From Candidatus Saccharimonadota bacterium (GTDB lineage Bacteria > Pseudomonadota > Gammaproteobacteria > Enterobacterales > Enterobacteriaceae), in assembly GCF_004296535.1 (NCBI RefSeq), contig NZ_AP018159.1, forward strand, positions 90,001-122,000: a stretch of 32,000 nucleotides of DNA, written 5' to 3'. Every line of letters begins with the position of its first letter. The stretch's first letter is position 1. A program made the translations under genes and the position numbers. The notes below the pieces were generated by a model, which searched no databases, had not been told where the DNA came from, and saw nothing but the letters and a program-made list of their open reading frames with translations. This document shows, piece after piece, positions 1 to 32,000 of the stretch.

Positions 1-1
1 T

Positions 2-1429
2 ATACCAATTACATTTTTTATAAATAAAAATAACAATGAGATTCATCCTAAAAGTTATCTATTTATAAAAAAAATTTCTAAAAAAATTAAAAAATATGGA
101 ATAGAATATTGGAATAATTTAAACATCAAAGATTTTTTAAAAAAAAAAGATTACAATTTATTTTATAAATCTAAAGATATTTTAGATGTTTGGTTTGATT
201 CTGGTTCTTCTTTAATATTTATGTCATCATTATATAAAAGAATGAAAAAATACAAAAGAGCAGATATATATTTAGAAGGTCAAGATCAATATAGGGGTTG
301 GTTTATGTCTTCTCTTTTAATAAATGCGGCTTTATTAAATAAAGAACCATATAAAACAGTTATAACTCATGGTTTTGTATTAGATAATTTAAATAAAAAA
401 ATGTCAAAATCATTAGGAAATGTTATAGATCCTAATATATTAATAAATAAATATGGAAGTGATGTTATAAGATTATGGATAGCGTCCTCCAATTATAATA
501 AAGATATAAAAATTTCTATAGAAACTTTAAATAGAGTATCAGATATATATAAAAAAATAAGAAACACATTAAGATTTTTAATATCTAATTTATATGATTT
601 TAATCCTAATATAAATTGTGTTAAATTTAATAATATGGTTAAAATAGATCAATGGATTATAAATAAACTATATTTTGTTCAAGAAAAAATTATGCATAAT
701 TATAATAATTATTTATTTAATAATGTTATAACTTTAATATCAAATTTTTGTATTATAAATTTAAGTTCTACATATTTTGAAATAATAAAAGATAGACAAT
801 ATATATTTAATAGTGATTCAAAATATAGAAGAAGTTCTCAAACAGCCATTTTTCATATATTAAAATCAATATCTATAATTATATCTCCAATATTATCATT
901 TATGTCTAATGAAATATACGACAATTTTATACCTAATAAAAAAAACAAATTAGTTTTTATTGAAAAATGGTATAAATTAAAAAGATTTAATAAAAATGAA
1001 AAATTTAATGAAGATTTTTGGAATATAATTTTTAATATAAAACATCAAATTAATATTATTTTAGAAGAAAAAATAAAAAAAAAGTATATACAAACATTTA
1101 TGGAAATGGATATTATATTATATATAATAAATAAAAAAAAATTTTTCAATAAAATAAATATTTTAAAAAATGAATTAAAATATATTTTTATAGTATCTCA
1201 TGTACTTTTAGTAAAATTAAAAAAAATTAATAATAATAATAATACTATTAATAATAATTTAAAATTCTCTAAAATAAATTTTATAAAAATAAAAACTTTT
1301 CACAATTTTTATAAAAAAAAATGTAATAGATGTTGGAATTTTTATAGAAAAAAATATATAAAAAATAAAATTTGTAAAAGATGTATAAATATAATTAATT
1401 ATAAAGAAGAAAAAAGATTTTTTGCATAA
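2..1429 (+). CDS. ileS: Isoleucine--tRNA ligase, C-terminal part (5' end outside window)
   Basis: Frame 2 is open from the window edge (IPITFFINKNNNEIHP...ILDVWFDSGSS), so the M at 221 in the ORF track is internal. It has a KMSKS loop (KKMSKSLGN) and a C-terminal CxxC...CxxC zinc knuckle (CNRCWN...CKRC) typical of bacterial IleRS. Confidence 0.95.
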   Translation: MPITFFINKNNNEIHPKSYLFIKKISKKIKKYGIEYWNNLNIKDFLKKKDYNLFYKSKDILDVWFDSGSSLIFMSSLYKRMKKYKRADIYLEGQDQYRGWFMSSLLINAALLNKEPYKTVITHGFVLDNLNKKMSKSLGNVIDPNILINKYGSDVIRLWIASSNYNKDIKISIETLNRVSDIYKKIRNTLRFLISNLYDFNPNINCVKFNNMVKIDQWIINKLYFVQEKIMHNYNNYLFNNVITLISNFCIINLSSTYFEIIKDRQYIFNSDSKYRRSSQTAIFHILKSISIIISPILSFMSNEIYDNFIPNKKNKLVFIEKWYKLKRFNKNEKFNEDFWNIIFNIKHQINIILEEKIKKKYIQTFMEMDIILYIINKKKFFNKINILKNELKYIFIVSHVLLVKLKKINNNNNTINNNLKFSKINFIKIKTFHNFYKKKCNRCWNFYRKKYIKNKICKRCINIINYKEEKRFFA

Positions 1430-1444
1430 ATTTTTTTTTAAAAA

Positions 1445-2218
1445 TTATATATATTTATGTAGGTTATAAAAATCATTTAATGAAAGTTTATTATGTCTAA
1501 AATTAGGGTCACAGATATTTTTTATTTTATCAAAATTAATAAATGATTTTAGACTATTTTTTATCATTTTTCTTTTTTTATTAAAAATTAAATTAAGTAA
1601 AAATTTAAATTTTAAAAAATTTATTTTTGATATATTTATATTAAATTTAGGAGTTAATTTTATAATAGAAGAATTTACTTTTGGTATTGGAAAAAACGAA
1701 TTTGGATATATTTTATAATTAATAATTTCTATATTAAAAAATATATTTATTATTACACTTAATTTTGAATTGAACCCATTTGAACATTTTAATTTTTCTG
1801 CAACTTCTTTTTGAATTATAAAATAAGCACTATCTATTATTTTATAATATTTGTTTAAATTTAATAAAATAGGTATTGATGAACAATAAGGTAAACTACC
1901 TATTATTTTTAATTTATAATTTTTGTTAATAAACATTAATTTAATTTTTTCAATATTTACATATCTAGCATCTCTATTTAAAATAAATATTTTTTTATAT
2001 TTTTTAAATTTTTTTAATAAAAAATTATATAAATTTTTATCAATTTCTAATAAAATTAAATTGTTTGTTTTTTTTACTAAAAAACTTGTTATATATCCAA
2101 ATCCAGCACCAATTTCTAAAATAATATTATTATTTTTTATATCTATTAAGTCTATAAAATATTTTATTAAATTATTATTTATTATAAAATGTTGTCCTAA
2201 TTTTTTTTTTATTATCAT
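1445..2218 (-). CDS. rsmA: 16S rRNA (adenine1518/1519-N6)-dimethyltransferase
   Basis: N-terminal KKKLGQHFIIN, SAM motif ILEIGAGFGYIT, GSLPY, QKEV and KRKMIKNSL match the KsgA/RsmA family. It sits next to surA as in the E. coli surA-pdxA-ksgA operon, with pdxA missing. Confidence 0.9.
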   Translation of the reverse strand: MIIKKKLGQHFIINNNLIKYFIDLIDIKNNNIILEIGAGFGYITSFLVKKTNNLILLEIDKNLYNFLLKKFKKYKKIFILNRDARYVNIEKIKLMFINKNYKLKIIGSLPYCSSIPILLNLNKYYKIIDSAYFIIQKEVAEKLKCSNGFNSKLSVIINIFFNIEIINYKIYPNSFFPIPKVNSSIIKLTPKFNINISKINFLKFKFLLNLIFNKKRKMIKNSLKSFINFDKIKNICDPNFRHNKLSLNDFYNLHKYI

Positions 2219-2228
2219 TTAAAATATT

Positions 2229-3494
2229 TTAAATATTTATTTTATAACATTTATCTAGAATTTTAATATAATTATTATTTATATAGTTATCTATCATTTT
2301 TTTTATTAAATACATTGATTTACTTTTTAATATATATTCTTTTATAAAATTATCTTTTAAATATTCATCATAATTATAATATTCATATTCTTTTAAATAT
2401 ATAAAACCCCATTTATTTTTATATTCAAAAAAGTCTGTACACTTATTTTTTTTTATATTTTCTAAATAAATTTTGAATTTTTTATTTTTGTTAAAATGAT
2501 ATAAAAAATATTTTTTACAAATAATATTTTTGTAATTTTCATACATGTTATTATTTTTATAATTATTTAATATTTTTTTTTTTATACCATTAATATAATT
2601 TAAATTATTATCACTATTAACTTTATCATTTATTTCGTTATTATAAAAATAATCAAATGTAAATAATTTTATTTTATTTTTATTATTTATTTTTTTAATA
2701 GAATTAATTTTAATAAAATAAATAAAATCTGATATATATATTGGACCTATTATATTTTTATTATTATTATAATTTTTATTAATATTTAATTTTAAAATAT
2801 ATGGTAAATTATTAAAATAACAATTAAAATTTTTTACTTCAATAATATTATTTTTTTTATTATATTTTATTTTTTTGTTATTATTGTCTTCTAAATTTTT
2901 TATTATTTTATATATATCAAATTTATTTTTATCAAAATTATTATTTTTTATTTTTATTAAATCTAAATTATATGTATTAAATATATCATTAATTATTAAA
3001 TTATTTTCTCTATTTTTTTTAAAATCTAATATATCATTTTTATTTATTAAATTTATATTATATATTTTGTTTTTTATTATTTTATTAATTAATATCTTTT
3101 TTTTAATAAAGTTTTTATATTCTTCTATTTTTAAATTATTTTTATTTATATAATGTAAAAATTCTTTTTTATTTAAACATAAATTTTTTGAAATATTATT
3201 TAAATATTTATCAATTTTTATATCTATATTATTTATAATAATATTATTTTTAAAAATATCTTTTATTATCTTATTTATTAAAATTTTATTTAAAATAATA
3301 TTTTTAAAACTTAGATTATTATCATTATTTAAACTTTCTAAAGATTCAATTTTACAATATGATTCTAAATCATTACTTAATATTAAATTATTATTTATTA
3401 CTGCAATTATTTTATCATTATATATAATATCATTTGCAAAAGATTCTTTTATAAAAAGAAAAACTAATAAAAAAAAATATATAATATTATTCAT
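2229..3494 (-). CDS. surA: Periplasmic chaperone SurA, highly diverged
   Basis: 421 aa, close to E. coli SurA at about 428 aa. It has a hydrophobic N-terminal signal-like segment (IIYFFLLVFLFIKESFA). The motif DKIIAVINNNLILSNDLES resembles the SurA N-terminus DKVAAVVNNGVVLESD. Its position immediately upstream of rsmA is conserved. The parvulin signatures are not recognisable by eye. Confidence 0.7.
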   Translation of the reverse strand: MNNIIYFFLLVFLFIKESFANDIIYNDKIIAVINNNLILSNDLESYCKIESLESLNNDNNLSFKNIILNKILINKIIKDIFKNNIIINNIDIKIDKYLNNISKNLCLNKKEFLHYINKNNLKIEEYKNFIKKKILINKIIKNKIYNINLINKNDILDFKKNRENNLIINDIFNTYNLDLIKIKNNNFDKNKFDIYKIIKNLEDNNNKKIKYNKKNNIIEVKNFNCYFNNLPYILKLNINKNYNNNKNIIGPIYISDFIYFIKINSIKKINNKNKIKLFTFDYFYNNEINDKVNSDNNLNYINGIKKKILNNYKNNNMYENYKNIICKKYFLYHFNKNKKFKIYLENIKKNKCTDFFEYKNKWGFIYLKEYEYYNYDEYLKDNFIKEYILKSKSMYLIKKMIDNYINNNYIKILDKCYKINI

Positions 3495-3515
3495 TTTAAA
3501 AAATAACTTGTAAAT

Positions 3516-4898
3516 TTATAAACCTGATATTTTAATATTATCAATCATTATAGATCCTGATTTTATTATACTTTTATTATTATAATCATTACTCATTAAT
3601 AAAATATTTTTAAATATTTGTAACAAATTACCAGATATTGTAATTTCATTTACAAATGTATCTATTATACCATTTTTAATTATAAACCCAGAAATTCCTT
3701 GAGAATAATCACCAGTAAAAATATTTAATCCTTCACCTATAATATTCGTTACTAATATTCCATTATACATTTCTTTAATTAAATCATCAAATAAAACTTT
3801 TTTATGTTTTATAATAAAAATCCAATTATATATTCCATTAGCATTTCCTGTATTAAATAATTTTAACATTTTAGACGAAAAACTATCTAATAAAAAATTT
3901 TTTAATATTCCATTTTTTATTATAAATTTTTTTTTTGTTTCTATTCCTTCCTTATCGAACGGACAAGATCCTATTTCTTCTAAAATATGAGGATCTTCTA
4001 TAATATTCATCCAACTTGGAAATATTTTCTTATTAAAATAATTTTTTAAATAACTTTTATTTAAATATATATTTTTACCATTTATAGATCTAGAAAAATC
4101 TAAAAATATATTTGAAACTATATTATTTTTTATAATTATTTTTGATATAGAACTTTTAATTTTTATATAATTTAATTCTAAAAAAGATTCTTTTACAATA
4201 TTAAAACCAAATTTATCTATTTTATTAATAATTTTTTTAGATCTTTCATTAATATAATCATATTTTTGTGTAATATTATATTTATTTTTAGATGATATTG
4301 TGCAATTTATATTATAATAACTTGAATAAAAATTATTTATAACATTATATGTATTTCCATATATAAAATTTTCATATAATTCATAAAATGTTACATCATC
4401 TACTTTAGTTATAGAATTATATTTTTTACTATAATCAATAATATTATTTTTAATATTTTGTATTATATTAAATTTATTTTTGTTATAAAAAATATCATCA
4501 AAATTTAACAAATTTAAATTTTTAGGATAAAAACACATTAAATGATAATCTGGTATATAAATATGATTATTATTAATTAAAGTGGTAAAACTAATATATT
4601 TATTTATCTCATTTTTTATATTTTCTATATTAAAATTGTAAGTTTTAATATTAATAAATTTGTTTTTAATATATAAAAAAATATTAATATAAGAATTATA
4701 TTTCTTATTTAAAAAAAAAACATTATTTTTTATTGAATATTCTAAACATATATTATATTTAATATTTATATATGAAAAATTTACTTTTTTAATAATAAAT
4801 ATATAATTTAAAATTTTTTTTAATAATTCTATATAAAATTTATTTTTTTTAAATAAATTATTTATTATATCAATTTCTGATTTATTTTTTAAATTCAT
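3516..4898 (-). CDS. pmbA: PmbA/TldE metalloprotease-family protein
   Basis: 460 aa. The segment CPFDKEGIETKKKFIIKNGILKNFLLDSFSSKMLKL..TGNA..IYNW, and the C-terminal ITISGNLLQIFKNILLMSNDYN...GSIMIDNIKISG, match the PmbA C-terminal half. There is no TldD-type HExxxH-like motif. Confidence 0.8.
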   Translation of the reverse strand: MNLKNKSEIDIINNLFKKNKFYIELLKKILNYIFIIKKVNFSYINIKYNICLEYSIKNNVFFLNKKYNSYINIFLYIKNKFINIKTYNFNIENIKNEINKYISFTTLINNNHIYIPDYHLMCFYPKNLNLLNFDDIFYNKNKFNIIQNIKNNIIDYSKKYNSITKVDDVTFYELYENFIYGNTYNVINNFYSSYYNINCTISSKNKYNITQKYDYINERSKKIINKIDKFGFNIVKESFLELNYIKIKSSISKIIIKNNIVSNIFLDFSRSINGKNIYLNKSYLKNYFNKKIFPSWMNIIEDPHILEEIGSCPFDKEGIETKKKFIIKNGILKNFLLDSFSSKMLKLFNTGNANGIYNWIFIIKHKKVLFDDLIKEMYNGILVTNIIGEGLNIFTGDYSQGISGFIIKNGIIDTFVNEITISGNLLQIFKNILLMSNDYNNKSIIKSGSIMIDNIKISGL

Positions 4899-4929
4899 CT
4901 TATTATATTATTTTATATTTTAAAAAAAA

Positions 4930-6603
4930 TTAACATTTATTTAAAATTTTAATTATATTATTTATTTTATACTGATTTAATATTAAATAATTATTTTTTT
5001 TTATTTTTTTTATATCAATATCATTAATTATTTTATTAAATCTATTAATATCAACAATATTTATACTAAATTTTTTAATACCTAAACTTATTAATAATTT
5101 TATATAATTTTTATTATCTAATATTTCTCCACATAAATATAACTCTTTCTTTAATCCAACAATATCTATAATTTTTTTAATAAAAATAATTATTGATGGA
5201 TAAATAGATTTATATGAAAAGAAATTTGCGTTTGATCTATCAAAAGCTAAAGTATGCCTAGTTAAGTCATTTAATCCTATAACAAAAAAATCTATATATT
5301 TTATTATTTTATTTAAAATCATAATTATAGATGGAGTTTCTATCATAATTCCTATTTTTATATTTTTATCAAACAAAATTTTATTTTTTATAAAATAAAG
5401 TTTTACTTTTTTAATTATTTTTTTTATTTCAATTACTTCTTCATATATAGATATCATTGGTAATAATATTCTTATATTTCCAAAGTAAGAAGCTCTTAAA
5501 ATAGCTTGTATTTGTATAGTTAATATATTTTTTAAATTAAAATAATTTATTTTTTTGTTTTTAAAAAATATTTCTTCTTCTTTATATATATTATTTTTAT
5601 TACATAAAAAATTATTTCTTAATATATCAAAAATTCTTATTGTTAAAGTATTATTTTTTAATATATTTAAAATTTTTTTATATTGATTAAATTGAAAATT
5701 TTCTTCATATATATTCTTATTATTAAATAAGAATTCACTTCTACATAACCCTATATCATAAATATTATATTTATATAATTTTTCAATATCGTAACTAGAG
5801 TTTATATTTATATAAAATTTTATATTTTTATTTAAAAAAATATTTTTTTTTATAAATTTATTTTTATTTTCTTTTTTTATTTTTTTTTTATATTTTAAGT
5901 TAAATTTATATATTTCTAAAGAATTAGGATTAATAAATAATTTATTATTTATTGCATCTAATATTATATAATCATTATTTTTAATAATATTATATATATT
6001 TTTTATTCCTACTATCATAGGTATTCTTAGAGATCTAGCAATTATACAAGAATGAGATATATAATTACCATTTTCTGATATTATTCCTAATATATTTTTA
6101 TTAATTTCTAATATATATGAAGGCAAAATATTTTTAGAAATTAATATTATATTATTATTATTAATTGATAATAATGTCTTTTTATTTATATTATTTATTA
6201 ATCTATTACAAATATCAATTATATAATCTGATTTATAAATATTATCTTTATTAAAGATATTATTTATTTTTTTTTTAATTACATAATATATTGAATATTC
6301 AGATGAATATAATTTTTTACAAATTGAATCTTTTATTTCGTTTATAATATTTTTATTTTTTAATATTAAAATTTCAGCTTTAAATATTTCATTATTATCA
6401 TTATTAAATACAATTTTTGCTCTTTTTTCTATATTTTCTAATTCATTAATAGTTAATTTATAAGATAATAAAAATTTATTTAATTCTATATCTATTTCTT
6501 TTTTAGATATTTTTTTTTCTTCAATAAAATTTTCTTTTTTAATTATAAAAGCTGATCCTTTACTTAAACCTTTAGAAACAATAATTCCATTATTTAATAT
6601 CAT
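4930..6603 (-). CDS. ptsI: PTS enzyme I (PEP-protein phosphotransferase)
   Basis: The phospho-His region [21 protein letters not shown] corresponds to E. coli [47 protein letters not shown] and LCGE are also present. It lies directly downstream of ptsH. Confidence 0.92.
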   Translation of the reverse strand: [557 protein letters not shown]

Positions 6604-6625
6604 ATAAAAATTAAAAAATTTATTA

Positions 6626-6892
6626 TTAATTTTCTTTATTAATTGATTCTAATAATTTTTCTAATAAATATATAGTTTCAATCTTATATTTATTATATAT
6701 AACAATAGTTATAATATCATTATTTATAATTTTTAATTTTTGTAATTCAAATAAATTTTTTCCGTTTGCAAAATAATTATATTTTAATATATATAAATTT
6801 AAATTAAAATTTTTACAAAAATTTACTATTTTAACCAATGGTCTTATGTGGAATCCTTGTTTTATATTTATTTTAATATTTTTTATATACAT
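6626..6892 (-). CDS. ptsH: Phosphocarrier protein HPr
   Basis: 88 aa. The active-site His context KQGFHIRPLVKIV corresponds to E. coli NGLHTRPAAQFV. It forms a ptsH-ptsI tandem. Confidence 0.9.
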   Translation of the reverse strand: MYIKNIKINIKQGFHIRPLVKIVNFCKNFNLNLYILKYNYFANGKNLFELQKLKIINNDIITIVIYNKYKIETIYLLEKLLESINKEN

Positions 6893-6994
6893 AAAATTAA
6901 ATACATATATTTTAATTATTTATATATAATTTATAATTAATTTATATAAAAAATAAGTTATATTTATAAATAAAAAAAATATTTTAGAAAAAAA

Positions 6995-8746
6995 ATGAAT
7001 AAAATAAAATTAAAAATTATTAGCTTAATTAAAAAAATTAATTATTTTAATTATAATTATAATATTTTAAATAAATCTATTATATCAGATAATGAATATG
7101 ATTTTTTATATAACAAATTAGAAATATTAAGTAAAAAATATCCAAATTTAATAAAAAATTATTATATAAATAATATTAATAACAATTTACATTTAACTTC
7201 TAATAGTCATAAACATATATTAAAAATGATATCTATTAAAAGCACATATTCAATAAAAAAAATATATAAATTTGAAGAAAATATTATAAAAAAAAATAAT
7301 ATTAAAATAAAAGAATATTGTTGTGAATTAAAATTAGATGGTATAGCTATAAATATTATATATAAAAATAATAATTTATATAAAATTTTAACAAGAGGCA
7401 ATGGTGAATATGGAGAAGATATCACAAAAAATAAATTTTTTATAAAAAATATTCCTGATAAAATAGTTTTTTTAAATTATAAAAGTCCAAGTTTAGTTGA
7501 AATAAGAGGAGAATTATGTATATCAAATTATAATTTTGATTTTATAAACAAAATTATTAAAGAAAAATATAATAAAATTTTTGTAAATAAAAGACATGCT
7601 GTATCAGGAATTATAAGAAATAAAATAAAAAATAAAATTTATTATAAATTATTAAATTTTATTGCACATGGTATTGGATATTGTTTTTTTTTAAATAAAA
7701 GTTTAAATAAATTTAAAAAACACAATAATCTTTTAAATTATATTAATAAATTAGGTTTTGAAACTGTTGAAAGAAAAATTTGTAAAACAATAAAAGAATC
7801 TATAAAATATATAAATTTTATAGAAGATAATTATAAATTTAATAAATATAAATACTTAATAGATGGTGTAATATTAAAAATAAATTCTATAAAATTACAA
7901 AACATATTAGGAAATTCAAGTAAATATCCAAATTGGTCTATAGCGTATAAATTCAATTCAACATATAAAGAAACAATATTAACAGATGTAACATTTAATA
8001 TAACTAAAAATGGAAATTTTATTCCAATAGGTAAAATAAAAAGTATAAATATATCAGGTATTAATATAAAAAAAATTTTTTTACATAATATAAAAAAAAT
8101 AAAAAGTTTGGATCTAATGATAGGTGATTATATATTAATATACTTATCAGGAAATTTAATACCAACTATAAAAAATGTAATAAAAGATAAAAGAAATAAT
8201 GAAATAAAAAATATATTTTATCCTAAAAATTGTTTATCATGTAATTATAAATTATCTTTATATAAAGATATATTAAAATGTAATAATTTTTTTTGTAAAT
8301 CTAAAATTAAATATAAAATAAGTCATTTTTTTTCTAAAAAATGCATATATATAAAATATTTAAATAAAAAAAATATATGTGAATTAATAGATGATAATTT
8401 TGTTAAAAATATTATAGATATATTTAAATTAGATTTAAATATATTAAACAAATATATTAAAAATAATAAAAAAGTAAATTCAATATATAAAACAATTAAT
8501 GGTAAAGTAAATATTAATATAAAAAATTTTTTATATGCATTAAATATAGAAAATATAGGAGAAAAAACATTAAGTATAATATGTAACAATATTAAAAAAT
8601 ATGAAGAATTATTTACATTAAATAATATTTATATTAAAGATTTAAATAAAAATCAATTAAAAAATATAAATATATTTTTTTCTAAAATAAAAAATATAAA
8701 TTTTATAAAAGAGATTACACAAAAATATATAAATATTATTTTTTAA
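6995..8746 (+). CDS. ligA: NAD-dependent DNA ligase, lacking the C-terminal BRCT region
   Basis: It has an adenylation KxDG motif (CELKLDGIAI), VEIRGEL, DGVILKINS and PNWSIAYKF, a four-Cys zinc finger (CLSCN...CNNFFC) and an HhH-like segment (IGEKTLS). It ends at 583 aa, directly before tRNA-Lys. Confidence 0.92.
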   Translation: MNKIKLKIISLIKKINYFNYNYNILNKSIISDNEYDFLYNKLEILSKKYPNLIKNYYINNINNNLHLTSNSHKHILKMISIKSTYSIKKIYKFEENIIKKNNIKIKEYCCELKLDGIAINIIYKNNNLYKILTRGNGEYGEDITKNKFFIKNIPDKIVFLNYKSPSLVEIRGELCISNYNFDFINKIIKEKYNKIFVNKRHAVSGIIRNKIKNKIYYKLLNFIAHGIGYCFFLNKSLNKFKKHNNLLNYINKLGFETVERKICKTIKESIKYINFIEDNYKFNKYKYLIDGVILKINSIKLQNILGNSSKYPNWSIAYKFNSTYKETILTDVTFNITKNGNFIPIGKIKSINISGINIKKIFLHNIKKIKSLDLMIGDYILIYLSGNLIPTIKNVIKDKRNNEIKNIFYPKNCLSCNYKLSLYKDILKCNNFFCKSKIKYKISHFFSKKCIYIKYLNKKNICELIDDNFVKNIIDIFKLDLNILNKYIKNNKKVNSIYKTINGKVNINIKNFLYALNIENIGEKTLSIICNNIKKYEELFTLNNIYIKDLNKNQLKNINIFFSKIKNINFIKEITQKYINIIF

Positions 8747-8752
8747 AAGAAA

Positions 8753-8825
8753 TGGGTCGTGCAGGACTCGAACCTGCGACCAATTGATTAAAAGTCAACT
8801 GCTCTACCTTCTGAGCTAACAACCC
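8753..8825 (-). tRNA. tRNA-Lys (anticodon UUU)
   Basis: The reverse complement GGGTTGTTAGCTCAGAAGGTAGAGCAGTTGACTTTTAATCAATTGGTCGCAGGTTCGAGTCCTGCACGACCCA folds as a cloverleaf and is near-identical to E. coli tRNA-Lys. No CCA is encoded. Confidence 0.95.
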
Positions 8826-8836
8826 TCTTTATATAG

Positions 8837-8908
8837 TAGGTAATATTGGACTTGAACCAATGACCCTCTCCTTGTAAAAGAGATGCTCTACCTCTGAGCT
8901 AATTACCT
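8837..8908 (-). tRNA. tRNA-Val (anticodon UAC)
   Basis: The reverse complement AGGTAATTAGCTCAGAGGTAGAGCATCTCTTTTACAAGGAGAGGGTCATTGGTTCAAGTCCAATATTACCTA has a 7-bp acceptor stem and anticodon loop TTTACAA. The Val-then-Lys order, divergent from gltX, mirrors E. coli valU..lysV/gltX. Confidence 0.93.
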
Positions 8909-8983
8909 AAATTTATAATTATATAGTATACTTTTAATATATAAAATGGTCAATATTATTTTAAATTAAAAAAAAAATATAAA

Positions 8984-10375
8984 ATGATAATAACAAGATT
9001 TGCTCCAAGTCCTAATGGATATTTACATATAGGAAATATAAGAATAGCATTATATTCATGGATATTTGCAAAAAAAAATAATGGTAAATTCTTATTAAGA
9101 ATAGAAGATACAGATATTAATGATTCCAATAAAATTTTTAAAAAAAATATCATAAAAGATATGAAATGGTTAGGTTTAAATTGGGATAATAAAGTTATAA
9201 TACAATCTGATAGAATAAATATATATAATAAAATAATAGATGAACTTTTAGAATCTAAATTAGCATATCCATGTTTTTGTAAAATTAATAATAAAATATT
9301 TAAAAAAAATAAAAAATATAAAAAATATAATAAATTTTGTAGATATAAAAATTTTTCAAGTTATGATTTAAAAAATAAATTACATGTTATAAGATTTAAA
9401 AATCCTATAAATACAGAAATAATTTTAAATGATAAAATATATGGATTAATAAAATTTAATAGTAATGAATTAGATGATTTAATAATAAGAAGGGAAAACA
9501 AATTACCAACATATAATTTTTGTGTTGTTGTAGATGATATTTATTCAAAAATAACTCATATAATAAGAGGATCTGATCATATAAGTAATACACCAAAACA
9601 AATAAATATATTCAATGCAATGAATTATAAAGTTCCAGAATATATACATATACCTATAATATTAGACAAAAATAAGAATAAAATATCTAAAATAAAAAAT
9701 AATTTGAATTTAAAATATTTTAAATATAATGGAATTTTATCTAAATCTATAATACATTATCTATCAAGTATAGGTAATTCTTGTTTTGAAAATATTAATA
9801 AAAATGTTTTTTCTAAAAAAGAAATAATAAATAATTTTAATATATATAAAATAAATAAATCACAAATAACTTTTGATTACAAAAAAGTATTACAAATAAA
9901 TAAAAATTATTTATGTTATACAGATATAAATAAAATATATAAATTTTTTAGAAAATTTATTAATTTAAAAAAAATAAAAATTAAAAATGATTTTAGAATA
10001 TTAAAATTATTTAGAAATTCATATTTTACATTTAATGAAATTATAGAAAATAATGATTTTTTGTATATAGAACCAAAATTAAATATTAATTTATTAAAAA
10101 ATAATTTAACAATAAATAATTTTAATATTATTAATACAATTAATAATATTAAAAATAATATTTTTTTTATTAATAAATGGAATTTAGATAATATAAATAT
10201 ATCTTTGTGTAAAGAAATAAATAAATATTCAATCGAATATAAACATTATATTTATAAAATTATAAGAATATTAATATCTGGAAAATTAAAAACAACAAGT
10301 ATATCAATTATAATATATATATTAGGAAAAAATATATCTATTAATAGATTAGATAAAATAAATATTATTAAATAA
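8984..10375 (+). CDS. gltX: Glutamate--tRNA ligase
   Basis: The N-terminus IITRFAPSPNGYLHIGNIRIALYSWIFAKKNNGKFLLRIEDTD contains the HIGH motif. A Cys cluster (CFC...FCRY) sits at the E. coli zinc-site position. The KISKI segment stands in for KLSKR. Confidence 0.93.
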   Translation: MIITRFAPSPNGYLHIGNIRIALYSWIFAKKNNGKFLLRIEDTDINDSNKIFKKNIIKDMKWLGLNWDNKVIIQSDRINIYNKIIDELLESKLAYPCFCKINNKIFKKNKKYKKYNKFCRYKNFSSYDLKNKLHVIRFKNPINTEIILNDKIYGLIKFNSNELDDLIIRRENKLPTYNFCVVVDDIYSKITHIIRGSDHISNTPKQINIFNAMNYKVPEYIHIPIILDKNKNKISKIKNNLNLKYFKYNGILSKSIIHYLSSIGNSCFENINKNVFSKKEIINNFNIYKINKSQITFDYKKVLQINKNYLCYTDINKIYKFFRKFINLKKIKIKNDFRILKLFRNSYFTFNEIIENNDFLYIEPKLNINLLKNNLTINNFNIINTINNIKNNIFFINKWNLDNINISLCKEINKYSIEYKHYIYKIIRILISGKLKTTSISIIIYILGKNISINRLDKINIIK

Positions 10376-10392
10376 ATAAAATAATAATAAAA

Positions 10393-10466
10393 TCGGCGAG
10401 AGAGGATTTGAACCTCTGACCAACTGGTCCCAAACCAGTTGCGCTACCAGACTGCGCTACTCACCG
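10393..10466 (-). tRNA. tRNA-Pro (anticodon UGG)
   Basis: The reverse complement CGGTGAGTAGCGCAGTCTGGTAGCGCAACTGGTTTGGGACCAGTTGGTCAGAGGTTCAAATCCTCTCTCGCCGA is near-identical to E. coli proM. No CCA is encoded. Confidence 0.95.
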
Positions 10467-10481
10467 ATAAAATTTGTAAGG

Positions 10482-10556
10482 GGTGATTGATGGGACTTGA
10501 ACCCATAACCTTTGGAATCACAATCCAAAGCTCTTTCCAATTGAGCTACAATCACC
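10482..10556 (-). tRNA. tRNA-His (anticodon GUG) with encoded G-1
   Basis: The reverse complement GGTGATTGTAGCTCAATTGGAAAGAGCTTTGGATTGTGATTCCAAAGGTTATGGGTTCAAGTCCCATCAATCACC has an extra 5' G opposite C73. It is followed by CC and then T, so only a partial CCA is encoded. Confidence 0.93.
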
Positions 10557-10573
10557 ATAAAATAATATATAAT

Positions 10574-10645
10574 CTCCTCCGACTGGATTCGAACCAGTGA
10601 CACATGGATTAACAGTCCATCGTTCTACCACTGAACTACAGAGGA
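10574..10645 (-). tRNA. tRNA-Asn (anticodon GUU)
   Basis: The reverse complement TCCTCTGTAGTTCAGTGGTAGAACGATGGACTGTTAATCCATGTGTCACTGGTTCGAATCCAGTCGGAGGAG is near-identical to E. coli tRNA-Asn. No CCA is encoded. Confidence 0.95.
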
Positions 10646-10674
10646 TTTTTTTATTTATAAAATAAATATTAATT

Positions 10675-11320
10675 TTAAAATATATAAAATATTATAATAT
10701 TTATTATAAAATTTATAATAATACTAAATAGTATATCAGTTAAATAATGAATTTTAAATATAACTCTAAAAATTAATAAAAATATTATTATAAAATTTAA
10801 TATAAATATAACTATAATATTTATATTTAATAAATTTTTATAATATATAAAATTAAATAATATATTATAAAATAATAATGTATGACCTGATGGAAAGGAA
10901 TAATTATTATTTTTAAATAAAATTTTTTTATTTATAAAATTAAATATTTTATTCAAAAAAATTATATTTTTAAAATAAAAAATATTTTTTTTTATATATA
11001 AAATATTATTTTCACTAGGTCTTTTTATTTTGAAAATATTTCTTATAAAAATTTTTAAAAAATGTTCTATTATATTTATTAAAATTATTTTATATATAAA
11101 AAAAATAAAATTTTTTTTATTTAAATATTTTTTAAAATAAAATATATTTATTATATATATAAATAATAAAAATATATAATTAAAAATATAAAAAAAAAAT
11201 ATTATAAATAAAATTTTTATTAAATAAATTTATAATAAAAAAAAGTATACTTATAACTAAAATATTTATAATATAAAATATAATAAAAATTAAAAAGAGC
11301 GTTTTATTTTTTAAAATCAT
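10675..11320 (-). pseudogene. PAP2-family membrane phosphatase (PgpB/YbjG-like), split by a +1 frameshift at a T10 tract; possibly rescued by slippage
   Basis: The downstream frame is open from 11229 to 10675. It carries all three PAP2 motifs: RNIFKIKRP (KxxxxxxRP-like), FPSGH and FRVIFKIHYLTD (SRxxxxxHxxxD-like). It has no ATG/GTG/TTG upstream of motif 1. The only ATG, at 11320, opens a different frame (MILKNKTLFLIFIIFYIINILVISILFF...) that stops at 11182..11180. The two frames overlap across the homopolymer at 11190..11199. Confidence 0.6.
11190..11199 (-). repeat. T10 homopolymer in mRNA sense (A10 on the + strand) at the PAP2 frame junction
   Basis: Read directly from the sequence: aaaaaaaaaa at 11190..11199. 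Losing one T joins the ATG frame to the PAP2 motif frame. Confidence 0.85.
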
Positions 11321-11330
11321 ATTATTTTTA

Positions 11331-13670
11331 TTAAGTTTTAAATATATCTTTAGTAAATGAATTACTTATAACATCTTTTATATTTTTTACTGGTAATATA
11401 TCTAAATTAGATATTATATTTTTATCAAAACTATATAAATTTTTTAAATTTTTATAAGGTATAATAACTTTTTTTATTCCGCCTCTTTTTGCTGCTAATA
11501 ATTTTTCTTTTAATCCACCAATAGGTAATACATCCCCTTGTAATGTAATTTCTCCTGTCATTGCAATATCTGATTTTATAGAAATATTAGTAAATGCAGA
11601 TATTAATGAAGTACAAATTGTTATACCAGCACTAGGTCCATCTTTTGGTATAGCTCCTTCTGGAGAATGAACATGTATATCATAATTATAATAATTAAAT
11701 TTTTTATTAATTTTATTTAATATATATCTCATTACAGTTAATGCTATTTTTATAGATTCTTGCATAACTTTTCCTAAAGATCCTGTATATATTAATTTTC
11801 CTTTACCTGGTACAAAAGATGATTCTATATATAATATTTCTCCTCCTAATTCTGTCCAAGCTAAACCTGTAGCTTTTCCTATAAAATTATCACTATCTTT
11901 TACTTTTTTATAATCAAATTTACTTATTCCTAAAAATTTTTTTAAATTATTTTTTGTTATTTTAATTAGTTTATTACTATTACTAATTAAAATTCTTTTT
12001 ACACATTTTCTAAAAATTTTAGATATTTCTCTTTCTAAATTTCTTAATCCTGATTCTTTCGTATAATTTCTTATTATTGATATAATTGCAGAATTTGATA
12101 TATTAATTTCGTTTGCTTTTAATGCATTTGATTTTAATTGTTTTTGAATTATATATTTGTTTACTATATTAATCTTTTCTGCTTCTGAATATCCACTTAT
12201 TTTTATTATCTCCATTCTATCTAATAATGTTTTAGATATATTCATAGAATTTGCTGTTGCTATAAACATTACATTTGATAAATCATAATCTATTTCCAAA
12301 TAGTGATCATTAAATTTTTTATTTTGTTCTGTATCTAATACTTCTAACAATGCTGAAGATGGATCGCCTCTAATATCAGATGACATTTTATCTATTTCGT
12401 CTAATAATATTAATGGATTTATAACTCCACATTTTGACATTTTTTGAATTATTTTTCCAGGCATAGATCCTATATATGTTCTTCTATGTCCTCTTATTTC
12501 AGCTTCATCTCTTAATCCTCCTAAAGATATTCTTTCAAATTTTCTTCCAGTAGATTTTGCTATAGAATGTCCTAAAGAAGTTTTTCCAACTCCAGGAGGA
12601 CCTATTAAACAAATTATTGGTCCAGATATTTTATTATTTCTATTTTGAACTGCTAGATATTCTAAAATTCTTTCTTTAACTTCATATAATCCATAATGAT
12701 TATTATCTAAAATATTTTTTGCATATTTTAAATCTTTTTTAATTTTACTTTTAGTTTTCCATGGTATAGATAAAATACAATCAATATAACTTCTAATTAC
12801 AGTAGATTCTGCAGAAATAGAAGACATAGTTTTTAATTTATTTAATTCATTTTCTAATTTATTTTTTATTTCTTTAGAAGATTTTAATAAATTTATTTTA
12901 TTTTTTATAATTTCATATTCATCTGGAGTATTATTTATTTCTCCTAATTCTTTTTGAATAGCTTTTATTTGTTCATTTAAATAATATTCTCTTTGACCTT
13001 TTTCCATTTGTTTTTTTATTCTATTTCTTATTTTTTTTTCTATATGTAATAATTCAATTTCATATTCTATATTTTTTATTAAAAATTCTAATCTTTTATT
13101 TAAGTTAATTTCTTCTAATATATATTGTTTATCTTTTACTTTTATAGGTATATTTGAAGCTATAGTATCTATTATTTTTGATTTATCTTCTATATTATTT
13201 ATAGAACCTATTATTTCTGGAGATATTTTTTTATTTAATTTGATATATGTTTCAAATTGATTAATTAAAGTTCTTATCATTACTTTATATTCTTTAGAAT
13301 TTGATTCATATGAATTTACTTCTGTTACATTTGCTTCAATATGTTCACCATTATTAATTAAATCATCTATATAAACTCTACTAATTCCTTCTATTAGTAT
13401 TTTTATAGTTCCATCTGGTAATTTTAATATTTGTAATATATTAGACATTGTTCCAGTTGAATATAAATTATTTTTATCAGCAGGATAATCTTCTATAGAT
13501 GATTTTTGCGTTACTAATATAATTTTTTTATCATTATTAATAGCTTTATTTAAAGATTTAATAGATTTTTCTCTTCCAACAAATAATGGAACTAACATAT
13601 TAGGATATATAACTATATCTCTTAGTGGTAATATTGGTAAAGTATATTTATTTTTATTTTTTTCATCCAT
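11331..13670 (-). CDS. lon: ATP-dependent Lon protease
   Basis: 779 aa and well conserved. It has Walker A GPPGVGKTSLG, the segment RISLGGLRDEAEIRGHRRTYIGSMPGKIIQ, the protease-domain motif PKDGPSAGITI containing the catalytic Ser, and GGLKEKLLAAKRGGIK. Confidence 0.98.
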   Translation of the reverse strand: MDEKNKNKYTLPILPLRDIVIYPNMLVPLFVGREKSIKSLNKAINNDKKIILVTQKSSIEDYPADKNNLYSTGTMSNILQILKLPDGTIKILIEGISRVYIDDLINNGEHIEANVTEVNSYESNSKEYKVMIRTLINQFETYIKLNKKISPEIIGSINNIEDKSKIIDTIASNIPIKVKDKQYILEEINLNKRLEFLIKNIEYEIELLHIEKKIRNRIKKQMEKGQREYYLNEQIKAIQKELGEINNTPDEYEIIKNKINLLKSSKEIKNKLENELNKLKTMSSISAESTVIRSYIDCILSIPWKTKSKIKKDLKYAKNILDNNHYGLYEVKERILEYLAVQNRNNKISGPIICLIGPPGVGKTSLGHSIAKSTGRKFERISLGGLRDEAEIRGHRRTYIGSMPGKIIQKMSKCGVINPLILLDEIDKMSSDIRGDPSSALLEVLDTEQNKKFNDHYLEIDYDLSNVMFIATANSMNISKTLLDRMEIIKISGYSEAEKINIVNKYIIQKQLKSNALKANEINISNSAIISIIRNYTKESGLRNLEREISKIFRKCVKRILISNSNKLIKITKNNLKKFLGISKFDYKKVKDSDNFIGKATGLAWTELGGEILYIESSFVPGKGKLIYTGSLGKVMQESIKIALTVMRYILNKINKKFNYYNYDIHVHSPEGAIPKDGPSAGITICTSLISAFTNISIKSDIAMTGEITLQGDVLPIGGLKEKLLAAKRGGIKKVIIPYKNLKNLYSFDKNIISNLDILPVKNIKDVISNSFTKDIFKT

Positions 13671-13729
13671 TTTTTAATAAGTTTAATTATATATCTTTAT
13701 AAAATTAAATTACTTTTAAATATTTTAAA

Positions 13730-13803
13730 CGGTGCGAACGGGATTCGAACCCGTGACCTTCGGCGTGACAGGCCGATATTCTAACCTTCTGAACTATCGC
13801 ACC
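13730..13803 (-). tRNA. tRNA-Asp (anticodon GUC)
   Basis: The reverse complement GGTGCGATAGTTCAGAAGGTTAGAATATCGGCCTGTCACGCCGAAGGTCACGGGTTCGAATCCCGTTCGCACCG forms a tRNA. Its position after dnaQ matches E. coli rnhA/dnaQ-aspV. No CCA is encoded. Confidence 0.95.
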
Positions 13804-13836
13804 AAACTTTAAATTAGAAAAATATTAAATTATATT

Positions 13837-14532
13837 TTATTTTAATCTATACTTTTTTTCAATATATTGCAAGAAATTTTTATGACATTTTATTTCTTTA
13901 TTATTAGCATACGTTATTTTATATTTAATTATTTCATTATTAATATTATTTTTTAATATTTTATTATTATTGTTATTATTTAATTTAAAACTTATTTTTT
14001 TTTGTCCTCTTGTTAATAGTAAAAATATTTTAGCTAATATATTAGAATCATTTATAGCACTATGTAAATTTTTTTTATCTATTTTAAATCTTTCACATAA
14101 AGCTTCTAAACTATTTTTTTTTCCAGGAAATTTCTTTCTAGCAATATCTAAACTATCTATAACTTTACATATATTTAAAATATTTTTTATTTTATGGTTA
14201 ATTAATTTTAATTCATAATTAATAAAATCTATATCAAACTTTGCATTATGTATTATTAATATTGATCCGTATATAAATTTTATAAATTCATTACATATGT
14301 CTTTAAATAGTGGTTTATTAATTAAAAAATCATTACTTATTTTATGAACTTTATATGCATCATAACTTATTTTTTTATTTGGATTTAAATAATAATGAAA
14401 TTTTTTATTAGTTATTTTTCTATTTATTATAACAACAGCTCCTATTTCTATTATTTTATGATTAATATAATATATACCATTTTTATTTATTCCAGTAGTT
14501 TCAGTATCTAAAACTATTCTTTTTTCATTCAT
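13837..14532 (-). CDS. dnaQ: DNA polymerase III epsilon subunit (3'-5' proofreading exonuclease)
   Basis: It has ExoI RIVLDTETTG, ExoII IIHNAKFDIDFIN and an ExoIII-like HSAINDSNILAKIF. It is divergent from rnhA as in E. coli. Confidence 0.92.
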   Translation of the reverse strand: MNEKRIVLDTETTGINKNGIYYINHKIIEIGAVVIINRKITNKKFHYYLNPNKKISYDAYKVHKISNDFLINKPLFKDICNEFIKFIYGSILIIHNAKFDIDFINYELKLINHKIKNILNICKVIDSLDIARKKFPGKKNSLEALCERFKIDKKNLHSAINDSNILAKIFLLLTRGQKKISFKLNNNNNNKILKNNINNEIIKYKITYANNKEIKCHKNFLQYIEKKYRLK

Positions 14533-14581
14533 AGTAATATAAAATTAATTATAAAATATATAAATAATTATATAAAAAAAA

Positions 14582-15061
14582 ATGAAAATTTTCGATATAT
14601 TTATAGATGGTTCATGTTTGATAAATCCAGGACCTGGTGGTTATGGAATTATAATTAAAAATTATAATAATTGTAAAAATATATTTATTAGTAAAGGATA
14701 TTATTTTACAACTAATAATAGAATGGAATTAATGTCTGCTATATTTTCATTAAAAAATATTTATATAAAAAATAATAATATAAATATTTATACTGATAGT
14801 TTATATTTAAAAAATGGAATAACAAAATGGATTTTTATATGGATAAATAATAATTGGAAATCATGTAAAAAAAAAAAAATTAAAAATATAGATTTATGGA
14901 TAAAATTATATAATTTATCTAAGCTATATATAATAAAATGGAATTGGATAAAAAAAAATTCTTACTATAATAATATTTTATGTGATAATTTAGCAAAAAA
15001 AGCAGCTAAAAATCCAACAGAAATAGATAAGTGGTATATTAAAAATAATAATAAATTATAA
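14582..15061 (+). CDS. rnhA: Ribonuclease HI
   Basis: IFIDGSCLINPGPGGYGIII, TTNNRMELMSAI, IYTDSLYL and CDNLAKKAA match the RNase HI catalytic D/E/D/D contexts. The gene contains an in-frame A13 tract at 14867..14879. Confidence 0.9.
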   Translation: MKIFDIFIDGSCLINPGPGGYGIIIKNYNNCKNIFISKGYYFTTNNRMELMSAIFSLKNIYIKNNNINIYTDSLYLKNGITKWIFIWINNNWKSCKKKKIKNIDLWIKLYNLSKLYIIKWNWIKKNSYYNNILCDNLAKKAAKNPTEIDKWYIKNNNKL

Positions 15062-15070
15062 AAAATATTT

Positions 15071-16831
15071 ATGTTAAATATAAAAAAATTTTTATTTGAT
15101 TTTATAAAAAATTTTTTAGCAAAAAAAAAAATAATTTATAATATAAATCTTATAAAAATAAAATTTATAAAATACAGAAAATTTGGTGATTATCAAATAT
15201 ATGGTATTAAAAACTTAGAAGATAAAATTAATAAAAAAAATAATTATTTATTTATAATAAATAATTTAAAATTAGAACTAAAAAAAATAAATTTTATTAA
15301 AGAAATAAATATAATAAATTTTAATTTTATAAATATTTTTTTAAAAAAAGAATGGATGGAAAAAGAATTAAAAAAAATATTAATTTCTAAAAGATTAAAT
15401 ATATCTAAAAAAAAAAATCAGAATAATATTGTAATCGATTATTCATCTCCTAATATGTCAAAAGAGATGCATGCTGGTCACTTAAGATCTTCTATACTAG
15501 GTGATTCATTTTTTAGAATATCAAAATTTTTAGGATATAATGTTATAAAAATTAATCATATAGGAGATTGGGGTATAAATTTTGGAATGATAATTAATGA
15601 AATAAAAATTAGAAATATAGAAAATAAAATATCTAATTTATCTATTTCAGATTTAGAATTAATATATATAAATTCTAAAAATAAATTTAATACAGATAAA
15701 AATTTTAAAATTAAATCTAATTATTACTTTAAACAATTAATTGATAATAACAAAAAATATGTAAAAATATGGAAATCAATTATAAATTTATCTACAAAAA
15801 ATAATGATAAAATTTATAAATTACTTGATTTAAAATTAAACAATAATGATATTTTAGGGGAAAGTTTTTATAAAAAATTCATACCATTTATAATTAAAGA
15901 TTTAAAAAATAAAAAAATAGCAATTAAAAAAAATAAATCTATTATAGCTCCATTAAGAAATTATAAAAATAAATTTGGGAAAATGATGAGTGTTGTACTT
16001 AGAAAAAAAAAAATTTATTTATATTCAATAACTGAAATAGCTTCTATAAGATATAGATGTAAATATTTATTTGCTGACAGAATAATATATTTTATAGATA
16101 AAAGACAGAAAGATCATTTATTATACTCATTACATATATCTAAAAAAGCAAATTATATAAATGAAAATGTTAGATTTGATCATTATAGTTTTGGGATGAT
16201 ATTAGATAATAATAAACAACCATTTAAAACAAGAAATAAAAATAATTTAAAATTAATAAAATTAATAAATAAATATATAGAAAAAACAAAAGAATTTATT
16301 ATAAATAAAAATAAATTATTATTAGATAATAAAAAAGAAATGGAAAATATTTCTAAAATTATAGCAATAGGATCTTTAAAATATTTTGATTTGTCAAAAA
16401 ATAGATTAACAGATTATATAATAGATTGGAATAAAATATTTTTATTAAATAATAATAAGTTAATATATATTTATTACTCATATATGAGAATAAATTCCAT
16501 TTTTAATAAAATAAATATAAAAAATTTATCAAAAATAAAATTTATAAAAAAATCAAATATTAATATAAGTAATAATAATGAGTTAAATATATCTATATTA
16601 ATAGTAAGATTTGAGGAAATTTTAGAAACTGTTATAAATTATGGTACATTTAATATATTATGTAATTATATATATGAATTATCAATAGAATTTACTAATT
16701 ACTATCATAACAATAATTTTTTATTATTAGAAAAAAATAAATATAATTCATTAAATTTAATATTATTGATATCTAAAATAATAAAAATTGGATTGTATTT
16801 CTTAGGAATTAAAATTCCTAAGAAAATTTAA
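15071..16831 (+). CDS. argS: Arginine--tRNA ligase
   Basis: The motif SSPNMSKEMHAGHLRSSILGDS is the ArgRS HIGH region. At 586 aa the length fits. Confidence 0.92.
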   Translation: MLNIKKFLFDFIKNFLAKKKIIYNINLIKIKFIKYRKFGDYQIYGIKNLEDKINKKNNYLFIINNLKLELKKINFIKEINIINFNFINIFLKKEWMEKELKKILISKRLNISKKKNQNNIVIDYSSPNMSKEMHAGHLRSSILGDSFFRISKFLGYNVIKINHIGDWGINFGMIINEIKIRNIENKISNLSISDLELIYINSKNKFNTDKNFKIKSNYYFKQLIDNNKKYVKIWKSIINLSTKNNDKIYKLLDLKLNNNDILGESFYKKFIPFIIKDLKNKKIAIKKNKSIIAPLRNYKNKFGKMMSVVLRKKKIYLYSITEIASIRYRCKYLFADRIIYFIDKRQKDHLLYSLHISKKANYINENVRFDHYSFGMILDNNKQPFKTRNKNNLKLIKLINKYIEKTKEFIINKNKLLLDNKKEMENISKIIAIGSLKYFDLSKNRLTDYIIDWNKIFLLNNNKLIYIYYSYMRINSIFNKINIKNLSKIKFIKKSNINISNNNELNISILIVRFEEILETVINYGTFNILCNYIYELSIEFTNYYHNNNFLLLEKNKYNSLNLILLISKIIKIGLYFLGIKIPKKI

Positions 16832-18372
16832 TTTTTATACTTTGAAGTGTATGAAAAATCTTTTAATCTAAAACCTAATGATAATAAAGATAATATATAA
16901 ATTAAGAATCCAAATAATATTATAAATATTAATCTAGATAATCTTGATAAAATTCCTCCTATTTCCCAATCAGGCATATATTCTAATATTATTATTAAAG
17001 ATAAAGACATAATAAATACAGATATTATTATTTTTTTAAAAAATTGTTTCCATCCATTTTTAGGAATAAATAATCCTTTTTTTATTAAATACCAATATAA
17101 TAAAGCTGAATTAAAACATGCTGTAATACCCATAGATAATGATAATCCAATATGTTCTAATTTTGCGATTAATATAAAGTTTAAAATTTGAGTTGCAAAA
17201 AAAGATATTAATGAAACTTTTAAAGGAGTTTTTGTATCTTGATGAGAATAAAAACTAGGAGTTAATATTTTAACTAATATAATACCAATTAAACCAATAG
17301 AATATGCTATTAAGGCTTTTTGAGTCATAATCGCATCAAAATAAGAAAATTTTCCATATTGAAACATAGAAAATACTATAGGTTTAGATAATATTATTAA
17401 TGCAAATGATATTGGAATAGATAGTATAAAACATAATCTTAACCCCCAATCTAATGATTTAGAATATTCTTCTTCATCTTTATTTGTTACGCTTCTAGAT
17501 AAAGAAGGAAATAATATAGTATTTAATGCTATTCCTAAAATTCCTGATGGAAACTCCATTATTCTATCAGCATAATACATCCATGATACAGATCCTGATG
17601 ATAAGAATGATGTAAATATAGTGTTAAATATTATAGACATTTGATGTATAGACATACTTATTAAAACAGGCCACATTTTATTAAACATAATCCATATTCC
17701 ATTATCATTTAATGTAAATTTAGGCAATATAAGCATATTTATATTTTTTAAGTATATTAATTGATATATTATCTGTAATATACCTCCAACTATAACAGAC
17801 CATGCTAATGATAAAACAGGAGGGTTAGATATTTTATTTGAAAATATAGTAAAAAATATCATACTTCCATTAAGAAAGATAGCTGAAAATGCAGGAATAA
17901 AAAACATGTTCCATGTATTTAATATTGCACTAAATATAGATGATAATGAAATTATTAATATAAAAGGAAATGTTATTCTTAATATTTTTGTACTTAATGA
18001 AAATTTAAAATCTGTATTAACAAATCCTGGAGCTGTAATTTTTAATATATTTGGAGAAAATACAATTCCTAAAAAAATTATTATTGATAAAGATACTATT
18101 AACATTCCTAATACATAACTAATAAATTTTTTTGTAGAATCTAAATCAAAATTTTTTTTATAATTAATTAAAATAGGAATAAATACTTGAAAAAAAACAC
18201 CTTCAGCAAATATTCTTCTTAATAAATTAATTAACTTAAAAGAAATAAAAAATGCATCTGTCATTACAGTAGCACCAAAAGTTCTAGCTATAATTATATC
18301 CCTAATAAATCCTAAAATTTTAGAAATAAAAGTAGCTAAACTAACATATATCAGGGGTTTCAGTAAATTCAT
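16828..18372 (-). CDS. murJ: Lipid II flippase MurJ (MviN)
   Basis: The N-terminus MNLLKPLIYVSLATFISKILGFIRDIIIARTFGATVMTDAFFISFKLINLLRRIFAEG is nearly collinear with E. coli MurJ. It is a 514-aa polytopic membrane protein. Confidence 0.95.
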   Translation of the reverse strand: MNLLKPLIYVSLATFISKILGFIRDIIIARTFGATVMTDAFFISFKLINLLRRIFAEGVFFQVFIPILINYKKNFDLDSTKKFISYVLGMLIVSLSIIIFLGIVFSPNILKITAPGFVNTDFKFSLSTKILRITFPFILIISLSSIFSAILNTWNMFFIPAFSAIFLNGSMIFFTIFSNKISNPPVLSLAWSVIVGGILQIIYQLIYLKNINMLILPKFTLNDNGIWIMFNKMWPVLISMSIHQMSIIFNTIFTSFLSSGSVSWMYYADRIMEFPSGILGIALNTILFPSLSRSVTNKDEEEYSKSLDWGLRLCFILSIPISFALIILSKPIVFSMFQYGKFSYFDAIMTQKALIAYSIGLIGIILVKILTPSFYSHQDTKTPLKVSLISFFATQILNFILIAKLEHIGLSLSMGITACFNSALLYWYLIKKGLFIPKNGWKQFFKKIIISVFIMSLSLIIILEYMPDWEIGGILSRLSRLIFIILFGFLIYILSLLSLGFRLKDFSYTSKYKN

Positions 18373-18723
18373 ATTATTATAATTTATTAAATTTTAAAAA
18401 AATATTTTTTAAAAACTGAAATATAAAAAATATTAAATTTTTTTTTTACGATATAAAATAAAAATAAAAAATATTTAATTTTTTTTAAATATATTTATCT
18501 TAATAATATATTATTATTTATATATATATATTTAAATAAATATTTATTTTTTTTTTTTAAAATAAAATATTATTTATTTTATAAATTTATTATAAAATAA
18601 TTTTTTAATATATGATTAAAAAATATTTATTTTATATAATTATATTATATCTTAAAAAAATATTTTTATTTAAATTATATCAAATAATAAAGTCTATTAT
18701 AACTTATAATTATTAAAATTAAT

Positions 18724-19794
18724 ATGTGTAAAAAAGTTTTAATAGCAATGTCTGGAGGAGTTGATTCATCAGTTTCAGCATATTTGCTAAAGCAAAAATA
18801 TATAGTAGAAGCTATTTTTATAAATAATTGGAATTTTAACATATGTAATAATTCAAAAGATTTATTAGATGTTATAAATATAACAAATAATATATTGAAA
18901 ATAAAATTACATATATTAGATTTTTCTAAAGAATTTTGGGAAAAGGTATTTATAAAAACTATAAAAGAATATAAAAAAGGCAAAACTCCTAATCCAGATA
19001 TTTTATGTAATAAATATGTTAAATTTAATAAATTAATAAAATTTATGAAAAGTATAAAATTTGACTATATATCTACTGGTCATTATGTTAAATTAAAATT
19101 TATTAATAATAAATATTTTTTAAAAAAATCAAAAGATTTATATCAAGATCAGAGTTATTTTTTATATTCATTAAATCAAAAAATATTAAAATATTGTATA
19201 TTTCCTTTAGGAGATATGACAAAATATAATGTAAGAAAATTAGCTAAAAAAAATAAATTATTTAATTATAATAAACCAAGTTCTACTGGAATATGTTTTA
19301 TAAATAATAAAAATTTTAAAAAATTTATATCAAAATACATAGAAAAAAAATATGGAAAAATATTAACATTAGATAATAAATATATTGGAAACCATGATGG
19401 ACATTATTATTATACTATAGGACAAAGAAAAGGATTAAACTTAGGTGGTATAAAAAATTATAATTCAAAACCTTGGTATATAATAAAAAAAGATTGTAAA
19501 AAAAATATTTTATATGTATCACAAAATAAAAATTTAAACTTTTTATATAAAGGATTAATTGTAAAAAATATAGATTGGATATTTTTTAAATCAAATTTTT
19601 TAAGTATTAAAATTACCGCTAAAATAAGATATAGTATAAATTGTATAAGTTGTAAATTATATATTATAAATAAAAATTATTTAATTATAATTTTTGATAA
19701 TTTAAATGGAATAGTTGTTCCAGGACAATCTGTTGTTTTTTATATTAATAATTACTGTATAGGAGGTGGAATAATACATAAAGAAATTTTATAA
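18724..19794 (+). CDS. mnmA: tRNA-specific 2-thiouridylase
   Basis: It has a PP-loop VLIAMSGGVDSSVSAYLL, plus TPNPDILCN, ISTGHY and DQSYFL, which are characteristic of MnmA/TrmU. Confidence 0.93.
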   Translation: MCKKVLIAMSGGVDSSVSAYLLKQKYIVEAIFINNWNFNICNNSKDLLDVINITNNILKIKLHILDFSKEFWEKVFIKTIKEYKKGKTPNPDILCNKYVKFNKLIKFMKSIKFDYISTGHYVKLKFINNKYFLKKSKDLYQDQSYFLYSLNQKILKYCIFPLGDMTKYNVRKLAKKNKLFNYNKPSSTGICFINNKNFKKFISKYIEKKYGKILTLDNKYIGNHDGHYYYTIGQRKGLNLGGIKNYNSKPWYIIKKDCKKNILYVSQNKNLNFLYKGLIVKNIDWIFFKSNFLSIKITAKIRYSINCISCKLYIINKNYLIIIFDNLNGIVVPGQSVVFYINNYCIGGGIIHKEIL

Positions 19795-20142
19795 AATATC
19801 TCCTAAGTATTTTCCACCTAATAAATGTATATGAAAATGAAAAATTTTTTGACAAGCATCTTTATTACAATTTGATATTAATCTATAACCAGTTTCTGAT
19901 ATTTTATATAATTTAGAAATTCTAGAAGCAATATAAAAACAATGGCCTATTATAATTCTATCTTTATAATTAATATCATTTATAGTTTTTATTTTTTTAT
20001 TAGTAACTATCAGTAAATGTATAGGAGCTAATGGATATTTATCTTTAAAAATTGTTATTAATTTATCTTGAAATACTATTTCTGAATATATTAATCTATT
20101 AATTATTTTATAAAAAATATCATTATTATTATTTTTAATCAT
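19789..20142 (-). CDS. hinT: HIT-family purine nucleoside phosphoramidase
   Basis: 117 aa. It has the histidine triad HFHIHLLGG, plus IFYKIINR and GYRLISN. It is collinear with E. coli HinT. Confidence 0.88.
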   Translation of the reverse strand: MIKNNNNDIFYKIINRLIYSEIVFQDKLITIFKDKYPLAPIHLLIVTNKKIKTINDINYKDRIIIGHCFYIASRISKLYKISETGYRLISNCNKDACQKIFHFHIHLLGGKYLGDIL

Positions 20143-21091
20143 TTTTAGTTTTAAATATATATTTATCTAATAATAAAATATTATATAATAAAATATTATT
20201 TTTTATATAAGAATTAATATCTAAATAATATTTATCATAAATAATAAAATTATTTAATATTATAAATAAAGAATCAATATTCATCTTTTTTGATAATTTA
20301 TATATTAACCTAAATTTATCTTTATTAAATTTTAATTTAATATTTAATTTAAAATAGATTACATCTATAATTATAAGAATAAATAATTTTAATATAAAAT
20401 CCTCTTTATTTTGTAAAAAAAAATTAAATAAATTATCAATTTTCTTTTCTTTTAAAAAAAAATTGATATTATAAAATAATTCATTTCTTTTATTTTTAAA
20501 TTTTTTTATTATATTAAATATATTAAAAATAGATTTTTTTTCTAAATTATTTATTATTTTCATTTCTATTTTATTTATAAAAAATTTTTTTTTTAAAAAA
20601 TTAAATATTTTTTTTTTATCTAAATTACTAATATAGATTTTATATGATTTATTTAAAATATATAAATTAAAATTTTCTAATTTTAATATTTTAAATATAA
20701 ATAATATATTTTTTTTATTTAAATATTTAGATATAATAATTAAATATTTAAAATTTATATTTGAAGTATTTATATAAATTAATATTTTTTTATATTGATA
20801 AATATATTTATATAAATTATAAATTTCTGATTCATTTTTGTAATCTAAATTTAATATAATATAATTATTATTAACATTATCTGTATTTTTTTTTAAACAA
20901 TTATTACATAAATTACAATATGTATTATTATTTTTATTAATACATATGAACCATTTAACTATTTTTTTAAATAAAATTAATCCATCATAATTAGAATTTA
21001 AAACCAATATAATAGAGTTTATATTATATTTTGAAATTACATAGATAATATTATTATATGTATTTTTATAAAAATTAAAATTTATATTCAC
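20135..21091 (-). CDS. holB: DNA polymerase III delta-prime subunit, highly diverged
   Basis: 318 aa with a GTG start. The zinc-module-like CNLCNNCLKKNTDNVNNNYIIL corresponds to E. coli CGHCRGCQLMQAGTHPDYYTL. Its position between acpP and hinT matches the E. coli order acpP..tmk-holB..hinT. Confidence 0.65.
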   Translation of the reverse strand: MNINFNFYKNTYNNIIYVISKYNINSIILVLNSNYDGLILFKKIVKWFICINKNNNTYCNLCNNCLKKNTDNVNNNYIILNLDYKNESEIYNLYKYIYQYKKILIYINTSNINFKYLIIISKYLNKKNILFIFKILKLENFNLYILNKSYKIYISNLDKKKIFNFLKKKFFINKIEMKIINNLEKKSIFNIFNIIKKFKNKRNELFYNINFFLKEKKIDNLFNFFLQNKEDFILKLFILIIIDVIYFKLNIKLKFNKDKFRLIYKLSKKMNIDSLFIILNNFIIYDKYYLDINSYIKNNILLYNILLLDKYIFKTKND

Positions 21092-21110
21092 AAAATATTA
21101 TATATATATT

Positions 21111-21350
21111 TTATTTATTTAAAATTTTATTTAAATAATTTTTAATTTCATAGAAATTATCTAATTTATCTACATATTCATCTGGTATCACTATATTAAA
21201 TTCATCTTCTATATCCATAATTATTTCTATTATATCTAATGAATCTATATTTAATTCTTTTTTAAAAGATTTTATTAAAATTAATTTATCATGAGTTATA
21301 TTAAATTTATTTGATATAATATTTTTTATTTTTTGTTCTATTTTATTCAT
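21111..21350 (-). CDS. acpP: Acyl carrier protein
   Basis: 79 aa. The phosphopantetheine-attachment motif is DSLDIIEIIMDIEDEFNIVIPDE. Confidence 0.93.
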   Translation of the reverse strand: MNKIEQKIKNIISNKFNITHDKLILIKSFKKELNIDSLDIIEIIMDIEDEFNIVIPDEYVDKLDNFYEIKNYLNKILNK

Positions 21351-21375
21351 TAAATTTTTAATATTGATTTGTTTA

Positions 21376-21552
21376 TTATTTTTTTTTTAAATTTAATAAT
21401 TTATTTTTATAAAATCCATTTTTTGTTATTCTATGATATATATGATATTCTCCAGTATATATATTTTTTAATATATTTTTAAAAATATACTTTTTATTAG
21501 ATCTTCTCATACCTATTTTTGATTTTGTTTTTTTTCTTTTTTGAACAGCCAT
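21376..21552 (-). CDS. rpmF: 50S ribosomal protein L32 (absent from the supplied ORF track)
   Basis: Hand translation of the minus strand gives MAVQKRKKTKSKIGMRRSNKKYIFKNILKNIYTGEYHIYHRITKNGFYKNKLLNLKKK (58 aa) with a TAA stop at 21378..21376. It matches the L32 signature MAVQQNK.T.SKRGMRRSH...G...HH....G.YRG. Its position between rluC and acpP fits the E. coli rpmF-plsX-fab-acpP cluster. Confidence 0.88.
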   Translation of the reverse strand: MAVQKRKKTKSKIGMRRSNKKYIFKNILKNIYTGEYHIYHRITKNGFYKNKLLNLKKK

Positions 21553-21554
21553 AA

Positions 21555-22478
21555 TTATAATTGTGATATTTTTTTTATAAAATCAGATAATTTATTATCT
21601 AATGGTGAATTAATTTCTATTACTTTATTATATATTGGATGAATAAATTTTATGTAAGTTGAATGTAAAAACATTCTTTTTAATCCATATTTTAAAACAA
21701 TTTTATTATAATTTTTATTTCCATATATATTATCCATAACTATTGGATTTCCAATAAAACTTGTATGAATTCTTATTTGATGAGTTCTTCCAGTTATAGG
21801 AATTGCTTCTATTAAAGTCATATCTTTAAAATATTTTATTACATTTATTTTAGTTATAGATTTTTTACCTAAATGATTACTTATAATAGATTTTTTTTTT
21901 TTACTTATTTTATCTATAAAAGTATGTATTGGTAATCTAATTATATTATTTTTTATATTCCATGCTCCATATACTAATGCTATATATTTTTTAAATATGG
22001 AATTTTCATTAAATAAAAAATTTATTTTTTTTAAAATAGATAAATTTTTAGATATTATTAATATTCCAGATGAATTTTTATCTAATCTATGAACCAAATT
22101 ATAATTATTATTATATACTGATTTTATATAAGAAATTATATTAAATGTATTACTTAATCCATTATGAACTGATATTCCATGAGGTTTATTTATTATTAAT
22201 AAATATTTATCTTCATAAAGTATTTTATTTTTTATAAATTCTTTATCATTATATTTAATATAAGAATATTTTTTTTTATTAAATAAATTATAAATTATAT
22301 CTAATTTATCATTAATTTGTAATTTATAATCTGGTTTTACAATACTATTATTTATTTTTACATAACCTTTTCTTATAATTTTATATATTAATGATTTAGG
22401 AACATTTTTATAATTTGAAAAAAACCAATTATCTATTCTTCTATTTAAATCTATATATTTAATATTAAAAAATTTCAT
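21555..22478 (-). CDS. rluC: 23S rRNA pseudouridine synthase RluC
   Basis: It has an S4-like N-terminus RIDNWFFSNYKNVPKSLIYKIIRKGYVKINN, the catalytic motif HRLDKNSSGILIISK, and GRTHQIR. It is divergent from rne as in E. coli. Confidence 0.88.
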   Translation of the reverse strand: MKFFNIKYIDLNRRIDNWFFSNYKNVPKSLIYKIIRKGYVKINNSIVKPDYKLQINDKLDIIYNLFNKKKYSYIKYNDKEFIKNKILYEDKYLLIINKPHGISVHNGLSNTFNIISYIKSVYNNNYNLVHRLDKNSSGILIISKNLSILKKINFLFNENSIFKKYIALVYGAWNIKNNIIRLPIHTFIDKISKKKKSIISNHLGKKSITKINVIKYFKDMTLIEAIPITGRTHQIRIHTSFIGNPIVMDNIYGNKNYNKIVLKYGLKRMFLHSTYIKFIHPIYNKVIEINSPLDNKLSDFIKKISQL

Positions 22479-22658
22479 TGTTAATAAATATTAAGAAATA
22501 TTTTTATTGAATTTATAAAAAATCTTATAGATAATATATTCTATATTAATAAATATAACAATATTTTTATACTTACCTTTTAATTTCATAAAATTATTTT
22601 AAAAAATTTTTTATATTAAATTTGCATTATTTTATTTTAATAAAATTTTTTTAAATTT

Positions 22659-24455
22659 ATGAAAAAAATGTTAATTGATACAAGCAATGAAGAAGAAATA
22701 AGAGTAGCTCTTATAAATGATAATTGGTTATATGATTTATATATAGAAAATTATAATAATAAACAAAAAAAAAATAATATATATAAAGGTAAAATAGAAC
22801 ATATAGAAAATAGTTTAGAATCCGTATTTGTTAATTATGGTTATGAAAAACATGGATTTTTATCATTAAAAAATATATCAGACGATTATTTTATAAAAAA
22901 AGATACTAAAACAATAAATAGAAATATAAATAATTTGTATAAAGGTCAGGATTTATTAGTTCAAGTTATAAAAGAAGAAAGATTTAATAAAGGTGCTGTT
23001 TTAACTACTTTTATAAGTTTAGTTGGATCATATATAATTTTATTTCCTAATAATTCTAAATCATTTGGTATATCTAAAAGAATTGATAATAAAAATAAAA
23101 AAATATTAAAAGAAATATTAAGTCAATTAAAATTTCCTAATAATATGGGATTAATAATAAGAACTTCTTGTGTAGGTAAAATTATAGAAGATATACAGTA
23201 TGATTTAAATTTAAAAATAAAAAATTGGGAAAAAATTAAAAACATTTATAATAGTATAGATTCTCCTGCAACAATTTGTGAAGAAAATAATATATTAATT
23301 AAAATATTTAGAGATTATTTAACTCAAGATATATCTGAAATAATAATTGACAATAAAAGTTTTATAAAAAAATCTAAAATATGCTTAAAGGATTTAGGTA
23401 AAAATGATTTTATAAATAAAATAAAATTTTATTTTGGTAATTATAGAATATTTAGTTATCATAATATCGAATCCCAAATAGAAACAGCTTTTAAAAGAAA
23501 TATTAGATTACCATCAGGAGGGGTTATAACTATAGATACTACAGAAGCTTTGACTGCAATAGATATTAATTCTTCTAAATCAACAAAATGTTTAGATATA
23601 GAAGAAACAGCATTTAAAACTAATTTAGAAGCTTCTAATGAAATAGCTAGACAATTAAGATTAAGAGATTTAGGAGGATTAATAATAATTGATTTTATAG
23701 ATATGTTATGTAAAAAAAATTGTTTAGAGATAGAAAATAATTTTAAAAAGTTTACTTATCAGGATAGAGCTAAAATAAAATTTGGTAATATATCTAAGTT
23801 TGGATTATTAGAAATTTCAAGACAAAGATTAACAAATTCTTTAAATGAATCTAATTATTATATTTGTCCTAGATGTAAAGGAAATGGATTTATAAGAAAT
23901 AATAGATCTTTATTATATTTAATCTTAAGATTAATAGAAGAAGAATCATTAAAAGAAAATACTAAAGAAATCCATGTAATAGTTCCTATATTAATTGGGA
24001 CTATTTTATTAAATGAAAAAAGAAAGAATATAAATGAAATAGAAGAAAAAAGATCTAATTTAATTAAAATAATAATAATTCCATATGATAAAATAAAAAC
24101 TCCTAATTATATAATAACAAGAATAAAAAATGGAGAAGAAAAAAATATATTTAGTTATTTAATACCTTATATTTATAAAAAAAATATTAAACATTTTAAA
24201 TATAAAAATACAAATAATTTAATAAATAATAATTTTTTAAATGAAAATATGACTAAAATAAATAATATAAATAAAATAAAAAATATATACTATTTAATAA
24301 AAAATTATATTTTTAATTTTATAAACAAGATTAAAAATATTATATTAAAAAAATTTTTATATAAAAGAAATAATTATATTTATAGAAATAAAAAATCTTT
24401 TAAAAAAAGAAATTTTTATTTTTTTAAAAAAAATAAAAAAATTAATAAAAAATAG
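22659..24455 (+). CDS. rne: Ribonuclease E, catalytic N-terminal half only
   Basis: It has an S1-like start MLIDTSNEEEIRVALI...NIYKGKIEHIENSLESVFVNYG, a DNase-I-like region ITIDTTEALTAIDINS and GGLIIIDFIDM, and a Zn-link CPRCKGNG. It ends at 598 aa with a K/N/Y-rich tail. Confidence 0.93.
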   Translation: MKKMLIDTSNEEEIRVALINDNWLYDLYIENYNNKQKKNNIYKGKIEHIENSLESVFVNYGYEKHGFLSLKNISDDYFIKKDTKTINRNINNLYKGQDLLVQVIKEERFNKGAVLTTFISLVGSYIILFPNNSKSFGISKRIDNKNKKILKEILSQLKFPNNMGLIIRTSCVGKIIEDIQYDLNLKIKNWEKIKNIYNSIDSPATICEENNILIKIFRDYLTQDISEIIIDNKSFIKKSKICLKDLGKNDFINKIKFYFGNYRIFSYHNIESQIETAFKRNIRLPSGGVITIDTTEALTAIDINSSKSTKCLDIEETAFKTNLEASNEIARQLRLRDLGGLIIIDFIDMLCKKNCLEIENNFKKFTYQDRAKIKFGNISKFGLLEISRQRLTNSLNESNYYICPRCKGNGFIRNNRSLLYLILRLIEEESLKENTKEIHVIVPILIGTILLNEKRKNINEIEEKRSNLIKIIIIPYDKIKTPNYIITRIKNGEEKNIFSYLIPYIYKKNIKHFKYKNTNNLINNNFLNENMTKINNINKIKNIYYLIKNYIFNFINKIKNIILKKFLYKRNNYIYRNKKSFKKRNFYFFKKNKKINKK

Positions 24456-24539
24456 AGGAGTAGAGATTCGAACTCTAGAATATCAAAAGATATTTACGGT
24501 TTTCAAGACCGTTGCTTTAAACCACTCAGCCACTCCTCT
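24453..24539 (-). tRNA. tRNA-Ser (anticodon UGA), class II with a long variable arm
   Basis: The reverse complement is AGAGGAGTGGCTGAGTGGTTTAAAGCAACGGTCTTGAAAACCGTAAATATCTTTTGATATTCTAGAGTTCGAATCTCTACTCCTCTA. The acceptor stem AGAGGAG/CTCCTCT is perfect, the variable arm is AATATC-TTTT-GATATT, and the anticodon loop is CTTGAAA. No CCA is encoded. Confidence 0.9.
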
Positions 24540-24623
24540 ATAATTTATAAAAAATATTTAAACATTTAAATATATATTATAATTTGTATATTAACATTTT
24601 TTAAAAAAAAAATAAATAAAAAT

Positions 24624-25952
24624 ATGAAACATATATTATTGATCAAAAATATACTTAATAATTATAATAGATTTTTAGATAAATATATAAATATATACGG
24701 TTGGGTAAAAAACAAAAGAGATTTTAAAAAAAAATCAATTTTTATTGATGTTAATGATGGATCTTCATTAAATTGTATACAAATAATAATAAATAATGAA
24801 CTAATTAAAAAAGAATTATCTATAGGATCTTCTATTAAAATTTTTGGTAAATTAATTAAATCTAAAGGACATAAACAAAAAATCGAACTAATAGCAAAAA
24901 AAATAAATATATTAGGAATAGTATATAATTTAAATAAATATCCATTATCATCAAAAAAACATAGTTTTGAATATTTAAGAGAAATAACTCATTTAAGATC
25001 TAGAACTTATATTTTTAATTCAATTTCTAGAATAAGAAATAATATTTTTTACTATATTCATAAATTTATGAATAAGTATAATTTTTTATGGATTCCAACT
25101 CCAATAATAACTAAATTTGATACAGAAGGTTCTAGTGATATGTTTATTATAGACAGAACTTTAAAAAATAATAAAAATTTTTTTGGAAAAAAAGCTTTTT
25201 TAACAGTATCTGGACAATTAAATCTTGAATCTTATGCTTGTTCAATGTCAAAAGTATATTCATTTGGTCCTGTTTTTAGAGCAGAAAAATCAAATACAAA
25301 AAAACACTTAGCTGAATTTTGGATGTTAGAATTAGAAATATCATTTTTTAATTTATATAAAATAATAAATTTTTCTGAATTTTTTATAAAAAAAATATTT
25401 AAAGAAATTTTAAATAAAAATTATAAAGATATTGAATATATAAATAATAAAATTAATAAAAATTCTATAAAAAAAATAGAACAATATATAAATAATAAAT
25501 TTATAATATTGGAATATTCTAATATTATAAATTTATTAAATAAAAATAAATTTAATATTAAATGGGGAGAAAATATAACTTCTTATCATGAAAAATTTTT
25601 ATTAGAAAAATTTAAATTACCTATTTATTTAATAAAATATCCATATATAATGAAACCATTTTATGTAAAAAGATGTAATAAAAAATTATCATTATCTATG
25701 GATTTAATATTTCCTGAAATAGGAGAAATAATAGGTGGATCAGAGCGTGAAAATAGATTACATATTTTACAAAAATCAATGAAATTAAATAATATTAAAA
25801 ATAAATATTATGAAGATATAAGAAAATATGGTAGCGTTATACATTCAGGTTTTGGAATGGGATTAGAGAGATTGATATTATTAATAACAGGAATTGAAAA
25901 TATAAGAGATGTATCTGCATTTCCAAGATTTCCTGATAATATAAATTTTTAA
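24624..25952 (+). CDS. asnS: Asparagine--tRNA ligase
   Basis: It has class II motif 2 FRAEKSNTKKHLAEFWMLELE and motif 3 GFGMGLERLILLITG, plus an N-terminal OB-fold segment IYGWVKNKRD. Confidence 0.94.
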   Translation: MKHILLIKNILNNYNRFLDKYINIYGWVKNKRDFKKKSIFIDVNDGSSLNCIQIIINNELIKKELSIGSSIKIFGKLIKSKGHKQKIELIAKKINILGIVYNLNKYPLSSKKHSFEYLREITHLRSRTYIFNSISRIRNNIFYYIHKFMNKYNFLWIPTPIITKFDTEGSSDMFIIDRTLKNNKNFFGKKAFLTVSGQLNLESYACSMSKVYSFGPVFRAEKSNTKKHLAEFWMLELEISFFNLYKIINFSEFFIKKIFKEILNKNYKDIEYINNKINKNSIKKIEQYINNKFIILEYSNIINLLNKNKFNIKWGENITSYHEKFLLEKFKLPIYLIKYPYIMKPFYVKRCNKKLSLSMDLIFPEIGEIIGGSERENRLHILQKSMKLNNIKNKYYEDIRKYGSVIHSGFGMGLERLILLITGIENIRDVSAFPRFPDNINF

Positions 25953-25959
25953 AAAAAAA

Positions 25960-26619
25960 TTAAAAAATTTTATTTTCTATACCAAATTCTGATGAGTTTA
26001 TAATTATATCAGGATTTTTATTTGAAAAAATACTATTTTCTATTACTCCTGGTATACTATTTAAATAAATTTCTAAAAATTTTGGATTTTCTATATTTAA
26101 ATTATATATATCTATTATTAAATTTCCATTGTCACTTATAAAATTATTTCTTAATATACATTTACCATTTATATCATTTATTTTTTTATATATAAATTTT
26201 ATAGATGAATTTATAATTTCTATAGAAATAGGAGATTTATATCCTATAAATTGAACTTTTTTAGAATCATCTGTTATACATATAAATTTTTTAGATAAAT
26301 TTAACATTATTTTTTCATTTGTAAATGAACCATTTTTACCATTAAGTATATTCATATTATTATCTATTTCATCTACACTACTTATATATAAATCTATATA
26401 ATCTACATCTTCTAATTTATTAAAATTTATTTTATAATCTTTAAATTTATTAATTATATTTAATGAACTAGATACACAATTTAATTTATTACCAATATTA
26501 TTTTTTTTTTCTATTAATTTAATAAGTTCAATAGTAAAATTATCATAAGCTATTCCCAAAATAATATCAGATTTTATATGTTTTAAAGTTTCTAATAATA
26601 ATTCATTTATATTTAACAT
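25960..26619 (-). CDS. rpiA: Ribose-5-phosphate isomerase A homologue, with eroded catalytic motifs
   Basis: 219 aa, the same length as E. coli RpiA, and collinear with it (KFICITDDSKKV, ISDNGNLIIDIY, IPGVIENSIF). However, GVGTGST is replaced by GIAYDNF, DGADE by SSVDE, and KGGGAALTREK by NGKNGSFTNEK. Confidence 0.75.
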   Translation of the reverse strand: MLNINELLLETLKHIKSDIILGIAYDNFTIELIKLIEKKNNIGNKLNCVSSSLNIINKFKDYKINFNKLEDVDYIDLYISSVDEIDNNMNILNGKNGSFTNEKIMLNLSKKFICITDDSKKVQFIGYKSPISIEIINSSIKFIYKKINDINGKCILRNNFISDNGNLIIDIYNLNIENPKFLEIYLNSIPGVIENSIFSNKNPDIIINSSEFGIENKIF

Positions 26620-26730
26620 TTTTTATAAAATTTAGTTTTTTATATTATCTATTAAAATATTATATCATTAAAATAAAATATTATTTTATATTATAATTTA
26701 AAATAATATATATATTTTATATATAATAAT

Positions 26731-27885
26731 TTATGTAAAATATTTAATAATAGGTATATTAAAATTTTCAATAAATTTAAATAATGTATAACTATCTATA
26801 TAATAAAAATATATTTTTTTTATATAATTAAATTTTTTTAAAGAAATAAAATTACTATATCCAACAATAATAGATTTTAAATTTTTATTTTTAGATATAT
26901 TATCTAAAATTAATTTTGTTCCATTAGAAAAATTAGATATTTCAAATATTCCAATAGATCCTATCCATAATAATATATCAATATTTTCTATATTATCAAT
27001 AATATTTTTTATATATTTGGATCCTAAATCTACAATTATATCATTACTATTTATATTATTTATTAATTTATTTTTACATATAGAATTTTTAGATATATTT
27101 ATAGAAGTTTTAACATCATTTGGCAAAATAATATTATTTAAATCTTCTAATGAATTATTTTTATTATTATTATCATTTATATCATAATCTATAATTGATT
27201 TACCTATTTTATAATTATTAAATAATAATAAATCATTAGCTATAACACCACCTATAAATATTTTATAAGATATAATAGAAATTTTTTTTATAAAAAGTAT
27301 TTTTTTATTTATATTACATCCTCCTATAATAGAAACTATTTTTCTATTTTGATTAAAAATTGTATATAAATTATTTGCTTTTTTATAAAAAGATAATCCA
27401 CAACATGAAATTTTTGCAAATTTTGCTACTCCATATGTTGATGAATGAAACATAAAAGAATAAGAAAAAGAGTCCATAACAAATATATCACATAAACTTG
27501 CATATTTTTTAGATAAATTTTCATTATTTTTTATTTCTCCATTATTAAACATAACATTTTCTAATAAATAAATTTCATTTTTTTTAACATTTATATTTTT
27601 TTTATATAAATAATTTTTTATTAAATTTATTTTTACTTTTAATTTTTTTTCTAAATATTTTTTTATTATTTCTAAAGAAAATAATGGAAAATATTTATTA
27701 TAATTATCTCCAAGATTAGAAAATATAATAATATACGCTTTATTAGACAAAGCATATTTAATTGTTTCTAATGAATCCAATATTTTAATGTCTGATAAAA
27801 TTTTATTATTTTTTATTGGAACATTAAAATCTGACCTTATAAGTAATATTTTGTTGTTTATTTTTATATCTTTTATACTCAACAT
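26731..27885 (-). CDS. pgk: Phosphoglycerate kinase homologue, with eroded substrate-binding motifs
   Basis: 384 aa and collinear with E. coli Pgk (LLIRSDFNVPIKNNKI, LLENVMFNNGE, LSKKYASLCDIFVMDSF, IGGVIAN). SHLGRP is replaced by SNLGDN, GTAHRA by SYSFMF, AGGGDT by VGYSNF, and STGGGAFLEF by YIDSYTLFKF. Confidence 0.8.
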   Translation of the reverse strand: MLSIKDIKINNKILLIRSDFNVPIKNNKILSDIKILDSLETIKYALSNKAYIIIFSNLGDNYNKYFPLFSLEIIKKYLEKKLKVKINLIKNYLYKKNINVKKNEIYLLENVMFNNGEIKNNENLSKKYASLCDIFVMDSFSYSFMFHSSTYGVAKFAKISCCGLSFYKKANNLYTIFNQNRKIVSIIGGCNINKKILFIKKISIISYKIFIGGVIANDLLLFNNYKIGKSIIDYDINDNNNKNNSLEDLNNIILPNDVKTSINISKNSICKNKLINNINSNDIIVDLGSKYIKNIIDNIENIDILLWIGSIGIFEISNFSNGTKLILDNISKNKNLKSIIVGYSNFISLKKFNYIKKIYFYYIDSYTLFKFIENFNIPIIKYFT

Positions 27886-27900
27886 ATTTTCCTATAAAAA

Positions 27901-28547
27901 TTAAAATTTATTTTTTTGTATATATATATAATAAATATTATTATTTTTTAATATACTTTTTTTTTCAAAATTTGTATTTATAAATATATTTTTATAACAA
28001 ATTATATTTTTTATAAAAAAATTTAATTTATCTAATAAATAATTAAAATTATCTAATATATACTCAAAATAATTTAATGAATCTGTTATTATATGTATAG
28101 TACCATTAAATTCTAATATTTTTAAAAGTTGTTTTATAAATATTTTATTTATTAATCTTCTTTTTTTATGTTTATTTTTATTCCATGGATCTGGAAAAAA
28201 TATTCTTATTTCATAAATAGAATTATTTTTTATATATTTAGAAATTATTTTTTTTGCATCACATTTTATTATTTTAATATTATTTATTTTATATAAATTA
28301 ATATTTTTAATAAAATTACCTATTCCAAATAAATAATTATCTATTCCTAAAAAGTTATTTTCTTTTTTATTAATAGAATCTTTTATCATATATGATCCAT
28401 TTCCAAAACCTATTTCTAATATAATTTTATTGTTTTTATTTAAAAAAAAATTATTTAAATTATTTTTTTTTTTATATTATTAATAGATATTTTTTGTATA
28501 AATTTTTTTATATAATATTTTTGAGATTTGGTAATTCTATTTCTCAT
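27901..28547 (-). pseudogene. trmB: tRNA (guanine46-N7)-methyltransferase, split by a -1 frameshift at an A11 tract; possibly rescued by slippage
   Basis: The downstream frame, open from 28476, contains the SAM motif ILEIGFGNGSY followed by FFPDPWNKNKHKKRRLI, but its first start codon (28389) lies after the SAM motif. An ATG at 28547 opens MRNRITKSQKYYIKKFIQKISINNIKKKII*, which corresponds to E. coli RQGRLTKGQ and stops at 28457..28455. The two frames meet in the homopolymer at 28463..28473. The gene is divergent from mltC, as trmB/mutY-yggX-mltC are in E. coli. Confidence 0.7.
28463..28473 (-). repeat. A11 homopolymer in mRNA sense (T11 on the + strand) at the trmB frame junction
   Basis: Read directly from the sequence: t x11 at 28463..28473. 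One extra A in the mRNA yields IKKKNNLNNFFLNKNNKIILEIGFG. Confidence 0.85.
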
Positions 28548-28718
28548 ATCATTTTAATTTAATTTGAAAAAACAAATTTGTATTTTATAGATTATTTATT
28601 TTTTTTATTAATAATATAGAATTATTTTATAATATTATTTAAAAAAAATTTTTTAATTGTAATAAAATATTTTCTACTATTTTACATTTTTTAAAATTTA
28701 TAAAATAAAAAGAATATT

Positions 28719-29783
28719 ATGTATAAAACTTTTATAATTGTTATAAATTTGATGTATATTACAATGAAAATATCAAATAGTATTAATAATTATAAATTAT
28801 ATTATACTAGTTTAATAAGTATAAATAAATTCAAAAAATATAATTATTATATATGGAAAGAATTTTCAATTGATGATGACTCTTTTGTTACATATAAAAA
28901 TAATTTTTTAATTAGAAATTATATTGATTTAAATAATAAAAATATAACAATAAATTGTATATGTAAAAATAAAAAAATAGCATTAAAAATTATTACAAAT
29001 GAAATAAAAAATATATTTTCATTAAAAAATATATTATATTATTTTTATAATAAAAAAATTAATATAGATAGATATATATATATTAAAAGTTTTTTATTAG
29101 ACTATTCAGATTATTTAGAAAATATTAAAAATAATTTAGAAAAATTTACTGAAATTCTATTAAGTAAAAAAATTTACTATATTAGAAGTAATGGTAAAAA
29201 TATGTATACGTTAAAAATTAATTTAATAAAAAATATAGATAATAAAAACGATTTAATAAATATTATTAAATTAATATCAAATAAATATAATATAGATTAT
29301 TTATTAATACTATCAATTATAAAAGCTGAATCTAATTTTAATAAATTTGCTATTAGTAAATATGGAGCTATTGGATTAATGCAAATAATAGAAAACAAAT
29401 CATGTGCAGATGTTTTAAAAGTATTTAATAAGAAAAAAAAAATAAGTGTAGAATGTTTATTTAATGAAAAAAATAATATAGATATGGGTGTTGCATATAT
29501 ATATATATTAAAGAATATTTATTTAAGTAAAATAAAAAATTTAATATCATTAAGATATTTAATAATATCTTCATATAATGGAGGCACTAATTCTATATTA
29601 AAAATTTTTTCTAATGATTTTAATGAATCAATAAATATAATAAACAATATGAGTAATGATGATGTATATAATTTTATTATAAATCATCATCCATCTGAAG
29701 AAACTAAAAAATATTTAAAAAAAGTTAATAGATTATATATTAATTATAAAAATTTAGAATTCAATAAAAAATTATGTATTTAA
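28719..29783 (+). CDS. mltC: Membrane-bound lytic murein transglycosylase C
   Basis: 354 aa against about 359 aa in E. coli. It has the SLT catalytic motif IIKAESNFNKFAISKYGAIGLMQI. The C-terminal SSYNGGTNSILKIFSND...IINNMSNDDVYNFIINHHPSEETKKYLKKVN is collinear with E. coli MltC (TAYNGGAGSVLRVFSNDK...[28 protein letters not shown]). Confidence 0.9.
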   Translation: MYKTFIIVINLMYITMKISNSINNYKLYYTSLISINKFKKYNYYIWKEFSIDDDSFVTYKNNFLIRNYIDLNNKNITINCICKNKKIALKIITNEIKNIFSLKNILYYFYNKKINIDRYIYIKSFLLDYSDYLENIKNNLEKFTEILLSKKIYYIRSNGKNMYTLKINLIKNIDNKNDLINIIKLISNKYNIDYLLILSIIKAESNFNKFAISKYGAIGLMQIIENKSCADVLKVFNKKKKISVECLFNEKNNIDMGVAYIYILKNIYLSKIKNLISLRYLIISSYNGGTNSILKIFSNDFNESINIINNMSNDDVYNFIINHHPSEETKKYLKKVNRLYINYKNLEFNKKLCI

Positions 29784-31669
29784 AAAAAAATATTAATAAA
29801 AATTTTTTTGATGTAATAGTTATAGGTGGAGGGCATTCTGGAGTAGAAGCTTCTAATGCGTCTTCTAAGATGGGATGTAAAACATTATTAATAACAAATA
29901 ATATTGATTCTATAGGACAAATGTCATGTAACCCTTCAATAGGAGGAATAGGTAAAAGTCATCTTGTTAAAGAAATAGATGCATTAGGCGGAATAATGTC
30001 AATGGCTATAGACAGATCTGGTATACAATTTAGAAAATTGAATACTAGTAAAGGATTAGCTGTTCAATCTACTAGAGCTCAAGCTGATAGATATATATAT
30101 AGTAGAGAAGTAAAAAAAATATTATTTAGTAACAAAAATTTATATGTATTTCAAGATAAAGTTATAAAGTTATTAATAAATAATAATAAAATAAATGGTA
30201 TATCTACTGTATTAGGGTTTAATTTTTTTTCTAAATCTGTTATTTTATGTTTAGGAACTTTTTTAAATGGATTTATATATATAGGAACAAAATTTAAATA
30301 TAAAGGTGGAAGATCTAATGATATATCATCTACATATTTATCTAATCAATTAAAAGAAATATTTCCATTTTCTATAAATAAGTTAAAAACAGGAACTCCA
30401 CCTAGATTAGATTTAAAAACTATAAATTTTAATAAGTTAAATTTTCAAAAAAGCGATTATCCTATACCAATGTTTTCTTTTATTAAACAAAATAATAATT
30501 TAAAAAAAATATATTGTTATATAACATATACAAATGAAAATACACATAATATAATATATAAAAATCTACATTATAGTCCAATGTATACAAATAAAATATG
30601 TAGTATAGGACCAAGATATTGCCCATCTATAGAAGATAAAATAATAAAATTTAAAGATAAAAAAAGTCATCATATATTTTTAGAACCTGAAAGCTTATTT
30701 AGTAATGAAATATATCCAAATGGAATATCTACTAGTTTACCTATAAATATTCAATTTAAAATAATAAAATCTATAAAGGGATTAGAAAAATGTAGAATAA
30801 CAAGACCAGGATATGCTGTAGAATATAATTTTTTAGACCCTAAAAATCTTTATTATACATTAGAAAGCAAAATTATATCTGGATTATTTATATCTGGGCA
30901 ATTAAACGGTACAACAGGATATGAAGAAGCTGCTTCTCAAGGAATTATATCTGGCATAAATGCTGCATTATTTTCTAAAAATATGGAATCTTGGTATCCA
31001 AAAAAAGAATATTCTTATATAGGATTAATGATAAAAGATTTATGTGATAATGGAGTTATTGAACCATATAGAATGTTTACATCTAGGTCTGAAAATAGAT
31101 TTTTTTTAAGAGAAGATAATGCTGATATGAGATTAACAAAATATGGGTATAATTTAGGTTTAATTAATGAGTTTAGATGGAAAATTTTTGTTAATAAAAA
31201 AAATAATATATTAAATGAAAAAAACAGACTAAAAAATTTAAATATAGATATAAAAAAAATTAATAATAAAATTAATAAAAAAATAAATATAGAAAAAAAA
31301 GAAATAAATGCATTTGAATTATTAAAATTAAATGAAATATCTTATAAAGATATATTAAATATAATAGATTACACTTATAATAAGAATAAAAATTATATTG
31401 AAGAAATTTATAAATTAATAGAAATAGATATAAAATATGAATATTTTATATTAAAACAAAAAAAAGAAGTTGATATAAAAAATAAATTTTTAAAAATGTT
31501 AATACCTAAAGATATAAATTATAACAATATATCTGGATTATCTAATGAATCAAAATATTTATTATATAAATACAGACCAAATAATATAGAAGATATATTA
31601 AAAATACCAAATATAACATCATCATCTATTTTTATATTAATTATTTGGATTAAAAATAATAGAAAATGA
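29774..31669 (+). CDS. mnmG: tRNA uridine 5-carboxymethylaminomethyl modification enzyme MnmG (GidA)
   Basis: It has the FAD motif DVIVIGGGHSGVEAS, plus SCNPSIGGIGKSHLVKEIDALGG, GPRYCPSIEDK and FISGQLNGTTGYEEAASQG. It is well conserved at 631 aa. Confidence 0.97.
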   Translation: MYLKKNINKNFFDVIVIGGGHSGVEASNASSKMGCKTLLITNNIDSIGQMSCNPSIGGIGKSHLVKEIDALGGIMSMAIDRSGIQFRKLNTSKGLAVQSTRAQADRYIYSREVKKILFSNKNLYVFQDKVIKLLINNNKINGISTVLGFNFFSKSVILCLGTFLNGFIYIGTKFKYKGGRSNDISSTYLSNQLKEIFPFSINKLKTGTPPRLDLKTINFNKLNFQKSDYPIPMFSFIKQNNNLKKIYCYITYTNENTHNIIYKNLHYSPMYTNKICSIGPRYCPSIEDKIIKFKDKKSHHIFLEPESLFSNEIYPNGISTSLPINIQFKIIKSIKGLEKCRITRPGYAVEYNFLDPKNLYYTLESKIISGLFISGQLNGTTGYEEAASQGIISGINAALFSKNMESWYPKKEYSYIGLMIKDLCDNGVIEPYRMFTSRSENRFFLREDNADMRLTKYGYNLGLINEFRWKIFVNKKNNILNEKNRLKNLNIDIKKINNKINKKINIEKKEINAFELLKLNEISYKDILNIIDYTYNKNKNYIEEIYKLIEIDIKYEYFILKQKKEVDIKNKFLKMLIPKDINYNNISGLSNESKYLLYKYRPNNIEDILKIPNITSSSIFILIIWIKNNRK

Positions 31670-32000
31670 AATTTATTTCTATAAAAAAAATTCATAGTTT
31701 TAGATTAAATTCTAAAGCTAAAAAAATAATAAAAATACATTCTGTTATAGATTTAATTAATATATATAATATGTTAATTATTAAAAAAATAAATTTTATA
31801 ATTATAGGGAATGGAACTAATACTATTTTTTTAAACAATTTTAATGGAATTATTATAATAAATAAAATATTAGGAATAAAAAATAAAAGTGATAAAATAA
31901 ATTGGAAATTACATATAAACTCTGGAGAAAATTGGAATAAAATAATTAAATATACTTTAAAAAATAAAATATTTGGATTAGAAAATCTTGCTATGATACC
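31666..32000 (+). CDS. murB: UDP-N-acetylenolpyruvoylglucosamine reductase, N-terminal part (3' end outside window)
   Basis: Hand translation from the ATG at 31666, which overlaps the mnmG stop as ATGA, gives MKFISIKKIHSFRLNSKAKKIIKIHSVIDLINIYN...FIIIGNGTNTIFLNNFNGIIIINKILGI...WKLHINSGENWNKIIKYTLKNKIFGLENLAMIP. This is collinear with the E. coli MurB N-terminus (LILGEGSNVLF...[31 protein letters not shown]). The frame stays open to the window end. Confidence 0.88.
   Translation, partial: MKFISIKKIHSFRLNSKAKKIIKIHSVIDLINIYNMLIIKKINFIIIGNGTNTIFLNNFNGIIIINKILGIKNKSDKINWKLHINSGENWNKIIKYTLKNKIFGLENLAMI

Follow-up and report, generated by a model that had tools for sequence, protein, structure and literature searches.

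Organization of the locus and its reading frames

The 32-kb stretch of DNA analysed here (the window) is part of a 219,841-bp NCBI contig from a genome of about 220 kb. Its G+C content is about 14-15%, and the genome is tiny, extremely AT-rich and of the insect-symbiont type. The window carries ileS, rsmA, a gene with a weak SurA match, pmbA, ptsI, ptsH, ligA, gltX, lon, dnaQ, rnhA, argS, murJ, mnmA, hinT, holB, acpP, rluC, rne, asnS, rpiA, pgk, trmB, a gene for an SLT-domain MltC-like protein, and mnmG. Both the gene set and the best matches across the window are Enterobacterales-like. No close relative of the source genome was identified in any collection searched; identities did not exceed 66% for Lon and 55% for MurJ. 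The best matches of Lon in the database searches are from Stammera and other insect symbionts; those of MurJ are from free-living Enterobacterales, with about 54-55% identity at most. A scan of a genome collection with Lon retrieved the Stammera proteins at 61-64% identity, and no exact copy of the window's Lon was present among the contigs looked up. In Stammera, lon has no PAP2 gene beside it, and the synteny differs (clpP-clpX-lon-tRNA-Arg-folD-cysS). The genetic code of the window is standard (55 TGG codons, one TGA stop); in Stammera, TGA encodes Trp.

A putative PAP2 phosphatase gene follows lon on the minus strand, and is distributed over two reading frames, called here frame A and frame B. 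The features of the locus are as follows.

11331..11333, minus strand: lon stop codon TAA (lon coding sequence 13670..11331), followed by a 10-nt spacer and then by the phosphatase ATG
11200..11320, minus strand: frame A up to the tract, ATG 11320 and 40 codons, encoding MILKNK and then a 27-residue uncharged hydrophobic stretch
11190..11199, minus strand: T10 homopolymer (A10 on the plus strand), presumed site of one surplus T
11183..11229, minus strand: overlap of 47 nt where frames A and B are both open, and where any restoration of the frame must occur
11180..11182, minus strand: frame A stop codon TAA, preceded by UAU UUU, with a U5 run at 11186..11182
10678..11189, minus strand: frame B downstream of the tract, encoding residues 44-214 of the repaired protein and with them all three PAP2 motifs
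11017..11043, minus strand: motif C1, RNIFKIKRP, residues 93-101 (R93-NIFKIK-R100-P101)
10882..10893, minus strand: motif C2, P143-S-G-H146
10735..10770, minus strand: motif C3, FRVIFKIHYLTD, residues 184-195 (F184-R185-x5-H191-x3-D195)
10675..10956, minus strand: 93-aa TTG-initiated ORF, the publicly annotated product (P0002), which does not contain motif C1

Between the lon stop and the tract, frame A is the sole open frame and ATG 11320 the sole canonical start; it is also the first start codon within a span open from 11365. Measured by codon usage in the window, frame A outscores the other two frames (11200..11320). Its translation from ATG 11320 is MILKNKTLFLIFIIFYIINILVISILFFIINLFNKNFIYNIFFLYF, which corresponds to 46 sense codons and ends at TAA 11182..11180. 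The hydrophobic stretch would be the first transmembrane helix (TM1) of the repaired protein. The initial annotation had named ATG 11320 as the only plausible start and had described a hydrophobic N-terminus with this stop; both points agree with the present analysis. Since the lon stop lies only 10 nt upstream of the ATG, lon and the phosphatase gene are probably co-transcribed.

Frame B is free of stops between 11229 and 10678, and its stop codon is located at 10677..10675. The span had been reported correctly; the count of 185 codons had not, as there are 184 sense codons plus the stop. The first ATG, GTG or TTG of this frame is TTG 10956, so that no canonical start precedes motif C1, in agreement with the initial annotation. 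Removal of one T fuses the two frames into 214 codons, and the resulting 214-aa protein has the length predicted earlier; the frames would be joined by a T9 or a T12 tract. The previously given limits of the overlap and of the T10 run within it are also right.

Chance probabilities were computed from the local base composition. A stretch of 184 stop-free codons would have a probability of about 6e-10, and a frame open over the 40 codons between the ATG and the tract one of about 0.01. A run of at least 10 lies entirely inside just 2.8% of 47-nt windows. Chance is not a plausible source of the open frames.

PAP2 family membership and predicted architecture

The canonical PAP2 motifs are C1 (K-x6-R-P, after Stukey and Carman), C2 (P-S-G-H) and C3 (S-R-x5-H-x3-D). 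The canonical spacing is 12-54 residues between C1 and C2, and 31-54 residues between C2 and C3. In the repaired protein the corresponding gaps are 41 and 37 residues, inside both ranges, and the three motifs occur in the expected order, which bears out the initial description of a PAP2 triad. That description needs one amendment in motif C1: the R-P pair is present, but the first residue is Arg (R93) and not the canonical Lys. The same position is Gly in E. coli YbjG and Ser in P0006, so Lys is not universal. The Ser of C3 is replaced by Phe (F184), in a column that is variable in the alignment (S, G, T, A). The MAFFT alignment with 11 distant PAP2 proteins showed that R100, P101, S141-F-P-S-G-H146, R185, H191, and D195 are invariant.

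The repaired protein matched the PAP2 profile PF01569 with 40.9 bits (gathering cutoff 27.2, E = 2e-10), in line with the family assignment proposed before. Frame B alone scored alike, and the 93-aa fragment scored 46 bits. The match extends over profile positions 47-124 of 130, that is, from C2 to C3; C1 falls outside it, being set apart from these motifs by a long insert. In the local composition, the chance of finding an R-P pair upstream of PSGH at a permitted distance is about 2e-4. Frame B upstream of TTG 10956 therefore belongs to the enzyme, and the 93-aa ORF, with motif C1 lying upstream of its annotated start, is an under-call, as the initial annotation had stated. The fragment in the public record thus misses one of the three catalytic motifs, and the gene is better annotated as a 214-codon PAP2 phosphatase gene with a homopolymer frameshift. 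Judged from its sequence, the 214-codon gene is genuine, and its predicted product is a polytopic membrane protein of the PAP2 superfamily. Family membership suggests that the repaired protein would have lipid-phosphate phosphatase activity.

The AlphaFold2 model of the repaired protein is all-helical, with a pLDDT of 79.7 and a pTM of 0.67. The pLDDT is 86-94 in the core, 65-74 in the first 45 residues, and low (51-62) in the insert between C1 and C2. The helices modelled before C1 span residues 3-32, 48-65, and 68-96; those between C1 and C2 span residues 101-115 and 117-134, in the low-confidence insert. A Foldseek search against the PDB returned 34 matches, of which 33 are PAP2 proteins; the sole exception is next to last, with a probability of 0.02. 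The best structural matches are E. coli PgpB (5jwy, 8bm3) and B. subtilis PgpB/YodM (5jki), which fill the top three places with probabilities of 0.95-0.97 and TM-scores of 0.45-0.48 over 164-172 columns; their E-values are weak (0.2-0.3). The N-terminus is predicted to be cytoplasmic; three transmembrane helices would precede C1, C1 and C2 would be separated by about 41 residues of helical insert, and the active site would be periplasmic. Along the chain, MILKNK would be inside, followed by TM1, a short outside loop that contains the tract, TM2, the inside segment KKYLNKKN, TM3, and finally C1 on the outside.

The subfamily was approached by sequence and by architecture. Assignment by pairwise HMMER was dropped: the repaired protein scored 6-8 bits against each of E. 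coli PgpB, YbjG, and LpxT (7 bits with PgpB), which is uninformative. The sole NCBIfam match is the PgpB equivalog NF007975, with 15.1 bits against a cutoff of 261. As this cutoff is not reached, the protein is not classed as PgpB and is called PgpB-like for its architecture.

E. coli PgpB (4PX7, 5JWY, 8BM3), which acts both as phosphatidylglycerophosphatase B and on undecaprenyl diphosphate, has 254 residues, with K97, RP at 104-105, PSGH at 160, and SR at 200. The 214-aa repaired protein has R93, RP at 100-101, PSGH at 143, and FR at 184. The likeness in the distance from the N-terminus to RP holds only with frame A included. The helical insert between C1 and C2 measures 41 residues here and 54 in E. 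coli PgpB, and the gap between C2 and C3 measures 37 and 36 residues, respectively. C2 is PSGH in both proteins, whereas YbjG has PSDH. The repaired protein differs from PgpB in its negligible pairwise similarity, in the changes of the C1 Lys to Arg and the C3 Ser to Phe, in its shorter C-terminal tail (19 residues here, 43 in PgpB), and in that 89% of its residues come from six amino acids. The small PAP2 proteins of the YbjG/BcrC/LpxE type are similar in size (about 180-215 aa) and would have the same expected role, the recycling of lipid carrier in a peptidoglycan-making cell. They also include the nearest database matches, one of which is named undecaprenyl-diphosphatase. However, in this type C1 and C2 are only about 15-20 residues apart (18 in YbjG), and RP lies nearer the N-terminus (82-83 in YbjG, 100-101 here); the repaired protein has an extra insert of about 25 residues. 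The architecture leans towards a PgpB-like protein over the other PAP2 types. The initial annotation had left the choice at YbjG or PgpB type; the sequence cannot narrow it further, and only the architecture adds a preference.

This comparison bears on an alternative in which translation starts at a non-canonical ATT or ATA in frame B, near 11229..11190. The product would then have about 170-184 residues and two helices before C1, and frame A would be a chance ORF or a separate peptide. Some database PAP2 proteins do have short N-termini, such as P0004 (156 aa) and P0009 (158 aa), and frame A alone gave no detectable homology or family match and only moderate model confidence. However, frame B offers no ATG, GTG or TTG before C1, while frame A has an ATG directly after lon and a probability of only about 1% of being open by chance. 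With frame A included, RP lies about as far from the N-terminus as in PgpB. Its inclusion also yields a topology consistent with the positive-inside rule, with MILKNK and KKYLNKKN, by inspection, on the same, presumably cytoplasmic, side. A start within frame B is therefore ranked last and considered highly improbable.

From family knowledge, the likely substrate would be undecaprenyl diphosphate, phosphatidylglycerophosphate, or both. The cell would need such a phosphatase, because genes for making peptidoglycan and an outer membrane are still present: the window contains murJ, the MltC-like transglycosylase, the weak SurA match, and acpP. The initial annotation had listed murJ, murB, and mltC as retained; murJ and the MltC-like gene are indeed found, and murB is not among the window ORFs. 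Moreover, the retention of a well-conserved MurJ argues that the recycling of undecaprenyl diphosphate is required. Whether the phosphatase gene is on, off or leaky bears on envelope upkeep in a minimal symbiont.

Base composition and selection

The phosphatase gene has a G+C content of 5.4%, which falls within the range of the intergenic DNA (2-9%). Every other gene of the window is higher, at 7.5-21.5%, with murJ at 21.5%. Six amino acids (I, F, N, L, K, and Y) account for 88.8% of the residues of the repaired protein, compared with 52-82% in the other window genes, and G or C occurs in only 29 of its 214 codons. Those in frame B are E85, H86, R93, F96, R100, P101, S102, E103, L122, S141, P143, S144, G145, H146, T147, V170, R185, V186, H191, T194, D195, L197, and S199, and they fall mostly on the motif residues. 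Almost every position free to drift has gone to A+T, whereas the catalytic codons have escaped and no stop has arisen; this pattern is the mark of purifying selection that has long acted on a minimal active site. The gene looks selected and not decayed, and its signature is not that of an old pseudogene. The initial annotation had spoken of an affected step in envelope-lipid recycling; with a gene in this state, an impairment of that step goes beyond the evidence.

The extreme amino-acid economy is the most unusual aspect of the enzyme. It illustrates the extent to which the composition of a membrane enzyme can shift towards I, F, N, L, K, and Y while its active-site residues persist, and the residues kept amid this drift are thereby marked as the essential ones.

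An alternative reading is a very recent pseudogene, inactivated by the surplus T but not yet visibly decayed, with no full-length product and with another enzyme (such as BacA/UppP or PgpA) covering the function. The frameshift stands in the deposited sequence, and 5.4% G+C, an intergenic level, suggests weak constraint outside the motifs. Homopolymer indels typically start the inactivation of genes in AT-rich symbionts (PMC3017870), and rescue by slippage in the direction required here is the rarer kind (PMC5574713). A rough estimate, based on the fraction of codons that a single substitution could turn into a stop, indicates that about 3-5% of neutral divergence could pass before a stop becomes likely. 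On the other hand, about 11% of random codons are stops in this composition, and the 171-codon frame downstream of the tract would stay open only briefly without selection. Two broken genes that are otherwise pristine, within 32 kb of a static-looking 220-kb genome, would have to be a coincidence. The conservation of MurJ (54% identical to free-living relatives) also points to a need for undecaprenyl-diphosphate recycling. A pseudogene is ranked third, as an unlikely explanation.

Homopolymer tracts and the possible origin of the frameshift

A second gene of the window is broken at a homopolymer, as had been noted before. The trmB reading frame, which starts with ATG 28547, meets a stop two codons past an A11 run (28473..28463). 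The frame in which the gene continues is open from one codon ahead of this run, and the gene is otherwise intact. Addition of one A gives a 215-aa protein, which scored 130.1 bits with the TrmB equivalog (cutoff 112.65, profile positions 4-192). The 162-aa ORF alone scored 105.1 bits, below that cutoff. The two breaks are opposite in sign, with one base surplus in the PAP2 gene and one base short in trmB. The A10 run of ileS (139..148) was considered as another frameshift and ruled out, since it is in frame.

In the phosphatase gene, the junction of the frames is confined to 47 nt, in which T10 is the only long homopolymer, and trmB is broken exactly at its A11 run. The T10 tract is thus a credible site of the indel, and the indel would sit in the tract itself. 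An orthologue that could place it by comparison was sought in several databases, and none was found in those searched. A word-indexed search of 5.8 billion proteins gave one weak match only; among 1.84 billion representatives, an exhaustive search with HMMER returned the gene's own 93-aa fragment and 14 distant PAP2 proteins only; and a metagenome scan returned nothing.

One explanation of the surplus base is that the tract was miscounted, or that the consensus was drawn from a mixed population. T9 would then be the true or a common allele, and the gene would be intact. There is no other lesion in the PAP2 gene, its catalytic codons are preserved, and both broken genes break only at runs of at least 10, the class most prone to length miscalls. 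For similar published genomes, Nanopore assemblies were polished with short reads (PMC8248872, PMC10654072), and a frameshift in ileS of a weevil symbiont is present in one assembly and absent from another (PMC8248872). However, the intact genes of the window contain 39 runs of at least 9 in frame, comprising 17 other runs of at least 10 and 22 of exactly 9, together with dozens of 8. The assembly is therefore generally sound at homopolymers, which suggests a well-polished consensus. The opposite signs of the breaks in the PAP2 gene and trmB are also not expected from a platform bias in one direction. A T9 allele is ranked second; we regard it as possible but rather doubtful.

The explanation ranked first, to which we give about even weight, is a PgpB-like gene with a real one-base frameshift that is still under selection and yields some full-length protein by slippage. 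A surplus T in the T10 tract, 42 codons into the gene, would interrupt the frame in the deposited sequence, and full-length protein would come from a minority of messages. Since the gene has not decayed, the full-length protein would probably still be made despite such a real frameshift. Three routes may be considered. RNA polymerase might slip on the A10 template, with a 1-nt deletion or a 2-nt insertion in the transcript. Alternatively, the ribosome might shift by +1, either on the U run or at the 'shifty stop' UUU-UAA, where tRNA-Phe in the P-site would re-pair one base downstream in the U5 run (11186..11182) and continue in frame B. Finally, the length of the tract might vary among the genome copies.

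Blochmannia and Buchnera provide well-documented cases of genes that are intact apart from a homopolymer frameshift (PMC3017870). Eight genes of Blochmannia vafer are of this kind (Williams and Wernegreen 2010; PMC3017870), and slippage gave about 30% full-length transcripts in earlier work (Tamas et al. 2008, as cited in PMC3017870). The present gene resembles these cases: a single indel, placed here by the argument above, in a run of at least 9 A or T, with the rest of the gene in frame, in an AT-rich reduced genome where more than one gene is affected. It differs in its genome, which at about 14% G+C is much richer in A+T, and in the greater density of broken genes, 2 of about 27 here against 8 of about 580 in B. 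vafer. In Buchnera, homopolymers hold 151 of 157 insertions and 16 of 57 deletions, and most of the insertions are of a single nucleotide (PMC5574713). Transcriptional rescue of the phosphatase gene would be inefficient, because it requires -1 or +2, the rarer direction of slippage in Buchnera (PMC5574713). This type of event is already well known, and the kind of break is ordinary for such genomes. The understanding of homopolymer frameshifts in AT-rich symbionts is therefore unchanged; the phosphatase gene adds one more case, or two together with trmB.

A stronger form of the first-ranked explanation can be stated. The only PAP2 phosphatase acting on lipid carrier or phospholipid in a 220-kb symbiont would be permanently out of frame, written in a near-minimal six-residue alphabet, and made solely through recoding at the U10 run, by -1 or +2 transcriptional slippage or by a +1 ribosomal slip. 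We hold this only tentatively, as a possibility somewhat against the balance. If true, homopolymer infidelity would be an obligatory and dose-setting step in the expression of an envelope enzyme.

The ribosomal route has a known counterpart in the +1 frameshifting of the prfB type at shifty stops. The likeness lies in frame A ending with UUU UAA in a U run, with perfect re-pairing of tRNA-Phe. Unlike prfB, the site has no upstream Shine-Dalgarno-like stimulator and no downstream structure; the search for a stimulatory RNA structure downstream of the tract gave z = 0.18. The UAU UUU UAA motif may be accidental, as such motifs arise by chance in a sequence of 95% A+T.

Composition of the PAP2 gene and its neighbours

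The lipid-phosphate phosphatase (PAP2) gene (10675..11320) has a G+C content of only 5.4%. Six residues (I/F/N/L/K/Y) make up 88.8% of its protein; Gly and Asp occur once each, Pro twice, and His and Arg three times each, and nearly all of these rare residues are held by the catalytic motifs. The PAP2 protein is a natural membrane enzyme with a near-minimal alphabet. Two other reading frames are almost equally AT-saturated, and both are barely recognised by profile search:

20135..21091, holB, 7.5% G+C, GTG start
2229..3494, SurA-like ORF, 8.4% G+C, envelope-related, weak SurA_N match

In contrast, murJ and lon still have G+C contents above 20%; thus, the constraint on neighbouring genes seems to vary very widely. 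Three further envelope-related genes were identified:

16828..18372, murJ
28719..29783, SLT-domain MltC-like gene
about 21100..21340, minus strand, acpP (acyl carrier protein, 79 aa; Pfam PP-binding and DSLD motif)

The initial annotation had listed murJ, murB, and mltC as kept. The murJ and MltC-like genes are present, but murB was not found among the ORFs of at least 80 aa in the whole window. The acpP gene, located between holB and rluC, falls just below this 80-aa cutoff; therefore, the apparent 460-nt gap between holB and rluC is not empty.

The trmB frame break

27901..28547, minus strand, trmB (tRNA m7G46 methyltransferase), broken at an A11 run (28463..28473)

The break in the trmB reading frame falls exactly on the A11 run. 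The 162-aa ORF by itself lacks the SAM-binding motif LEIGFGNG and scores 105.1 bits, below the TIGR00091 cutoff (112.65); addition of one A gives a protein of 215 aa, which passes at 130.1 bits. The frame correction needed is +1 or -2; the PAP2 gene needs one of the opposite sign.

Comparison with Stammera and the tRNA genes

Four lon loci from Candidatus Stammera capleta genomes (L007, L009, L017, and L019) were compared. Stammera lon has TGA in place of each conserved Trp codon and reads through only under genetic code 4. In the window, Trp is encoded by TGG and the genetic code is the standard one. The gene order around lon also differs, and no PAP2 gene was found beside lon at the four Stammera loci.

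8836..8908, minus strand, tRNA gene

ARAGORN called this gene tRNA-Cys with anticodon ACA. Under canonical tRNA geometry (D and anticodon stems one base apart, variable loop of 5 nt), the anticodon loop reads UUUACAA, which identifies the gene as tRNA-Val(UAC). Its neighbour is tRNA-Lys(UUU), an arrangement shared with the lysT-valT cluster of E. coli.

Follow-up and report, generated by a model that had tools for sequence, protein, structure and literature searches.

A frameshift within a poly(A) tract splits trmB in the genome sequence of the Nardonella symbiont of Euscepes postfasciatus

Introduction

The product of trmB is the tRNA m7G46 methyltransferase. In the genome sequence of the Nardonella symbiont of Euscepes postfasciatus, the gene is deposited as a coding sequence of 162 amino acids that begins downstream of its own SAM-binding motif, and the sequence resembling the TrmB N-terminus is found in a different reading frame. 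This arrangement raises the question of whether trmB is a dead gene, an intact gene that was misread at a single base or a frameshifted gene whose full-length product is still made in part.

The genomic window and its homopolymeric runs

The 32-kb window (the whole stretch of DNA that was analysed, numbered from its first base) belongs to the genome of Nardonella, the symbiont of E. postfasciatus (AP018159), and AP018159 is a Nardonella record according to the accession list in PMC9670985. The 162-aa open reading frame at 27901..28389 is 100% identical to BBA84642.1, which is titled 'tRNA (guanine-N(7)-)-methyltransferase [endosymbiont of Euscepes postfasciatus]' and whose record lies on a contig of 219,841 bp. 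The window has a G+C content of 14.8% and a coding density of about 94%, and its housekeeping genes include ileS (partial), rsmA, ptsHI, ligA, gltX, lon, dnaQ, rnhA, argS, murJ, mnmA, holB, rluC, rne, rpiA, pgk, mltC and mnmG. An apparent split of ileS at an A10 tract (139..148) was rejected, as the tract keeps to the reading frame, which is already open at the edge of the window.

Long homopolymers are frequent in this sequence. There are 51 A or T runs of at least 9 bases in the window (about 1.6 per kb), and intact genes contain 33 in-frame A runs of 9-13 nt on their sense strand, among them three A11 tracts in argS, an A13 tract in rnhA and an A12 tract in rluC. An A11 tract is not unusual for the Nardonella window. 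Manual reading of the variable loops indicated that most of the seven tRNAs encoded in the window keep a G at position 46 (NGGTC), a residue that is not diagnostic for m7G46.

Two reading frames meet in an A11 tract

The elements of the trmB locus are as follows.

28455..28547, minus strand: 5' segment of trmB in frame A, with ATG at 28547..28545, 30 codons and a premature TAA at 28457..28455
28463..28473, minus strand: A11 tract in mRNA sense (T11 on the plus strand), read as Lys-Lys-Lys codons; the frame changes here
27901..28476, minus strand: 3' segment of trmB in frame B, with 191 codons, the stop at 27903..27901, the SAM motif and the whole catalytic core
28442..28450, minus strand: U9 tract in mRNA sense, in frame (FFL), 12 nt downstream of the A11 tract
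28396..28425, minus strand: SAM-binding motif IILEIGFGNG, 5' of the deposited start codon and 3' of the A11 tract
27901..28389, minus strand: deposited coding sequence BBA84642.1, 162 aa with an ATG start, without the SAM motif
28548..28718: divergent spacer between trmB and mltC, 171 bp

A single uninterrupted trmB frame from start codon to stop is absent, and the switch between the two frames falls inside the A11 tract. Frame A translates from ATG 28547 as MRNRITKSQKYYIKKFIQKISINNIKKKII*, and within it the tract forms the slippery heptamer A_AAA_AAA in phase with this ATG. Frame B reads YKKKNNLNNFFLNKNNKIILEIGFGNGSYM above 28389 and its upstream stretch encodes ..KKKNNLNNFFLNKNNKIILEIGFGNGSYM; it stays open for 29 codons above ATG 28389, up to 28476, and no ATG, GTG or TTG start codon was found in it between 28476 and 28389. 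ATT and ATA codons in frame B directly precede the SAM motif, which contains the invariant columns I46, G47, F48, G49 and G51. An earlier note, made from the sequence of this DNA, had reported that the called open reading frame starts past the SAM motif, that the same frame remains open to 28476 without a start codon, that a second frame runs from ATG 28547 to a stop at 28457..28455 and that the two switch inside an 11-nt homopolymer; all of these coordinates proved to be correct.

Insertion of one A (A12) yields an uninterrupted protein of 215 aa, and deletion of two (A9) yields one of 214 aa. The correction that is needed is +1 nt at the level of the RNA, or a -1 shift at the level of the ribosome. 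The junction of the repaired protein reads IKKKNNL, and the junction peptide ..INNIKKKNNLNNFF.. spans ISINNIKKKNNLNNFFLNK. Translation, alignment and profile comparison revealed no other stop or indel in trmB besides the lesion in the A11 tract. The U9 tract is a second potential slippage site, and the local fold is a weak A/U hairpin between A11 and U9 that includes the tract itself (-11.4 kcal/mol, z = -2.07; 8 of 200 shuffled sequences fold equally well). Beyond this hairpin, no stimulatory element for -1 frameshifting was found near the A11 tract.

The repaired protein is TrmB

The protein obtained with one extra A was compared with the families to which TrmB belongs. Against PF02390 (Methyltransf_4; gathering cutoff 24), scores of 131.6 bits for the repaired protein and 109.2 bits for the 162-aa open reading frame were obtained. 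The equivalog model TIGR00091 has a cutoff of 112.65 bits, and here the repaired 215-aa protein lies above it (130.1 bits) and the 162-aa frame below it (105.1 bits). In an alignment with 10 homologues, the repaired protein keeps 22 of 22 invariant columns, including the motifs EIGFGxG, FFPDPW.K..H.KRR and TD, and it can be aligned to E. coli TrmB (3DXX) and to 1YZH. The earlier estimate that one additional A would give about 215 aa carrying the TrmB motifs is thereby borne out, the length being exactly 215 aa.

A TrmB profile derived from 99 full-length homologues served to evaluate the sequence upstream of the tract. With the 25 residues that precede the tract, the score rises by 14.2 bits (from 181.8 for frame B alone to 196.0 for the repaired protein), whereas composition-preserving shuffles of these residues gave a mean of 182.3 (sd 1.4, maximum 187.4) and none of 300 reached 196.0. 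The same residues align to the conserved TrmB segment 'GRLTKSQKkaLekl' and to RNKLTENKK of the orthologue in the Sipalinus gigas symbiont. Judged by these matches, the 5' open reading frame in frame A is genuine TrmB sequence and no chance open reading frame, as the earlier note had proposed for its N-terminal segment. The two pieces are the halves of one trmB gene, split by a single lesion.

Signs of decay, in the form of multiple lesions, lost motifs or a composition at the level of intergenic DNA, were not found in trmB. The G+C content is 0.15 at first, 0.13 at second and 0.03 at third codon positions, compared with 0.06 in intergenic DNA; since the first two values are well above the others, a composition of the coding type has been retained, although trmB ranks low in GC1 and GC2 among the genes of the window. 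The repaired protein shares about 40% identity with homologues of other bacteria and 44% with the S. gigas orthologue. Both MltC and MnmG share 56% identity between the E. postfasciatus and S. gigas symbionts, and next to these two trmB is not unusually diverged.

The absence of further stops together with the retained motifs had been put forward in the earlier note as an argument against old, neutral decay. This holds for old decay, but a young pseudogene fits the observation equally well. Of the 1935 possible substitutions, 121 create a stop, and an unconstrained copy stays free of stops with a probability above 5% only up to approximately 0.075 substitutions per site. As drift could leave the frame open up to this distance, the intact frame excludes only old decay.

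trmB in other Nardonella genomes

Two further Nardonella loci (AP018162 and AP018161) were recovered via MnmG. Tblastn without composition correction produced heavy low-complexity noise and was used only for the two-frame match in AP018162 and for the junction in AP018161 that lacks a match. AP018162, from the symbiont of S. gigas, has kept the order glyS-trmB-mltC-mnmG, and the adjacency of trmB, mltC and mnmG is common to the symbionts of E. postfasciatus and S. gigas. Its trmB carries an independent frameshift at a site that differs from the A11 tract. Frame 0 reads ..EIIIEIGFGNGIFLLKMQN* and the remainder, ..NAELNKNINFIGID..FPDPWEKKKHNKRR..TD.., is found in the -1 frame; the change of frame falls within GGAATTTTTTTGTTAAAAATG. 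This break lies at T7/A5, where the heptamer U_UUU_UUG is in phase and a -1 shift is needed; a site equivalent to A_AAA_AAA was not found at the same position. Apart from this one lesion, the S. gigas gene is intact and its motifs are kept. In the AP018162 deposit, the frameshift was bridged by re-reading one base, which gives BBA85222.1, a 'tRNA G46 methylase TrmB' of 213 aa, whereas RefSeq splits the gene and lists two hypothetical proteins, one of 62 and one of 142 aa.

At the syntenic glyS-mltC junction of AP018161, the symbiont of Rhynchophorus ferrugineus, trmB is absent and only 20 nt separate the two genes. Synonymous sites are saturated between the trmB genes of the E. postfasciatus and S. 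gigas symbionts (44% protein identity, about 5% GC3). Judging from these loci, trmB is dispensable or eroding in the Nardonella clade, as it is missing at the syntenic site of one lineage and damaged in two. The earlier note had regarded additional disabling mutations in orthologues, combined with transcripts of uniform length, as pointing to a plain pseudogene. In part, such a pattern is what was found: the S. gigas gene is frameshifted elsewhere and the R. ferrugineus symbiont is without a syntenic trmB. The break at T7/A5 and the syntenic loss suggest plain relaxed selection.

Wider searches returned no closer relatives. An exhaustive HMMER search of 1.84 billion representatives yielded no TrmB homologue with more than 48% identity besides the deposited coding sequence, and the exact repaired TrmB sequences were not present among 15 billion proteins. 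AP018159 is the single assembly of the E. postfasciatus symbiont in the collections searched, without a second one. Exact look-ups of the Pgk of the window and of the deposited TrmB sequence returned no recorded encoding contig, and a search of genome contigs for Nardonella loci with a pgk neighbour returned generic Gammaproteobacteria only. Several candidates were set aside on the basis of their gene context. Three TrmB homologues from Logan (P0050, P0081 and P0228) have a mutY/yggX/sbcB context that resembles Buchnera and lack Nardonella synteny, and a fourth TrmB homologue (P0107, GCA_902525035.1) lies in a different context, lnt-trmB-nusA. The Pgk homologue P0114 comes from a non-syntenic locus with his genes, and the MnmG homologues P0392 and P0410 are likewise non-syntenic.

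Other frameshifts at homopolymers

The lesion in trmB is not the only one of its kind in these records. A gene for a PAP2 phosphatase in the window (ATG 11320, stop 10675) changes frame inside a T10 tract at 11199..11190, and with T9 or T12 it would encode a protein of 214-215 aa with the motifs K..RP, PSGH and R..H..D. In AP018161, which was deposited from the same study as AP018159, a ydjM-like gene changes frame at a T11 run. In ileS of AP018161 the reading frame is shifted by 1 nt, and a second strain of this symbiont species, whose genome was sequenced independently, does not have the shift (PMC8248872). As ileS encodes an essential synthetase and cannot be a pseudogene, frameshifts in these records must sometimes be assembly errors or be tolerated via correction at the time of expression, and a frameshift alone is no proof of a dead gene. 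Runs of A or T are hotspots of replication slippage, of miscalls and of RNA polymerase slippage alike, so the position of the lesion does not discriminate between these hypotheses.

Explanations for the split gene

A real frameshift in a marginal trmB, with leaky correction mainly through RNA polymerase slippage, is tentatively favoured here over the other explanations. Replication slippage at the poly(A) hotspot would have contracted A12 to A11 in a gene of marginal importance in this lineage. With this contraction, the part of the gene for SAM binding and catalysis is cut off from the start codon and the first 27 codons. RNA polymerase would then slip backwards on the run of 11 A residues and add one A in a fraction of the transcripts, and ribosomes may, to a lesser degree, shift -1 on A_AAA_AAA. 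Either slip would lead to the same 215-aa TrmB at a reduced level, and the lesion would persist since it is leaky. We infer that the frameshift is real, that it originated by slippage and that it persists through this leakiness. By analogy with other endosymbionts, a slippage rescue of Nardonella trmB appears physically plausible, and what is said here about its expression is carried over from work on Buchnera and Blochmannia. Transcription errors in Buchnera are dominated by single-A insertions, which rise exponentially with run length up to 11 nt, and Traverse and Ochman observed no frame-restoring transcription error in this organism (PMC5574713). At long poly(A) runs of frameshifted endosymbiont genes, 12-50% of transcripts are corrected, according to Tamas et al. 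2008 as summarised by Atkins et al. 2016 (PMC5009743).

Several observations agree with a leaky frameshift: a single lesion lies inside the A11 tract and its repair restores a full TrmB that passes the equivalog cutoff, the S. gigas frameshift was bridged on deposition to give a full-length coding sequence, and homopolymer frameshifts recur in Nardonella records (PAP2 at T10, the ydjM-like gene at T11, ileS). On the other side, the T7/A5 site of S. gigas lacks the length at which RNA polymerase slips efficiently, the tract length rests on one assembly and no full-length version occurs in 15 billion proteins. Signs of an old and conserved A11 frameshift would have to come from close relatives, and the exhaustive search gave no homologue above 48% identity.

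An assembly or sequencing artefact is a serious rival in view of the ileS frameshift in AP018161, even if it appears somewhat unlikely. The genome would in truth have A12 and an intact trmB of 215 aa, with the homopolymer length miscalled in AP018159. But for a single base of a long homopolymer the gene looks perfectly intact, the PAP2 gene in the same 32-kb window is broken likewise at T10, and AP018161 of the same study contains both the ileS frameshift that is absent from an independent strain (PMC8248872) and the T11 frameshift in the ydjM-like gene. Furthermore, there is only one assembly of the E. postfasciatus symbiont in the collections searched. The error rate per tract must nevertheless be low, as the 33 other sense-strand A runs of 9-13 nt are all in frame, and the frameshift in S. 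gigas trmB was bridged by the depositors on purpose instead of being corrected.

Alternatively, the frameshift is real but its slippage product is negligible, so that the tRNAs are without TrmB-made m7G46 and the gene is at an early stage on its way to deletion. Such a plain young pseudogene is considered unlikely. In E. coli, trmB is non-essential. It is gone from the glyS-mltC junction of the R. ferrugineus Nardonella, where 20 nt are left, and it is independently frameshifted in S. gigas at a site without a long homopolymer. Its stop-free state is compatible with drift up to about 0.075 substitutions per site, and its GC1 and GC2 values are at the low end of the window genes. Yet finding the same gene freshly broken in two distant lineages (56% identity in MnmG) would be an unlikely coincidence if broken copies decay fast. 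Conservation extends to every motif and to the N-terminal segment, essential ileS is also frameshifted in these records, and a measurable slippage rate would be expected at an A11 run.

The coincidence between the two lineages also gave rise to a further proposal, which appears improbable. According to it, trmB is a long-term recoded gene in Nardonella whose low-level corrected expression is the selected state, and homopolymer frameshifts are stable and tolerated in 0.2-Mb genomes, even in ileS. Its basis is that two distant lineages carry independent single frameshifts that call for the same -1/+1-nt correction at in-phase heptamers (A_AAA_AAA and U_UUU_UUG). Given rough rates, it is unlikely that the same gene would be caught twice in a brief stop-free state unless single frameshifts are long-lived, that is tolerated, or artefactual.

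The earlier note had found the locus to fit the poly(A) class of Buchnera and Blochmannia, in which RNA polymerase slippage partly restores the frame. The tract, the otherwise intact gene and the restoration of the frame fit this class, but a ribosomal -1 shift yields an identical protein, and the choice of transcription over the ribosome as the level of rescue is beyond what the sequence can assign. A correction that takes place mainly at translation, with the ribosome shifting -1 or sliding on A_AAA_AAA with tRNA-Lys(UUU) and producing the same IKKKNNL junction, is considered improbable. In its favour, A_AAA_AAA is phased correctly for frame A, where a shift of -1 is called for, and the S. 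gigas orthologue likewise calls for -1 and carries U_UUU_UUG in phase at its break. The sliding of E. coli ribosomes on repeated AAA codons (Koutmou et al. 2015, PMC4363877) also speaks for this explanation. It is weakened by the lack of a stimulatory element other than the weak A/U hairpin that includes the tract (-11.4 kcal/mol, z = -2.07), by the ubiquity of such heptamers in a genome of 14.8% GC and by the different sites in the two Nardonella orthologues. In addition, mnmA and mnmG are intact in the window. The products of these genes make the wobble modification of tRNA-Lys, which suppresses frameshifting.

A shortened protein without any frame correction, made by a start or re-initiation in frame B at ATG 28389 or at a non-canonical ATT or ATA directly before IILEIGFGNG, is very improbable: frame B is indeed open for 29 codons above the ATG and has ATT and ATA just before the SAM motif, but the 162-aa product scores below the equivalog cutoff for TrmB and is without the glycine loop that binds SAM, a canonical frame-B start is missing between 28476 and 28389 and the conserved N-terminal segment in frame A would be left unexplained.

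Implications for annotation and for other symbionts

If the frameshift is real and leaky, as tentatively favoured, slippage rescue would extend to beetle symbionts, at a genome size of about 0.2 Mb and a GC content of about 15%. The fidelity of transcription and translation at homopolymers would then have to be a major constraint, long runs being so dense. If it is an artefact, homopolymer-length errors are flagged in the sole reference genome of the E. postfasciatus symbiont. BBA84642.1, a fragment of 162 aa without the SAM motif, should be annotated as a frameshifted gene or as the full-length protein of 215 aa, as an uncorrected entry would cause trmB to be miscounted in tRNA-modification inventories of minimal genomes.

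Comparison with known systems

A single-base lesion at a poly(A) run, as seen in trmB, is a familiar type of lesion among insect symbionts, and by analogy Nardonella trmB formally matches a further example of the phenomenon known from Buchnera and Blochmannia. It shares three of the features that define the class described by Tamas et al. 2008: the tract is at least about 9-10 nt long, the gene is intact in other respects and the frame is restored when the tract length changes by 1-2 nt. The class is further defined by conservation of the frameshift across strains or species and by transcripts of heterogeneous length with an in-frame fraction. As in the poly(A) rescue of Buchnera aphidicola and Blochmannia, the host of the lesion is an AT-rich obligate insect endosymbiont, the single indel lies in an A run of at least 10, the gene is otherwise intact and one additional A restores the frame. 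The closest published parallel is visC of Blochmannia vafer, with a single indel in an A11 tract; of its sister lineages, one has an intact visC and another has none (Williams & Wernegreen 2010, PMC3017870). Its authors noted an ambiguity between slippage and recent erosion (PMC3017870), and the same ambiguity applies to Nardonella trmB.

There are also differences. The rescue in Buchnera and Blochmannia rests on transcripts, while Nardonella trmB is known here from its sequence alone, and the other Nardonella trmB is broken at a different site in a short homopolymer. The Nardonella window is also more extreme, with 14.8% GC and about 1.6 runs of at least 9 bases per kb, in comparison with 114-153 poly(A) tracts of at least 9 bases within the protein-coding regions of a whole Blochmannia genome. 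Relative to the size of the Blochmannia genome, long A/T runs are roughly ten times denser in Nardonella.

Homopolymer-initiated pseudogenes of reduced endosymbionts resemble trmB in that a replication-slippage hotspot is hit in a non-essential gene that is lost or broken in sister lineages. They differ from it in that Nardonella trmB is as yet without secondary lesions and has retained its motifs and its coding-type composition. A likeness to dnaX (A_AAA_AAG in E. coli, an A9 run in Thermus) is seen in the slippery run of lysine codons in the 0 frame and in the -1 shift or additional A. The recoding of dnaX is a conserved and regulated process, which flanking elements stimulate in E. coli, whereas neither a stimulator nor conservation of the site was found for trmB. 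The shift in dnaX makes a second product, while a shift in trmB would merely repair a lesion.

The trmB gene in related symbionts

The trmB orthologue of the Nardonella of Sipalinus gigas (AP018162 locus, 8369..9009, minus strand) is likewise frameshifted, with the break inside GGAATTTTTTTGTTAAAAATG, directly 3' of the SAM motif. Restoring its frame requires one added nucleotide or a -1 shift, and a U_UUU_UUG sequence is in phase at this site. In the AP018162 record as deposited, the break was bridged to give a 213-aa CDS (BBA85222.1); the RefSeq version splits the same gene into hypothetical proteins, one of 62 aa and one of 142 aa. The syntenic glyS-mltC junction in the Nardonella of Rhynchophorus ferrugineus (AP018161 locus, 8895..8916) consists of a 20-nt spacer and does not contain trmB.

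Homopolymer load of the window

The homopolymer load is extreme, as 51 A/T runs of at least 9 bases are found in the 32 kb of the whole window. Within intact genes, in-frame runs of at least 9 bases are A on the sense strand in 33 cases versus only five cases of sense-strand T, and several of the intact genes that carry long in-frame runs are essential. The long runs include:

14867..14879, A13 in rnhA
15121, 15407 and 16003, three A11 runs in argS
21891..21902, A12 in rluC (mRNA sense)

Slippage of RNA polymerase at these tracts, if it occurs, would necessarily mean that a fraction of the transcripts of many normal genes is frameshifted.

tRNAs and wobble modification

Modification of the wobble uridine of tRNA-Lys(UUU) limits frameshifting on AAA codons. 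This tRNA is encoded in the window, and the genes for both enzymes of the modification are intact, which bears on the amount of ribosomal slippage to be expected at an A11 run.

8753..8825, tRNA-Lys(UUU)
18724..19794, mnmA
29774..31669, mnmG

A neighboring tRNA (8836..8908, minus strand) was called by ARAGORN as tRNA-Cys with the odd anticodon ACA, which is probably a misfold. In a canonical cloverleaf, a single base separates the D stem from the anticodon stem, the variable loop is 5 nt long (GGGTC) and UAC falls in the anticodon; by this parse the molecule is tRNA-Val(UAC).

Other frameshifted genes

A further split gene was found in the window:

10675..11320, minus strand, PAP2-family phosphatase, weakly PgpB-like
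11190..11199, minus strand, T10 tract of this gene (mRNA sense)

The first frame runs from an ATG at 11320 to a stop near 11183, and the second is open from approximately 11226 to a stop at 10675. No canonical start is present in the second frame 5' of a TTG at 10956, and the K..RP motif lies upstream of this TTG. A tract of T9 or T12 would fuse both frames into a protein of 214-215 aa, of which the N-terminal hydrophobic piece is a putative part.

Frameshifts are also present in AP018161. A ydjM-like gene (4108..4469 of this locus, 362 nt, 120-residue product) switches frame within a T11 run. A published comparison describes a 1-nt frameshift in ileS that is absent from the independently sequenced strain NardRF (PMC8248872).

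Additional genes and a long spacer

Among the 120 matches listed in a protein search with the window Pgk (pgk, 26731..27885), no other Nardonella orthologue was present, and the closest were from the reed beetle symbionts of Donacia and Plateumaris (44-48% identity). Either pgk is missing from other Nardonella or the copies there are very divergent. Two intact small genes fall under the 80-aa minimum of the ORF list of the window:

within 21092..21554, minus strand, rpmF (L32; MAVQKRKKTKSK.., start 21552)
within 21092..21554, minus strand, acpP (..DSLDIIEIIMDIEDEF..)

The 351-bp murJ-mnmA spacer (18373..18723), in which neither an ORF nor a tRNA was found, is unusually long for a 94%-coding window. 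Two T runs lie within it:

18438..18447, T10
18547..18558, T12

The spacer may be what is left of a gene that has eroded completely, or it may have a regulatory role.
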